DNA of 64,000 bases from Candidatus Nanopelagicales bacterium (GTDB taxonomy: Bacteria; Actinomycetota; Actinomycetes; S36-B12). The first letter of the stretch is position 1, and each line of letters begins with the position of its first letter. The DNA is taken from NCBI GenBank assembly GCA_018402235.1, contig JAGYJJ010000005.1, positions 346,561-410,560 of the forward strand. Reading direction: 5' to 3'. Of this stretch, positions 1 through 64,000 are shown piece by piece. The notes beneath the pieces are model-generated. The model did not search any database. It was not told the origin of the DNA and saw only the letters and a program-made list of their open reading frames with translations. Both the position numbers and the translations under genes were made by a program.

Positions 1-755
1 GCCGCGCGCTTGACCAGCCGCACCCCGGTCTCCACCTGGTCGGCGAACCGAAATTCCGGAGCGCTGACCGAGACGGCGGCGATCGGGCGCCCGTGCGGAC
101 CGCGTACGGGCGCGGAGATATTCACGACGCCCTCCTCATACTCCCCCCAGGTGATGGCCGCCCCCGCCTGCTGGACGCGGCGCAATTCCGCCACCCACTC
201 GAGCGCGCTGCGCACCGTGCTCCGCTCACCGGCTTCCAGGAGCCGGTCCTCGGTGAACCACTCCTGCCAGGAGTCCTCTGGTTCACCGGACATCACCGCG
301 CGGGCCGTGGAGGAACTCGCGGCCGGGTAGCTGCTGCCCACCCGCGCGTAGGCGCCCAGGCCGTGCGGGCTGATCTGGGCAGCGATCACAATGGTTTGGC
401 TCGATCGCACAACCGCGAGCATCGCGGTCTCATTCAGCGTGGAAGCCAAGTTACGCAGGTGCGGTCGGGCAATCTCGGCGAGCCGGGCCTCCATGCTGCG
501 GGCGCCGATCGCCGCCACTCGCCATCCGGGTCGATAGCCGCGGGTCACCGGGTCCCGGTGCACGATGCCGACCTGCGCCAAGGTCGCCAGCGCCCGCGAG
601 GTTTGCGTCAGGTCCCGATTAAGCCGCCGGGCGATGGCCGAGACTCCCAGCGGTTCGGTCGAATCGGCGAGCAACTCCACGATCGCGATGTCCCGCGCCA
701 AGCCGCTGGTGTTCTTTCGTGCCACAGACACGAATCGTGCTCCTTGTCTTGCCAT
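1..755 (-). CDS. IclR-family transcriptional regulator (3' end runs off the window; start at ATG 755 or GTG 731/725)
   Basis: Not in the ORF track; translated by hand: ...GLARDIAIVELLADSTEPLGVSAIARRLNRDLTQTSRALATLAQVGIVHRDPVTRGYRPG (wHTH)...LRNLASTLNETAMLAV...GEYEEGVVNISAPVRGPHGRPIAAVSVSAP (IclR C-terminal signature). Confidence 0.9.
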   Translation of the reverse strand, partial: MARQGARFVSVARKNTSGLARDIAIVELLADSTEPLGVSAIARRLNRDLTQTSRALATLAQVGIVHRDPVTRGYRPGWRVAAIGARSMEARLAEIARPHLRNLASTLNETAMLAVVRSSQTIVIAAQISPHGLGAYARVGSSYPAASSSTARAVMSGEPEDSWQEWFTEDRLLEAGERSTVRSALEWVAELRRVQQAGAAITWGEYEEGVVNISAPVRGPHGRPIAAVSVSAPEFRFADQVETGVRLVKRA

Positions 756-773
756 ATGCGCAAGAGATCTTGC
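747..773. promoter_or_regulatory. Putative IclR operator between the divergent iclR and fae genes
   Basis: TCTTGC-N7-GCAAGA (747-765) overlaps GCAAGA-N2-TCTTGC (760-773) at the regulator start. Confidence 0.5.
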
Positions 774-863
774 ATCTTTGCCACCCGGCCCGGAAATCTT
801 CCGGCCGCGAGGCGAAAAGTGGTTCGAGCCACACACCAGCAAACACATATCGGGGAGTCAGCT

Positions 864-1352
864 ATGCACATCGGTGAGGCCTTCATCAGCAGCGGACCCA
901 ACGCCGCCCACATCAACACCGTCCTGGGCCATCGTGATGGTCCGGTGGGTACCGCGTGGGCAACCGCGCTGGCCACCCCCACACCCGGGCACCAGCGCTT
1001 CGCGGTGATCGTGCGCCCCGGTGTTCCGGTGCAACCCCCCACGTTGTTCGTCAACAAAGCGACCTTCGCCAGCGACGATCACGGCCTGCTGCACTGGGGC
1101 CCGGCCCAAGCGGGCGTTGCCACCGGGGTTACCCGCGCCGTACGCGAGGGCATCGTGGGCGATCCCACGGAACTCGCGTTGATCTGTGCCGTGTGGGTCA
1201 ACCCCGCCGCCGACGATGCCGACGAGATTTACCGCAACAACGCCGAAGCCGCGTTCGTTGCGCTTCGCCGCGGCGCGCGCGGGGAACCCACGGCAGCCGA
1301 AATCAACGAAGCACTACCTGCCAGCAATCCCTTCTTCACAGCACCGGAGTAG
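864..1352 (+). CDS. fae: Formaldehyde-activating enzyme (Fae) family protein
   Basis: GEA..SG.N.AHI, TLFVNK, GPAQAGVA, AV.EG and C-terminal SNPF match the Methylorubrum Fae pattern, including the catalytic His; GGGGAG RBS before ATG 864. Confidence 0.88.
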   Translation: MHIGEAFISSGPNAAHINTVLGHRDGPVGTAWATALATPTPGHQRFAVIVRPGVPVQPPTLFVNKATFASDDHGLLHWGPAQAGVATGVTRAVREGIVGDPTELALICAVWVNPAADDADEIYRNNAEAAFVALRRGARGEPTAAEINEALPASNPFFTAPE

Positions 1353-1354
1353 CC

Positions 1355-2320
1355 ATGAACGACGCCCCCAACACCCATGTCACCAACCTGCACTCGCATG
1401 ACGCTGCGCCAACCAGGACGAAGTCCGTCGCGGTCATCGGACTGGGCAATATGGGTGGCGCGATGGCCGCCCACCTCATTGATAGCGGCTTTTCCACGAC
1501 CGTGTACGACCTGAACCCCGAGCGGGTGGACGAACTCGTCCTTCTAGGCGGCCACCCAGCTACCAGCGCCGATGCAGCAGTGACCGACGCCGATTACGTC
1601 ATCACTATGTTGCCAACACCTTGGATCACTTCCGAGGTGATGCTCGACGGTGGCGTGGCAGCGGCGATGAAACCCGGTTCCATCTGGATCGACACCTCAA
1701 CTTCCATTCGCTCAGCACTCATGGAGATCGAAGCCGTCCTCGATGCGCGCGGTGTGCGGTACGCAGAAGCCCCCGTCACCGGCATGTCCCACGGTGCACG
1801 CAATGGCACGCTGGAGTTTTTCGTTGGCGCGAGCACTGAGGACTTCGAAGACGCACTGCCGCTGTTGCAGGTCATGGGAAACCCCGAGCGCATTTTTCAT
1901 GTCGGACCGCGCGGCGCCGGCTATGTAGTGAAACTCATCATCAATCAACTGTGGTTCAACCACACCGTCGCACTGGGCGAGATGATGGCTCTGGGGGTAA
2001 AAAGCGGTATCGATGCGGGCGTTTTGCACTCGGCGATCGCCGGCAGCCCGGCTACGTCGTTCTTCCACGAGCAGGGCCTGACCCGCATTTTGTTCGAGGC
2101 CGACTACGACGATACTTTCGCGATGGCGCTTGCCTGCAAGGACTCGCGCTTGACGGTCGCGCTCGCCGATGAATTGCAGTGCCCTTCCGCACTCACCCGG
2201 GTAGTCGACGCGTACTTTGAGCAATCGCGGGTAACGCACGGTGATCACGCTGGGGAGATGAGCCCCTTCCGATTGTTCGAAGACGCCGTCGGCGCGCCCA
2301 TTCGGGTCAGACGTTCTTGA
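1355..2320 (+). CDS. NAD(P)-dependent beta-hydroxyacid dehydrogenase (3-hydroxyisobutyrate dehydrogenase / MmsB family)
   Basis: GLGNMG Rossmann motif, EAPVTG, catalytic Lys in GYVVKLIINQ, F.MALACKD; starts 2 nt after the fae stop. Confidence 0.88.
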   Translation: MNDAPNTHVTNLHSHDAAPTRTKSVAVIGLGNMGGAMAAHLIDSGFSTTVYDLNPERVDELVLLGGHPATSADAAVTDADYVITMLPTPWITSEVMLDGGVAAAMKPGSIWIDTSTSIRSALMEIEAVLDARGVRYAEAPVTGMSHGARNGTLEFFVGASTEDFEDALPLLQVMGNPERIFHVGPRGAGYVVKLIINQLWFNHTVALGEMMALGVKSGIDAGVLHSAIAGSPATSFFHEQGLTRILFEADYDDTFAMALACKDSRLTVALADELQCPSALTRVVDAYFEQSRVTHGDHAGEMSPFRLFEDAVGAPIRVRRS

Positions 2321-3695
2321 GCGCGGAGACCACCTTGTTCAGCGAATCCTTCGCATCGCCAAACAGCAGCGTGGTTTTCGGATCGAACAGGATCTCGTTC
2401 TCGATGCCCGCGAATCCAGGTCGCATCGACCGCTTCAAGAACACAATCTGCTGCGCGGCATCCACGTCCAAAATCGGCATGCCGTAGATGGGTGCGCTCT
2501 TGTCGGTGCGCGCCGCAGGGTTCACGACGTCGTTGGCACCCACCACCAGCACTACATCGGTGGCTGAGAACTCCGGATTGATCTCGTCCATTTCCTTCAG
2601 TTGCTCGTAGGGAACGCTCGCCTCGGCAAGGAGTACGTTCATGTGTCCGGGCATGCGACCGGCAACCGGGTGAATGGCGTAATCGACCTCGATGCCCTTT
2701 TCCGTCAAGAGATCAGCGAGTTCGCGCAGCGTGCTTTGCGCCTGCGCAACCGCCAGACCGTAGCCGGGAACCAAGATCACCTTGTTCGCGAAACCGAGCA
2801 TGATGGCGACGTCGTTAGCCGAACTCGAGCGCACGGGACGATCCGACGTGGCTGCTCCACCACCGGCCGTGGTGCCTGAGAAGGCGCCGAACAGTGTGGC
2901 GGTGAGCGGACGGCCCATCGCCTTGGCCATGAGGTTCGTCAGCAAGGTGCCCGATGCTCCGACCAAGGTGCCCGCGATCAGCAGCAGCACGTTGTCGAGC
3001 ACGTAACCTGAGGCCGCAACCGCGAGGCCGGTCAGGGCATTCAGCAGCGAGATGACAATCGGTACGTCCGCGCCACCGACCGGCAGCACGAACAGCACGC
3101 CAAACAGCAGACCCAGTCCAAGCAGCGCCCACAACAACCACTGCTGCGGAGCCACGATCAACCACACGCCACCGGCAAGGGTCGCGACCGCAACGAGGAT
3201 CGTGATCCATTTGCCGAGTGGAATCACCACCGGTCGGGTGGTCATGAGCTCCTGAAGCTTTAAGAAGGTGACGATCGATCCAGAGAATGCAACCGAACCG
3301 ATGATCACCGTGGCAACGGTGAAGATAAGGAAGAGCAGATCATCGGAATCAACAACCAGGTACTCCACAACGGCGATCAATGCCGCGGCGCCACCACCCA
3401 CTCCGTTGAACAGCGCCACCAACTGCGGCATCGCGGTCATCTTGACCCGTCGAGCTGCAACAAGGCCAACAACGGAGCCGACCACCAAGAAGCCGAGGAT
3501 CAGTGCGAGGTTCGCGAGCTTGATACCGCTGAAGAACAAAACACCGGTCGCCAACGCCGCGCCGATAGCACCGATCAGCAATCCCGATCGTGCGGTTCGG
3601 GGTGAGGACATCGATTTAAGCGCGATGACGAACAGCACCGCTGCTACGAGATAACTAAGTTGAACCCACGTGGGGTCCACATGCACCTCACTCAT
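2307..3695 (-). CDS. pntB: NAD(P) transhydrogenase subunit beta
   Basis: MTAMPQLVA, GGADVPIVISLLN, VPGYGLAVAQAQ, HPVAGRMPGHMNVLLAEA, GANDVVNPAA. Confidence 0.97.
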   Translation of the reverse strand: MSEVHVDPTWVQLSYLVAAVLFVIALKSMSSPRTARSGLLIGAIGAALATGVLFFSGIKLANLALILGFLVVGSVVGLVAARRVKMTAMPQLVALFNGVGGGAAALIAVVEYLVVDSDDLLFLIFTVATVIIGSVAFSGSIVTFLKLQELMTTRPVVIPLGKWITILVAVATLAGGVWLIVAPQQWLLWALLGLGLLFGVLFVLPVGGADVPIVISLLNALTGLAVAASGYVLDNVLLLIAGTLVGASGTLLTNLMAKAMGRPLTATLFGAFSGTTAGGGAATSDRPVRSSSANDVAIMLGFANKVILVPGYGLAVAQAQSTLRELADLLTEKGIEVDYAIHPVAGRMPGHMNVLLAEASVPYEQLKEMDEINPEFSATDVVLVVGANDVVNPAARTDKSAPIYGMPILDVDAAQQIVFLKRSMRPGFAGIENEILFDPKTTLLFGDAKDSLNKVVSALKNV

Positions 3696-4006
3696 GCCGC
3701 ACCGCCTTCCTTAGCGGCGGCGACGGGCTTCTTGGGCTTGAACATCTCCAACATTCGGTCGGTAACCACGAAACCACCCACCAGGTTGATCGCACCCAGC
3801 AAAACCGCGGCGAGTGCGATCCACAATTCGAGTGAGTTCGGCTCGGACTTACCGGCCACGATGATGGCGCCCATCACAACCACGCCGTGGATGGCGTTGG
3901 CGCCGGACATCAGTGGCGTGTGTAGGACAGTTGAGACCTTCGAGACAACCTCGAAACCAACGAAGACGCTCAGGACGAAGATTGTCAGCAGTGCGATTCC
4001 ATCCAT
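3692..4006 (-). CDS. pntA: NAD(P) transhydrogenase subunit alpha, membrane part
   Basis: LHTPLMSGANAIHG, NLVGGFVVTDRMLEMF; stop overlaps the pntB start. Confidence 0.95.
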   Translation of the reverse strand: MDGIALLTIFVLSVFVGFEVVSKVSTVLHTPLMSGANAIHGVVVMGAIIVAGKSEPNSLELWIALAAVLLGAINLVGGFVVTDRMLEMFKPKKPVAAAKEGGAA

Positions 4007-4008
4007 GG

Positions 4009-5148
4009 TTATGCCCCTCCCTGCACGGCGTCGCGCGCAAACTCGTTGCGAATTTCGCCGTTGTACACGATTGCGCAACCGTCAAGCACTTCGTCTTCAA
4101 GATCGACGACGATCTCTCCATCTTTGACCGCCAACGCAATGAGGTTGAGCACATTCATCGCGTATAGCTGCGAGGCGTGGACGGGCATCTCACTCGCCAC
4201 ATCCTTGGCACCCCACACCGAAACCTCACCGATCTGGATCACTTCACCAGAAACGGAACCCTCAACGTTGCCGCCGGTTTCACTTGCCAAGTCAACAACC
4301 ACTGAACCCGGCTTCATCGTCTCGACCATCGTGCGGGTGACCAGCACCGGTGCGGTGCGGCCAGGGACGGCTGCAGTAGTAATGACCACATCGGCTGCGG
4401 TGATGTGCGGGGTGAGCAGGTCGCGTTGCTGGTTGGCCCGATCCTCTGTCATCTCCCTTGCGTACCCACCGGAACCTTCGAGTGCTTCAAGGTCGAGGGT
4501 GATGAAAGTCGCGCCCATCGACTTCACCTCATCCGCACTCGCCGGGCGAACGTCGTAAGCAGAAACCTTCGCGCCGAGCCGCTTAGCGGTGGCGATTGCT
4601 TGCAGTCCGGCAACACCAGCTCCGAGCACGAGTACCTTGGCTGGCTGAATCGTTCCCGCGGCCGTCATGAAGAGCGGGAAGAACGACGGCAACCGATCCG
4701 CAGCAACCAGCGCTGCGCGGTAACCGGTTACCAGAGCCTGCGAGGTGAGCGCGTCCATCGACTGGGCGCGCGAGATGCGCGGCAAGAAGTCGAAGGACAG
4801 CCCGGTCGCTTCAGCGTCGCGGAGTCCGCGCACGGTGTCGGCGTCGGCAACTGCAGCAAGGAAGGAGATCGCAACCGCGCCCTTTTTCATTCGCGATGCG
4901 CGCCCGTAGTCCAACCCACGCACGCTCGCCACAACGTCGGCGCTGGCGATCTGCTCGGTGAGGTCGGCTTCAGCAAACACCGAGGCACCGGCCTCGGTAT
5001 AAGCGTCGTCGTTCGCAAAGGCCTGAGCGCCGGCACCCGACTGGACTGCCACGTCAAACCCGAGTTGGGTGAACTTACGCACCACCGAGGGCATCATCGC
5101 CACGCGGCGCTCCCCCGGCCGGGTCTCTGCTGGGACGACGATCTTCAC
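4009..5148 (-). CDS. pntA: NAD(P) transhydrogenase subunit alpha, NAD-binding part
   Basis: GERRVA, RISRAQSMDALTSQ, MTAAGT, GAGVAGLQAIATAKRLGA, GGYA. Confidence 0.96.
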   Translation of the reverse strand: MKIVVPAETRPGERRVAMMPSVVRKFTQLGFDVAVQSGAGAQAFANDDAYTEAGASVFAEADLTEQIASADVVASVRGLDYGRASRMKKGAVAISFLAAVADADTVRGLRDAEATGLSFDFLPRISRAQSMDALTSQALVTGYRAALVAADRLPSFFPLFMTAAGTIQPAKVLVLGAGVAGLQAIATAKRLGAKVSAYDVRPASADEVKSMGATFITLDLEALEGSGGYAREMTEDRANQQRDLLTPHITAADVVITTAAVPGRTAPVLVTRTMVETMKPGSVVVDLASETGGNVEGSVSGEVIQIGEVSVWGAKDVASEMPVHASQLYAMNVLNLIALAVKDGEIVVDLEDEVLDGCAIVYNGEIRNEFARDAVQGGA

Positions 5149-5310
5149 TGTTTAGCCTCGCTCTCACGCAACGATGTCGAACCTGGAAGCTCCCAGCGAG
5201 GGGTTTCGCGTGATTCGACTCGCAGAGCCTAGCGGGATCCACGCAGTTCACTCGCTGGCAAGCCGAAAGACACCCGAGGGCCATCGCAATGTGGGTAACC
5301 TGCCCGCGTG

Positions 5311-5460
5311 ATGCTCTCGATGTTCATCCTGTGGATCGCGGTATTCCTTGGGATCTTTTTCCGTAAGAAGTGGGTTCCTGCCCTTGCCATCATCTCCGTC
5401 ATCTGGACCGCGGTGCTTCTTCGTCTCCACATGACCGACCCGATCCCGCTGAGTTTCTAG
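5311..5460 (+). CDS. Small membrane protein, DUF5993-like, upstream of dsbB
   Basis: Below the ORF-track cutoff; hand translation MLSMFILWIAVFLGIFFRKKWVPALAIISVIWTAVLLRLHMTDPIPLSF; two hydrophobic helices and a C-terminal H.TDP..LSF motif. Confidence 0.75.
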   Translation: MLSMFILWIAVFLGIFFRKKWVPALAIISVIWTAVLLRLHMTDPIPLSF

Positions 5461-5473
5461 GGGCGCACGAATC

Positions 5474-6160
5474 ATGTCCATCATCGACCGGACTGAGTCG
5501 GCATTCGAATCTCGCGAGTTGGTAATCGCGCGGTGGATCAACGTGCTCGCGCTTTTCGCACTCATCGGAGTGCTCGCAGGATCGTTGCACCTGCAATTCG
5601 GAGTGGGCGAGCAACCGTGTCCACTGTGCCTTGTCCAGCGCTCGGGGATGATCGCCATCGCCGTCGGCCCGATCATGAATCTTTTGTGGGGAATGCGGCC
5701 GGCGCACTACGCGCTGAGCATCTTCGGAGCCTTCGTGGGTGGCGCGGGCAGTGTTCGCCAGATCCTTCTTCACATCCAACCCGGCGACCCTGGCTACGGT
5801 CCCGCCGTTTTGGGCCTCCATCTCTACACCTGGGCGTTCGTCACGTTCGCCATCGCAGTTGTTGGCTGCGCCTTCATGCTCCTGTGGAACAAGCCCTTTG
5901 AAGTGGGCGACACAGGCGTGCTCGGTCAGCGCGGCTTCCTGCGCTTCGCCGCGCTCGTGGGTATCGCCTGGGTCACGATCGACCTACTCATCGTCGGCAT
6001 CTCGGTAATTCCCGAATGTGGTCTGGGAATGTGCCCGGACAATCCCGAGGACATCAATGGTCTTGGAGTTGTAGGTGGCCTGCTGATGATGGTGGGGGTC
6101 GGGTTGGTGGCCGTCATCATCGCCGCGGTGGTCGACAGGCGATTGCCCACCGACAAATAA
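5474..6160 (+). CDS. dsbB: Disulfide bond formation protein B family membrane protein
   Basis: QF..GE.PCPLCLVQR, RQILLHI.PGDPGYG, GLHLYTW, second Cys pair ECGLGMCPD. Confidence 0.85.
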   Translation: MSIIDRTESAFESRELVIARWINVLALFALIGVLAGSLHLQFGVGEQPCPLCLVQRSGMIAIAVGPIMNLLWGMRPAHYALSIFGAFVGGAGSVRQILLHIQPGDPGYGPAVLGLHLYTWAFVTFAIAVVGCAFMLLWNKPFEVGDTGVLGQRGFLRFAALVGIAWVTIDLLIVGISVIPECGLGMCPDNPEDINGLGVVGGLLMMVGVGLVAVIIAAVVDRRLPTDK

Positions 6161-6166
6161 GTCCCG

Positions 6167-6940
6167 TTACGGCGCCATCTTCAGCAACTTCGAAAGATAG
6201 GTGTCGTAGATCTCGGCAACCTCCCGGCCGCCAGCTGTCTTGACGAGTTGCACCGGCTGGCCGTAACCCTCGGCCTGCTGCACCGCGATTCGCTCGGGCA
6301 TGAGCGGCTTCATAACGGTGGTTCGACCGTAGATCTCGATCAACTCGTTCTCGCGGTACTGGTGCTCCTCGGCAACCGAGCGGACGCGGTTGACGACGAT
6401 GCCGGCCAACTGCAGATCAGGATTGTGATTCTTGCGGACCTCGTCGATCTCGGCCATCGCCCGCTCCACGCCCTGCGCTCCAAAGAACGACGGCGTGGTG
6501 ACAACCAACGCCAGGTCCGATGCGGCGAGCGCCTCCCGGGTGAGAGCACCCAGGGATGGCGGGCAATCGATGAGGACGAGGTCGTACCCATCGAGGTGGC
6601 CCAGGGCTCGAGACAGCTTCGGTCGCCACGGTCCCCCGGTCCATGCATCGAAACGGATCGTGTTGGCATGGCCCGGCAGCACATCGACCTCGCCGGGGGC
6701 TACTTCCCAATCGCAGGGGGTCAGCGCCGCCTCGACGCTCTCGCGCGTGGGGTGCCCGAGGACATCGGCCACGGTGGTGCGGGGGGTGTGGGATTTCAGC
6801 AGGGAGGTGGCATTGCCCTGCGGGTCGAGGTCGACCACCAGCGTGGCTAGCCCACGCACGGTGGCTGCTCCGGCCAAACCCAGAACAACGGACGTCTTGC
6901 CGACGCCACCTTTCAAACTCAGCACGCTCACGATCGCCAT
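6167..6940 (-). CDS. ParA/Soj family ATPase (orphan)
   Basis: KGGVGKTS deviant Walker A, VDLDPQGN, IDCPPSLG. Confidence 0.92.
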   Translation of the reverse strand: MAIVSVLSLKGGVGKTSVVLGLAGAATVRGLATLVVDLDPQGNATSLLKSHTPRTTVADVLGHPTRESVEAALTPCDWEVAPGEVDVLPGHANTIRFDAWTGGPWRPKLSRALGHLDGYDLVLIDCPPSLGALTREALAASDLALVVTTPSFFGAQGVERAMAEIDEVRKNHNPDLQLAGIVVNRVRSVAEEHQYRENELIEIYGRTTVMKPLMPERIAVQQAEGYGQPVQLVKTAGGREVAEIYDTYLSKLLKMAP

Positions 6941-7080
6941 GAGCGTCAGTCTGGCGGGGCCGGGGACTGGGCACAACCGGTTTGCCGGGCTGGCCCACCG
7001 GGGGGATCCCGGTCATGTGGGTCGGAAGTTATGGTGCAGGCCGGTTACACACAACGGGGCAGCCGAACGGAGGAATCCTC

Positions 7081-7887
7081 ATGCGCACAGTCACCTACGC
7101 AGTTCTGGTAGCCGGCCTAACGCTCGGTTCCCTGGGCGCGGCCCCGCTTGTGCAGGCAGCCCAGCCGCAGGCTCCCGCTGTCCAAGATGCCTGCTACGAC
7201 TACCGGGCCTCGGGCACGAAGGCCCAGGCGGCCAATGCCGCTCCTGTGCCGTGCGAGGGCAAGCACACCGCCCAGACGTTCTACGTGGGCAGCCTCCCCG
7301 ATGGCTTCGGTGTTCCGGACAAGGCCAACGCCAAAGCGCGTCTTCGCGCAACTCGCGCATGCACCACCGAGGCGATGAATTCCTACCTCGGCTTAACCAA
7401 CACGGCTATCCCCTCGAGCTTCCAGATCGTCACCGTTTTTCCAACCGCACCGCAGTGGAATGCCGGCGAACGCTGGGTGCGCTGCGATGTGGTTCTTCGT
7501 GGTGGTCGCAACTACACGAGTTTCAGCGGCACTGCGCAGCAGTTGGTGGCCTCAACACCACGCGAGCAATTCAACTTCTGCACACCCTCGGTGCCGGGTT
7601 CGCGAACCAAGAGCGCCTTCCCGTGCACCAAGCCCAAGAAGAACTGGATCATGGTCGCCGAGCGCGATCTGGGGAAGGTCGGCAGCAACTTCCCCGGTAC
7701 TCGGTCGGTCGAACGCAAGGCCAAGCGGATCTGTCAGAAGGTGGGAAACACCTACACGGTGCGCAAGAGTTTCTACCCGTGGTGGGCGATTTGGCCTACG
7801 CGGGTGGGCTGGCAAGACGGTGATCGAACCGCCCAGTGCTTTGTTCCCTACGAGGAGTACGTGAAAACGACGACGCCCAGCGCGTAA
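7081..7887 (+). CDS. Secreted septum-formation-family protein
   Basis: Signal peptide; VPC..KH..Q, P...W..G.R.VRC and W..GDR...C Cys motifs. Confidence 0.75.
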   Translation: MRTVTYAVLVAGLTLGSLGAAPLVQAAQPQAPAVQDACYDYRASGTKAQAANAAPVPCEGKHTAQTFYVGSLPDGFGVPDKANAKARLRATRACTTEAMNSYLGLTNTAIPSSFQIVTVFPTAPQWNAGERWVRCDVVLRGGRNYTSFSGTAQQLVASTPREQFNFCTPSVPGSRTKSAFPCTKPKKNWIMVAERDLGKVGSNFPGTRSVERKAKRICQKVGNTYTVRKSFYPWWAIWPTRVGWQDGDRTAQCFVPYEEYVKTTTPSA

Positions 7888-7908
7888 CGCTGCACCGCAA
7901 CGAGCATC

Positions 7909-8849
7909 TCAACGAAGTCGGCTGCGCGGCTGGTCTTCGGGATACATCGATGTGTGCTCCGGCTCGGTGGCCTGCAACCGTTCGAACTGCTCGTCGGTGA
8001 GGTGGACATCAACAGAACGCATGATCGACGCGATGGTTTCGGGACGGGTTGCCCCGGAATCGGGATGATCACCGGCGACATCTTGAGTAACCACGCCAGC
8101 GTCACCTCCTGCGGCGTTGCACTGAGTTCATCGGCCACTTTCGCAAACTCCGCGAAGAGTGATCCAACCTCCTTCGCGTGCGTTGCTCCACCGAGCGGCG
8201 ACCACGGCAGGAAGGCGATGCCGTCGCGTGTGCATCGGTCCAACACATCTAGGTCGGCCCGATAGCGGGGGGAAAGTTCGTTTTGCACCGACACGACACC
8301 GCCGTGATCCGGTCCACCAAGCTCATCGAGCGCCAGATCTAGCTCGGCAAGCGTGACGTTCGACAGCCCGATCCGGCGGATCAGGCCGCGATCTTTCAGT
8401 TGCTGCAGCGCCTGCACCTGCTCGAGGTACGTGAGGTTCGGATCATGCCGGTGGTGCTGATAAAGATCGATGACATCTACGCCGAGTTCGATCAAACTCG
8501 CCTCACACGCCCGAACGAGTGCGTCTGGACGCGAATCCCGGCCCCACTCCTCACCGTCGCTGCGCGTGATCCCACCCTTGGTCGTCACGAGTACATCGGT
8601 GAGTGAAGCAGGCCCGGTGTAGGTGCGAATCGCTTCGGCGACCAGCGCCTCGTTGTGGCCTACCGAATCCCACGACGGCGCATAGATGTTCGCCGTATCG
8701 AGCAGCGTGATGCCGGCATCCAGGGCGGCGTGAATCGTCGCTACCGCCTGTTCGCGAAGGTCCACCATGTGGCCGTTGCTCAGCGGCATGCACCCCAGGC
8801 CAACGGGGGATACCCGAAGGTCGCCGATTGTTCGCGAAGTGATCATCAC
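7909..8849 (-). CDS. Aldo/keto reductase (frameshift near 8055)
   Basis: GLGCM, LDTANIY, TKGG, IDLYQHH, GLSN, QNE, PWSPLGG, PIPG; C-terminus ATRPETI...LTDEQ continues in another frame. Confidence 0.9.
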
Positions 8850-8885
8850 ATCACCTTACGAAAAGGGTCACATACCTCCGCGTCC

Positions 8886-9966
8886 ATGGGTAACCTGCGC
8901 GCTGCAGGAGTCCGCGTGCGAAAACAGGTCTGTCCGGGGGTCACGGAAGGTCGGCATCGATGCCCGCAGTCCCGAGTTTGGGCAATGGCGTTGCGGTACC
9001 GATCGGCGACGATCACTACGCCGAGTTACTCGAAGGTCTTCGCGCCTGCGAACTCCCCGATCCCGAGGGCCATTACTTGGTGGACTGGATGGGTGTGCGC
9101 ACGCGGATACCCATGCTCCCGTGGGCACCGGAGAAACTTGCCGGCACCTCGAATCGCGAGTTACCCATTCCCGACGATGGCTACCGCTCCGAGGACTTCG
9201 AGTACGTGTCGCTCGCCCGGGCTCTGCGAGATATCTCGGAGCATCCGGTTCGCATCATCGAGATCGGTGCGGGCTGGGCTCCCTGGGCAGTTGCAGGGCT
9301 CGTCGCCGCGCGGCACCGAGGGCTGCCCGCCATCGCCTTTGCGGTAGAAGCAGACCCCCGAAAGTGCGGATGGGCCGTGCAACATGCCCGCGACAATCTG
9401 CTGGACGTTACATCGGTCTCGGGGAAGCCTCGGCAACTGGCTAAGCGGTTGCAGCGCGCGGTTGCTGAGTGGAAGCCCGGCAACCAGTTGCTGATCGTCA
9501 TTGAAGCAGCCGCGTGGCATGAAACCACCACCGTCGAGTTTCCCGATGCTCCCGTCGAAGATATGGGAACAGCCGTCTGGACGATGCCCGGTACCGATGT
9601 GGATTACCGGGGAGCGCATCTGCTTCACCGCGAGATCCCTGCGATATCTATCCCGGATCTTGTCGAGAGCGATTCGAACTGTGCACGAGGCACCGGTAGA
9701 TCTTCTGCATATCGATGTCCAGGGAGTGGAGTTCGATTTGCTCCAGCGCACCGCCGGAGTCATCCAAGACCGCACGCGCCTCATGGCCGTGGGAACGCAC
9801 AACAGATTAAGCGAAGGTCAACTTCAGTACTTTTTCCTTGAACGCGGCTGGGGTCTACTGATCGACAAGCCGTGCAAGGCGCACTTCACCATGACTCATC
9901 CGACCCTGTCAGGCTTCACCGAGCAGGACGGCATGCAGCTGTGGGAGAACCCGTTTCGTTCTCTAG
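8886..9966 (+). CDS. FkbM-like SAM-dependent methyltransferase (frameshifted; both ends approximate)
   Basis: IIEIGAGWAPW, AVEADP, then VDLLHIDVQGVE...VGTH...QDG.Q.W.NP in a second frame after about 9680. Confidence 0.7.
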
Positions 9967-11449
9967 AGCGGGAAATCAGCCCGTCCCGGTATACGCCCAC
10001 GGTCGCGGCACCGACGTATGCCGCGGTAGCAACAACACCTAGGCCCGCCACCAGCGGTAACGGCAGCGACGTTATCCCCGTCCACTCCAAATCCAGATCA
10101 ATGTCGAATAGTCCTCGCGTTGATCCCGATGCGTAGCGGTGCGCGTTTACCCACAGCGACAGGCCTCCGGACACCACCATCGCGATACCGAGCACCCAGG
10201 CGAAGGCGCGTGACAGGGGTAACCCGGGCTTGGTGTGTCGGCCGTAGGGAATGGCCAGACTTAACGTGGCGAAGAGAACGACGATCAGCGGCAGCAGATA
10301 TCGCGCCTGCACTACTTCCCCAACGCCCAAGCCCTCCCGCTGCAAGAACACGAGCGGCGCGGCAACCAACGCTGCCAGCGCGAGGAGTGAAGCCAGGACT
10401 TTGCGCAGAGATATCACTGACAATCCCCGATAGACCACAGCACCCAATGCGAGAACTCCGAAAACTGGTACCAGCGGCGGCAGAACAGTGTCATTCCAGC
10501 CCAGTGGCATGCCACCAACCGAACCTTGAAGGTATACGGGTAGGTAGACGATGTTTGTCAGCAATAGCCCTGGGCCTGCCTCGTTCAACCCCAAGTTGTC
10601 TTCGGGACCGCTCCCGGGTGTTCCGAAGGTGGCGAATTGCACGAGTCCCACTACGGCAATGGCGAGCAGCGATGCACTCGCGATCCACGCTTCTTTGAGT
10701 CGCCGCACCCCGGTCAGCACGCCAATCACCGCAATGACAACCACCACATACGCAGACGCATCAACGCGCGAGCCAATCGCCAACCCGGCGGATAAGACCG
10801 TCGCTGCCAGAAGAACCCAGGTGCGCCGCGAGCGCCACGACGTGCGTCGCGCGAGGGCCATGCCGAATGCCCACAGGAACGTGATTCCGGTAACCGTCCA
10901 ACTACTCGGATTAGTGGAAGGAATGATGAACAGACCAAGAGGGACGTAAACCACAAGAACGACGACCACAACCGCAGACCGCACGGCGGGGGTCAGCACT
11001 CGTAACGCCAGGGCCAGTAGCCCTGCCGCAATAGCGGCATTCAACATCCGCATCAACAGCACCGAGCGCTGCTCATCTGGGCCAACGAGCGTGCCCATGG
11101 CCCGATAAAAGAGCGTCGGATACAAACCAACGGTGTTGTTCACGCGTTCGGTCGAAACGAGGACGTCGCTCAGATCATCGGCGCACGCTGCAGTAATCGA
11201 CGCGTCGTAGGCGAAACACTCATGCGCAAAACCCACCGATTGAGGGATCAGGCGGGCTGTGGGATTCGCCGGATCCACTTCACAGACTCCATCGCGTTCG
11301 CCACCAGCGCACCAGATGGATGTCAGGTGGTAGTCGTCGTCGGGTGATGAGCCCACCGGGCTCGTCAGCGCCCATCCAACAAGGGTCACAAAGAACGCGA
11401 TCGGCAACACGATCGCCCAAGCGCCCCCCATTTTTCTCACCCCGGTCAC
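9896..11449 (-). CDS. DUF2142-type multi-pass membrane protein (GT-C-like); 3' end uncertain
   Basis: SPVGSSPDDDYH, YPTLFY, S.NP, QARYLLP; many TM segments. Confidence 0.75.
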   Translation of the reverse strand: MTGVRKMGGAWAIVLPIAFFVTLVGWALTSPVGSSPDDDYHLTSIWCAGGERDGVCEVDPANPTARLIPQSVGFAHECFAYDASITAACADDLSDVLVSTERVNNTVGLYPTLFYRAMGTLVGPDEQRSVLLMRMLNAAIAAGLLALALRVLTPAVRSAVVVVVLVVYVPLGLFIIPSTNPSSWTVTGITFLWAFGMALARRTSWRSRRTWVLLAATVLSAGLAIGSRVDASAYVVVVIAVIGVLTGVRRLKEAWIASASLLAIAVVGLVQFATFGTPGSGPEDNLGLNEAGPGLLLTNIVYLPVYLQGSVGGMPLGWNDTVLPPLVPVFGVLALGAVVYRGLSVISLRKVLASLLALAALVAAPLVFLQREGLGVGEVVQARYLLPLIVVLFATLSLAIPYGRHTKPGLPLSRAFAWVLGIAMVVSGGLSLWVNAHRYASGSTRGLFDIDLDLEWTGITSLPLPLVAGLGVVATAAYVGAATVGVYRDGLISRSRERNGFSHSCMPSCSVKPDRVG

Positions 11450-11585
11450 CCTTCCTTCCTACCCGGCGACGCGCCGAGCCAGGCAACCGGGTCGCAAAGT
11501 CGGAAACCACCTGTGCTTACCATGGCGGCTCAACCCCTAGCCACGACGCAACTCATGCCCGCCTTCCCGCGTAATCGGAGGTTTC

Positions 11586-12860
11586 ATGCTCCGCCCGCTC
11601 GTTGCCCTGTGCAGCCTCGTTCTCCTCGTCACGTCTATTCCGGCTGCTCACGCGGAGCCTTCCCCCGTGCAGGAAGCACCGAACCCTTGGCGGAACGTGC
11701 AAGCCTGGGAAACCGCGGTGGTCCAACGGGTTGTCGATGGGGACACCGTGATCGTCAACGACGAAGTCACGGGTGCCCAATCGCGCGTGCGGCTGCTCGG
11801 CATCAACGCTCCGGAAAAGCCCACCAAGAGGAAGCCGGGCAACTGCGGGGGTGTGCAAGCTCTTGAGACGCTGACCGCACTACTCCCGGTCGGAACTCGA
11901 GTGCGCCTGTTGTCGTCGGACCGCGCCTCAACCGGTAAGGCGCAGCGTCCGCAGCGGGTCGTCCTCGCTTACAACGAGAAGACCGGTGAGTTCGATCAAG
12001 ACGTTGCGTGGGGCATGGCCGAACGTGGCTGGGGTGTGTGGTTCACAGTTCCCCGTGAGGCTGCCATGAGTTCTTTGTACCGAGCTGCCATCGAAGGCGC
12101 GCAACAGCGCCGCGTGGGTATGTGGAGTCCGGAACTGTGCGGGGCGATCGAACAGCCGGATGCTTCGCTCTCAATTCGTATCACTCGAGGCAACGGCAGC
12201 GTGGCCGACGAGACCGTCACGGTGCGCAACACCGGTGGAACCACAGTGGATATCACCGGGTGGATGCTCCGCGACGCTGGAAACGCCGGCTGGTACACCT
12301 TCCCCGGCGGGTCGGTGCTGACTCCCGGTGATTACCGAGTTGTCCATACGGGTAAGGGCCGTGATCGCAAACCCACCGGACACGACGTTTACCGAAACCG
12401 AAAGACCGAGCTATACGTAGATCCCGGACGCGAACCGAACCTGGTGGGCGATGGCGCTTACCTATTGGATAGGGCCGGCAACTTCCGCTCGTGGCGCGAG
12501 TACCCGTGCACCGAGCGCTGCGATCCGGATGAAGGTATGGGCACGTTGGTCATCGAAGATCTCTCCCTGGGTAAGAACCGAGGCAAGAAGCGCGCGCAGA
12601 GCCAATTCATCCGAGTTGCCAATCAAGGCGCCACCACGCTGTGCCTGGACGGCTACCGAATGCAGACCGAAGGGCTCACCTACTGGTTCCCTTCCGGCAC
12701 CTGTCTGGAGCCGGGCGCGACGCTCACATTGCATGGCGGTGACCGCCGCAGTTGGTCCAAAGCCACGTACCTGAACCGGAAGAAGCCGATGTTCTATCTG
12801 TCCGGCAGCGCCCAGATCATCACCGATCGCGACCAGGTGCTAGCCGAACGCTTCTGGTAG
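11586..12860 (+). CDS. Secreted thermonuclease (SNase) with two lamin-tail domains
   Basis: Signal peptide; VVDGDT and VRLLGINAPE; AQQRRVGMW; ETVTVRNTG...VDITGWMLRD and FIRVANQG...LDGY. Confidence 0.85.
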   Translation: MLRPLVALCSLVLLVTSIPAAHAEPSPVQEAPNPWRNVQAWETAVVQRVVDGDTVIVNDEVTGAQSRVRLLGINAPEKPTKRKPGNCGGVQALETLTALLPVGTRVRLLSSDRASTGKAQRPQRVVLAYNEKTGEFDQDVAWGMAERGWGVWFTVPREAAMSSLYRAAIEGAQQRRVGMWSPELCGAIEQPDASLSIRITRGNGSVADETVTVRNTGGTTVDITGWMLRDAGNAGWYTFPGGSVLTPGDYRVVHTGKGRDRKPTGHDVYRNRKTELYVDPGREPNLVGDGAYLLDRAGNFRSWREYPCTERCDPDEGMGTLVIEDLSLGKNRGKKRAQSQFIRVANQGATTLCLDGYRMQTEGLTYWFPSGTCLEPGATLTLHGGDRRSWSKATYLNRKKPMFYLSGSAQIITDRDQVLAERFW

Positions 12861-12984
12861 CGCGCCTGTTGGGCCTGCGCACTTGGCGCCTTAGTCCAGG
12901 CGCGGGCTGATCGCGGCGGCGGCCCGTGGCCAACCTGAGCGCCGCGCCGGACTAGGTTGAGTTCCTCACTTGAGGAAGGTTTTC

Positions 12985-13781
12985 ATGGGCCTGGGTACCG
13001 ACGTCCGACTGTCGCGATTGTTCTCGCATCCGTCCGGCAACCTGTTCGGCATCGCTGTCGATCACTTCGTTGGTTACGGCAACGTTCGTGAAGGCGGATT
13101 GGCGAATCTTCCCGAGGCGGTCAACCGCTGCATCACGGCCAAGCCCGACACCATGACCATGACCCCCGGGACCGCCAAGGGTTGCTGGCCGGCCCACGCG
13201 GGTAAGGCGTCGCTGATCATTCAGGCGTCGTATTGGACACCCGACGACCGGATTCGTGATCGTCTCGCCACCGCCGCTGATGCCGTTCGGCTCGGTGCGG
13301 ACGCGCTTGCGGTGGCGATCGGTGTTCGCGGGGAAACAGAAGGTGACTTCATCCGCTGGCTAGCCGATGCGGTGCGCGATGCAGCGCCGTACGAGTTGCC
13401 GGTGGTTGCCACACATTTATCCGCGCGACTACTCCGATGGCGTGAAGATCGTGTTCACCCCCGAGGAGATCGCCTACGCAGTACGCGTGGGCATCGAGAC
13501 CGGCGTGGACGTCATCAAGGTCGGCTATCCAGGTGATGAGAAGGCTTTCACAGAGATCATCGATGCCTGTCCGGTGCCGGTGGTGATGGCCGGTGGGCCC
13601 AAGGAGCCCACCCTCGAAGGCGCCCTCGACCACATCGTGGCCGGGATGCGCGCAGGTGCCCGGGGTGCAGTGGTCGGGCCGCAACATCTGGGGTGAGGCG
13701 AACATGGAGCAGGCTGCTCGTGCGTATGCAGCGGTCATTCACGACGGCGCTAGCGCCGCTGAGGCCATCGCCCGCGCATGA
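12985..13781 (+). CDS. Class I aldolase, DhnA/LsrF family (frameshifts near 13412 and 13678)
   Basis: AVDH, DAVRLGADALAV, LPVV.HIYPR, GVDVIK (Schiff-base Lys), CPVPVVMAGGPK, GRNIW across three frames. Confidence 0.85.
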
Positions 13782-14686
13782 TCATCGGCCTCGGTTGTCT
13801 GGCGCACGATCGCGTGCTGGTCACCGAGACGACCTGGGGCGCCGGAAAAGGCCGCATCACCAGGCGACAAACACGTTTCGGGGGAAATGTTCGCAACGCC
13901 CTGGCTACCGTGGCTGCACTTGACTATCCGGCCGCGTATCTCGCCTCCGTTGGCACATCGGCGCTCGGTAACGAAGCGATGGCCGATCTCACCGCACATC
14001 ACATCGATACGCGCTTCATTGAGCGCGTTGAGGGCGCGGACCCAGTCACTTCGACACTCATCATCACCTCCGACGGTGAGCGGTACATCGCGTTCGACGA
14101 TGCACCTTTGGCCATGACACCCTTGCCATCACAAACAACAGTTAACGACGCTGTGGGCTATACCGAGGTCCTGTTGGTCGATGCGCCCACGGCCCCTCCC
14201 AGGTCACGCGACGTGGTGACGCGGATACGTGAAGCCGGCATACCCGTTGTCTTGGACGCCGAGCGCGATCCTTCGCCCACCGTGCGCGCCCTCATTGACG
14301 CCGCCGATCATGTGGTGATCCCGTTAGCGTTCGGAGTCGAACTCACCGAGCGCGCGGAGCCCCGCGATATCGCAGCAGCACTGTGGAACGAGCATCGAAG
14401 CGCCATAGTTTTGACCGATGGCCCGCGCGGCTCGCACGCATTTGATCATCCCGATAACGCCGTCCACGTTCCTGCGTTCACCGTCACGGCTGTGGACACG
14501 ACCGGGTGCGGTGATGCGTTCCATGGTGCCTACGCCTGGGGTCTTGCCCGAGGCGACGATCTTGTGACCCGAGTCGAGGTCGCCAGTGCAGCTGCGGCGG
14601 TTGTCGCCGCCCTCGGACCTGAAGCCAAGCGCGTTCCATCCCGCTCAGCGATCGAACAATTCCTCGCTTCGAGGAACGCGACATGA
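13778..14686 (+). CDS. PfkB-family carbohydrate kinase
   Basis: GGN..NA, VVLDAE, DTTGCGDAFHGA; ATGA coupling to the aldolase. Confidence 0.92.
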   Translation: MIIGLGCLAHDRVLVTETTWGAGKGRITRRQTRFGGNVRNALATVAALDYPAAYLASVGTSALGNEAMADLTAHHIDTRFIERVEGADPVTSTLIITSDGERYIAFDDAPLAMTPLPSQTTVNDAVGYTEVLLVDAPTAPPRSRDVVTRIREAGIPVVLDAERDPSPTVRALIDAADHVVIPLAFGVELTERAEPRDIAAALWNEHRSAIVLTDGPRGSHAFDHPDNAVHVPAFTVTAVDTTGCGDAFHGAYAWGLARGDDLVTRVEVASAAAAVVAALGPEAKRVPSRSAIEQFLASRNAT

Positions 14687-15273
14687 CAGCAATCGGGTGG
14701 GGTTCTGGGATCTGGCTGCACGAACCACCTGAGCATCGAGTCGATGACGGCGAACTCATCGTGACAACCGACCACGAATCCGACTTCTGGCGCTCAACTG
14801 GCTACGACTTCATCCACTACTCCGGCCACGGGCTGTTAATCGACTTCCCACCCAACACCGCGATGGAGGTGGAGTTCTCTGCCGAGTGGACCCACGAGTT
14901 CGATCAAGCTGGGCTTCTCCTGCACGCCGACGAATCACACTGGGTCAAGGCGGGGGTTGAGTTCGCCGATGGAGTTCTCGGACTCGGTGCGGTGGTCACC
15001 GATGAAAAATCAGATTGGTCAGTGGGCCATGTTCCCGAGTGGATGGGTCAACGCATCCGCGTACGGGTGAGCCGCTCGCGAGATGCCATAACCGTCCGAG
15101 CGAAAACCGAAAGCGATCCGTGGCGACTTGTGCGGCTCGCACCGATAAATCCAGACCTCACCTGGCGCGCCGGACCGCTAGCGGCAAGTCCCACCCGCGC
15201 GGGACTTGAAGTCACGTTCCATTCGTGGGTTCGTGTACCGGCGGACGACGCCATTCACGAGTCCAACCACTAG
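14683..15273 (+). CDS. DUF1349 domain protein (concanavalin-like fold)
   Basis: SDFWR.T.Y.F, FDQAGL, WVKAGVE, VVT...SDWS, WRLVRLAP. Confidence 0.85.
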   Translation: MTAIGWGSGIWLHEPPEHRVDDGELIVTTDHESDFWRSTGYDFIHYSGHGLLIDFPPNTAMEVEFSAEWTHEFDQAGLLLHADESHWVKAGVEFADGVLGLGAVVTDEKSDWSVGHVPEWMGQRIRVRVSRSRDAITVRAKTESDPWRLVRLAPINPDLTWRAGPLAASPTRAGLEVTFHSWVRVPADDAIHESNH

Positions 15274-16687
15274 CGGGCCTGGATGATCACTGTGTTGGAC
15301 CGGACATCCCCATCTTCTGTTCTGAATTGGACGGCGACCCTCTTGCCCGTTTTGCGCTCGTACTCAAAGGTGCCGTCTGCTGCAACCGTGCGTCGCGCGA
15401 CAGCAGCGGTGAAACCCGTCTGTCCCGGGAACCGTAGGTAAGGCACGAGTTTCGTCCCCTCGGGTAAACCCGTTGTGACCCCCTCTACCTGGATCCGCCG
15501 GCCAGACCGCTCCCCCTCGATCACGATTTCCTTCTTAACGGCGCGCGAAAGGTCCGGAATCCAGGGATTGGTCACACCCACCGTTGCTGGTAAGGCTGCC
15601 CACGCCGCGTTGATCGCAGGTGTTGCCGGGTTCATTTGCACACCGAGAAGGTCGAAGTCCACTGCCGTGAACTCGTACCACGCGGTTACTGCGATACCGA
15701 GTGCGCGCGAATCCTGAAAGGAGCAGGTCAGGAGCGCAGCCCCATCGGCATCCGACCACGCAGTCTTGGGCCGCGGGCCCGGTCCGGCAAGACCGAAGTT
15801 CACTTCGGTATCCCAGATCGGCTTGACGGTGCTCCACGCCGCCTTGGTGCCAGCGCGGAGAAGTGCCCGTTGCCAGCGGATGATGTCGTCCACCCGCTGC
15901 TCGCATGCCTGAGCCACCGTTGGTCCAGCATCGGCAGCCGGGTACGTGTGGATCGACCAGGCGTCGAGAGCTGCGAGGGTGTCCGGCGACAACTCAGCGA
16001 TCATCGCCTCGGTGAAGCGGGGACCACTTGCGAGTCGGGTAGTCACGGATGGCGCTAACGTGATCGAGGTCGTACCTATTTCTTCAACTGCAATACGCGT
16101 CATCTCTGCCATTTGTTGCGGCGTTCCGGTCCAGAACGTCTGCAAGTTAGCTTCGTTCCAGATTTCGTAGGCACCGATCCGACTGCCGTACCGCTGCACC
16201 AGCGCGCGCACGTATTCACGCCACGTGTTGATGTCCGCAGGTGGACTCGCGGTGCCCGCACCCCACCGCGGGTCGCCCGCGTTTGGGTCGGCAGCGGCCC
16301 ACTGCGGCGTCAGACCCAGCACCATGATCGGCTTGGCGCCCCAGGACTCCACCTGTTCGATGCGTCGGTCCAAGATTCTGAAGTCGAAAGCACCGCGCGC
16401 CGGGTTCACATCGCGCCAGGCCACTTTCATGTCCCACAGGCGGAAGTAATTCGCAGCCGGGGGCTGAAGACCTTCAAGGCCTGCGTTCCAACCCACCTCC
16501 GGACCGGCCGAAAGGGCTGGGGTGAACGGTCCGTTTCCTTGTGCCCACAGTTGTTGGAAGCCACTCGCTTCATCGGTGGTGATGATGGTGGCCGAATGGG
16601 CGGGGTTGGCGGTGGATCGCCAGGCCCAACGCAAGAGCAACGGACGACGCAGCAGCAATGACGGTGCGGAAATTGGGGAAGGCGCAT
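15270..16687 (-). CDS. Secreted clan GH-A glycoside hydrolase with a small C-terminal beta domain (5' part frameshifted)
   Basis: RLWD..V.W, LGLTPQWA, YEIWNEAN (acid/base), S.HTYP, WDTEVN (nucleophile); signal-peptide-like N-terminus from ATG 16687. Confidence 0.8.
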
Positions 16688-16751
16688 ACCTCCAGGCTAC
16701 GTCACCAAGCTGGCTGCCCTAACCGCGCTCGATAATCAGCTAAGTACATCC

Positions 16752-16805
16752 AAACCTGCAGTTTCCGTCAGATCAGGGGCAAGTTTTGACGCAAAGTGCA
16801 GGTTT
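16752..16805. terminator. Long hairpin downstream of tRNA-Arg
   Basis: AAACCTGCAGTTTCCGTCA ... TGACGCAAAGTGCAGGTTT; 17 of 19 positions complementary; 15 nt from the tRNA 3' end. Confidence 0.5.
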
Positions 16806-16820
16806 CGGCGAATTAATACG

Positions 16821-16896
16821 TGGCGCGCCCGGAGAGATTCGAACTCCCAACCTTCTGATCCGTAGTCAGATGCTCTATCCGTTGAGCTACGGGCGC
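16821..16896 (-). tRNA. tRNA-Arg(ACG)
   Basis: GCGCCCGTAGCTCAACGGATAGAGCATCTGACTACGGATCAGAAGGTTGGGAGTTCGAATCTCTCCGGGCGCGCCA; cloverleaf, anticodon ACG, encoded CCA. Confidence 0.98.
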
Positions 16897-16981
16897 TCGC
16901 GCCCCTGGCGTGAAGCGCAGCGGGAAGTCTAGCCGGGCCGTTCCGGGTGCGGATTAGCCGGCCACGATGCACACTCGTCGC

Positions 16982-17438
16982 ATGGAAAACACCTCCGAGG
17001 CCATAGATCCCTCGCGCCGCGCGTTCCTCGTGGGCATGTGCGGGGCGGCCGCCCTCACCGCCGGCGGACTGGGCACCGCGCTCCTAGCCGACGACGCCAT
17101 GGCCGCATCCGGCATCAGGCGCCGCAAGAACGGAACCGTCGTCGTCAATGTCGACAAGGTGCCCGCCTTACGCCGAGACAACTCCCGCGTCCTACTGGGA
17201 AACGTGAAGCGAACCCCGGTAGCCATCGTCCGGCAAGGCGACACCTACACACGCGCTCAACCTGCGTTGTACGCATCAGGGCGCACCAGTCAATCCTGAT
17301 CCAGCTGGTTGGCGCTGTCCTTTGCACGGATCGCAATTCGCTCTCGATGGCGATCTGGAGCGAGGCCCGGCACTCTCACCACTGGCGGAATATTCGTCGC
17401 GGTGGAACGCGCGTAAGCGCCGCTTGATCGTCGGCTGA
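16982..17438 (+). CDS. Tat-exported Rieske [2Fe-2S] protein (frameshift near 17250)
   Basis: SRRAFL twin-arginine signal; after a shift in an ACAC run the frame reads ALNLRCTHQG...WRCPLHGSQFALDG...GPA..PL. Confidence 0.85.
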
Positions 17439-17462
17439 CAATCTCGACAGCGCCGGATCGTG

Positions 17463-17555
17463 TGGCGGAGGTGGAGGGATTTGAACCCTCGAGGGAGCTT
17501 TAAACTCCCAACCCGCTTAGCAGGCGGGCGCCATAGGCCACTAGGCGACACCTCC
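17463..17555 (-). tRNA. tRNA-Ser(GCT)
   Basis: GGAGGTGTCGCCTAGTGG...CTGCTAA anticodon loop, long variable arm, GGTTCAAATCC, CCA. Confidence 0.97.
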
Positions 17556-17623
17556 GTGCTGACCGCTTTTGGATTTCCCCATCCACCGACAGCCGGGAAA
17601 GGCTATCGGGCAGACTTGCGTCC

Positions 17624-18376
17624 GTGACAACCACGTTGGCGATCGACTGCGGAGGCGGTGGCCTCAAGGCATCGGTGCTCGACGAAACCGGCACTATGCG
17701 CGCGCAACCGGTGCGTGTTCCCACTCCTTACCCGCTGCCACCGTCGTTGTTCGTCAAAACGCTCACCGAACTCTCCGAGCAATTGCCCAAAGCAGATCGC
17801 GCAACGGTCGGAATGCCCGGGATGATCCGCCACGGAGTGGTGGTCACCACCCCGCACTACATAACTCGATCTGGTCCACGCACGCGCATCGATCCGGAGT
17901 TGGTGCCGCAGTGGGAGGGCTTCGATGCAGAGGCGGCTTTGTCCGATGCGCTCGGTATTCCCGCACGCGTGTTGAACGATGCTGAAGTGCACGGCGCTGG
18001 AGTTGTCGCGGGCCAAGGTCTGGAACTGGTTCTCACCCTCGGCACCGGTCTGGGATGCGCGATCTTTGATGGGGGCCGTCTTGCTCCGCATCTGGAAATG
18101 TCGCAGGCCCCTGTCCGCTGGGGCTTGAGTTACGACAACTACATCGGCGAGCACGAACGAAAGCGACTCGGTGATGCCCTGTGGTCGCGGCGCATCGGGC
18201 GCGTTGTCGATGTACTTCGTCCGGTGTTCTTGTGGGATCGGCTTTACCTCGGCGGCGGAAACGCGCGCCATATCACTCCAACCGTGCTGGCCAAACTCGG
18301 CGACGAAGTTGTCATCGTCCCGAACTCTGCCGCACTCGCCGGTGGCGCGCGGGCATGGCAACTGCAGACCGACTAA
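17624..18376 (+). CDS. ROK family sugar kinase (polyphosphate glucokinase-like)
   Basis: AIDCGGGGLK, GMPG, LNDAEVHG, LTLGTGLG, LYLGGGN. Confidence 0.9.
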   Translation: MTTTLAIDCGGGGLKASVLDETGTMRAQPVRVPTPYPLPPSLFVKTLTELSEQLPKADRATVGMPGMIRHGVVVTTPHYITRSGPRTRIDPELVPQWEGFDAEAALSDALGIPARVLNDAEVHGAGVVAGQGLELVLTLGTGLGCAIFDGGRLAPHLEMSQAPVRWGLSYDNYIGEHERKRLGDALWSRRIGRVVDVLRPVFLWDRLYLGGGNARHITPTVLAKLGDEVVIVPNSAALAGGARAWQLQTD

Positions 18377-19410
18377 AACCCGCCAACCCACCGAAGCCCC
18401 GCAACCCACAGACCGTGGGCGTGGTGATGTACCTGGTCGCCGCATTCTTGTTCGCGGTCAACGGTGTTCTAGCGAAGTCTGCAATCGAGGTTGGCCTGTC
18501 GCCGCTTCGGCTGACCGAATTGCGTAACGCGGGTTCGATGGTGCTGTTGGTGATCGTGGTCTTGATCGTGCGCCCGCGTGCCTTCCGAGTTACCAAAAGG
18601 GAGATCCCCTTCTTGGTCGCCTATGGAGTTATCGCTTTCACGTTGGTGCAGTTCTTGTACTTCTTCACCATCTCAAGGCTGCCGGTGGGAATCGGGACGC
18701 TGCTCGCCTTCTTAGCGCCGATCGTGGTTGCGCTTTACGTCAAGTTTTTTCGCAAGCAACCGGTGCGTGATCGCATTTGGCTGGCAATCGCGCTGACACT
18801 CATCGGTCTGGCCTTGATGGCGCAGGTATGGCTCGGGGCAACACTCGACGCCGTCGGTGTGGCCGCGGGATTGCTACTCGCATTCGCCTTAGCGCTCTAT
18901 TGGATTCTTGGTGAGTCCGGCCAAAGTCACCGCGATGCGCTATCGCTGACGATGTGGGGCTTCATCTTTTCCACCATCACCTGGTCGATCATCGCGCCAT
19001 GGACGAGCTTCCCGTACGAAATCCTCGGTCGCACTGCCGCACCTATGGTCGATGGGTGGCCAGGAATTCCGGTGTGGTTGATCATGACGCTCGGCGTTGT
19101 CCTGGGAACCGTCACGCCGTTCTTACTGGTACTCGGCTCACTGCGACGCCTGGGTGCAGCGCGGTCAGGCATCATCGGGACCACCGAGCCGGTGTGGGCT
19201 GCTCTGCTAGCCATGGCACTTCTCGGTGAAATGCTCACTCCCATCCAGGGCATTGGTGGCCTCATCGTCGTTGCCGGAATCATCGTCGCCGAGACAGCGC
19301 GACCTCAACAGATCACAACCGGGGAGTTCCCGGTTCCGCAAGAACCTGACGCACTCGACGACGAGTTCGACGAGTTCGACGACGGGCCGGTGGCGGAGCC
19401 ACGTCCCTAA
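18355..19410 (+). CDS. EamA/DMT family transporter
   Basis: About 10 TM helices, LPVGI..LL.FLAP, TEPVWAA, LLGE.LT..Q. Confidence 0.9.
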   Translation: MATADRLKPANPPKPRNPQTVGVVMYLVAAFLFAVNGVLAKSAIEVGLSPLRLTELRNAGSMVLLVIVVLIVRPRAFRVTKREIPFLVAYGVIAFTLVQFLYFFTISRLPVGIGTLLAFLAPIVVALYVKFFRKQPVRDRIWLAIALTLIGLALMAQVWLGATLDAVGVAAGLLLAFALALYWILGESGQSHRDALSLTMWGFIFSTITWSIIAPWTSFPYEILGRTAAPMVDGWPGIPVWLIMTLGVVLGTVTPFLLVLGSLRRLGAARSGIIGTTEPVWAALLAMALLGEMLTPIQGIGGLIVVAGIIVAETARPQQITTGEFPVPQEPDALDDEFDEFDDGPVAEPRP

Positions 19411-19581
19411 CAACGCAGGTTCGTTGTTCCCTGCGGGGAGGTTCGTTGTTCCCTGCGGGGAGGTTCGCCGGTCCACGCGGGGAGGTTCGCGGATTCCCGC
19501 GGGGAGGTTCGTTGTTCCCTGCGGGGAGGTTCGCGGGTCCACGCGGGGAGGTTCGCGGGTCCACGCGGGGAGGTTCGCCGG
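19411..19581. repeat. 22-bp-period array: core GCGGGGAGGTTCG plus 9-nt variable spacers
   Basis: Perfect cores at 19433, 19455, 19477, 19499, 19521, 19543 and 19565, plus a degenerate core at 19411; fills the whole gap between two convergent stop codons. Confidence 0.95.
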
Positions 19582-20664
19582 TTAGGGGCGGATGAGGCTG
19601 GATTCGCGCACGATCAGGTACGACGGGACGACGTGAACGCGGGGTTCACGATCAGCGCTTGCCGGACCTTCGGCGGCGTCGTCGTCTGCGATTCGCTCGA
19701 ACAGCAATTCGGCGGCGCGAACGCCAATGGCCCGAGGGTCTTGCGCCACAACGGTTATCGCCGGGTCGAGCATGTCGGCCAACGCGAAATCGTCGTAGCC
19801 CACCAGCGCGATCTGGTGGTGGAGATCCGCTTCGCGCAGGGCACGGAAAACTCCCATGGCAAGAAGATTTTGCGCGGCGAAAATCGCAGTTGGCCGCTCA
19901 CCTGTCGCCAACAATCGACGTATGACATCGGTTGCAGCGTCGGCGTTGTGCAGGTTGCGGTGCACCCACTCCTGATGCACCGCGAGCCCGGCACCCGAGA
20001 GCGCGTCCAGATATCCCTCGTAGCGTTCCTGGGCGGTATCCAGGCGCAAACTGCCGCCGAGGAAGGCGATGTCGCGATGTCCGGCATCGAGCAGGTGGCG
20101 CACACCCTCGCGCGCGCCTTCTCGGTTGTTCGTCAAGACGCAATCGGCGGCCACGCCCCGGGGTGCACGATCGACGAACACCCAGGGCACGCCGATATTG
20201 CGTTCATTCCACAGTGCATTCTGATCGACTCCCGAGGGGACCACCACGAGTCCGTCGACCCTGCGTGAGGTGAAGGCGCGCACGACATCGCGCTCGCGGA
20301 CGGGGTCCTCGGCAATGCTCGCGGTCAGGACCGCCATGTTGCGACCGCGCGCGGCCTCCTCGACGCCGGCATGCACCGCCGCCGAGAACTCATTGGCAAC
20401 GTCCTCGACCATGAGCCCGACGGTGGAGGTGCGTCGGTCGGCCCGCCGGAGGTTGCTGGCGGTGAAGTCGGGGCGGTAGTCGAGTTGATCGGCCGCTCGC
20501 TGCACCTTCGAGACCAGCGCGGTCGAAACACCGGGCTCACGATTGATGACGCGTGAAACCGTTTTCAGGCTGACCCCGGCGAGGGCCGCGACGTCCCGCA
20601 TCGTGGAACGTCGATGGGGCAACGCAGGAGGTTGTGAAGACCCCCCTTGTGACAACGTTGTCAT
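19582..20664 (-). CDS. LacI-family transcriptional regulator
   Basis: TMRDVAALAGVSLKTVSRVIN HTH, VFVDR, ALVGYDD, ITVVAQDP. Confidence 0.95.
   Translation of the reverse strand: MTTLSQGGSSQPPALPHRRSTMRDVAALAGVSLKTVSRVINREPGVSTALVSKVQRAADQLDYRPDFTASNLRRADRRTSTVGLMVEDVANEFSAAVHAGVEEAARGRNMAVLTASIAEDPVRERDVVRAFTSRRVDGLVVVPSGVDQNALWNERNIGVPWVFVDRAPRGVAADCVLTNNREGAREGVRHLLDAGHRDIAFLGGSLRLDTAQERYEGYLDALSGAGLAVHQEWVHRNLHNADAATDVIRRLLATGERPTAIFAAQNLLAMGVFRALREADLHHQIALVGYDDFALADMLDPAITVVAQDPRAIGVRAAELLFERIADDDAAEGPASADREPRVHVVPSYLIVRESSLIRP
20650..20663. promoter_or_regulatory. LacI-type operator 1, overlapping the regulator start
   Basis: Perfect palindrome TGACAACGTTGTCA with central CG. Confidence 0.8.
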
Positions 20665-20753
20665 CCCCACCTTCCCCGTCGCCGATCGGGCAATTCAGTC
20701 CGAAGTCGGTCATATTCGGTCACCGGAACCGTGTCTTACCGGATTACATGCCG

Positions 20754-20766
20754 GACAACGTTGTCA
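20754..20766. promoter_or_regulatory. LacI-type operator 2
   Basis: Second copy GACAACGTTGTCA in the divergent promoter region. Confidence 0.8.
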
Positions 20767-20944
20767 TCGAATTCCGGGGAGGTAAAGAGCCCCCGCGCGA
20801 CGAATGCGCAGCAAAGCCGTAACGGTTACGTAACGAGTAGCGCGCCAGGACTGGCGCGGCAGGCCTCGGACCCGTAGAAAGACATTAGTAAGAGTCGGCC
20901 TTCCGGTCGATCACTGCACTATCAACCCCTCGAAGGGAAAACAT

Positions 20945-22114
20945 ATGTTCAAGCGCTCACAGCGCGGGAAGGCATTCACCGTCATTGCGGCGGCCGGTGC
21001 CCTTTCCGTTGTTTTGGCCGCCTGTGGTGGGTCTGACGACTCCAGCAGCGGCGATTCGGCGGCTGAAGACACAGCCACCGAAGAGACGACTGAAGAAGTT
21101 ACCGAAGAAGCCGCTGGCGGCACGGTTGCAGTTTCCTTGATCACCAAGGACTCCACCAACCCGTTCTTCGTTGCAATGCAAGCAGGCGCCCGCGAGGCTG
21201 CCTCTGAGAATGGCGTGGAACTGACCGTGGGTTCGGGCAACGCCGAAGGTGACGACCAGGGCCAGATCGATCTGATTGAGAACGCCATCGCTCAGGGCCA
21301 GGCCGGCATCCTGATCACCCCGATGTCCGTCAACGTGAACGACGCCATCAGCCGCGCCCGCGAGGCCGGTCTGTACGTCATCGCGCTGGACACCCCCACG
21401 GATCCGCCGGACGTCGTGGACATCACCTTCGCAACGGACAACTGCCTCGCAGGTGAGGCAATTGGTCAGTGGGCTGCAGGCAAGCTCAATGGCGAGAAGG
21501 CTGTCATCGCCGAGCTCGTGATCTTTGATGATCGCGTCGTGTCGGTCGACTACTGCCGCGCCAACGGCTTCCTCATCGGTATGGGCATTGACGTGCCTGT
21601 GCTCGAGGACATGCTGAGCCCGGCTAAGAGCGGTTCGTACACCACCGGTGCCGGTGGCGACTACGAGATCGCATGCCTCGAGGCCACTGGCGCCAATGAG
21701 GAAGGTGGCCGCAAGGGCATGGAGAACTGCCTGGCAGCTAACCCCGACATCAACGTCGTCTACACCATCAATGAGCCCACCGCCTTCGGTGCTGCTGTTG
21801 CCCTTGAGGCAGCTGGCCTAACCGTCGGTGAGGACGTCATCATGGTGTCCGTCGATGGTGGTCTCGCAGGTGTTCAGGCCGTCCAGGCCGGAACCATCCA
21901 GGCCACCTCGCAGCAGTACCCGCTGTTGATGGCCAAGCTGGGCGTCGAGGCGATCAAGACGATCGCTGATGGTGGCGCAGCGCCGGAGAACACATCGGCC
22001 AACGGCCAGTTCTTCGACACCGGCGTGGTGCTGTGCACGGATGATCCGCAGGACACCGTGACTTCTGCTCCGCAGGAGTCCTCGCAGTACTGCATCGACA
22101 ACGCCTGGGGCTAA
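20945..22114 (+). CDS. frcB: Sugar ABC transporter substrate-binding lipoprotein (FrcB-like)
   Basis: Lipobox LAAC; LITK..TNPFFV, IALDTP, TFATDN..AG..IGQWAA, YTINEP, QQYPLLMA. Confidence 0.85.
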   Translation: MFKRSQRGKAFTVIAAAGALSVVLAACGGSDDSSSGDSAAEDTATEETTEEVTEEAAGGTVAVSLITKDSTNPFFVAMQAGAREAASENGVELTVGSGNAEGDDQGQIDLIENAIAQGQAGILITPMSVNVNDAISRAREAGLYVIALDTPTDPPDVVDITFATDNCLAGEAIGQWAAGKLNGEKAVIAELVIFDDRVVSVDYCRANGFLIGMGIDVPVLEDMLSPAKSGSYTTGAGGDYEIACLEATGANEEGGRKGMENCLAANPDINVVYTINEPTAFGAAVALEAAGLTVGEDVIMVSVDGGLAGVQAVQAGTIQATSQQYPLLMAKLGVEAIKTIADGGAAPENTSANGQFFDTGVVLCTDDPQDTVTSAPQESSQYCIDNAWG

Positions 22115-22144
22115 ACCCTGAGCTTGTCGTAGGCAACTGACGCG

Positions 22145-22179
22145 CCGGGGGGTAGCAGCATCACGCTGCTGCCCCCCGG
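22145..22179 (+). terminator. GC-rich hairpin after the binding-protein gene
   Basis: CCGGGGGGTAGCAGC-atcac-GCTGCTGCCCCCCGG. Confidence 0.7.
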
Positions 22180-22298
22180 TCGCACTTCCATCTCAGTAAC
22201 CCAGACCGCGCACAATCTTCAGCGCACCTGTCGAAATCCGCCTACACTCCCGACAACCCCCCGCCCGCACGCACGTCAGCACCCCTGGAGGTCACCCG

Positions 22299-23354
22299 GT
22301 GAGCGCACCTGCCACCTCGGACTACAACCTCGACGAGGAATTCGCTATCAAGCGGTCCCCCATCCAGCGCCTGCAGTTCACGTTGCACCGCTACCCGTGG
22401 CTGAGTTCGCTGATCGTCCTGCTCACCGTCATCGTCATCTTCGGACTGATCAACGAGCGATTCCTCCTACCTTCGACGGTGTCGCTGATGATTCAGCAGA
22501 CGGTGATTGTCGGTACCTTGGCGATCGCTCAAACGCTGATCATCCTCACGGCAGGCATCGACCTGTCAATCGGCGCGATCATGATCTTTGGTCAGATGCT
22601 GATGGCCAACTTCGCCGTTTACACGACGGCTTCGAACGTGCTTCCGATCGCAGGTCAGAACCCCTGGATAGCCATCATCCTGGGCATCCTGGCGGCCACC
22701 GCTGCTGGAGCAGTCAACGGTTTCTTGATCGTCAGATTCAACCTGCCACCGTTCATCGTCACCCTGGGCACCTGGAGTGTTTTCATGGGCTTGACGCTGA
22801 TCTTGTTCAAGGCGCGCACCATCCAGGGCCCGGAAATGCCCGAAGAGATGAAGCTGATGGGAACGCGCTTTCCGGTTGGGCCGTTCAACCTCACCCTCGG
22901 TGTGGTCGTGATGTTCCTGCTGTTCCTGCTGTTTGCGTGGATTTTGAAGAACACCGCCTGGGGCACGCACGTGTACGCGGTCGGCGACGACCCGGTAGCA
23001 GCCCAACTCAGCGGCATCAACACCAAGCGCGTGCTCTTCAGCGTTTACCTGGTGGCCGGCGTGGTCATGGGTATCGCCGCCTGGATCACTATCGGTCGCG
23101 TGGGTTCAGCGAGTCCGAACGTCGATCCAATGCTGAACCTGCAAACCATCACCGCGGTGGTGATCGGTGGAACATCACTCTTCGGTGGTCGAGGTGCAGT
23201 GATCGGTTCGCTGCTCGGAGCTCTCATCGTCAACGCCGTGGAAATGGGTCTATCTCTTGCGGGCGTAGACCAGGCCTACCGCATCACCGCTATCGGCATG
23301 CTCGTCATTCTCGCGGTCGGCATCGACCAGTGGATCAGAAAGGTGAAGGCATGA
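22299..23354 (+). CDS. frcC: Sugar ABC transporter permease (FrcC-like)
   Basis: QTLIILTAGIDLS, LPPFIVTLGT, AVVIGGTSLFGGRG. Confidence 0.88.
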   Translation: MSAPATSDYNLDEEFAIKRSPIQRLQFTLHRYPWLSSLIVLLTVIVIFGLINERFLLPSTVSLMIQQTVIVGTLAIAQTLIILTAGIDLSIGAIMIFGQMLMANFAVYTTASNVLPIAGQNPWIAIILGILAATAAGAVNGFLIVRFNLPPFIVTLGTWSVFMGLTLILFKARTIQGPEMPEEMKLMGTRFPVGPFNLTLGVVVMFLLFLLFAWILKNTAWGTHVYAVGDDPVAAQLSGINTKRVLFSVYLVAGVVMGIAAWITIGRVGSASPNVDPMLNLQTITAVVIGGTSLFGGRGAVIGSLLGALIVNAVEMGLSLAGVDQAYRITAIGMLVILAVGIDQWIRKVKA

Positions 23355-24166
23355 GCGCGCCCACCAGTACCGAACCCATCGTCAAGGGACGGGGCCTCGT
23401 CAAGCGATTCGGCAGCGTCACCGGTTTGAACCATGCCGACTTCGATCTGTTCCCCGGCGAGGTACTTGCCGTGATCGGCGATAACGGTGCCGGTAAGTCC
23501 ACCCTCATCAAGTGCTTCGCCGGTGCGCACACGCCCGACGAGGGCGAGATGTGGGTCCAAGGCGAGAAGGTCTCCTTCAAGAGCACGCACGAGGCGCGCG
23601 ACCACGGCGTGGAAACCGTGTTCCAGACCCTCGCAGTTGCACCGGCGTTGGATATCTCCGCAAACCTCTACCTCGGACGGGAAATACGCAAGCCCGGGAT
23701 CCTCGGCAAGGTCTTCCGCCAACTCGATAAGAAGCGGATGAAGCGCGAGGCCGGTGAGCACCTGCAGGATCTGGGCATCATGACGGTGCAGAACCTCTCG
23801 CAGGCAGTTGAGACGCTGTCCGGTGGTCAGCGTCAAGCGGTGTCCGTTGCACGCGCTGCGGCATTCGGAAGCCAGGTGATCATCCTGGATGAGCCCACGG
23901 CGGCCCTCGGTGTGCGGGAATCTGCCAAGGTGCTGAATCTGATCCAGGACCTGCGCGATCGCGGCCTGTCGGTCATCTTGATTTCGCATAACATGCCCCA
24001 GGTGTTCGAGGTGGCCGATCGCGTGCACGTGCAGCGCCTCGGTCATCGCTCTGCGGTGATCACGCCCAAGACACACTCCATGAACGACGCCGTCGCGATC
24101 ATGACCGGCGCGCTCAATATTCCGGAGAACGAGCAAACACTCACGCCGGTAAACGCTCCGGCGTAG
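23351..24166 (+). CDS. frcA: Sugar ABC transporter ATP-binding protein (FrcA-like)
   Basis: GDNGAGKST, LSGGQRQ, ILDEPTAALG, ISHN; ATGA overlap with the permease. Confidence 0.9.
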   Translation: MSAPTSTEPIVKGRGLVKRFGSVTGLNHADFDLFPGEVLAVIGDNGAGKSTLIKCFAGAHTPDEGEMWVQGEKVSFKSTHEARDHGVETVFQTLAVAPALDISANLYLGREIRKPGILGKVFRQLDKKRMKREAGEHLQDLGIMTVQNLSQAVETLSGGQRQAVSVARAAAFGSQVIILDEPTAALGVRESAKVLNLIQDLRDRGLSVILISHNMPQVFEVADRVHVQRLGHRSAVITPKTHSMNDAVAIMTGALNIPENEQTLTPVNAPA

Positions 24167-24184
24167 TTGGTTGGGTTAATTCCG

Positions 24185-25193
24185 CTACACGTAGAGCGCA
24201 GGGCGGTCGGGGAGTTCGATCCCCACCGCCCTGTCGCTTGTCAGGGCTTCGATGGCTGCCCCCGACGACGCGGCTGCGGCATACCCATCCCACGTGGAGG
24301 CGCCCGCCGGGCCGCTCAGTTCCCGTAGCGAGTCAATCCACGCCTGTAGTTCTGCGCGGTAGGCCTCACCGAAGCGCCCCAGCCACTGCTCGGGGATGTC
24401 CTGTGCGCGCTGCCGCGCAGTGGTCCGAGTGATGAAGGAACCATCGCCCATATCCAAGATGCCGTCGGAGCCCACAACCTGACAGGTCACTTCGTATCCG
24501 TACCGGGCCGTCATGAACATCTCGATGGTGACCAGCACACCTGAGGTAGTGCCGTAGGTGACCAGAACCGGATCCTTCTGCCCTGCCGGGACGTCTGGTC
24601 CAGGTTTGCCTGATACAACCTGGACCCACGCATAGTCCTCACCGGTGAGCCAGCGATTGATATCGACTTCGTGGACCGCTGAGTTCGTCATGCTCAGTGC
24701 GGTGTCGAGCCCATACGGTGCGTAGGCGTTGCGATGGACGTTGTGGATCACCAGGGGTTCGCCTACCTCCCCGGCGTCAAGCGGAATTCTTCAGCGCTAC
24801 GTAACCTGGATCGAATCGGCGCATGAAGCCGAGCATGATTAATCGCCTACCGAGTGCTACCTCCGCATCGAGAACCTGCTGGGCCGCAGAAAGCGTCGGT
24901 GCCAGTGGCTTTTCCAGCATCACCGGCTTGCCTACAGCAAGACAGGCGAGGGCTTGTTCGGCATGCAGATCATCGGGACTGGCAATCACCACAGCGTCAA
25001 CGTCGTCGTCCTCAATCACCGCCTGCGCCGAGGGAAGTGCCCGTGCGTCGATATCGATAGCAAGGCCCTGGGCTCGGTCAGCAGCAACATCGAAAACGGC
25101 CACAACCGAGCTGCCCGACACCTCCCGTGCCAGCGACAGCGCGTGCGCTGTACCGATATTCCCGGTTCCAATCACTCCCACACGGATGGTCAT
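24185..25193 (-). CDS. iolG: Gfo/Idh/MocA oxidoreductase, inositol 2-dehydrogenase-like (frameshift near 24785)
   Basis: GVIGTGNIG, EKPLA, GFMRRFDPGY, then HRN, NSAVHEVD, YGYEV, GASTWDGY. Confidence 0.8.
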
Positions 25194-25251
25194 AGCGGCA
25201 TTGTGCAGCACTTCGGTCTACGCATTCGCAAACCGGCACTAGCCTTGCCTT

Positions 25252-26106
25252 GTGCCCGGATTCCTCAGCGAACTGACAGGTTCGTTCTCCACGTCATCCG
25301 CGCAAAACCCAACAGTCGCGATCATGGAAGCCGCGTACGCGGATGCCGGTCTTGATGTCCGCTACATCAACTGTGAGGTTCCCCCTGCTCGGCTCGCCGA
25401 TGCGGTGCGCGGCGCCATCGGCATGGGGTGGCTCGGTTTCAACTGCTCTATTCCCCACAAGCAGGCGATCATCGACTACTTGGACGAACTCGCGCCCAGC
25501 GCGCGGATCATCGGCGCGGTCAACACGGTGATCAACAAAGACGGTCACCTCACGGGTGAGAACACCGACGGTCAAGGATTCGTGGAGTCCTTGCGGACGG
25601 TCGCTGACCCGGCCGGCAAGCAGTTCGTCATCTTTGGAGCTGGTGGGGCCGCGCGGGCCATCGCGGTCGAATCGGCATTGGCCGGCGCCCGCAGCATGAC
25701 CATCGTGAATAGAACCGTCGAACGCGGCGAGGAACTCGCATCACTCGTGGATTCGCATACGCCCGCCAGCGCCCGCTTCGAACCGTGGACACCGGACTTC
25801 GCGATCCCCGAGGGCACGGACATTGTCATCAATGCCACCTCGATCGGCTTCCACCCGAACGCCGACCAGACCCTGGACGTGGACCCCAACACATTTGTTT
25901 CTGGCATGGTCGTTGCGGATGTAGTTGCCAATCCGCCCATGACGCGCTGGCTCACCGCGGCGCAGGCCGCAGGCTGCACACCGCTCACCGGTCTGGGCAT
26001 GCTCGTTAACCAGGCGCTGGTGAACGCCCGTCTGTGGACCGGCCAGACGCTCAATGCAACGGTCATGCACACTGCACTCGAACAAGCACTCGATATCCGC
26101 AACTGA
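25252..26106 (+). CDS. aroE: Shikimate/quinate dehydrogenase family protein
   Basis: GFNCSIPHK, IGAVNT, NTDG.GF, GAGGAARA, INATSIG, GLGMLVNQ. Confidence 0.88.
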   Translation: MPGFLSELTGSFSTSSAQNPTVAIMEAAYADAGLDVRYINCEVPPARLADAVRGAIGMGWLGFNCSIPHKQAIIDYLDELAPSARIIGAVNTVINKDGHLTGENTDGQGFVESLRTVADPAGKQFVIFGAGGAARAIAVESALAGARSMTIVNRTVERGEELASLVDSHTPASARFEPWTPDFAIPEGTDIVINATSIGFHPNADQTLDVDPNTFVSGMVVADVVANPPMTRWLTAAQAAGCTPLTGLGMLVNQALVNARLWTGQTLNATVMHTALEQALDIRN

Positions 26107-26155
26107 GATCCGCACCCAAAGAGAAGACCCCTAAAGAAGTCACGAGGAGAAAAAC

Positions 26156-27193
26156 GTGGAAACTGCTGCCTACGCCGCCATGTCCGCCGGAGCACCCCTG
26201 GAGCCGCACACCATCGAGCGTCGGGACCTGCGTCCGCACGATGTGCTGATCGATATTAAGTACTCAGGCATCTGCCACTCGGATATCCACCAGGCGCGCG
26301 AGGAGTGGTTCACGTCGATTTTCCCGATGGTCCCTGGCCACGAGATCGCCGGAATCGTCAGTGCCGTGGGCAGTGATGTCACGGACTTCAAGCCCGGCGA
26401 CCGCGTGGGCGTTGGTGTGTTCGTTGGCGCCTGCATGGAGTGCGACAACTGCAAGCGTGGCTTGGAGAACTACTGCTTCAAGGGCTTTGTTCCGACCTAT
26501 AACGGCAAGGACTACGAGGGAACCGTTATGCACGGCGGTTACTCGTCGGCGATTGTCGTGGAAGACCACTACGTCCTGCACATTCCCGATGGCATCGAAC
26601 TTGATGTCGCTGCACCGCTGCTGTGCGCCGGCATCACCACCTACTCACCGCTGCGCGAGTGGGGGGCCGGTCCGGGTAAGAAGGTCGGCATCATGGGCCT
26701 GGGCGGACTCGGCCACATGGGCGTCAAGCATGCGCACGCCATGGGCGCAGAGGTCACACTCATTTCGCATTCACCCAGCAAGGAAGAGGACGCCAAGCGC
26801 CTCGGCGCTGATCACTTCCTGCTGCTGAGCGATAAGCAAGCGATGAAGGACAACGCAATGACCTTCGACCTAATCGTCAACACTGTCTCTGCGCCTATCG
26901 ACCTGAATCCAGTGATCAATCTCCTCGCAACCGACGGCACGATGGCCTACGTAGGGCTACCGGATAAGCCGCTGGAGATGAGCATCTTCCCGCTCAACAT
27001 GCAGCGCCGCCGGATCGCCGGCTCCAATATCGGCGGCATCCGCGAAACCCAGGAGATGTTGGATTTCTGCGCCGAGCATGGCTACGCATCGGACGTGGAA
27101 GTCATCAGTGCCGACCAGATCAACGAAGCGTGGGAGCGCGTGGTGAACAGCGATGTTCGCTACCGCTTCGTGATCGACGCCTCCACCTTCTAG
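26156..27193 (+). CDS. Zn-dependent NADP alcohol dehydrogenase (AdhC/YahK/cinnamyl-alcohol type)
   Basis: GICHSD, GHEIAG, C..C..C.......C, APLLCAGIT, GLGGLG, VRYRFVID. Confidence 0.95.
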   Translation: METAAYAAMSAGAPLEPHTIERRDLRPHDVLIDIKYSGICHSDIHQAREEWFTSIFPMVPGHEIAGIVSAVGSDVTDFKPGDRVGVGVFVGACMECDNCKRGLENYCFKGFVPTYNGKDYEGTVMHGGYSSAIVVEDHYVLHIPDGIELDVAAPLLCAGITTYSPLREWGAGPGKKVGIMGLGGLGHMGVKHAHAMGAEVTLISHSPSKEEDAKRLGADHFLLLSDKQAMKDNAMTFDLIVNTVSAPIDLNPVINLLATDGTMAYVGLPDKPLEMSIFPLNMQRRRIAGSNIGGIRETQEMLDFCAEHGYASDVEVISADQINEAWERVVNSDVRYRFVIDASTF

Positions 27194-27213
27194 GTCCCCC
27201 TCCTCCCCCCGAG

Positions 27214-27302
27214 CACTTTCCGCCAGGGTCTGGCCGAAACACCGTCGATCCGCCAGGAACGGGCTGTTTGTGTCACTTTCGGCCAGACCCTGGCGGAAAG
27301 TG
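27214..27302. repeat. REP/MITE-like palindromic element, copy 1
   Basis: Perfect 26-bp inverted repeat CACTTTCCGCCAGGGTCTGGCCGAAA (27214-27239 / 27277-27302) between convergent genes. Confidence 0.85.
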
Positions 27303-27309
27303 ACGTCGG

Positions 27310-28156
27310 TTAGCGACGTAAGAGCGGACGGGTGAGACATGTTGGCCCACCCTCACCCTTGCTGATCTCGCTGGCCTCGTACACGTGCACCTCCACGCCG
27401 TGGTTGCGCAGTAGTTCAACAGTTGCGTCATTTCCGGACGCGATAACCACCACGCCGGGCCGGACGGTGAGCACATTGCAGCCCAACGTTGCGTAATCGG
27501 CTTCCGGAAGCGGCACCAGTTCCACGCCACGTGAGCGCAATGCCTCGAGCAACCGAATCGGCGCAAGGCGCTCGTACACCACGGCGAGGTCCTCACGGAC
27601 CGGTGAGACCAACACTCATCAAATGCAAGCAGTATTCCGGGCCCATGTCGTGCGGAAGGTCGAATGCCTCGATCGTGACTACCGGCTCGAGCATGTCGCG
27701 CAGTTGCGCGATGGCGGCGTCGTTTGTTCGATACGAGCGACCCACCGCGAGGGTGTGATCGTCCAGCCAGAACATATCCCCGCCGTCGGCTGTGGCCTCA
27801 CCGGTCAAACGCCCGATCAGCGGAACGCCAAGCGCCTGCAACTCTCCAGCTAACAAAGGTGGTTCGCCAGCACGTACCGCTTTGCCTCCCTGCAATTCGA
27901 TGAATCCATCACCCACCACGAAGCACGGGTCGTAGGTGAAGATCGCATCGGGCATACCGTCCACTGGATCCAGGTGAACAACCTCGCACCCCAGACGCTC
28001 GAGCAGCGCCACGAACTGCGAGTGCTGCTCGGCCAAGAGATCTAAGTTCAGCGGCTGCGCCCAATGGGCAACCGCGTAGTCACCACGCATCGACGGAGGT
28101 CGGACAGCCACCGATGCCAACTCTTTGACCATTGATGTCACGCCGAAATCGCTCAC
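27310..28156 (-). CDS. Amidinotransferase/dimethylargininase-superfamily protein (frameshift near 27610)
   Basis: PDAIFTYD, R.GE, DGGD, LHLMS, GCNVL, C-terminal GEGGPTCLTRP (catalytic Cys). Confidence 0.88.
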
Positions 28157-28647
28157 TGACTCTCCTGTTCACGCGCGCGCAAGGAGGCGACCATACGAGA
28201 TAGCCGCACGTTGTTACCGCGCAGGATCACCAGGAACGGAATGTTGACCGTTACCGCGATCATCGCACCAGCCAGGGTCATCCACCAAGGATTAAAGAAC
28301 ACCAGCGGCAGCCAGGTGAGCATCGACAAGTAGTGCACCCAGATCGCCCGGCGTACCTCCACCAGATACCGCTCGAGGGAGGCCACATCGCGGCCGGGCA
28401 CCTCGTTCTTGCTGCGCCCACCGAATACCTCACCGAACTCCGGCAACCGGTGGGCAAGTCGAGCCACGCCCAACCGGCGATAGAACCCCGGTGTTTCCCA
28501 TCGGCGCGGCCGAGTGACCCACGAATCAGTTCGAAGCCATCGGTCCGGCCAGCGAGGTGCCGCGGCTCCGATCAGGACGGACAAACCTGCGATGATCGCG
28601 ATGTCGATGACGCCGAGCAGCACGAAGCCACTCAGTGAATCACTCAC
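28153..28647 (-). CDS. CrtO-like (glycosyl-carotenoid acyltransferase family) membrane protein
   Basis: FYRRLGV...RLP, E.RRA.WVH, NIPF..ILR.N..RL. Confidence 0.65.
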   Translation of the reverse strand: MSDSLSGFVLLGVIDIAIIAGLSVLIGAAAPRWPDRWLRTDSWVTRPRRWETPGFYRRLGVARLAHRLPEFGEVFGGRSKNEVPGRDVASLERYLVEVRRAIWVHYLSMLTWLPLVFFNPWWMTLAGAMIAVTVNIPFLVILRGNNVRLSRMVASLRAREQESQ

Positions 28648-28648
28648 G

Positions 28649-28733
28649 CGGCGAGGGAGGGATTTGAACCCCCGGAGGGTTTCCCCTCGGGCGCTTTCAA
28701 GGCGCCTGCAATCGGCCGCTCTGCCACCTCGCC
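28649..28733 (-). tRNA. tRNA-Ser(TGA), CCA not encoded
   Basis: GGCGAGGTGGCAGAGCGGCCGATTGCAGGCGCCTTGAAAGCGCC...GGTTCAAATCCCTCCCTCGCCG; long variable arm. Confidence 0.95.
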
Positions 28734-28779
28734 TGAGGGGATAAAGGTAGTACGTGGGGCGCCGCTCACGACGACGCCA

Positions 28780-29505
28780 TCACGCCGCAACGGGTAACCC
28801 GGGGACTTCCACCTCGACGTCGTCCACCCACACGTACAACCGACCGCTGGTAACGGTCACCTCGTGGCAATGCCCACCACTGGAGTGATCGCGGGAAATA
28901 CCGTGCAGGTGTAGTCCAGGGATCACCACGTCGTCGGCAACATCCGGAAAACGAAATCCGGCAAGCGTTCCTTGCCACGGCGCAAACTCGAACCGCACCT
29001 CACCGGTAACAGATCCGGGGCTTCCCAACGGTTGATAGGGCGGGGTCTGACCGTGTTCACTGCGCAACAGCACATGCGAGAAATCACCCACCACTTTCAC
29101 GGCTGCCACGAGGTAATCGTGGTGCTGTGTTTCCGCAGCGAGTACCGAGTCCACGAGCGCAGTGATGTCCGCAAAACCGGCACCTTCGGGTACCTCGCGG
29201 GTAACTGCTTCGCCGCCGAAGGCGGCCACCGCAAAGGGCATGCCCAATTCGGGCGGCGCCACGCGAGGAATGCCATCGGCAGGTATATGCCAGGTAGTGC
29301 CGTCTACGTGGACGATCTCGCCATCGACTGCCTCGGCAACTCCAAGCCCGACGACGGCACCGTCGAATGTCTCGCCAACGGTCGTGACGGAGTTATAGCG
29401 ACCAGCAAAGAGATCATGCATGGTTTCGATCTGTCGGATGTGACCTGAATGATCACGAGGATGCGCACCCTGCTTCGACTGATGAATCGCTGTTGCCAGG
29501 GACAT
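28780..29505 (-). CDS. Alpha-acetolactate decarboxylase family protein
   Basis: GLG....DGE, PFAV, Q.PPY.PL, GTL.GFRFP, PGLHLH...GGH Zn ligands. Confidence 0.8.
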   Translation of the reverse strand: MSLATAIHQSKQGAHPRDHSGHIRQIETMHDLFAGRYNSVTTVGETFDGAVVGLGVAEAVDGEIVHVDGTTWHIPADGIPRVAPPELGMPFAVAAFGGEAVTREVPEGAGFADITALVDSVLAAETQHHDYLVAAVKVVGDFSHVLLRSEHGQTPPYQPLGSPGSVTGEVRFEFAPWQGTLAGFRFPDVADDVVIPGLHLHGISRDHSSGGHCHEVTVTSGRLYVWVDDVEVEVPGLPVAA

Positions 29506-29532
29506 GTTGATCATGTCGCCTCCTACGCTGGT

Positions 29533-30780
29533 TTACTCGGCGGATTCGATGGGAACGGTGAACGTAGTCGCGTTGCGACGATCGAGGAAAAGTCCCACAA
29601 CGGTGAGGGCAAGTGATACGACAACCACGGTTGTCACGATCTCGGTCACTGAGTCATTACGCCAGGTGGCAACCACAACCACCAACGTGACCAAAGCGAT
29701 CCAGACGGCAACGACCGCCTTGCGATCTTGGGCGGCTAGCCGTGCGTAGAGCAATACCTGAACCAGTGCGAAGGCTGAACCTTCGAGGGCGAAGAGCCAG
29801 ATCACATCACCCATAGATGCGTACTGCTCACCACCCAGGATCCGTGCAACCAGGTCACCTAGTAAGAAGGCGCTCGCTGTAATGAAGGCGCCCACAATCG
29901 CGGTGAGTCCCGTTGCGATATACACGGTCCGCCGGGATTCCTCTGCAGACATCTTCGGGAACAGCACGATAACGATCGCATTGGGTAAGAAGAAAGCGAT
30001 CTTGGCCAGCAGCACACCCACCGCGTACTGGCCCGATTGGTCTTCGGTGAGGAAGAAGCGCGCGAGAAGGACGTCCACATTGGTGAGCGTGAATAGAACC
30101 ATCAGCGCGTGGACCACGTGACCCAGTTCTACGCCGATACCAGCGCCCACTTTGGTACCGAACGGCTTCCACTCCGGACGACGAACGAGGAGATAGGCAA
30201 TCACTGCGCCTACTGCGCAGCCGATGAAGATGCCGATGCCCACACCCGTAACGCTCGCGAGGAGAACTACACCGATGATCCCGCCTATCGCCCTGCTGCC
30301 ACCATTGGCGATGAATGCCAATGAAAGGCGCGTGTGCTCTTCGCGTCCTTGGGCGATGCCCATCGCGGCAGAACCGACGATCACGAATCCAAGCGAACCG
30401 ATACCGGTGGCTACTGCGAGCGCAGGGATCGTGAAGATCATGCCAATGGGCCACGCGACAGCGATACCGCCGACGATTACTCCGAATCCCAAGAAGATCG
30501 ACAGCCGGATCAATTGCTCTTCGACCTGCTCGCGATCGGTTGTGGCAGTCGCCACGCGACGTGCCGCGAGCGCCTGAGTGGAAATACCCAAGGTCGCCAA
30601 GATGACCAGCAATCCCAAAAGGGCACCGAGGGCACCGAAATCGGCCCGGTTCAAGATGCGTGCGGACACCATGCTCAGCAGGTAGGCAGCACCGTTGCCG
30701 ATGAGTGTCGCGGCACCAACCAGCAGCAGACCCTTCGCCAAGGCCGACCGAGAGGTTATGCGCGGGTCAGGCTCACTCAC
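29533..30780 (-). CDS. Polysaccharide biosynthesis / flippase-like membrane protein
   Basis: About 12 TMs, FGALGALL, DVLLARFFL...GQYA, VLFP. Confidence 0.75.
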   Translation of the reverse strand: MSEPDPRITSRSALAKGLLLVGAATLIGNGAAYLLSMVSARILNRADFGALGALLGLLVILATLGISTQALAARRVATATTDREQVEEQLIRLSIFLGFGVIVGGIAVAWPIGMIFTIPALAVATGIGSLGFVIVGSAAMGIAQGREEHTRLSLAFIANGGSRAIGGIIGVVLLASVTGVGIGIFIGCAVGAVIAYLLVRRPEWKPFGTKVGAGIGVELGHVVHALMVLFTLTNVDVLLARFFLTEDQSGQYAVGVLLAKIAFFLPNAIVIVLFPKMSAEESRRTVYIATGLTAIVGAFITASAFLLGDLVARILGGEQYASMGDVIWLFALEGSAFALVQVLLYARLAAQDRKAVVAVWIALVTLVVVVATWRNDSVTEIVTTVVVVSLALTVVGLFLDRRNATTFTVPIESAE

Positions 30781-30812
30781 GGCCCCAACCCTACGGGCAG
30801 CGAGTCTCGTTC

Positions 30813-32188
30813 CTAGGCCTGCTGGACCTCCGGCAGCGTGGCAAGTGCAGCGGCGAACCGCTCGTCGGAGACTTCCTCATCCGTCATCGTTCCGGCCAAG
30901 TAACTCTCGTATGCCGTGAGATCGAAGTGGCCGTGGCCACACAGTGCGGTCAAGATCACCGTCTCCTCGCCCGTCTCCTTTGCCTTGAGTGCCTCGCGGA
31001 TCGCCAGGGCGATCGCGTGGGTTGGCTCAGGCGCCGGGACGATGCCTTCGGTGCGCGCGAATTGCAACGCCGCCGCGAAGCACTCCGTCTGCGGTACTGA
31101 CTCTGCGTCCATCAGCCCCTCCTCATACATATGGGAGATGAGCGGAGCCATGCCGTGATAGCGCAATCCACCGGCGTGGATGGGATCGGGAATGAAGTCG
31201 TGTCCGAGGGTGTGCATCTTCATGAGCGGGGTCATACCCGCGGTGTCGCCGTAGTCGTATGCGTAAACGCCCCGCGTGAGCGATGGGCACGACGCTGGCT
31301 CGGCAGCGAGGATGCGTGGGTTGATCTTGCCGTCGAGCTTCTCCTTGATGAACGGAAAGGACAAGCCAGCGAAGTTAGATCCGCCACCGGTGCAGCCAAC
31401 GATCAGCGTGGGGCTATCGCCGGCCATCTCCATCTGCAGCAGCGCCTCTTGACCAATCACCGTCTGATGCAACAGCACATGGTTGAGCACCGAACCCAGT
31501 GCGTAACGGGTGTTCGGGTCCTGGGCGGCAACTTCCACCGCCTCGGAGATCGCGATACCGAGGGATCCGCTGTGGTTCTTCGGATCGGCAGCCAGCTGCC
31601 GGCCCACCTCGGTGAGTTGCGAGGGGGATCGATGGATCTGTGCACCGAATGTCTCGATCATCAAGCGTCGGTACGGCTTGGCGTCGTAGGAGGCCCCGAC
31701 CTGCCAGATCTCGCATTCCATGTCGTACAAAGCGCACGCGAAGGCAAGAGCTGTTCCCCACTGTCCAGCACCGGTCTCGGTGGTCAGCCGCGTGGTGCCT
31801 TCCTTTTGTTGTAGTACGCCTGCGGAACCGAGGTATTCGGTTTGTGGGAGCCAGCGGGAGATACACCCTCGTACTTGTAGTAGATGCGTGCCGGCGTACC
31901 GAGGGCCTGCTCAAGGCGGTGCGCACGGAACAGCGGTGAGGGCCGCCACTGCCGGTACACATCCAAAACACCGCCGGGAATATCTATGTAGCGCTCAGTC
32001 GATACCTCTTGCATGATCAGTTCCATCGGGAACAGGGGCGCAAGATCGTCCGGACCCACTGGATCCAGGCGCCCTGGGTGCAACGGCGGCGGAGGTGGCG
32101 TGGGCAGATCGGCCATGATGTTGTACCAAACAGTTGGCATCTGATCTTCCGAGAGAACGTACTTGTGCTGGCGAACGGTGTCATCCAT
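30813..32188 (-). CDS. trpB2: TrpB-like PLP enzyme, TrpB2 class (frameshift near 31800)
   Basis: [67 protein letters not shown]. Confidence 0.92.
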
Positions 32189-32294
32189 GGCAAGCCTCCG
32201 GATCTGATCAGCAGCTGATGAGGCTCGGACGGTACCCCTTGTGGACCGAACCCTCAACCGCTATCGCGAACTTGCAGGCAAAGCAAGGACTCAC

Positions 32295-32345
32295 GTTCCG
32301 CGGGAAAGTTCCGCGGGAAGGTTACGCGGGAAGGTTACGTGGAAG
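32295..32345. repeat. 13-bp tandem repeat over the NlpC/P60 stop codon
   Basis: GTTCCGCGGGAAA-GTTCCGCGGGAAG-GTTACGCGGGAAG-GTTACGTGGAAG. Confidence 0.85.
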
Positions 32346-33098
32346 GACGCGTCCCATTCCGGTGTAACTGCGCCCCCACCACGATCCGGCGATCGGATTG
32401 ACCTTAACTTTCTCTCCTGAGTTGGGAGCGTCGATCATCTTGCCGTCGCCGATATAGATGCCCACATGCCGCGCACCGTTTTCAAAGAAGAAGACGAGAT
32501 CGCCGGGGCGGGCGTCTTTCTTCGAGATGCGCTCGACCCGCTGGTACTGGTTCACCGAGGATCGACCGATCTCTATTCCCAGGGCACGGCGGTAGACGAA
32601 CGACGTGAACCCGCCGCAGTCGAAGGCATGCGGCCCAGCGGCGCCGGCCCGATAGGGCGTTCCGATCTTGTTTCGTGCCACGCGCATGATGTCCGCCCGA
32701 ATCGACGCCACCTGAGCAACCTGCTGGGCTTCAACCAAGGCGACCGTGCGCTGGGTCATCGACTCCGCGTCAAAAGCCGTCACGCGAGGGTGCAATCCCA
32801 CCTTCGAGCCAGCCAACCGATCGGCGCTCACCACCTGCGCCGAGGCGGCGTTCGCCGCGGATGGAACGGCCGAGGCCAGCGCCCAGACCAGCGCCGCTGC
32901 CAATGCAACCGCCACTCCGGAGATGCCCACGGAAATCGACGACTCCCGGAATCGCCGACCCTCTGCCGAAGAATCCGAGCCCGCCCGGCCGGTGCGCAGG
33001 GAAGTACGCACGGATGAGACGGGCTGCCGTGTCTGCTCGGCCCGTGTCTGCTCGGCCCGTGCCTTCTCGGCCCGTGTCTGCTCGGTTCGTGTCCTCAT
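32322..33098 (-). CDS. NlpC/P60 (C40) peptidoglycan peptidase; start uncertain
   Basis: GTPY, FDCGGF, PGDLVFF, HVGIYIGDG.MI.A; TM/signal segment. Confidence 0.92.
   Translation of the reverse strand: MRTRTEQTRAEKARAEQTRAEQTRQPVSSVRTSLRTGRAGSDSSAEGRRFRESSISVGISGVAVALAAALVWALASAVPSAANAASAQVVSADRLAGSKVGLHPRVTAFDAESMTQRTVALVEAQQVAQVASIRADIMRVARNKIGTPYRAGAAGPHAFDCGGFTSFVYRRALGIEIGRSSVNQYQRVERISKKDARPGDLVFFFENGARHVGIYIGDGKMIDAPNSGEKVKVNPIAGSWWGRSYTGMGRVLPRNLPA
33027..33093. repeat. 15-bp tandem repeat at the NlpC/P60 5' end
   Basis: CCGTGTCTGCTCGGC x4 with variants; reads RAEQT repeats on the minus strand. Confidence 0.85.
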
Positions 33099-33296
33099 GA
33101 CGGGGGACGTTAAGCGGAGAACGTCGAATCACGGAATGGTAACGACCGATTATCGGGTGAGCTCCACGGTCATGTATGACCCAGGTCACACAAATGACGA
33201 GACATTTCTAGGACATATTCGGGTTTTTTAGCGACAACCTCGAGTCGCACTTGAGACCCAGTTCCCTACCAATCGCACGCGGTTAGTCTTCGAGCT

Positions 33297-34553
33297 ATGA
33301 GGGTGCGGACACAGAACTTCCGGATTTCGACCACGATTTTGCCCGCGATGGCGATCGCGCTGTCCCTCGGACTCGTCGTGGGGCTCAACGTGGGCGGCGC
33401 TGCAGCCGGCGCTGCAGCCCAAGCCTTAAGTGAGCCGGCCGGAATCGACCGCGACCAGCGCGTCAGCGCAGCCCGCGCGCAAGCGATCAACAAGGCCGCC
33501 CAACGCTTTCTTGACCAATCCGCTGATCAGCCGCCGGGGCTGTGGCTGGCGGTGTGGGATCCCAAGCGCGGCTACTACGAGCAGGGCTACGGACAAGCCG
33601 TCATCGGTGACGCACGGCCGGGTCAGCGACGCACTGCTCGCCGGGCTTCGACTAACGACGTTTTGTACATCGGCTCCATAACCAAGACGATCTTCACAAC
33701 CGCGGTCCTCAGGCAGGTCGCCCGAGGCACGATGACGCTCAACGACACTGTTGAAGATCTGGACCCCGCACTGTCACAGAAGTTTCCCACGATTGCTTCG
33801 GTCACGGTTCGCGACCTCGTAGGAATGACCAGCGGAATCCCCGACTACGCGAATGCGGCGCTTGAACAAGTGCTCGGTGATCCGAACAAGAAATTCACCC
33901 GACATGAATTGATCGCGCTGGGACTGGCAAGCGGGGAGCAAGAGCCCATCGGGACCGGCAACTACTCCAGCACCAACTACATCATCCTCGGCGAGATGTT
34001 GAGGAAGGTGACCCAACGCACACCCGAACGCTCCGTCAATAACGTGTTGAGAAAGGCCGGCCTATCACGTTCGCGACTTCCACTTTCTGGACCGCGGCAG
34101 GCGGGCGGACCGCCAGCTGGCATCGCACACGGGTACATCGGCGCCGCCCTGCCTGCCGACCTGCTGGGTCACGGGCTACCGGACGCGAACACCGATGTCA
34201 CGTCATGGACCTTCAGCTGGGGCAAAGAGGCTGGTGGTGCTTACGCCACCATCGGTGACCTAGCCGAATGGGGCAGCACCTGCTTGGGGAATTCGCTGTT
34301 ACCGAACAAACTCGTGCGCCAACGCTTGGCCACCAAAGACATCGGGGCGCTCAAGTACGGGCTGGGCATCACGAGAGAAGGAGATTGGCTCAGTCACACC
34401 GGCCAAGTGCTCGGCTGGAGTTCGGACGTGGCCTGCAATCTGAAGACCGGCGCAGTTGTTGCCTATGCAACGAACTCCACCAATGGCGTGAGAGATTTCC
34501 CATCGCTAGCCGGCAGCGTGATTTTTCCTGACTACTTCACAGCGAGCGAATGA
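33297..34553 (+). CDS. Secreted serine hydrolase (beta-lactamase/DD-peptidase family)
   Basis: IGSITK (SxxK), YSSTNY, HTG. Confidence 0.9.
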   Translation: MRVRTQNFRISTTILPAMAIALSLGLVVGLNVGGAAAGAAAQALSEPAGIDRDQRVSAARAQAINKAAQRFLDQSADQPPGLWLAVWDPKRGYYEQGYGQAVIGDARPGQRRTARRASTNDVLYIGSITKTIFTTAVLRQVARGTMTLNDTVEDLDPALSQKFPTIASVTVRDLVGMTSGIPDYANAALEQVLGDPNKKFTRHELIALGLASGEQEPIGTGNYSSTNYIILGEMLRKVTQRTPERSVNNVLRKAGLSRSRLPLSGPRQAGGPPAGIAHGYIGAALPADLLGHGLPDANTDVTSWTFSWGKEAGGAYATIGDLAEWGSTCLGNSLLPNKLVRQRLATKDIGALKYGLGITREGDWLSHTGQVLGWSSDVACNLKTGAVVAYATNSTNGVRDFPSLAGSVIFPDYFTASE

Positions 34554-35163
34554 GACTGGCGTAGTCCAAGGCGGTCGCAGGCCGATCGAGCAGCCGCCCG
34601 TCGGGCAACGGCACCGCAAGCGGTGATCCGGTTTCATCCACAACCGAAACCGTCCTAGACCCGGCGGAGGACAGACTCAAGACAACTTGGCCCAGGAGCA
34701 GGACTTGCTCAGCCGAGGGTAAGGACAAGAACGACGACGCCACCGCGATAGTCGCATCGGCCGAGGGCAACGCCACCGCGTCCGACGGAAGGAACTGACT
34801 CACCAATGCAGTCCCGGTAAGCGGGTCCACGACCACACTGCGCAGTCCGGTCTCCGGAGGGGGGCCGGCAGCGAGTCCATCGAGCACCACCTGCGGGACG
34901 GCCGGGGCGGGCACATCGCTGACCAGTGGCACCAGGCCGTCCTCTCGGATGAAGAACAGGTCCACCACCTCCACGGCCGGCGTTGGCGAGGGGCTCACGG
35001 TGGGACTGGAGGTGGGTGTGGGCGTGGGCGTGGGTGATGCGGTCGGCACCACGATCGGCGGGGGGATCACCTCTGGCGGCAACGCCTGCGCGGACTCCTC
35101 CAATGGCACCCCGCAACCGGCCAGCAGTAACGACACCATCGCGGCAACAACACCCGACCTCAT
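34537..35163 (-). CDS. GerMN-domain lipoprotein
   Basis: Lipobox LAGC, Pro/Thr linker, L.AGP...GLRS, GQVVLSL. Confidence 0.75.
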   Translation of the reverse strand: MRSGVVAAMVSLLLAGCGVPLEESAQALPPEVIPPPIVVPTASPTPTPTPTSSPTVSPSPTPAVEVVDLFFIREDGLVPLVSDVPAPAVPQVVLDGLAAGPPPETGLRSVVVDPLTGTALVSQFLPSDAVALPSADATIAVASSFLSLPSAEQVLLLGQVVLSLSSAGSRTVSVVDETGSPLAVPLPDGRLLDRPATALDYASLIRSL

Positions 35164-35254
35164 TGCGTGCTTGTTGACTGCGTGCTTGTTGACTGCGTGC
35201 TTGTTGACTGTGTGACGTGTGCTTGTTGACTGCGTGCGTGTTCACTGTGTGCGT
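35164..35254. repeat. 15-bp tandem repeat between the kinase and GerMN genes
   Basis: TGCGTGCTTGTTGAC x3 perfect plus degenerate copies, abutting the GerMN ATG. Confidence 0.9.
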
Positions 35255-35286
35255 GCGCGGGCGATTCCCGGCAGCGCGCACGCGCA

Positions 35287-36654
35287 TCATGCGCCGTTCC
35301 CATCGTCTGCACTGCTGTCCTGGTTGTCCCGGCTGATCGGAATTTCCACGATGAATCGGGCGCCCCCGCTTTCCCGGTTCTCCACCAGCAGTTCGGCGTT
35401 CAGCAAATTGGCCTGTTCGCGCGCAATCGCCAATCCCAAACCTGCGCCAGAGGTGTGGTGGGCATCTTCGCCGCGCGTGAAGGGTTCGAAGAGCTTCTCT
35501 AGTTGCGCCGGGTCGATGCCCGGCCCGCGATCCTCAACGTAGACGCGCACGGTGTCCGAACGTCGTTCCACTCGAATGCTCTCCACGCCACCGCCGTGGC
35601 GGCGGGCGTTCTCCACGAGGTTGCCCACAACTCTTTCGAAGCGTCGACCATCGGTGCGAATCACTGGTGAGTCGCCGGTTACGAGTTCATCGGAAAGATT
35701 GCGCATGCGGACGACGTCCAAACACAGCAACGAAACGTCGACCGTTTCAACTTGGATCGGATCGTCACCCCCGATTCGCGAGATCTCCAAAAGATCCAGC
35801 AGCATCTGCGACATCCGATGCACCTGCTCCACCAGCACTGCGATCAGCCCGGCTTCGCGCTCAGGCAGTTCTTCGCGTCGCCTATCCAACAAGTCTGCGG
35901 TCCCCACCACGGTGGTCAGCGGTGAGCGAAGTTCGTGACTGACGTTCGCACTAAACCGGCGCTCGCGCTGGATACGCGACTGCACCGCCTCGGCCATGTC
36001 GTTGAACGATGCAGCGATCGGATCCAAATCTCGGTCACCTGTTTCATCGATGCGTGTCCCCAGATCACCGGACGCAATCCGCCGAGTTCCAGCACCCAAC
36101 CGCAAGATCGGGCGCAGAACCTGACTGACGGTGTAGCGGCCGATCACCACACCGATAGCACCGGCAACCAGAGTCTGTCCGGCCAATAACCACGCTCCGA
36201 TCGTGAGCGTCCGGTCCAAGTCCGATAGCGAGAACACCTCCACATACATGGCATCGGTCAACTGAACGGCAACAACAAAGTAAGGATCGCCACTGATCGC
36301 TGCTCGCTGCTGCGCACCACCAGCACTTGCTGCGGTGTCGAGCAAACCAGGCGGTAATGCATCCGGCGGCACGGTGACGCCGGACGTGTACCAAGTGCCC
36401 GCTATTCGCACGAGTGCCTGCGAGGACCCGATCGTTGGAATCTGTTCCAGCGATTGAGTGGGCGAGAGACCAGCGGATAGTGACGCCCCTACCGCACGCG
36501 AGTCCAAAAGCGCGCGCGTCAGCGCCGAATCCTCACGTTGATTCAACAGGTAGTAACCGGCAAAGAAGTACGTGGCACTCGAGACTGCTGCGGCGATCAC
36601 AAGAGAGACCACCCCGAAGGCGATGGCCACTCGGGTGCGCAATCCAAAACGCAT
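35287..36654 (-). CDS. HAMP-domain sensor histidine kinase
   Basis: VSHELRSPL, NLVENA, DRGPGI, FEPF, GAGLGL. Confidence 0.95.
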   Translation of the reverse strand: MRFGLRTRVAIAFGVVSLVIAAAVSSATYFFAGYYLLNQREDSALTRALLDSRAVGASLSAGLSPTQSLEQIPTIGSSQALVRIAGTWYTSGVTVPPDALPPGLLDTAASAGGAQQRAAISGDPYFVVAVQLTDAMYVEVFSLSDLDRTLTIGAWLLAGQTLVAGAIGVVIGRYTVSQVLRPILRLGAGTRRIASGDLGTRIDETGDRDLDPIAASFNDMAEAVQSRIQRERRFSANVSHELRSPLTTVVGTADLLDRRREELPEREAGLIAVLVEQVHRMSQMLLDLLEISRIGGDDPIQVETVDVSLLCLDVVRMRNLSDELVTGDSPVIRTDGRRFERVVGNLVENARRHGGGVESIRVERRSDTVRVYVEDRGPGIDPAQLEKLFEPFTRGEDAHHTSGAGLGLAIAREQANLLNAELLVENRESGGARFIVEIPISRDNQDSSADDGNGA

Positions 36655-36655
36655 G

Positions 36656-37336
36656 TCAGGCCTTCATGCGATACCCGAAACCGCGCACCGTGAGCAGCAG
36701 TTCGGGGTTAGCCGGATCATCTTCGATCTTGTTGCGCAGTCGGTAGATGAGGTTGTCGACCACGCGGCCATCTCCCGCGTTTCCGTACCCCCATACCTTG
36801 CGCAGCAGATGATCTCGGCTGAGTACGCGGCCCTTCGCGCCGATCAATTCCGCGAGCACGAAGAACTCAATACGCGACACTGGCACCGGTTCGCCGTTCC
36901 GCATAACCTCTGCGGTGTCTGGGTGAAGTTCGATCGGACCGCAGACGAGTTCTTCCTCGGACTCCTCCGGCTGCGACGAGCGTCGAAGCTGCGTGCGAAT
37001 GCGCGCCATCAATTCCTTGGCGACGAATGGCTTGGTGACGTAATCGTCGGCTCCTGCCTCCAGACCGGCCACCACATCGTGGCTGTCGGTCTGCGCGGTC
37101 ACGATGATGATCGGCACCTGGCTGGTGGCCCGCAGGCTGCGCACGAGGTCCAGGCCGTGGATTCCCGGGAGCCGAAGGTCCACGAGCACCACATCGGGCT
37201 GCTCGTCTTGGACGATCACCAGGCCCTGCTCCGCGGTGCTAGCTTCGAGAACCCGGTAGCCCTCATCCTCGAGGTTGGTCCGCAGGACCATCCGGATGGC
37301 GTCGTCGTCCTCGACGACCATGACGGTGCGGATCAT
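36656..37336 (-). CDS. OmpR-family response regulator
   Basis: VEDD, DLRLP, GADDYVTKPF, RLRNKIE, TVRGFGY. Confidence 0.96.
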   Translation of the reverse strand: MIRTVMVVEDDDAIRMVLRTNLEDEGYRVLEASTAEQGLVIVQDEQPDVVLVDLRLPGIHGLDLVRSLRATSQVPIIIVTAQTDSHDVVAGLEAGADDYVTKPFVAKELMARIRTQLRRSSQPEESEEELVCGPIELHPDTAEVMRNGEPVPVSRIEFFVLAELIGAKGRVLSRDHLLRKVWGYGNAGDGRVVDNLIYRLRNKIEDDPANPELLLTVRGFGYRMKA

Positions 37337-37447
37337 CGCTACCGCTCAACCCCTCAGCTAGCTGGCGGCCCGAAGGCCGTCGTGCGTATCGACCTATCAG
37401 ACCTCGTGATCACCCCAACCCTACCTGCGACACACCTGCGACATACG

Positions 37448-37570
37448 CGAACCGCCCTATTCCCACCCGCGAACCTCCCCGCCTGGACCCGCGAACCTCC
37501 CCGCGTGGACCCGCGAACCTCCCCGCGTGGACCCGCGAACCTCCCCGCGTGGACCCGCGAACTGCCACAT
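37448..37570. repeat. 22-bp-period array, same family as 19411-19581, opposite orientation
   Basis: CGAACCTCCCCGC at 37470, 37492, 37514 and 37536; degenerate cores at 37448 and 37558; spacers (C/G)TGGACCCG. Confidence 0.95.
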
Positions 37571-37709
37571 TTCGCAGGTCGAGTTGCCAATTTCCGATTT
37601 TCGAAGCCCTCGGCATCACCTTTCCACGACTGGCAACCTCCCGTTCGCCCGCGGTTCCCGACAACGACGTAACCTCCCGAGTGAACGCCCCCAAGGAAGC
37701 AGGTCTGCA

Positions 37710-38477
37710 GTGACGACGATCTCCGTGTGCATTCCAGCACGCAATGAGGAGTCGACCGTGGCCGCTCTGGTTCGTGCGGTCCGCCAGCATCCGCGCGCCG
37801 ACGAGGTGATCGTCATGGATCACGCCTCGCAGGACGCCACCGCGTGCCTCGCCCGGGATGCCGGTGCGCACGTCATTTCCGCCAACGACGTCCTCCCGGA
37901 ATTCGGCCCCGCCCTCGGAAAGGGCGACGTGCTGTGGCGTTCGGTGCATGCGGCCCGCGGCGATGTGATCGTCTGGCTTGACGCCGATCTGCGCTCCTAC
38001 AGCCACGAATATTTGACGAAATTGATCGAACCTTTGGACAACGACAACCCCACCGACCATGCCATCGCGCTCGTGCGTCCGGATTACCCACGCACCCTCG
38101 ATGGTCAACCGACCGGTGGTGGACGCGTCACCGAGCGCACAGCCAAGCCCGCATTGCGCACCTGGCATCCGCATCTGGCTCATATCCGCCAGCCGCTCGC
38201 TGGTGAATACGCCATCCGCCGCGAGGTGGCACAAGCACTTCCCTTCGAAATCGACTACGGCGTTGAGATCGGCTTGCTGATCGACGTTGCAGCTGCCTAC
38301 GGCACTAACTCAATTGCACAAGTGGCGCTGCCTGCCCGCATTCACCGCAATCGACCCGACAGCGAACTCGCAGAACCATCGAGGCAAGTCCTGCGCACGG
38401 CACTCAGCCGGGCTGGCCTGACGATGGCACACGCTCGGCCACCTCTGAACGTGGTTCGACCCCTGGCCATGGCCTAG
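37710..38477 (+). CDS. gpgS: Glucosyl-3-phosphoglycerate synthase-like GT2 protein
   Basis: SVCIPARNEE, GKGDVLWRS, DAD, GGRVTE, QPLAGEYA, YGVEIGLLID, HRN. Confidence 0.85.
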   Translation: MTTISVCIPARNEESTVAALVRAVRQHPRADEVIVMDHASQDATACLARDAGAHVISANDVLPEFGPALGKGDVLWRSVHAARGDVIVWLDADLRSYSHEYLTKLIEPLDNDNPTDHAIALVRPDYPRTLDGQPTGGGRVTERTAKPALRTWHPHLAHIRQPLAGEYAIRREVAQALPFEIDYGVEIGLLIDVAAAYGTNSIAQVALPARIHRNRPDSELAEPSRQVLRTALSRAGLTMAHARPPLNVVRPLAMA

Positions 38478-38491
38478 TTCTAGTTCTAGTT

Positions 38492-39706
38492 CTAGGCCGA
38501 GACGATCCCTTCCACTACATAGTCCGCCACAGCAAGTGAGCTCGTCCAAGCCGGTGAGACCGCGTTCAACATATGGGTGGAGCGGCTATCGCCTTCCACC
38601 ACGAAGTCCATTTCGAGCTTGCCACTAGGCACGTGGAGCAGTTGCGCCCGCACACCTGGCTTTCCGCGTTCGGTGAAGTCTTGCGGTCGAACCGATGGCA
38701 CCAACGCTGCCGCCTGTTTCACCAGGTAAGAACGTGAGTACTTGGGCAATTCCGCGCGCAGCAAACCGGGAACATCGTGGTGTTTGCTGGTGAGGAACCG
38801 CGGGTAACTACGCACTACATCCCACAGTTCGTTACCGCGCATTCCCCCCGTGCCGCCGTAGTCCTCGCGCCACAACGCAGGGATGGCGGTCGGACCGATC
38901 TTGGCTCGGCCATCCACGGTGACGGTCAGGTGCACTCCGAGGAATGGATTGCGCGGATCGGGCACCGGATATACGTGCCGCTGCAATCGTCCGGGCTTCC
39001 AGTTGCCGTACCAATACAAACCCTTGAACGGCAGCATTCGGTAGTCCTGACCGAAGCCGAACCAGTGCGCCACGGTGTCGGCATACAAGCCCGCAGCATT
39101 GATGACGTGCCCGGCGGCAACCCGGCCTTCGAGAACGCTCATCACCCATCCCGGTCCAGCACCGGTTACCGCGTTACCGAGTACCACTCGTCCGCCTCGT
39201 TCGCGGACCCGCTCGGCGAGCGCTTCCACCACTCCCGCTGGACTAGCCACTGCGGTGTTCGGCGACCAGAGCGCATTCCCCACCGTGCGCGCCAGAGGCT
39301 CGAGTTCGGCGAGTCCGGATTCGTCGATCAATTCCAACTCGACGCCGTTTGCCTGCCCGCGATCGAACAAGGTCATTAGCGAGGGCAATTGCTCCTCACT
39401 CGTGGTGACCACAACCTTGCCAGTTTCCCGCAGAGCAACACCTCGCTCGAGGCAGAAGTCCTTGAGCATGCGGTTGCCGTCGCGCGTCAATCGCGCTTTC
39501 AAGGAATCGGGCGCGTAATAGAAGCCGGCGTGCAGCACACCACTGTTACGACCGGATGCATGGGCGGCCAGGTGATCTTCCTTGTCGTAGACGACCACCG
39601 AGTCCGTGGGATTGCGCGTCAGCCAAGCATCGGCCAAAGCTAGCCCCACAACACCCCCACCAATCACCACGAGATCAGCAGTGGAGGGTGCGAAAGTTGA
39701 CGGCAC
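38492..39706 (-). CDS. lhgO: L-2-hydroxyglutarate oxidase
   Basis: GGGVVG, HASGRNSGVLHAG.YY.P.SLKA, YPVPD...PFLGVH, GVRAQ, NAVSPAWTSS. Confidence 0.9.
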   Translation of the reverse strand: MPSTFAPSTADLVVIGGGVVGLALADAWLTRNPTDSVVVYDKEDHLAAHASGRNSGVLHAGFYYAPDSLKARLTRDGNRMLKDFCLERGVALRETGKVVVTTSEEQLPSLMTLFDRGQANGVELELIDESGLAELEPLARTVGNALWSPNTAVASPAGVVEALAERVRERGGRVVLGNAVTGAGPGWVMSVLEGRVAAGHVINAAGLYADTVAHWFGFGQDYRMLPFKGLYWYGNWKPGRLQRHVYPVPDPRNPFLGVHLTVTVDGRAKIGPTAIPALWREDYGGTGGMRGNELWDVVRSYPRFLTSKHHDVPGLLRAELPKYSRSYLVKQAAALVPSVRPQDFTERGKPGVRAQLLHVPSGKLEMDFVVEGDSRSTHMLNAVSPAWTSSLAVADYVVEGIVSA

Positions 39707-39764
39707 CTTCTCACCTTAGTTATCGATCCCATTTGGCCATGCGTGTTCGCGCCTTCTCACGGGC

Positions 39765-41114
39765 ATGACGTGTCAGCATGAGTGCGTGCACAACGACGAT
39801 CAATCAGCCGAGGTCGACGCCACTCACGATGGCGCGCTCGGTCTGGATGGTTTGCTCGAGTGGACTCAGGCGCGATATGTCGCGCGTACCGCGGCAAAGC
39901 CATTGCGCCCGGTTGCTGCTCGGCTCGATGAATCCCACGGCAGCGTTCTGGCTCGTGCACTGACCAGCCCCTACGACGAACCATTCGCGGACGCTGCTGC
40001 TCACGACGGTTACGCCGTGTGTGGTGAAGGCCCATGGACCATCGTGGATCTTGCTCAGGATGTGGCTCTATCTCCCCACACCGCGATGCGCGTGCGCGCC
40101 AAGCAGATACTTCCCGGCCACACAGATGCCGTACTACGCGTGGACCGGGGAGTGATCACTCACGACGATGAACTCGAAAAGGTGACCGCCCGAGATCCAC
40201 TCACCGATCTTCCTGAGCCAACAGCCCGACCAGACTTTGGCGATGCAATAACTCGTCAAGGAACCATTCGCGCATGCGGAACCGAATTGGTGCACGCGCA
40301 CACTCCAGTCACGGCAGGAACGTTGGCACTTGCTGCTGCGGCGGGCCTGGACACACTCGAGGTGGTCGCCCCGCCGGTAGTTGGCACATTGGTGCTGGGG
40401 TCATCACTTCTCACCAGCGGACCACCTCGCGATGGCCGGGTGCGCGATGGCCTCGGGTGGACCATTCCCGCACTCATCGGTTCACTCGGCGCTCGCGCTA
40501 ACCCACCAGTGCGGGCACCGGATACCCGTGAGCTCCTGATACAACAGATCGACGACGCCAACGTAGACGTGCTCATCACCACCGGCTCAACATCTCCGGG
40601 TGGGGACAACATTTTGCGCGAGGCACTTCGCGATCTCAATGCGCACTGGTTGGTCGACGGAATCATGGTCGCGCCGGGTGCGCAGACGCTTCTCGTTCGT
40701 CTTCCCGACGGTCGCTTGCTGCTGGGCCTGCCCGGGCAACCCATCGCCGCGCTGGCCGGACTCCTCACACTCGGCGCACCACTCATCGCTGGACTCCGCG
40801 GGGATTTGATCGAGCCACACCGATGTGAACCCAGCGCAGTTCCCTCGCGTGCACGTCTTACCGAACCAGCACCCGCAGCGCCGTACGACGAAGACACTGT
40901 GCTGTGTCCGGTACGCCTTCTTCCCGATTCCATTGCCACATCAACGAGCCACTTCGACACAGTTGCGTCGGCGATTCCTCTGCCCGCCGACGGACCGGCA
41001 GACCTTCGAGGGTGGGCCACAGCCGATGCAATTGCCGTGGTTCCCCCTGGCGTAGGTGACACGGGCGACGAAGTGGAACTCCTGGACCATCGCGGCCGAC
41101 CGGCAACGCGCTAA
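39765..41114 (+). CDS. moeA: Molybdopterin molybdotransferase MoeA-like protein
   Basis: DGYAV, DAVLR, G.VRD, LITTG, GLPG.P. Confidence 0.8.
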   Translation: MTCQHECVHNDDQSAEVDATHDGALGLDGLLEWTQARYVARTAAKPLRPVAARLDESHGSVLARALTSPYDEPFADAAAHDGYAVCGEGPWTIVDLAQDVALSPHTAMRVRAKQILPGHTDAVLRVDRGVITHDDELEKVTARDPLTDLPEPTARPDFGDAITRQGTIRACGTELVHAHTPVTAGTLALAAAAGLDTLEVVAPPVVGTLVLGSSLLTSGPPRDGRVRDGLGWTIPALIGSLGARANPPVRAPDTRELLIQQIDDANVDVLITTGSTSPGGDNILREALRDLNAHWLVDGIMVAPGAQTLLVRLPDGRLLLGLPGQPIAALAGLLTLGAPLIAGLRGDLIEPHRCEPSAVPSRARLTEPAPAAPYDEDTVLCPVRLLPDSIATSTSHFDTVASAIPLPADGPADLRGWATADAIAVVPPGVGDTGDEVELLDHRGRPATR

Positions 41115-41191
41115 CGTAATGCAGGTTATGGGACCAATCGTGGGAGCGGCCAACATGATGCGCGCGAAGTGCACGGTTCGAGGCCTGACCC

Positions 41192-42268
41192 ATGGCTAGG
41201 CAGGTCGAGGGAACCGAATCCGATCAAGAGACCGGCTTCACTCAGTCTGGTCGGCGCCTCTTGCTTTTCGGTGGGCGCAAGTACGGCCCCGTTGCCAACA
41301 TCCTTATTCGTCTCGCGGTTGCAGTCGGAGCCTTGGCCATCGCGGCCTCGCTCGTCTACTTCGAACGCGATTGCTACGAAGACAACGGAGTGCTCGGAGC
41401 CATTACCTGGATCGATGCGTTCTATTACGCGACGGTCAGTTTGTCGACTACCGGCTACGGCGACATCGCACCCGTGTGCCAATCAGCGCGGCTTGCCAAC
41501 GTTCTTGTTATAACCCCGCTGCGCTTCATTTTCTTGATCGTCCTGATCGGTACCACCATCGAAGTGCTCACCCGCAAGACTCGACAAGAGTGGCGGACCC
41601 GCAATTGGAGGAAGCACGTGGAGAACCACACAATCGTCGTGGGCTATGGAGTGAAGGGTCGCTCGGCGGCTCGCTCACTTAAGGACGCCGGGTACGACGG
41701 CAACACAATCGTGGTGGTCGCACCCGACCGTGATTCGGTCGACCTCGCCACTCGCGACGGTCTCGTGGGCATCGTTGGCGACGGTCGAAGCGAGGAGGTG
41801 CTCAAGGATGCCGCTGTCGAAAAGGCAGGTCGGGTGATCGTGGCCACCGACGAAGACGACACATCCGTACTGGTCACGCTCACCGCGCGCAGACTTGCCC
41901 GCCCAAGCTGCACCATCGTTGCGGCGGTTCGAGAATCCCAAAACGCGGACATCCTTCGTCAGTCCGGCGCTAACAACGTCATTCCCACAGCAGAATCCGC
42001 GGGCCGCCTCATGGGTCTTTCGGTCATCAGTAACACGGCCGGCGAAATCATGGAAGATCTGCTCGATTCCACGCGCGGACTGGAGGTCGTGGAGCGAGAG
42101 ATCACCCGCGAGCAACTCGGTCTATCTCCAGCGCAACTCGATGCCAGTGGACAGTTGGTCCTGGCAGTCATCCGCAATGGCATCGCGCACCGCTTCGATA
42201 CCGATGTCATCCGGCAACTCGAATCCGGCGATCGCCTCGTTGTCATCCAAAACAGCGAGCAGCAGTAA
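41192..42268 (+). CDS. Potassium channel protein with TrkA-N (RCK) domain
   Basis: Selectivity filter STTGYGD, VGYGVKG. Confidence 0.93.
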   Translation: MARQVEGTESDQETGFTQSGRRLLLFGGRKYGPVANILIRLAVAVGALAIAASLVYFERDCYEDNGVLGAITWIDAFYYATVSLSTTGYGDIAPVCQSARLANVLVITPLRFIFLIVLIGTTIEVLTRKTRQEWRTRNWRKHVENHTIVVGYGVKGRSAARSLKDAGYDGNTIVVVAPDRDSVDLATRDGLVGIVGDGRSEEVLKDAAVEKAGRVIVATDEDDTSVLVTLTARRLARPSCTIVAAVRESQNADILRQSGANNVIPTAESAGRLMGLSVISNTAGEIMEDLLDSTRGLEVVEREITREQLGLSPAQLDASGQLVLAVIRNGIAHRFDTDVIRQLESGDRLVVIQNSEQQ

Positions 42269-42323
42269 CCGACTTCACAACCAGCGCACCCACGCAAGTA
42301 CGGCCCGACCACTAGGAGGACCG

Positions 42324-43312
42324 ATGTTCGCCATCACTCAAGCCAAGCCCGGTGGCCCCGAGACGTTGCAGTGGGAGAAGGTTGCCGATCCCACGCCCGC
42401 ACCCAATGAAGTGGTGATCGAGGTCGCCGCAAGTGCGGTGAACCGCGCGGACATCTTGCAGCGCGAGGGCAACTACCCTCCGCCCCCAGGCGAGAGCAAC
42501 ATCCTTGGTTTGGAGTGCTCGGGAACTATCACTTCAGTGGGTGCAGCGCTCACTCTTGACCGCATCGGTGAACGCGTTACAGCGCTGCTCGCCGGTGGTG
42601 GTTACGCGACGCGCGTTGCCGTACCGATCGGTCAGGTAATGAGCGTTCCCGAGGGTGTAGACATCGTGACCGCCGGCGCACTTCCTGAAGTTGCCTGCAC
42701 GGTGTGGAGCAACTTGGTGCACGTAGCGCATCTGCGCGAGGGCGAGACGCTGCTCATCCACGGAGGTGGTTCGGGTATCGGCACCATGGCTATCCAGATC
42801 GCACGTGCACTCGGTGCGCAGGTGGCCGTCACTGCCGGCAGCCAGCGCAAACTCGATGCCTGCGCCGCACTCGGTGCGGACATTCTCATTAACTACAACG
42901 AGCAGGATTTCGTTGAGGTGATCAAGGACGAGACCGCGGGCCGCGGTGCGCACGTGATCCTCGACAACATGGGTGCGAAGTACTTGATGAAGAACATCGA
43001 TGCCCTCGCGCGCAATGGTCGCCAGGTGACCATCGGCATGCAAGGTGGCGTGAAGGGCGAGCTAGATATCTCTGCGATGTTGCGCAAGAACGTGGGCATC
43101 TTCGCCACCAGCCTGCGCGGGCGTCCGGACAGTGAGAAGGCCACCATCTGCCGCGAGGTGGAAAAGCACGTGTGGCCGTGGATCGAGGCGGGCGTGGTCA
43201 AGCCGGTGGTGGACCGCGTGATGCCGATGCCCGAGGCCGGCGCGGCGCAGACCTCTGTGTGGAAAACGGCGACATCATCGGCAAGCTCGCCCTCCAAACC
43301 CCTAACCCCTAA
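42324..43312 (+). CDS. NAD(P)H-quinone oxidoreductase, PIG3 family (frameshift near 43250)
   Basis: AGGAGG RBS; VNRAD.LQR.G.YPPP, GLECSG, HGGGSGIG; C-terminal ENGDIIGKL in another frame. Confidence 0.92.
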
Positions 43313-43337
43313 CCCGCTGACCCCCCTAACCCCTCCG

Positions 43338-43395
43338 CACTTTCCGCCAGCCCTCTGGCCGATCGACCGTCAATCCGCCAGACCCTGGCGGAAAG
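43338..43395. repeat. REP/MITE-like palindromic element, copy 2 (internally deleted)
   Basis: CACTTTCCGCCAG...TCTGGCCGA...ACCGTCAATCCGCCAGACCCTGGCGGAAAG shares both ends and an internal segment with 27214-27302. Confidence 0.8.
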
Positions 43396-43429
43396 ACGGT
43401 CATCTCGCCACCCTGGTTCACTGGGTGCC

Positions 43430-44077
43430 ATGCGAATCGACGTATGGGCTGACCTGGTCTGTCCGTGGTGCTTCATCGGCAAGCGCCGGCTTCAGCTGGC
43501 GCTGGAAGAAATCGCTAACGCGCAATTCCTGAACAACGACGACGTCACCATCGTCCACCGAGCCTTCCAGCTGGACCCATCCGCGAGTACGCACTCCGAG
43601 CCCACGGTCGATCACCTCGCGGCGAAATACGGCGTAAGCCGCGAACAGGCGCTGGAAATGATGGCGGACGTGACCGAGGTTGCCGCGGGCGAAGGACTCG
43701 ACTACCACCTGGATCGCACCATGACCGGCAACACCCGCGATGTGCACCGCTTCGTTCTGTGGGTGCAGGACACCTCACCCAACACCACGCAGCCCCTTCT
43801 CGCCGACCTCTACTCGGGCTACTTCGAGCGGGGCGAGCGCATCTTCACCATCGAGGATCTCGAACCATTCGCGAACAGACACGGCATTGACGCCCAAGCC
43901 ATGCGCGAAGTCCTGGAGGGCCGCGACTACCTGGACGTCATCGCCAGCGACCAGGCAACGGCGCGTGACCTCGGTGCGGGCGGTGTTCCGTTCTTCGTCT
44001 TCAACAACAAGGTCGGAATCTCCGGTGCTCAGCCGGTGGGTGCGTTTCACGCCGCGATTGAGCAAGCACGCCAGTAA
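43430..44077 (+). CDS. DsbA/FrnE family oxidoreductase
   Basis: D.VCPWCFIG, FQLDP, GVPFF, SGAQP. Confidence 0.93.
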   Translation: MRIDVWADLVCPWCFIGKRRLQLALEEIANAQFLNNDDVTIVHRAFQLDPSASTHSEPTVDHLAAKYGVSREQALEMMADVTEVAAGEGLDYHLDRTMTGNTRDVHRFVLWVQDTSPNTTQPLLADLYSGYFERGERIFTIEDLEPFANRHGIDAQAMREVLEGRDYLDVIASDQATARDLGAGGVPFFVFNNKVGISGAQPVGAFHAAIEQARQ

Positions 44078-44081
44078 CGAC

Positions 44082-44946
44082 CTAGAACCGAGCAGAAGTA
44101 CGCGCCCGCGCGATCCCCTCCGCCTGAGCGGGCATCGGCGCACCACGCAAACCAGCAAGACGATCGCTTCGCAAAGACAGATCCTTCGGCCCACCTTCAA
44201 CCGAAGACTCGTAGATCAAGGACCTATCCAAGTCAAACTCCCCAGCAACCAAGTGACCGAAATCGAACTTAGACACCGCATCTCGTGCCACAACATGGAA
44301 GTTCCCCGACTCACTATGATTCAACAACTCGCTCGATCGACTCCACCACATCTTCGACGAACAACGACGTCACTGTGTAGTCCACGAATCCCGGAACTCG
44401 GTTGCCCGCGCCCAACTCACGCACGAAGAACTCGAGCGTTGACGCATGACCGCTGGGACTCCAACCGAAGAAATTGGTGCGCGCGATCACGGCCGACGCA
44501 TGCGCGTTAAGCACTGTCTCTTCGCCTGCAGCCTTTGTGCGGCCGTAGGCCGTGTTAGGTGAGACTGCCTCATTCTCTTCGTACCAACCGCGAGCACCAG
44601 AGAACACCGCGTCCGTCGACACGTAGACGAAAGCTGCTCCCCGCGCAGCAGCAGCCCCCGCGAGCACGCCGCTCGCCTGAGCGTTCACTCGCATCGCCAA
44701 CTCTTCATTCGCTGCACACGCTTGATGATTCGCCATGCCAGCGCAATGCAGCACCACATCGGGCTCGACCTCATGCACCGCGCGTTCCAACGTATCAACA
44801 GCAAGCAGGTCAGCCGCAACCTTCTGATCACACCACGGAGCGGTGTTGATATCCCGAACTAGGCCGACAACGTCGTGACCAGACGAAAGAACGCGAACAG
44901 CATTGGCGCCCAGGAATCCACTTGCTCCCGTGATCAGCCAGCGCAC
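44082..44946 (-). CDS. RmlD-like extended SDR sugar-nucleotide reductase (frameshift near 44335)
   Basis: TGASGFLG, HCAG, STDAVFSG, YGRTK. Confidence 0.85.
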
Positions 44947-44976
44947 GTGTGCATTGTGCCGTAAAGAACCGGCGAG

Positions 44977-45483
44977 CTACATAGCTTCGGTCAGCGCGGC
45001 AATACGCCGCACCAAGTACTGAGAAAAATACCCGTGATACTTCGCCTGGAGCACCGGATCACGCCAATCGGCACCGGTGACCACGTCGCGGCACGTCGGT
45101 TCCCCGCATAGGCACGTGAACTCGTCGTAGTCAGACGCATCGGTCATGGCGTAGTCGAAGGTGAGTTCCTCACCAACCGCGATGTCGCGCATCGCAACAA
45201 GAACAGCGGACCCGATAACCCCGCAGTTCGGCTCGCACGAATGGTTGAGCATGTCGCCGGGCTCAGGGGTGTCACTGGAGACCAGATACAAATCGTGGTC
45301 GACCTGGATGGAACGGCTTTGCCGATCATCGCTCATCGCCGAGAGGGTCGCGCGATCCACGACCCATCCGCCGAAGCCCGCCACGGTCTCGCCCTGGGCG
45401 ATCGGCTCGGTGGCGTACGAGCCCCATCCTTTACCTCCGGCAGGACGAGCCTGAGCCTTTGGCGTCAACCAGTTGTAGTCCAA
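44977..45483 (-). CDS. SET-domain protein-lysine methyltransferase-like protein
   Basis: GWG..A...I..GE, NHSCEPN, GEELTFDY, post-SET CLCGEPTCR. Confidence 0.92.
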   Translation of the reverse strand: MDYNWLTPKAQARPAGGKGWGSYATEPIAQGETVAGFGGWVVDRATLSAMSDDRQSRSIQVDHDLYLVSSDTPEPGDMLNHSCEPNCGVIGSAVLVAMRDIAVGEELTFDYAMTDASDYDEFTCLCGEPTCRDVVTGADWRDPVLQAKYHGYFSQYLVRRIAALTEAM

Positions 45484-45645
45484 TCAGGCCACCTTTCACG
45501 GCCCGGAAAACCCCGGGGAAGCAGTCACAAATCGAGCAAAGTCCGCAAAGTCTGCCAGAAGAATGTTACGAAGCAAAGACCGGCCTTCGCCTGGTCCAGG
45601 AGGCGCAAGCAGCACGCAGGGGCACACAATGGAACGATGGACTTC

Positions 45646-46207
45646 ATGAGCGAGCAGCCGGTCATCGATCAAGACGGTCACATCGTCGGCCCCACAAGCC
45701 AAACCGGCGCAACTGACGCAGCCGTCGTAGGCGACGGGCAGCCCACCGACCCCACGGCCGACCCAACAGGCCTCGTCCAGCAACCCGCCAAGGTGATGCG
45801 CATCGGCACGATGATCAAGCAACTGCTCGACGAGGTGAAGTCCGCACCGCTGGACGAAGCGGCCCGCGTGAGACTCAGTGAGATCTACGCGCAGTCCATC
45901 AAGGAACTCGAGGAGGGTCTATCCCCCGAGCTCGTGGAGGAACTCGATCGCCTCTCCTTACCGTTCGCCGCCGACCAAGCGCCCAGCGAAGCCGAATTGC
46001 GCATCGCCCAGGCCCAACTGGTCGGCTGGCTCGAGGGCTTGTTCCACGGAATCCAGGCCGCGATCTTCGCCCAGCAGGTGGCGGCCAAGGCGCAACTCGA
46101 TCAGATGCGCGGTGCGCCGCAGCTTCCCTACGATGCCGATGAACCCCAGCCAAGGCGCGCAAAACGATCAGTCCGACGGCCAGAGCGGAATAGGTCACTA
46201 TCTGTGA
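45646..46207 (+). CDS. bpa: Bacterial proteasome activator Bpa/PafE (frameshift near 46130)
   Basis: QPAKVMRIGTMIKQLLDEV, ELRIAQAQLVGWLEGLFHGIQ; C-terminal GHYL* (HbYX motif) in another frame. Confidence 0.92.
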
Positions 46208-46222
46208 CGGTAGGTTGGGCCG

Positions 46223-47528
46223 GTGATCGACCCCGTCATCTTGCGCACCGATCCCGATCGCATTCGCGAGTCCCAGCGCCGCCGCGGCGAAGACGAGTCC
46301 GTTGTTGATCGACTCATCGAGGCCGATCAACTCTCCCGCGATGCGCGTCAGCGTTTCGATGAGTTGCGCAATGAGCAAAAGAATCTTGGCAAGCAGATCG
46401 GTCCTCTCCAGGGTCAGTTGAAAAAGGCCAACGACGACGCCAAACCCGCGCTGCAAAAGCAGGTCGATGAACTCATGTCCGCCGCCAGCGACCTTGCAGC
46501 GAAGGTCAAGGAAGCCGAGCAAGCAGCCGATGAGGCCGCCGAGCGCAATAACGCCCTGTGGCTGGAAGTTTCCAATCTGGTCAACCTCGATTCACCCGTA
46601 GGTGGCGAAGCGGACTTCCGCGTTCTGGAAACTGTCGGCACTCCGCGCGATTTCACGGCGGAGGGTTTTAAGCCCAAGGACCACCTGGAGATCGGTGAAG
46701 CACTCAAAGCGATTGACGTTGAGCGCGGCGCGAAGGTCTCCGGGTCTCGCTTCTTCTATCTCACCGGCCCGGGTGCGGAACTGGAATTCGCGCTGCTCAA
46801 TCTCGCGATGGAGCACGCGCGCAGGCATGGACTCATTCCGGTGATCACCCCCGCACTCGTGTTACCCAGCGCGATGGAAGGCACGGGTTTCCTGGGCCAG
46901 GCCGCGGAGAACGTCTACCGGATCGAATCCGACGACATGTATCTCGGTGGGCACCAGCGAAGTTCCTCTCGCGGCTTTCCACTCCGACGAAATCATCGAC
47001 GCGGACGAACTTCCGTTGCGTTACGCCGGCTGGTCGAGTTGCTTCCGACGCGAAGCCGGTTCCTACGGCAAGGACACCCGCGGCATCATCCGCGTGCACC
47101 AATTCGACAAGGTCGAGATGTTCGTCTTCTGCGAGGCAGATAAGGCCGAGGAAGAGCACGCGAACCTCATCGCCTGGGAGAAGGAGTTCGTCGATGCGCT
47201 GGAGATCCCCTACCGGGTGATCGACGTGGCAACCGGGGATCTCGGCTCGAGCGCCGCGCGCAAGTTCGACATTGAGGCCTGGATTCCCACCCAGGGCGCC
47301 TACCGCGAAATCACCAGCACCTCGAACACCACCGAGTTCCAAGCGCGACGCTTGAAGATCCGCATGCGCAAGGACGGCAACACCGCACCCTTGGCAACCC
47401 TCAACGGAACGCTGTGCGCAATGCCGCGCATCATCGTCGCGTTGCTGGAAAACCACCAACAAGCCGACGGCAGCGTGAGCATTCCTGTTGCCCTTCGCCC
47501 CTACCTCGGAGGTCGAGTCACCCTGTGA
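46223..47528 (+). CDS. serS: Serine-tRNA ligase (frameshift near 46945)
   Basis: MID...LR coiled-coil arm, [41 protein letters not shown]. Confidence 0.97.
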
Positions 47529-48352
47529 GCATCGCCAGCATCCCGCACATAAACGACGGCCTCCCCATCGACTGGACCCCGCAACTCATCGCGCTGGACA
47601 TCGACGACACCCTCACCGTGCACCTGGGCAACATGAAGCCGCGCGTGATCGAGGCGATCGGCGCTGTTCAGGCCAAAGGAATCGACGTTGTCCTGGCAAC
47701 GGGGCGATCCTTCGACACAACGTCGCCCGTTGCCGATGAAGCTGGCATCGATGGTTATGTGGTGTGCAGCAACGGGGCGATCCTCGGTGACGTTGCGCAA
47801 AAGAAAATCGTGGAGGCCGTCACTTTCGACGCAACCCCGGTGATCGAGCAGCTCACCGCACTCATCCCCGACGCCGTGTTCGCAGTTGAAGACATGCACG
47901 GCATCTTCTACACCACCCACATGTTCTCCACCGGTCCGCTCGGCCTGAAGATTCAAGAGGTTCCTCTCGAGCAACTCACCAAGGAGCCAGTGGTCCGTCT
48001 GGTGATGCGCAGCAACCGCCACACCGAAGAAGCATTCGGTCAGGCTGCCGCGCAATTGGGCTATCACCAGGTGGTGTACGGAGTTGCCGACGTTGCGTGG
48101 ATGGATGTCGGTCCGCACGACGTCAGCAAGGCGTCGATGCTGCACGAGGTCTGCGCACGCAAGGAGATTCCCGCTGAGCGCGTGGTTGCGATCGGCGATA
48201 ACTGGAACGACGTTCAAATGCTGAATTGGGCAGGCCTCGGTGTTGCCATGGGCCACGCGGTTCCGGAGATCCAGGCCAAGGCGAACCTGATCACTCTGGC
48301 CGAGCCAGGCGATGGTGTTGCCGCAGTCCTGGAAGCCATCGCCGCAAGCTGA
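47525..48352 (+). CDS. Cof-type HAD hydrolase
   Basis: LDIDDT, ATGR, SNGA, SKA, GDNWND..ML; GTGA overlap with serS. Confidence 0.9.
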
Positions 48353-48380
48353 CCGTGAAGATTGGGGCTTCCCTGACGGG

Positions 48381-48398
48381 GTATACCTGACGTATACT
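48381..48398 (+). promoter_or_regulatory. Putative TA operator and -10 box
   Basis: GTATAC-N5-GTATAC with TATACT ending 6 nt before GTG 48405 (leaderless-type spacing). Confidence 0.55.
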
Positions 48399-48404
48399 TG
48401 GAGA

Positions 48405-48698
48405 GTGAGCGCGCCAACCCATACCACCATCAAAGTCACGGCCAAGGTCCGCGATGACTTGAACGAAGTGGCCGCCGCCGAAGGACGGACCGCCGGAAGC
48501 ATGATCGAAAAGTTGCTGGCGGACTACCTGTGGCGCTTGGAAGTCGAGGCCGCCAAAAAGGCTATGCGCGAAGCACCGCAAGAGGTGTGGGACGAATACA
48601 TGCGCGAGTTCAAAGCATGGGACGCAACCTTCATGGACGGACTAGAAGACGAACCTTTGGACGAGGATTCGTCGGCACACGGAAGTTCCAGCGCATGA
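48405..48698 (+). CDS. Antitoxin, ribbon-helix-helix-like
   Basis: TTIKV...VRD.L...A...G N-terminus, acidic C-terminus, ATGA overlap with the toxin. Confidence 0.8.
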   Translation: MSAPTHTTIKVTAKVRDDLNEVAAAEGRTAGSMIEKLLADYLWRLEVEAAKKAMREAPQEVWDEYMREFKAWDATFMDGLEDEPLDEDSSAHGSSSA

Positions 48699-49036
48699 AC
48701 CTCGAGGCCGGGACGATTGTGTGGTGTGATCTTGATCCCGTAGTCGGAAGCGAGCAAGGTGGACGACGACCAGCCCTAGTCATATCTTCCGTTGACTACT
48801 CAGAAGCCGTGACACACATGACTCTCGTGGTGCCCGTCACGACTCGCCAACGCCCGTGGCCCAACCACGTCGCTTTGAGCGGCCCCACAGGTCTTAGAAG
48901 CCAGTCCTATGCGATTACCGAACAGCCGCGCGCGATTAGCATCATGAGAGTACGAAAAGTTGCCGGTCGAGTCGACGGGGACAGTTTGGCTCGCGTTTGC
49001 AGGTGGGTTCACCTGTGGCAGTACCAAGCAGCCTGA
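48695..49036 (+). CDS. mazF: MazF/PemK family toxin
   Basis: G.IVW.DLDP..GSEQGGRRPALVIS, VVPVTT, EQ.R.IS..R. Confidence 0.92.
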   Translation: MNLEAGTIVWCDLDPVVGSEQGGRRPALVISSVDYSEAVTHMTLVVPVTTRQRPWPNHVALSGPTGLRSQSYAITEQPRAISIMRVRKVAGRVDGDSLARVCRWVHLWQYQAA

Positions 49037-49895
49037 TCAGTCGAAGCCGCGCTGCATCGCTTCGGCGATAGCTTCGCGCCAATCTCGCATCTTTGGCAGA
49101 CCCACATCAGCCCAGCGCTGGTGCCCCAGCACCGAGTACGCCGGCCGTGGCGCGGGGCGCACGAACTGCTCGCTGGTCACCGCGATCACCCGCGCAGGAT
49201 CAGCGCCCATGAGTCGGAAGATCTCTTGGGTGAACCCGTGCCAGGACACGCTTCCGGAGTTGGTGCCGTGGAATATGCCGGCGGGTGGGCGTGCATCGAG
49301 CAGCGCGACGATTTGCGTTGCCAGGTCCGCCGCGTAGGTCGGTTGACCTACTTGATCGTCCACCACATCGATCGTGTCGCGTTCTTTCTCCAACCGCAGC
49401 ATCGTCTTGACGAAGTTGTTGCCCTGGTGCCCGTAGCAGCCAGGCGGTGCGCACGATGTAGTGCGCTTCGGGTAGTTCCTCGACAACTGCCTGCTCGCCC
49501 ACCAATTTTGTGCGCCCGTATGCCGAGCGCGGATCGGGAGTTGCGCCTTCAGCGTACGGCGACGTCGCATCGCCGGAGAACACGTAGTCGGTTGAGATCT
49601 GCACCAACCAGGCACCGGCGTCGCGGCACGCGCGTGCCAGCACCCGCGGACCTTCACCATTGACCGCCAACGCACCTGCTTCGTTCTCCTCGGCAGCATC
49701 AACCGCAGTCCACGCCGCGCAATTGATCACTACGTCCGGTGAGAAGGATGCGAACACCTCACCCACGGATGATTCCGAAGTGATGTCCACATCCGGCAGA
49801 TCCACGCCGAGAACCTCATCATCCGAACGTGCCGAATACAGCGCAACCAACTCCGACCCGAGTTGACCGTTCGCTCCAGTGACGAGTACGCGCAC
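49037..49895 (-). CDS. rfbD: dTDP-4-dehydrorhamnose reductase (frameshift near 49435)
   Basis: GANGQLG, NCAAWTAVD.AE, STDYVF, YGRTK, VVDDQ.GQPT, RPAPRPAYSVL. Confidence 0.95.
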
Positions 49896-49903
49896 GAAAA
49901 TCC

Positions 49904-50902
49904 TTAGCGAGTCTTGGTGATCTCGGCGCGCTCCTTGAGCGGACGCCACCAGGCTTCGTTGTCGCGGTACCACTGCACTGTCTCGGCAAGGCCGTCAGCG
50001 AACTTGTGCTGCGGCTCATAACCGAGGTCGCGGATGCGGCCGTCGTTCACCGAGTACCGGCGATCGTGACCCTTGCGGTCCTCCACCGGCTGCACCATCG
50101 ACCAATCCGCGCCCATCGCGGCAAGCACCTGCTCGGTGAGTTCCTTGTTGCTCAACTCCAGTCCGCCGCCGATGTTGTAGGACTGACCAGGTGCACCGCG
50201 GTCGGCCACGATCGCAATGCCGCGGCAATGGTCATCCACATGCAGCCAGTCGCGCACGTTCAAGCCGTCGCCGTACAGCGGCACCTTCTTGCCGTCGATC
50301 AAGTTCGTGACGAACAGCGGGATGACCTTCTCCGGGAACTGGTACGGCCCGTAGTTGTTCGAGCAGCGCGTAGACGAAACGTTCAGGCCATACGTGACGT
50401 TGTAGGCGCGCACCAGCATCTCCGCAGCCGCCTTCGCTGCTGAGTAGGGCGAGTTCGGCAACAGCGGCTCATCCTCTGTCCATGAACCGACGTCGATCGA
50501 TCCGTACACCTCATCGGTGCCAATGTGCACCGTGCGCGGAATCCCATGACGCAAACACGCATCCAAAAGCGTTTGCGTTCCCACCACGTTAGTGATGATG
50601 AAGTCCTGCGGACCGTGGATCGAACGATCCACATGGGTCTCGGCAGCGAAATTGATAACCACATCGTGTCCGGGCAGCACCTGATCGAGCAGATCGCCGT
50701 CGCAGATGTCGCCTTGCACGAACGAGTAACGCGGATCGGAGGACACCGACGCCAGGTTCTCGAGGTTTCCGGCGTAGGTGAGTTTGTCGTAGACCGTTAC
50801 GCCGGTGCAGTCGTGGCCGAGGGAGTCGTAGGAACCCGCGAGGAGTTCGCGGACGAAGTGCGAACCGATGAATCCGGCCGCTCCGGTGATGAGGTAGCGC
50901 AC
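49904..50902 (-). CDS. rfbB: dTDP-glucose 4,6-dehydratase
   Basis: GAAGFIG, DKLTYAGN, FAAETHVDRS, TDEVYG, PNSPYSA.K, RCSNNYGPYQFPEK. Confidence 0.97.
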   Translation of the reverse strand: MRYLITGAAGFIGSHFVRELLAGSYDSLGHDCTGVTVYDKLTYAGNLENLASVSSDPRYSFVQGDICDGDLLDQVLPGHDVVINFAAETHVDRSIHGPQDFIITNVVGTQTLLDACLRHGIPRTVHIGTDEVYGSIDVGSWTEDEPLLPNSPYSAAKAAAEMLVRAYNVTYGLNVSSTRCSNNYGPYQFPEKVIPLFVTNLIDGKKVPLYGDGLNVRDWLHVDDHCRGIAIVADRGAPGQSYNIGGGLELSNKELTEQVLAAMGADWSMVQPVEDRKGHDRRYSVNDGRIRDLGYEPQHKFADGLAETVQWYRDNEAWWRPLKERAEITKTR

Positions 50903-51849
50903 TAGCCGTTCTCCTTCAATCGTTCGAACCACACTCGAGCTTCGGTGAAGTCCACATCGGTCACACCATCGCGCAGCACCGGAGCGCGACCATCGTGGCG
51001 TGGATAGGAGCCGAGGTAGCGCACGTCCAAGCACACCCGGTGCAGACCCTTGAGGGCCTCGGAGATCCGCTCGTCGGCAACGTGACCTTCGACGTCCACG
51101 CTGAAGTAGTAATCACCGAGCACCTTCTTGGTGGGCCGGGATTCGATGCGCGTGAGGTTCACCCCGCGCACCGCGAACTCCGTCAAGATGCCCAAGAGCG
51201 CACCGGGCTGGTCCTGGTGGATGAACAAGGAAAGTGTGGTCTTGTCCGCGCCCGTGGGCGCGGGTATCGGACCTGGCTTGCGCACCACTACGAAGCGCGT
51301 GGTGGCATCGGAGGTGTCGGCGATCTCATCAGCCAAAATCTCAAGCCCGTAAATATCCGCAGCGATGCGCTGGGAAATTGCGGCATCGAAGGGCGCCGGA
51401 TCCTCCAGCAGCGCAGCAGCGGCAGCGGCGGTGGACATCGCCGGGATCACCGCAGCCTCCGGTAAATGCCGACCAAGCCATCCCCGCACCTGCGCCTGCG
51501 CATGCGGGTGCGTGGCGATTCGGCGCACGTCAGAAAGCGCAACGCCCGGTCGCGCGAGCAGCGAGAACTGCACCGGCAGCACAACTTCATCGACGATCAC
51601 CAAGCGCTGCCCGCTGCCGAGCTCGTCTAACGTTGCGGATACCGATCCCTCAACCGAGTTTTCGATCGGGACGAGCGCGTAGTCAACAACGTCGTCGCGC
51701 ACTGCCTCAAGCGCAGCGGGAACGGATGTGGCCGGCAACAATTCAGCACCGGAAGAACCCGGCCACTTCAACACCGCGGCCTCGGCGAACGATCCGCGCG
51801 GTCCGAGATACGTCACCGCACGGTTGTCGGTTCCAGCGCCGATGCTCAT
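50902..51849 (-). CDS. pheA: Prephenate dehydratase
   Basis: YLGPRGSF, PIENSVEG, TRF, ACT domain NLTRIESRP. Confidence 0.96.
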   Translation of the reverse strand: MSIGAGTDNRAVTYLGPRGSFAEAAVLKWPGSSGAELLPATSVPAALEAVRDDVVDYALVPIENSVEGSVSATLDELGSGQRLVIVDEVVLPVQFSLLARPGVALSDVRRIATHPHAQAQVRGWLGRHLPEAAVIPAMSTAAAAAALLEDPAPFDAAISQRIAADIYGLEILADEIADTSDATTRFVVVRKPGPIPAPTGADKTTLSLFIHQDQPGALLGILTEFAVRGVNLTRIESRPTKKVLGDYYFSVDVEGHVADERISEALKGLHRVCLDVRYLGSYPRHDGRAPVLRDGVTDVDFTEARVWFERLKENG

Positions 51850-52337
51850 GACCCACCACCTTTGGCGATCGTGACCGCTTCCTGCTCTTCGGGCGACAAC
51901 GGAATATCGGGGCGTCCTTGCGCGATGCCCTTCAAGTACGAGCGCGTCTCTTGCCGGCCATGGATGGACGTGATGATCAAGCCGTCGCCGGTGTCGTCCA
52001 GCAGCGCCGCGGAGAAGGAGTAACGCCCGGCCATGTCGCCGTAGGCGTCGTAGCGCACCACCGACACATGGCGCAGCGCCAGATTCAAGTCCGCGCGCAC
52101 CGAGTCCACGCGCTTGCCGAGCTCATGGACGTCCGAACTCAACTCCAAGAACTCCTCGCGCGTGCGGGCGAGAACGTCCACGTAGGTCTCCCGACCCTCG
52201 GCCACCGAGAGCAGGTCGTAGGAGCGCTGCAGCCGAGCGAGCCGGAACCACGCCAAGGCAGCTAGGACCACGCCCACCAATCCCACGACCACGCCCACGA
52301 GGGCGAGGATCACGGCAGCTTGGGCGTCCAACGTCAC
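51846..52337 (-). CDS. DUF4446 family protein
   Basis: N-terminal TM, VVRYDAY.DM.G..SFS.ALLD..GDG, LSPEE. Confidence 0.85.
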   Translation of the reverse strand: MTLDAQAAVILALVGVVVGLVGVVLAALAWFRLARLQRSYDLLSVAEGRETYVDVLARTREEFLELSSDVHELGKRVDSVRADLNLALRHVSVVRYDAYGDMAGRYSFSAALLDDTGDGLIITSIHGRQETRSYLKGIAQGRPDIPLSPEEQEAVTIAKGGGS

Positions 52338-52432
52338 CCCCGCAGGGTAGTGGTGGGCCCGTGATTGACTTCCCTCGTGCTTCCCCCACAGTCAGACACC
52401 GTCGAGCCTGCACGAGACCCGGCAGCTAACCG

Positions 52433-53068
52433 GTGATCGACTTCGCCGTGCTGGCCACCACAGCCGCACTCATCTTCCCCGCGGAACTGCCCGATAAGAC
52501 ATTTATCGCCACCCTGGTGCTGGCTACCCGTTTCCCCCGGCGCGCGGTCTGGCTCGGCGTTATCGCGGCCTTCGCGGTCCAGGTCACGATCGCGGTGCTG
52601 GCCGGCGGCCTGCTGTCCCTCGCCCCGCAACAGTTGGTCCTAGGAATCGTGTTCGTGCTGTTCGTCGTTGGCGCTTTCATCTTGATCCGCCAGGGACTCA
52701 TGAGTCGCGCCGTTGCTCTCGCGCAGGCCGATGAGGAGATCACCAAGACCGAGAACGCCGAGCAGATAACCCACATGCCGCTGCGTCCGGGGTTCTTGAT
52801 GGTGTTCACCACGAGCTTCGCAGTGATCTTCACCGCCGAATGGGGCGACCTTTCGCAACTGTTCACAGCGGGCCTCGCTGCGCGCACCGGCGATCCGCTC
52901 AGCGTGGGCCTTGGTGCGTGGATTGCGCTCGCGACCGTTGCTGCGCTCGCCACGTTCATCGGTGGTTACGTGCAAGATCGCTTCCCGCTGTACCGAATTC
53001 GTCTCGTCTCTGGTGCGATCCTCGCGGCGCTCGCGATCTGGACGGCGATCGAGTTTTTCAGGCGTTAA
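52433..53068 (+). CDS. TMEM165/GDT1 family cation transporter
   Basis: Duplicated motif ELPDKT and EWGDLSQ. Confidence 0.92.
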   Translation: MIDFAVLATTAALIFPAELPDKTFIATLVLATRFPRRAVWLGVIAAFAVQVTIAVLAGGLLSLAPQQLVLGIVFVLFVVGAFILIRQGLMSRAVALAQADEEITKTENAEQITHMPLRPGFLMVFTTSFAVIFTAEWGDLSQLFTAGLAARTGDPLSVGLGAWIALATVAALATFIGGYVQDRFPLYRIRLVSGAILAALAIWTAIEFFRR

Positions 53069-53095
53069 GCAAAAGCGGCAAACAACGACGACGCC

Positions 53096-54064
53096 TTACC
53101 GCAGCGTCACCTGACGGTTCGTCAACCCTGCGCGCGCCCGGCGCTGCTCATCCGTGAGCGGCGACGAATCAGCCAGCGCCTCGGCCAACCGCTCACCGAA
53201 TGCAGCGGCCGGGGCTTCCGTTGCCTCGGCGCCCATGCCGAGCGGCAAGTCCCATACCGGCGCCACAACACCGCACGCGCGGAACATGCCCACGTAGCGC
53301 GTGTCCGGGCCGAGATCGTCGGCGCCCGCTGCGTGCAATCGCGCCAACGCGTTCAGCAGATCGTTCTCCGGCGTGGGCATGATCCAGCGCAGGTGTTCCT
53401 TCGGCGCCCATCTGCGTCCAATAGGCCGCTTCCACGCCGGTCAACTTGGCAGTCGGGTTCGCGTATTCCTTCGCGCGTTCCAACGACGCCCGAACGTCGC
53501 CGCTCATTTCATCGGGTGATCCGTCAATCCAGAAATCGAAGTTCTCGTGCACGGTGATGTCCGAGTTTCACCGACGGATCGAGCACGTCCTGCAGCAACG
53601 GGGTCTCCTCGGTAACCCGACCCATTCCCACCGGCTCCCCGGCTTCGGCCGCCAGCGCGTTTACAAGTGCGTCGGCGTAATCACGGGATGCATCACCTGA
53701 TCCTGTGGTGACCTGCAAACCCAGGAGGATCGAACCGTCCGCGCGGACCAAAGCCGGCCACGCCATCGGCAGAACGGTCGCCAACGTGACCGCACGATCG
53801 GACGCGTATTTCTTGGCCAAGGTCAACGGCGCAGTGGCTGACGGCACGAGTTCGCGCAGCGCTACGAGATCGCACTCAGATGCGAAGCCCTCGAAGGGGC
53901 GAGCATTGGGCTGCACGCCTCGCGCGCTGTCGCGGCCATGGCACGCCTTATAGCGACGACCAGATCCGCACGGACACGGTTCGCGCATGCCCACAACCGG
54001 CACATCCCCGTCCACCACGACCGCGCCAGCACTTGCCGCCGCCGCGCTTCGACTTCTTGCCCAT
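53096..54064 (-). CDS. DUF5926 family SEC-C protein (several frameshifts)
   Basis: CPCGSGRRYKACHG, RPFEG...ECD.VALRELVPSATA, FRA.G..APVWDL, RAGLTNRQVTLR. Confidence 0.85.
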
Positions 54065-54259
54065 GCTTCTCCCAATCGCCGATTCGCACATCCGCCCCGA
54101 AACTGCGTGCCGAACCTACCCACACCGTTTCCCCGGGACTTCGGGGGATCCGCTCTGCTTCCCCCGGAATCCAGACCCGTCTGCCCGAATCCCCCGTATC
54201 CGAAGACTCCACCGAGCCGAACCCTGGAACCTGGTCCAATCTCGTGTCACGATGGGCCG

Positions 54260-54433
54260 GTGCCAGTAACTGTCTATCTGCGCGATTTGGACGACGACGT
54301 CTACCAGCGTCTGGAACAACTCGCTAGGAAGGCAGGCCTGTCAGTCGAGGCTTTGCTGAAGGCCCGCATCGAACAGTTGGCGAATCGTCCCGTTGCTGAA
54401 CGCCTGGCCCGGGCTCACGATCCGATCGCGTAG
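54260..54433 (+). CDS. FitA-like ribbon-helix-helix antitoxin (orphan)
   Basis: TVYLRDLDDDVYQRL...A..AGLSVE..L; no toxin gene follows. Confidence 0.65.
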   Translation: MPVTVYLRDLDDDVYQRLEQLARKAGLSVEALLKARIEQLANRPVAERLARAHDPIA

Positions 54434-54452
54434 CCGTGCTTTACAAGCACGA

Positions 54453-55259
54453 TCATGCCGAGTGATTTCGGTCCCAGGAAGCCAACCACCCCAGCACCTT
54501 GCCGGGCCGATTGCTGATCACCACATCCACACCCTGATCAACGCACACCTGAAGGTCTTCCTTCTCATCCACCGTCCACACATGCACCTGCCCGCCGGCA
54601 GCGTGCACACGAGCTGCGTATCCCGGGTGCGCCTTCAACACCTCGATCGACGGCCCGGATGCGAACACCCCTGGCGGCAACGATCCGTCGCGATACGGCC
54701 ACCAGATGCGGTCCATCAAGAACACGGTCGGCACCGCAGGCGCAAACTTTTGCATCCGCAGCACCGCCATCCGCGAGAAACTCATCATCCGCACCGGTGC
54801 AACACCATCAGCGCGCGGTCGGTCCAATCCATAACGCGCGAGCACATCGGCCAACTCGCGCTCTACATAACCGCCATAGCGCACCGGATGCTTCGTTTCG
54901 ATAGCGAAGCGAATGTCAGCACGTTTGTCCAAGGTTGCGGCGAGCATCGTCTCCAACGTCAGCAACCGCGTGCGCGTTCCATCCCCGGGTTCTTCGAAGT
55001 CGTGCCAGGCCCAGTAACTGAAATCGTGCTGACTCAACTCGGACATGTGCCGAGCGGACACCGTTCCCCGCCCCTTCGAGGTGCGATTGATCCGGCGATC
55101 GTGCACGCACACCAATGTTCCGTCGGCTGTTAATCGAACGTCGCACTCAAGTGCATCCGCGCCATCCTCAATGGCTTGCAGATACGCCGCCAGCGTGTGC
55201 TCGGGTTCCACCGACGACGAGCCACGGTGCGCCACCACCTCGGGTCGGTGCGCCGTCAC
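54453..55259 (-). CDS. Glycerophosphodiester phosphodiesterase
   Basis: AHRG, PEHT, ECDVRLT.DG, HD, ETKHP, WTVD, ISN.P. Confidence 0.93.
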   Translation of the reverse strand: MTAHRPEVVAHRGSSSVEPEHTLAAYLQAIEDGADALECDVRLTADGTLVCVHDRRINRTSKGRGTVSARHMSELSQHDFSYWAWHDFEEPGDGTRTRLLTLETMLAATLDKRADIRFAIETKHPVRYGGYVERELADVLARYGLDRPRADGVAPVRMMSFSRMAVLRMQKFAPAVPTVFLMDRIWWPYRDGSLPPGVFASGPSIEVLKAHPGYAARVHAAGGQVHVWTVDEKEDLQVCVDQGVDVVISNRPGKVLGWLASWDRNHSA

Positions 55260-55398
55260 GGCCGAAGCCTTGCATGTCCTGAGTTGAGCCGGCGTCAGAT
55301 CGACGTGCAATCAGCAACCAGCCACCAGCCACCAGCCACCAGCCATAGTGTGCCTAGGACCCTTTACTTAATTGATTCTACCCACCTAGGCTATTGTA

Positions 55399-55609
55399 GT
55401 GAAACGAAGAGGACCTCATCAAAGTCTTGCGCTCCACGGCAAAGCAGGCGGGCATTGAGTTCTCGTTCGTCCGGAACGGTGCAAATCACGACATCTACCG
55501 ATGGGACACAGTCTTGATCGTTATCCCACGGCACAACGAAATCAATGAGATGACCGCGCGCGGAATCATCAAGGACGCCGAGGAACACCTGAAAGGAGGC
55601 CGACCATGA
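55399..55609 (+). CDS. hicA: HicA family toxin (one extra base near 55406)
   Basis: VKR-shift-EDLIKVL...R.GANHD......IPRH.EI...TARGI. Confidence 0.82.
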
Positions 55610-56118
55610 AGATCTACAAGGTCACCGCAACGCGCGACGATGGCTGGTGGGTGATTAACGCCGAAGTTCCCGGCGCATTCGTGTGGACCCAAGCCCGTCG
55701 CCTCGAACAAGTGGAGCCGATGGCCCGAGACGCAATCGCCTTGACGCTAGACGTTCCCGAAGATTCCTTCGGCTTGAACATCATCACCAACGTTCCTGAG
55801 GAAATCCGAATGCAGGTCGACGCTGCCAGGCAGCTGGCCGAATTGTCGGAGGAGTTTCAATCACTCACAGCGCACCTTCGACGTCAGTTGGCTGCACACC
55901 TTCGCGAAAGTGGCTTCACCGTGCGCGATAGCGGCGAACTCATTGGTGTCTCCTCGCAGCGAATCTCGCAACTACTTGCGGATGTGAGCCGCGAATCTTC
56001 CCCATCGGTTATCAACGAACTCGTCGACAACATCACCATCCAATTGAAGCCTGCGCAAGAACTCCTAGATGAACTGGCGCGCACCAGGGTTCACGATTCG
56101 GCGGGTAAGCGTGGCTGA
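55606..56118 (+). CDS. hicB: HicB-like antitoxin with C-terminal HTH
   Basis: Y.V...R..GWW, TQARRL..VE.MARDAIA, G.TVRD.G.LIGVS.QRISQL; ATGA overlap. Confidence 0.8.
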   Translation: MKIYKVTATRDDGWWVINAEVPGAFVWTQARRLEQVEPMARDAIALTLDVPEDSFGLNIITNVPEEIRMQVDAARQLAELSEEFQSLTAHLRRQLAAHLRESGFTVRDSGELIGVSSQRISQLLADVSRESSPSVINELVDNITIQLKPAQELLDELARTRVHDSAGKRG

Positions 56119-56779
56119 ATCCACAAAGCCCGAGATCGTCCTGTTCGATCTCGACGGCACCCTGACCGACGCCGCCCCCGGCATCGTCAACGGCATGCGC
56201 ATCGTCTTCGACCGCTTCAACATCGAGCAGCCGGACGAGACAACCATGCGCAGCTACCTTGGACCGCCACTCGCGGTGACCTGGCGCGAGCACTACAACT
56301 TCACCGACGAGCAGATCACCCAGGCTCTTGCGATCTATCGCGAGTATTACCACGACGTTGGCATGTTTGAGAACGAGGTTTTCGAGGGCATCCCCGAATT
56401 ACTTCAGCAACTCAATAACGACGACGTCATCCTTGCCACCGCCACATCGAAGCCGGACTTCTCCGCCACCCGCATCATCGAGCACTTCGGTTTGCGCAAT
56501 CACTTTGCATTCATCGGTGCTGCGAACCTCGAAGGCACTCGCGATTCCAAGGCGCTGGTCGTCGGGCACACCCTCGAACAACTCAAAGCCAACTCGACAA
56601 CGCACCGCATTCTCATGGTGGGCGATCGTCATCACGATGTCCACGGCGCCCGCGAGTACGGCATCGACACCATCGGGGTGTTGTGGGGCTACGGCGACGC
56701 CAACGAGCTCACCGAGGCCGGCGCCATCACGCTCGTCCAGAATCCTCAGGAACTGCGCGCGGAGATCCTTTCTGGATAA
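56111..56779 (+). CDS. HAD hydrolase (phosphoglycolate phosphatase/5'-nucleotidase-like)
   Basis: FDLDGTL, GPPL, ATSK, MVGDR.HD, V.WGYG. Confidence 0.92.
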   Translation: MAESTKPEIVLFDLDGTLTDAAPGIVNGMRIVFDRFNIEQPDETTMRSYLGPPLAVTWREHYNFTDEQITQALAIYREYYHDVGMFENEVFEGIPELLQQLNNDDVILATATSKPDFSATRIIEHFGLRNHFAFIGAANLEGTRDSKALVVGHTLEQLKANSTTHRILMVGDRHHDVHGAREYGIDTIGVLWGYGDANELTEAGAITLVQNPQELRAEILSG

Positions 56780-56839
56780 ACACAAAATTCACAACATAAA
56801 CGATTAACTTTTGTGTTTTTTGTGTTTATTTCATACCAT
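56776..56839 (+). promoter_or_regulatory. AT-rich operator/promoter of the HTH-DUF6036 operon
   Basis: ATAAACACAAAA (56776) / TTTTGTGTTTAT (56818) perfect 12-bp inverted repeat, tandem TTTTGTGTTT, and TACCAT -10-like box 6 nt before ATG 56846. Confidence 0.6.
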
Positions 56840-56845
56840 TGACCC

Positions 56846-57373
56846 ATGCGCGCGACCCACGCTCAAACCCTGGCCGGACGGGAAGGGGACCAACTCCTGA
56901 CCACCGGCGAAGCTGCACGCGTTCTCGGGGTTTCGCGGCAGCATGTTGTCGATTTGTGCGAGGCAGGAGACCTACCTCACACACTCGTGGGAAAGCACCG
57001 GCGCGTGTATCAGTCAGATGTCGAAGCGGTCCGCACCGGTCGGACTCGAATGAACCGCCAGGACCTTCAGTCGCTGATCCTCGCGTATGCCGTCGCGGGC
57101 GAGATCGTCCGAAATCCGAAAGCCACCATCACGAAAGCGAAACACAACCTTGCTGCGATGAAGGACTCACCGAGCAGGGGTTCAACTCGCGTATGGCTCA
57201 ACGAATGGGAGTCGCTGCTCAATGGCCCCATGATCAACCTGCTTCAAGCGTTGACAGCATCGACACAGCGCTCACGTGAACTCCGACAGAACTCACCATT
57301 CGCTGGTGTTATTTCAGATGAGACCCGGCGAAACGCACTAAATCTCGCGCGAGTGGGACACGCACCCCTATGA
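56846..57373 (+). CDS. Excisionase-type (HTH_17) DNA-binding protein with a C-terminal helical domain
   Basis: LLTTGEAARVLGVSRQHVV.L...G.LP...VG.HRRV; C-terminal W..LL...ELRQNSPFAGV. Confidence 0.85.
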   Translation: MRATHAQTLAGREGDQLLTTGEAARVLGVSRQHVVDLCEAGDLPHTLVGKHRRVYQSDVEAVRTGRTRMNRQDLQSLILAYAVAGEIVRNPKATITKAKHNLAAMKDSPSRGSTRVWLNEWESLLNGPMINLLQALTASTQRSRELRQNSPFAGVISDETRRNALNLARVGHAPL

Positions 57374-57903
57374 CTCGAGAACAACTAGCTCACTTGTTGC
57401 GTGCAGCGTCGCGCATTGCGGAAGACACAGATGTCCTAGTCATCGGTTCACAGGCGATTCTCGGGTCGTTCAGCGAAGACGACCTGCCTGAGGAAGCGTG
57501 GATTTCTATCGAAGCCGATCTCACCTTTCTGGACGACCCTGACGGAACAAAAGCTCTCAAAGTCGATGGAGCGATTGGAGAGCTTTCCAATTTTCATGAG
57601 ATGTACGCCTACTACTCGCAGGGAGTCGACATCTCGGTTGCAATTCTTCCCGATGGCTGGCGTGATCGCTTGGTTCCGTTTCGTCCGCAGTCGGCCCTCC
57701 CGGCCCAAGCGTGGTGTCTTGAACCGCACGACCTCGCGATCTCAAAGCTCGCCGCCTCACGCCATAAGGACACCGTTTTCGCGCAAGCTCTACTTGAAGC
57801 CCAACTCTTGCGGCACCCGACTCTTGTGGAGCGCGCGAGTGAACTTGATGATCGCTACTCGCGCCAACGACGCTGGATCCTTGATTGGCTCAATCGGCAC
57901 TAG
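57370..57903 (+). CDS. DUF6036-type predicted nucleotidyltransferase
   Basis: VIGSQAILG, S.EAD, DG.IGE.S.FH, LP.GWRDRL, DLA.SKL.A.R.KD; ATGA coupling. Confidence 0.75.
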   Translation: MTREQLAHLLRAASRIAEDTDVLVIGSQAILGSFSEDDLPEEAWISIEADLTFLDDPDGTKALKVDGAIGELSNFHEMYAYYSQGVDISVAILPDGWRDRLVPFRPQSALPAQAWCLEPHDLAISKLAASRHKDTVFAQALLEAQLLRHPTLVERASELDDRYSRQRRWILDWLNRH

Positions 57904-57908
57904 TCGGA

Positions 57909-59081
57909 CTATCTAAGGGCTGTCGCGCGAAGTCCCTCCACCCTCGCATCGCAACTCCACCACGGCTCGAAAGATTCGTCACCCCCATACACAACACTCG
58001 GCTGCGCCCAAGTCACATTCGACATCCGCTGCTGCCACATCGAAAGCGGCTTCCCCCAATCCGACGCAACCGTCGCCCCGGATTTGAATTCCACTGCAGC
58101 AAACTTTCCCGCATCTTCGAAGACCACATCGATCTCAGCGCCTTGCTTGTCCCGCAGATAGGTAAGTCGGGTATCTATTCCAGCATTGCGCCATGCCTTC
58201 AAGACCTCGGTCACGCCCCACGTCTCAAATAGCGCCCCGCGCAATGGGTGTCCCGCGATCTGCGATGCATCACGAATTCCCAGTAGGTAGGCCATGAGAC
58301 CGACATCTACGAATACGAGTTTCGGCTGCTTGGTTAGCCGCGTCGTGAGGTTGGCGTAGTAGGGCTCAACAAAATCAATGATGTAGGTCGCGCGAAGGAT
58401 AGACAACCATTCTTTGACAGTCACCGAGGAAACACCCACATCCGATCCCAGCGCGGACATGTTCATGATTTGTCCCGAACGTGCGGCACACATACGTAGG
58501 AATCGACTGAACGTGTCTAGGTCGCGAATCGCAGCGAGTTGGCGAACATCGCGTTCCACGTAGGTTGCTACATAGTTGCCGAACCAATCCGCTGGAGCAA
58601 CATCACGGTCAAACAGAGTCGGATAGCCGCCCATCAACATAACGTCGTCCAGGGAATCCGGCATCGCATCTGCAGCGATTAACTCAGCACCAGAAAGCGG
58701 CAGTAGCTCTACCCGCCCAACTCGACCGGCTAATGATTGACCGATCGATTGCGCAATCGCTGGCTGCTGTGATCCGGTGAGTACGAACTGGCCCATCTGC
58801 CCGGACGCATCGACGATCCCTTGAATCCACGACGGCAATTCCGGGGCAGCCTGGATTTCATCGAGTATCGCGCCGTCGGGGAATCGCGCGAGAAATCCTC
58901 GTGGATCACTCGCTGCGAACTCGCGTTCGTCGGGCTGCTCAAGTGATACGTACGGCAGATCCGGCCGAAGGTGCTGCGCGAGGGTGGTCTTGCCGGATTG
59001 CCGGGGGCCGGTCAACCACACGACCGGAAAACCGCGCTCGAGCCGGCTCGCTGTCGCTGCCGCCACTCGAGGAATGAACAT
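57909..59081 (-). CDS. AAA+ ATPase with DUF4143 / PD-(D/E)xK-like C-terminus (COG1373); last codons possibly frameshifted
   Basis: GPRQSGKTT, LDEIQ, LTGS, SLAGR, GGYP, Y..TY.ERD, G.LFE, EID...EFK. Confidence 0.9.
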   Translation of the reverse strand: MFIPRVAAATASRLERGFPVVWLTGPRQSGKTTLAQHLRPDLPYVSLEQPDEREFAASDPRGFLARFPDGAILDEIQAAPELPSWIQGIVDASGQMGQFVLTGSQQPAIAQSIGQSLAGRVGRVELLPLSGAELIAADAMPDSLDDVMLMGGYPTLFDRDVAPADWFGNYVATYVERDVRQLAAIRDLDTFSRFLRMCAARSGQIMNMSALGSDVGVSSVTVKEWLSILRATYIIDFVEPYYANLTTRLTKQPKLVFVDVGLMAYLLGIRDASQIAGHPLRGALFETWGVTEVLKAWRNAGIDTRLTYLRDKQGAEIDVVFEDAGKFAAVEFKSGATVASDWGKPLSMWQQRMSNVTWAQPSVVYGGDESFEPWWSCDARVEGLRATALR

Positions 59082-59115
59082 GGACAAATTTTAACTTACA
59101 CTTTAAATTTGTCCA
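59081..59115. promoter_or_regulatory. AT-rich inverted repeat at the ATPase start
   Basis: TGGACAAATTT-N13-AAATTTGTCCA. Confidence 0.65.
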
Positions 59116-59126
59116 CTTCAAAGGAC

Positions 59127-59507
59127 CTACCCGGTGAAGGCGACCGCCATCGACTTCGTGTACCGCTCGACCACCGCCGCCGGAATGCGCCCACGCTTGG
59201 GGCAGTCGATCCCGTTCGCCGCCGCCCAGGCCCGGATCGTGGCGCTTGCCGCCGGCAATTCCTGCTTTTGGCGGACCGGCGTCCCGCGACCCTCCGAGCC
59301 CACGGAGCTCCCCGAGCCCGACTTCCCGCGCTTGGCCATCGGCACCACGCGGGCCTTCTCCAAGTACGGCCGCAAGGTCTGCTGCAAACCGGCGAACGAC
59401 TCCTCGGTCAGGTCGATGTCGTATTCGACCCCGTCCACCCGCAAACGCCGAGTTGTTGCCCCCGATTCACCGGTGATGTCGTCAATTACTACTACTTGCT
59501 GGGCCAT
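59127..59507 (-). CDS. lsr2: Lsr2 nucleoid-associated protein
   Basis: DD..G, DGVEYDIDL, IRAWA..NG, RGRIP AT-hook. Confidence 0.92.
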   Translation of the reverse strand: MAQQVVVIDDITGESGATTRRLRVDGVEYDIDLTEESFAGLQQTLRPYLEKARVVPMAKRGKSGSGSSVGSEGRGTPVRQKQELPAASATIRAWAAANGIDCPKRGRIPAAVVERYTKSMAVAFTG

Positions 59508-59856
59508 ATGTCAGAACTCCTACGCGGGTTCGGTCAGGAAATTGGAATTCCGCTCGGAAAAACCGCCCACATTTACCGCGATTCTCCGCGCGCCCCCGCT
59601 GAATACTCCAACACTAACCTCATTTCACGGCACCGACAACCGGCATAATGATCGAACAACAGAAAGTCATGACCGGTTTATGACTTTGACCCTGACTTAT
59701 TCGCCAATTATCACTGAAAAGCAGAAAACATTTATCGGTCAAAGACCGCGAACGACGACGCCATCACCCTGCAGCAACTAGGGAGAACCCGACTTGCGCC
59801 CGTCCAGACACGTGTCACACCCCGATCCATAACCGGGCAGCACCTAGCCTGCACAG

Positions 59857-62304
59857 GTGCGCGGCAAACCCCTGACCGGCCTGTCCATCGCCGCCATCGC
59901 CGCACTTGTGGCCGGCCTCCTGACCACGCCGATCACTGCGCAACTCACGCCCGCCGCGGCCAGCGACCAATCCGTATTCACCGGCCCGGCCTACCCCACG
60001 GCCCAATGCACCGCACTTTCGAATGGAACGGCCTTGGGAATCGTGCCCCAGCAGTGGAATTCGGGGGTCGGTCTTCCCCTTTCCCCTTCTGGTACTCCCG
60101 CGGCGCAGCGAATCGTGATCCCGGAGTTCGATCAAGTGCCGAGCATGGCCGCGGTCAACGCGCTCTTGCGCCAGTGCGGCCTACTTGAGACCACCGACAC
60201 CAACTACGCACTTGATCAAACAACGCTACCCACGTCCGACGGCTGGACCACCCCCGCGACTGGCGTTGGGGCCGAGGCCACACTCGACGCAACGATTGCT
60301 TACGCGGCACTGCCCCCTAGTGCAACGGTCACCATCGCCAACACCGATGCCGCCGATGGCTGGTACGGCTTCTTCGTCAATGCCGCGCAAGCGTGCGGTG
60401 TTGATTTCGCCACGGCGCCCACCCCATCTGATACTGCGGGGACCGTTCCTGCGATGAGCAAGGGGATCAACTATCCAGCTGGTGGTTGCATCATTTCGGC
60501 AAGTTGGGGCGGCAACGAGCAGACACAATTTGCATCTGGCTCTCTGGCGAATACTCAAGCCGCGAACACCGTCATTGAACGCCTCGCTGATCTGGGCGTG
60601 ATGCTGTTCGTCTCGGCTGGCGATGAAGGCGCGGGTGGTTGCTGGGCCGGGGCCAACGGACGAGCGCTTTCAGGTGTTGCGCTCAACACACCAGACAATT
60701 CGCAGACCGTCGACGGCATCACCTTCTTCACCGGCACCGCAACAATCACCACTCCGGTCGACCATGGCTACGACCCCAACGACATCATCATCATCAACCA
60801 ACTCAGCGGCCCACCGAATATCGGTCTGCTCTCTGGCATCTTCGAGGTGGTGAGCGCACCCACCACAACCACCTTCACCATCGAGCAGGCGCTGGGCCAG
60901 CGCATCCAGATCACCCAAAGTGAGGCCGTTGGCTGGGTATCCACTCGCACCGAGACAAATTTCGGTTTCACGTTTAATCCGACTTTCGAATCCACTCCCG
61001 GCATCAACTTCCTGTTGCAAACCGGCGCAAAGATTCCGTCCTATCCGGCTACCCACCCGGACGTTGTTGCCGTCGGCGGTACGCAATGGTTGCCACAGGC
61101 AGACACGCTCGAGTTCGATCCGTTCACGATTCCTTACACGCCCGGGCGCCCGTATTCGGAGTTCGTGTGGAAGGACAGCAACGCCAACCCCAACTGCTCG
61201 AACGCACCGCAGACATCAGTCCTCGGTCAAGAGGGCACAGGTGGTGGTGTCAGCGAGCAGTTCGCTATGCCGGACTACCAACGGGCGAAAGCCGAAGCCA
61301 CGTACGGCAGCCTAGGCAGTAGCGCCAAGCGGATGATGCCGGACATCGCCGCTCTCGCCGGTTGGCCGATGTACGCGATCGGCAACCCCGATGCTCCCGA
61401 GGGTCTGTACTGCCCGACCGGCAACGATCCAGAAGACTTCCCGTGTGCTGATCCGGATGACTTTCCGTGGTTCCCGGTCGTGGGCACCAGCGCTGCGGCT
61501 CCCTTGAGCGCCATTGGCTTCGCGAACGTGAACGCAGTTCTCACCGCGCGCGGGTTCGCACCCATCACCAAGAGCGGTACCAACGACGTTCACGAACTCA
61601 TCTATGCCGCCGCCAATGCCTCTGCATTTAACGACGTTCCGCAATATCGGGGGGCGACGTCGTCGGGCAACAACGATCTGTTCGGTGCAATCGACGGGGT
61701 GTCAATGGGCTATGCGGCTCTTGACGGCTTCGACATGACCACCGGCGTGGGCGTGCCGAACTTCACCACCCTCGCCAACCTGCTGATTGCACGCAACACA
61801 CCGGTGAACCCACCAGCGCCCGCACCGCAACCGACAACTGCACCCACCGCTGCACCTACCCCGGAACCAACGCCCGCGCCCACCACAACTCCCGCACCGA
61901 ATCCGCTCACAGACGTCATCGCCAATCCCGGAGCCGTCACGGCGGGTGCGCTGAACTCCCTCACCCCAGCGCAAGTAGCCGCGATCCCGCCGGCAACCTT
62001 CGGTCAATTGCCGCCGCGAACATTCCGCGGCCTCACCGCCGACCAAGCGCGCGCACTGTCACCTGCGCAGGTGTCCGCGATCCGTCCCGCACGCGCGAAA
62101 AAGATCCGTCCCGCAGTGTTGCGCTCGCTTACTCCCGCGCAGATCAAGACGCTGCGCCCGAAGTCGATCCGCGCGCTGCGTCCCAACCAGGTGCGCCTGC
62201 TTCGCCCGCTGCAGCTGCGCGCGCTCACACCCAAGCAGGAGAAGCAGATCCGCCCCAAACAGCGCCGGGCGATGACACCGGCGCAACTGCGCGCTCTGCG
62301 GTAG
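59857..62304 (+). CDS. Secreted S53 (sedolisin-like) serine peptidase with an inserted domain and C-terminal repeats
   Basis: EATLD, IISASWG, SAGDEG, YPA.HP.V.AVGGT, GTGGGVS, PDIAA, GTSAAAP, FDMTTGVGVP. Confidence 0.85.
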   Translation: MRGKPLTGLSIAAIAALVAGLLTTPITAQLTPAAASDQSVFTGPAYPTAQCTALSNGTALGIVPQQWNSGVGLPLSPSGTPAAQRIVIPEFDQVPSMAAVNALLRQCGLLETTDTNYALDQTTLPTSDGWTTPATGVGAEATLDATIAYAALPPSATVTIANTDAADGWYGFFVNAAQACGVDFATAPTPSDTAGTVPAMSKGINYPAGGCIISASWGGNEQTQFASGSLANTQAANTVIERLADLGVMLFVSAGDEGAGGCWAGANGRALSGVALNTPDNSQTVDGITFFTGTATITTPVDHGYDPNDIIIINQLSGPPNIGLLSGIFEVVSAPTTTTFTIEQALGQRIQITQSEAVGWVSTRTETNFGFTFNPTFESTPGINFLLQTGAKIPSYPATHPDVVAVGGTQWLPQADTLEFDPFTIPYTPGRPYSEFVWKDSNANPNCSNAPQTSVLGQEGTGGGVSEQFAMPDYQRAKAEATYGSLGSSAKRMMPDIAALAGWPMYAIGNPDAPEGLYCPTGNDPEDFPCADPDDFPWFPVVGTSAAAPLSAIGFANVNAVLTARGFAPITKSGTNDVHELIYAAANASAFNDVPQYRGATSSGNNDLFGAIDGVSMGYAALDGFDMTTGVGVPNFTTLANLLIARNTPVNPPAPAPQPTTAPTAAPTPEPTPAPTTTPAPNPLTDVIANPGAVTAGALNSLTPAQVAAIPPATFGQLPPRTFRGLTADQARALSPAQVSAIRPARAKKIRPAVLRSLTPAQIKTLRPKSIRALRPNQVRLLRPLQLRALTPKQEKQIRPKQRRAMTPAQLRALR

Positions 62305-62308
62305 TTGC

Positions 62309-62344
62309 GCCGGACCAGCCGATGTTGAGATCGTGGACTCCCAC
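62309..62344 (+). pseudogene. 3' remnant of a higB toxin gene
   Basis: Reads AGPADVEIVDSH, matching the typical HigB C-terminus (..VEIVDYH), directly upstream of higA. Confidence 0.6.
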
Positions 62345-62355
62345 GAGGAGTTGAT

Positions 62356-62649
62356 ATGGCAAAGAAGTTGGATCCCGTCACACCGGGGGAGATCCTTGCG
62401 GAGGATTTCCTCGCACCGATGGGTATCACCAAGTACCGACTGGCGAAGGAGATCGACGTTCCACCGCAGCGAATCGGCGACATCGTGGCGGGGAAACGAT
62501 CGATTACCGCCGACACCGATCTGCGGCTATGCACGTTCTTCGGCTTGACCGAGGGCTACTGGCTTCGTGCACAAGTGGCGCACGACATCGAGGTGGCAAA
62601 GCGCGACCTCAAGCCGCAATTGGCGCGCATCCAGCCGTGGTCCGCCTAG
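62356..62649 (+). CDS. higA: HigA family antitoxin
   Basis: PGEIL.EDFL.PMGIT.YRLAK, RI..IV.GKRSITADT.LRL..FFG....YWL..Q. Confidence 0.93.
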   Translation: MAKKLDPVTPGEILAEDFLAPMGITKYRLAKEIDVPPQRIGDIVAGKRSITADTDLRLCTFFGLTEGYWLRAQVAHDIEVAKRDLKPQLARIQPWSA

Positions 62650-64000
62650 CCGAACAACACACCCGGATTCATCAACCCCTGCGGATCCCACGCATTCTTG
62701 ATCGCGCGCATCGCCGCGATCTCCGCTGCGGTGCGCGACAAATCCAAATGCCCGGCTTTCAATCGCCCGATTCCGTGCTCGGCCGAGATCGATCCGCCAT
62801 AGCGCGCCACGCACTCCAACACGGCAACATCCACCGATTCATCGCTCTCGTTGGGCCCGGCGAATTCCACATGCAGATTCCCGTCGGCCACATGACCGAA
62901 GATGCCGAATTCACTCACCGAATCAGCGTCAGTCAACAACGCGTTCAACTCATCCGCGCACGCCGGCAATACCGGCAGCGGCACCGACACATCGAGTTTG
63001 TGGATCACACCCGAGCGTGCCGAACGCTTCAGCTTGCCGCTCGCGGTATTCCCATAGTCGTTCGATTTCGCGCGCATCTAAACCGACAACCACGTCCCGA
63101 TCCTCCAGCACCTCCGGCAACGAAACCATCTCCGCCGCCACCATCGGCCACTTCGAGCAACGCGAACAGCGGCCACTCACCGGCCAGCGGATACGGAAGA
63201 TCACCCACCGCCTGCACCAACCTCATGCCCGTTGCATCAATCACTTCAGCGGCAACAAGCGTGGCCGACGCTGCGGTGTGCGTGATCGTCAGGGCGTCGT
63301 CGTAATTCGGAACATCCGATCAACGCAATCGATGTGCGCCCAGCGGGGCGATGAAGACGCACCCGCACCGCAGTGATGATCGCAAGCGACCCTTCCGACC
63401 CGCATAGCAACTGCGCCAGATCGAAACCCGTGTTGTCCTTCGCCAGGCCAGACATGTGGGAGATCACCGAGCCGTCGGGCAGTACCGCTTCGATGCCGCA
63501 TACCTGCGCGCGCGTCATGCCGTAGGCCAGGACCCGAATGCCGCCGGCGTTGGTGGCAACCGTTCCACCGACCGTCGCGGTATCGCGCGCGGCCAAGTCC
63601 ACGCCGTATTCCCAGCCAGCCAAACGCGCCGCGCGCTGCACATCCCCCAACGTTGCGCCGGCCCCCGCGGACACCTGGCCGGACAACGCATCCACCGGAT
63701 CGATCCAGGACAGCCGCCGCATCGACACGATCACCGGCAATCCCCCACCCCCGCGAACCTCCCCGCCTGAACCATCGAACCTCCCCGGCGCGGGCACCGA
63801 ACCTCCCACCAGCCCGGTGTTCCCTCCCTGCGGTAACACCGGAACGCCAGCAGCCGCGCACGCCCGCATCACTGCAGACACTTCGTCCACCGACCCCGGA
63901 CGCACCACCGCCAGCGCCGGCCCACCGAACCGCCTGGACCAGTCGATGCAATACGGCTCCATCAATTCCGCGGTATCGAGAACCTGGGAATCCCCCACGA
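62646..64000 (-). CDS. FAD-binding oxidoreductase, GlcD/D-2-hydroxyacid dehydrogenase family (5' end outside the window; several frameshifts)
   Basis: PQGGNTGLVGGSVP, GG.VATNAGG, KDNTGFDL, GSEG.L, KLDVSVP, GHVADGNLH, SAEHGIG, DP.G.MNPG. Confidence 0.92.
63754..63810. repeat. Third 22-bp-period array, inside the oxidoreductase CDS
   Basis: CGAACCTCCCCGC (63754), CGAACCTCCCCGG (63776), CGAACCTCCCACC (63798). Confidence 0.8.

Follow-up and report, generated by a model that had tools for sequence, protein, structure and literature searches.

Phased 22-bp repeat arrays in a Candidatus Nanopelagicales genome and a linked wHTH-DUF559 nuclease gene: a possible counterpart of the REP-repeat/transposase partnership

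How does a short DNA word come to be repeated at a strict 22-bp step until it fills the whole space between two genes, and what, if anything, tends such an array? The question is raised by positions 19411-19581 of a 64,000-nucleotide stretch of a Candidatus Nanopelagicales genome, here called the window (C4:346561-410560 of the host genome G000, which comprises 2.2 Mb in 5 contigs at 61% GC). On the plus strand, a degenerate core, CAACGCAGGTTCG, at 19411-19423 is followed by seven exact copies of the 13-bp core GCGGGGAGGTTCG, all in direct orientation, which begin at 19433, 19455, 19477, 19499, 19521, 19543 and 19565, that is, at a step of 22 bp. The spacers read, in order, TTGTTCCCT, TTGTTCCCT, CCGGTCCAC, CGGATTCCC, TTGTTCCCT, CGGGTCCAC and CGGGTCCAC, and the array ends in CCGG, after which comes a TTA at 19582. 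An EamA-family transporter ORF (18181-19410, plus strand; Pfam EamA, E 4.1e-31) abuts the array with its TAA stop at 19408-19410, and a LacI-family regulator ORF (19582-20670, minus strand; Pfam LacI/Peripla_BP) has its stop at 19582-19584, 4 nt past the last core. The two stops adjoin both edges of the array, so the convergent gap is wholly filled, just as a first-pass annotation of this DNA had described it, with its seven perfect cores and one degenerate core. With up to one mismatch allowed, the core has 13 matches in the window against 0.34 expected, and none of 100 shuffles reached 13. An Rfam search of 19300-19700 returned no match above the gathering score.

The same annotation had noted that the spacer types are interleaved, and had held this to be more than slippage of a single unit could well explain. 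Tandem Repeats Finder (TRF) reports a period of 22 (7.5 copies) together with a period of 66 (2.3 copies, 94% match), which is a higher-order repeat of three units. The interleaving of the spacers thus follows from the duplication of a three-unit block, and the argument against slippage is weakened to that extent. As for the reality of the array, Logan contigs from four runs belonging to four studies (a salt lake, lake water, a soda lake, and a fourth with no label beyond “metagenome”) enter it at both sides, for example over 18898-19484 and 19549-20300 in run X1, and none of the contigs of these runs spans it whole. The array is therefore real, its edges being supported by contigs of all four runs; the count of seven plus one stands without independent support, because no contig bridges the array.

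Two further loci with the same core and period had been pointed out in the window. Both are real, with their cores on the minus strand, and their settings had to be corrected. The second array (37446-37612, minus strand) consists of one GGGCGG-variant unit, four exact cores at 37470-37548, and two or three units of a further core type that have decayed (CGCGAACTGCCAC, CGAGTTGCCAA). An OmpR-type response regulator (36656-37336, minus strand; Pfam Response_reg and Trans_reg_C) faces it with its start, which places the array in a divergent, promoter-bearing gap; the ORF on the other side (37527-38477, plus strand) is a family 2 glycosyltransferase whose Glycos_transf_2 domain begins at residue 66, the true start being probably later than the annotated one. 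The third array (63754-63810, minus strand) has three units, with one exact core and one core of a single mismatch at 63754-63788, and lies in frame inside a coding sequence, where it encodes ...PGRFDGSGGEVRGGGG.... The ORF that holds it is a FAD-linked oxidase (63246-64000, minus strand; Pfam FAD_binding_4, E 7.2e-31, residues 48-198) that continues past the end of the window (L245:1307-2116, minus strand). The orthologue in a related species, G001, carries at this place an insert of equal length made of other core types, and paralogues of the oxidase are found without the insert.

A scan of the whole genome for the core, as the first-pass annotation had proposed, yields 75 exact and 31 one-mismatch matches. 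There are 22 arrays of at least two units on three contigs, 107 units in total, in direct or inverted arrangement: 16 are direct (3-10 units) and the other 6 are inverted stacks, in which minus-strand units precede plus-strand units. Successive cores on the same strand are 22 bp apart in 76 of 78 pairs, and the genome has 29 runs of three or more GTTCG spaced at 20-24, where the reversed motif gives a single such run. The full unit has the consensus GCGGGGAGGTTCGCCGGTCCAG. The description as constant core and variable spacer holds for the core; the 9-nt spacer has a consensus of its own, CCGGTCCAG, and unit positions 16 and 18-20, which lie within it, are 79-93% conserved genome-wide. There are 42 distinct spacers among 76, of which 4 are common to different loci. 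The spacer is thus the weaker half of a 22-bp unit and not free sequence. The core is not self-complementary, and hairpins arise only where units are paired in inverted order. Many array ends show C-rich sequence as a leader ahead of the first CGCGAAC and G-rich sequence as a trailer behind the last GTTCGCG; along contig C3 the array strands are interleaved. Within C3:234773-234953, homopolymer length is the only difference between some units. A search of genome contigs and of metagenome contigs for the exact double-core pattern found 0 loci, a figure that is no measure of rarity, as the source genome itself may be masked.

The host is an uncultured member of the Actinomycetota from salt or soda lakes, with MDMPI_N, PknB-PASTA and NrdR as Pfam markers, and the nearest named ClpX, at 83%, is that of an Actinomycetota MAG. 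The genus is represented here by 20 species genomes (G000 and 19 others). The core of G000 occurs in none of the other 19 species, and a search of 40 relatives for it at 22-bp spacing with up to two mismatches found one weak match only (G018). The relatives have arrays all the same, at the same sites and of the same design, with CGAAC plus 6 nt at a 21-22-bp period and different 6-mers. Shared sites and shared design combined with different 6-mers mean that the units have been remodelled in place. In the EamA-LacI gap, G011 has 5+5 inverted units of CGCGAACTTGC with a 21-bp period, G008 and G010 have CTGCCC(G/T)TTCG at 22 bp, G005 has a short pair, and G001 is empty. The LacI ORF reads into the element in G005 and G011, and the C-rich leader encodes the PPPPS tail of the G008 LacI ORF. 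In the valS-clpX gap, 8 of the 10 relatives that have both flanks on one contig carry an inverted stack, mostly of 3+3 units; of the remaining two, G018 has three direct TTGCGC units and G012 decayed ones. The 6-mers at this site are TGCCAA (G001, G002, G013), AGGGCAG (G008, G017), GCGGGCAG (G007) and TTGCGC/TTGCAG (G011, G005), and CTCCCC is also present. Between G008 and G017, and again between G001 and G013, the cores have been kept and the spacers largely replaced. TRF found no array of 21-22-bp period behind clpX among 80 ClpX-matched loci. As the relatives are only 70-87% identical, no target-site duplication is readable at the array sites.

One of these sites lies within a gene. The array at C3:1257043 sits in frame in putA, between ...HLHSYGTW and ADYQRSWDEYFSLEHDP, and contigs of runs X4 and X5 join cores to both of its putA flanks. 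Exactly the same place is occupied in eight relatives by 3-5 units, whose core types vary; outgroup PutA proteins (14-16 sequences) have only a linker of 8-12 residues there. One genome can hold several core types: G001 has three, and in G011 the putA units are of the AGGGCA type as against TTGCGC at intergenic sites.

Arrays of this design are not universal in the genus. Three TTCG at 21-22-bp spacing give 12-62 matches in 14 of the 20 genomes, compared with 0-3 for the control, and the six array-poor species (G003, G004, G006, G014, G015, G019) give 2-6 matches that look coding-like. One of these, G003, retains a decayed 57-nt relic in putA, in which one spacer is still common with G018. In a tree of clpX fragments, from which G006 was missing and G001 had been dropped for its length, the five array-poor species form one clade with 100/100 support. 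Outside the genus, one genome among 65 from 15 other genera is array-rich, namely G100 of genus g23, which has 21 matches with the core TGCGCCAGTTCG at a 22-bp period. Since the array-poor species form a single clade, the independent contrasts of presence and absence come to two, this clade and G100.

What else is shared by the array-rich genomes? In several of them, inverted arrays recur at a distance of about 1 kb from each other, and the DNA enclosed in G000, G011, G005 and G100 contains homologous ORFs of about 270 residues. The G000 gene (C3:234958-235776, outside the window) is single-copy and encodes a 272-residue protein with a C-terminal match to Pfam DUF559 (PF04480; 22.7 bits against a cut-off of 20.6, E 9.3e-5), to which the orthologues in G011, G005 and G100 are 46, 47 and 37% identical. 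The order of elements in the slot is the stop of a Peripla_BP_6 gene, a GC hairpin, the C-rich leader, CGAAC units, about 120 nt containing CCACAGG, the nuclease gene, GTTCG units, the G-rich trailer and the convergent stop of an ABC_tran gene. This slot is syntenic in 10 species of the genus and in G100, whose nuclease gene lies between the same Peripla_BP_6 and ABC_tran neighbours. With the gene read forward, CGAAC units stand upstream and GTTCG units downstream at 8 of 11 loci by a crude count, and at 10 of 11 when the flanks themselves are read. A linked nuclease, one of the things the first-pass annotation had advised looking for, is thus present, bracketed by inverted arrays and co-occurring with them; an HUH transposase or a reverse transcriptase, which it had also named, is not what we found. 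RAYT (PF01797) has no match in G000 or in any of the 20 genus genomes, in a search whose positive control matched in 6 of 14 known genomes, and the reverse transcriptase domain RVT_1 was not found in G000. One ORF with an rve domain exists in G000 (C4:79043), with no array beside it. A MDMPI_N/DinB_2 gene that is also enclosed by inverted arrays (G000 C3:1282613-1283407; G005 C19) was considered and set aside, as it is not a homologue of the nuclease.

Of the 14 array-rich species, 10 have a close orthologue of the gene (E <= 1e-70). In the other four, which are MAGs of 75-82% completeness, none was detected: G007, G008 and G013 have distant paralogues only and G016 has none. No match to the nuclease at E <= 1e-5 was found in any of the six array-poor species, and there was none in the 5 array-less species of genus g23. 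The array-poor species retain the slot as about 300 nt without the nuclease ORF, and tblastn of four orthologues against the syntenic slot in five of them gave nothing better than E 0.14. Among 71 genomes of the family, matches at E <= 1e-50 are confined to the six sampled members of the genus and G100, the next best being 1.5e-44. NCBIfam has no name for the G000 protein. At E <= 1e-5 there are 166 homologues, in Nanopelagicales, Microbacterium, Nocardioides and Mycobacterium, many of which combine AbiEi_1 or AbiEi_4 with DUF559 or MTES_1575 and bear an endonuclease or Vsr annotation; close homologues are often found on contigs of about 1.1 kb. The G000 protein has no N-terminal Pfam match of its own, where homologues have PF09407 or PF13338. 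An AF2 model built with 61 sequences has a pLDDT of 93 and a pTM of 0.90. Its top Foldseek match is the catalytic domain of I-Bth0305I (3r3p), with a weak E of 7e-3, a probability of 1.0 and a TM on target of 0.75; the AbiEi antitoxin 6y8q ranks fourth (E 0.074, probability 0.91), and Vsr (1cw0/1vsr) is matched as well. In the alignment of the 61 sequences, the acidic residues D201 and D225 are invariant and E212 is nearly so. The predicted fold of the protein is a winged helix-turn-helix (wHTH), probably AbiEi-like, followed by a DUF559/Vsr-like PD-(D/E)XK nuclease domain.

Our preferred reading is that the arrays are the cognate DNA sites of this single-copy, vertically inherited and domesticated wHTH-DUF559 nuclease, in a relationship similar to that of REPIN and RAYT, with binding, cutting and repair-driven spread inferred from the genomic pattern; we would give it a probability of roughly 0.55. 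On this reading the wHTH domain would recognize a core of 11-13 bp, made up of the constant CGAAC and the lineage-specific 6-mer, and the 21-22-bp spacing of the sites, equal to two helical turns, would set the bound proteins on one face of the DNA. A nick or cut at the units could then be repaired through slippage, recombination or gene conversion between arrays. Such repair might expand and contract the arrays and homogenise the units within a genome, and it would allow a changed specificity to sweep through the resident copies. The inverted stacks would give long hairpins at the 3' ends of genes, which the host could possibly use as terminators. Part of the first-pass annotation, which had spoken of phased protein-binding sites or of units handled by a trans-acting factor, survives here in the 22-bp period and in the linked nuclease; its likening of the sites to iterons, if taken in the replication sense, does not, given 22 dispersed loci that include coding ones. 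Since a genome may hold several core types, one protein with one specificity would be insufficient for all of them, unless the older types are relics or are served by paralogues.

G000 has three distant paralogues of the nuclease gene, 31-33% identical, each in a C-rich...G-rich bracket between copies of a repeat of its own. Paralogue 2 has a hairpin bracket whose 13-mer finds 57 matches within one mismatch, in about 28 inverted pairs; paralogue 3 has a hairpin bracket of about 60 bp whose word has 11 matches within one mismatch; and paralogue 4 has TTCCGCCAG...CTGGCGGAA palindromes with a 9-mer of 63 exact matches, some of which are expected by chance. By these word counts, one of the repeat types is clearly dispersed genome-wide, and two are weakly so. 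In other species, 9 of 11 paralogue loci have words of at least 14 nt common to both flanks. The window itself holds tandem copies with a period of 30 (43343-43410, by TRF), outside the 22-bp family, whose consensus resembles the family bracketing paralogue 4; the likeness was judged by eye only, and they possibly belong to the same kind of system. There is also a wider and more tentative proposal, for which the chances seem to us somewhat short of even: that the large orphan family of actinobacterial “endonuclease domain-containing proteins” with an AbiEi-like wHTH and DUF559 consists of domesticated site-specific nucleases, each tending its own dispersed repeats, as a second and independent invention of the REPIN/RAYT type, whose activity would drive concerted evolution in place, even in coding frames. 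The 22-bp arrays would then be one such population.

The co-occurrence of gene and arrays is symmetric, and it fits equally well a nuclease gene that needs the repeats. The main rival to our reading takes this course. It holds that the arrays are autonomous REP-like hairpins and terminators, evolving by ordinary slippage and RecA-mediated ectopic conversion, and that the wHTH-DUF559 genes are the dependent party, either selfish in the manner of homing genes or merely persisting inside repeats. The valS-clpX inverted stacks of G000 are very stable, folding at -99.9 and -103.2 kcal/mol (z -10.7 and -11.7), and they are located where an outgroup MAG has a plain GC hairpin. Over 80 bp, direct arrays from separate loci reach 87-98% identity, which is sufficient for host recombination. 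The best fold match of the nuclease is a homing endonuclease, and direct duplicates of its own hairpin stand on either side of paralogue 3, as would be left after an insertion. However, a homing gene would be expected to scatter among the 22 arrays, and the nuclease is single-copy per repeat family and keeps to one slot in 10 species and G100. Conversion tracts should bring spacers along, yet the cores have stayed fixed while the neighbouring spacers were largely replaced. The arrays also persist, remodelled, in frame in putA and the FAD oxidase, where a terminator would be harmful, and the relic cores of putA have decayed in the clade without the nuclease. On balance, we regard this dependence of the gene on the repeats as rather unlikely.

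The genomic context of the arrays, sorted by codon-usage score and by Pfam matches on the flanks in G000, bears on another rival, in which the host itself selects phased sites for a regulator or nucleoid protein, or else RNA elements of the 3'-UTR such as Rho loading sites or mRNA stabilisers, and the nuclease is irrelevant. The strict 21-22-bp phase would suit such sites, as would the closeness to gene ends: about 18 of the 22 arrays touch the 3' end of a gene, a stop codon stands within 6 nt of the outermost core at 9 of the 22, and the C-rich strand mostly follows the neighbouring stop codon. As a side observation, among 13 such stops read at the array junctions 7 are TAA, as against 300 of 1645 genome-wide (binomial P 0.004). 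About 8 of the 22 arrays are in convergent gaps and about 10 in tandem ones, including trmD-rplS, but 3 are in divergent promoter gaps and 2 are inside coding frames (putA and the FAD oxidase, the latter first sorted as tandem and later as in-gene), and the orientation to the upstream gene is mixed, with C3:1325644 reading G-rich after the stop of an MFS gene. A terminator role cannot explain the in-frame putA copies; no T-run was seen 3' of the inverted stacks, so they have the GC hairpin of a canonical intrinsic terminator without its U-tract; for the direct arrays, folding of the C-rich strand is weak (z -2.2); and Rfam gives the valS-clpX element sub-threshold matches to miRNA precursors only. 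Moreover, the 6-mer differs at orthologous sites, which makes a conserved host factor unlikely. For the same reason, together with the mixed orientation, we rejected the C-rich strand as a Rho loading site, and likewise a mimicry of SD/anti-SD sequences by GGAGG/CCUCC, a likeness peculiar to G000, with other 6-mers in the relatives and an orientation that is not uniform. Selection by the host alone strikes us as improbable.

Two more explanations can be dealt with briefly. The first-pass annotation had suggested that the G-rich strand could form quadruplexes, and the G000 unit does place a GGGG every 22 nt, with a further GGG in many spacers; the relatives have the same architecture with cores that contain no G-runs (TTGGCAGTTCG, GCGCAAGTTCG, CTGCCCTTTCG), and a quadruplex as the selected feature is therefore very hard to credit. 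That the arrays are an artefact of a long-read MAG assembly, as the homopolymer-only unit differences noted above and the want of a contig across the window array might hint, can be all but dismissed, for the contigs from four runs and four studies also connect cores with the sequence beside other loci, and in the case of putA with both junctions, and short-read MAGs of 13 other species bear arrays of the same design.

If the nuclease does tend the arrays, a role would be found for a widespread orphan nuclease family, and enzyme-tended repeat populations would not be peculiar to HUH transposases. The arrays would offer a tractable case in which motifs of 11-13 bp evolve in concert at fixed chromosomal sites, in-frame linkers included, and enzyme engineers could be interested in a sequence-specific wHTH-nuclease whose 6-nt specificity block is modular. 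On the practical side, such arrays break short-read assemblies. In the literature searched, outside subscription journals, we came across no paper tying DUF559 or AbiEi-nucleases to repeats.

It is instructive to set the arrays beside the repeat systems that they call to mind. They are like CRISPR in that constant and variable segments alternate at a fixed period, but they are built of 13 + 9 bp, whereas CRISPR repeats measure about 23-50 bp and alternate with unique spacers of comparable length; their spacers recur and have a consensus, and they occupy 22 loci, some of them coding. Unlike iterons, they do not form one cluster at an origin and are dispersed between housekeeping genes on 3 contigs, as well as inside putA and the FAD oxidase. 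A MITE has terminal inverted repeats and a target-site duplication and is related to an autonomous IS; here, 6 of the 22 elements are inverted stacks bounded by a C-rich leader and a G-rich trailer, and at the 70-87% identity of the relatives no target-site duplication is readable. DNA uptake sequences (the DUS/USS dialects) are short motifs, homogeneous within a lineage and different by a few bases between lineages, and often stand as inverted pairs behind genes. The present units are phased in arrays, unlike those motifs, and at about 100 units in 22 loci they are far too sparse for the tagging of DNA for uptake. The Rickettsia palindromic elements (RPE) are repeats tolerated in frame inside protein-coding genes, and no enzyme is known to be associated with them. 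The in-frame copies in putA and the FAD oxidase resemble them in this respect; in sequence and in host the two are unrelated, and RPE are without periodic 22-bp units.

The enzyme, too, has its relatives. I-Bth0305I is described as a multidomain homodimeric homing endonuclease that covers about 60 bp in footprints and has a Vsr-like nuclease fold. It and the Vsr-like homing endonucleases are the likeness of our C-terminal domain, for which 3r3p is the best structural match. Unlike I-Bth0305I, the nuclease gene is in no intron or intein, its place is chromosomal and syntenic, and its N-terminal domain appears to be AbiEi-like, a likeness seen in the predicted fold and in the AbiEi_1 and AbiEi_4 Pfam matches of its homologues. 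The AbiEi antitoxin recognises repeats of about 23 bp, arranged as a pair, in the promoter of its own gene. By analogy, binding of this operator type would suit the CGAAC units that stand about 120 nt upstream of the nuclease gene. Here, however, the C-terminal half is a nuclease domain, and the sites are dispersed genome-wide.

The closest comparison is with the REP or BIME repeats and their RAYT transposase, the published REPIN/RAYT system. As in that system, the repeats here are dispersed and lineage-specific, form clusters of direct and inverted copies, and lie mostly at 3' ends; they flank the single copy of a vertically inherited, non-jumping enzyme gene; and they are absent or decayed where the enzyme is absent. 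The differences are equally plain. The non-palindromic 13-bp core in its strict 22-bp register is unlike the REP hairpin of 20-40 bp with a GTAG tag, and so are arrays of up to 10 units and copies in frame in proteins. The enzyme is a wHTH with a Vsr-like PD-(D/E)XK domain and not an HUH/Y1 transposase. A repeat family largely confined to genomes with such a nuclease gene, which is itself flanked by the repeats, suggests a new counterpart of the REP-repeat/transposase partnership.

At the gene ends that adjoin 22-bp arrays in the source genome (G000), the stop codon is TAA in seven of 13 cases, as against 18% genome-wide. Window 19408-19410 and 19582-19584 are examples of such array-adjacent stops, and in the relatives some of the flanking ORFs terminate within the C-rich leader of the element. 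Taken together, the TAA excess and these leader-borne ends suggest that the element may supply or shape the stop codons of neighbouring genes.

In the FAD-linked oxidase that carries array 3, the last "unit" of the array (window 63790-63810) consists of the Gly-Gly-Ser codons GGAGGTTCG, which are conserved in the oxidase, including that of the relative G001 (region L246), and match the 3' part of the G000 core exactly. Array 3 may have been seeded by a native sequence. The oxidase gene is split in the assembly (window 62646-64000, corresponding to L245:707-2116): one ORF encodes FAD_binding_4, and a second encodes FAD-oxidase_C, of which just the C-terminal half is present; the G001 orthologue is a single frame of 496 aa. 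The split represents either a frameshift or pseudogene, or else an indel error of long-read assembly.

The CCTCCCC units of array 2 are immediately adjoined, at window 37553-37612, by decayed units that belong to a second core type (CGCGAACTGCCAC, CGAGTTGCCAA). This second type is the dominant one at the valS-clpX and putA sites of three relatives (G001, G002 and G013). The juxtaposition of the decayed units with the CCTCCCC array suggests that the core types came in successive waves.

In the array 3' of the nuclease gene (G000 C3:234773-234953), most differences between units are single-base changes within C/G runs, which leave the units 20-22 bp long; these changes reflect either genuine decay or homopolymer errors from long-read assembly. 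In array-poor species, the slot that holds this gene elsewhere is occupied by a 14-bp tandem repeat, GGCCGATCGCGTAT, unlike the arrays; it lies immediately past the ABC_tran stop in both G014 (L242, C8), where it has at least six copies, and G006 (L240, C33). Nuclease paralogue 2, together with the hairpins on either side of it, directly adjoins a putative tRNA gene, recognised by eye, at G000 C3:1358410-1358560.

The window contains several other tandem repeats. A 9-bp repeat, CGACGAGTT, lies in frame in the C-terminal tail of EamA (19355-19384), and one sequencing run, X5, has an additional copy inserted behind position 19358. Short repeats are also found at 32295-32336 (13-bp GTTCCGCGGGAAG, 3.2 copies), 33027-33093 (15 bp, 4.5 copies) and 35164-35255 (15-, 22- and 37-bp arrays). 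A further repeat with a period of 30 (TCCGCCAGACCTCTGGCCGAAAGACCGTCAA) lies at 43343-43410; judged by eye only, its sequence seems similar to the TTCCGCCAG...CTGGCGGAA palindromes on either side of nuclease paralogue 4 (G000 C4:169603-170631).
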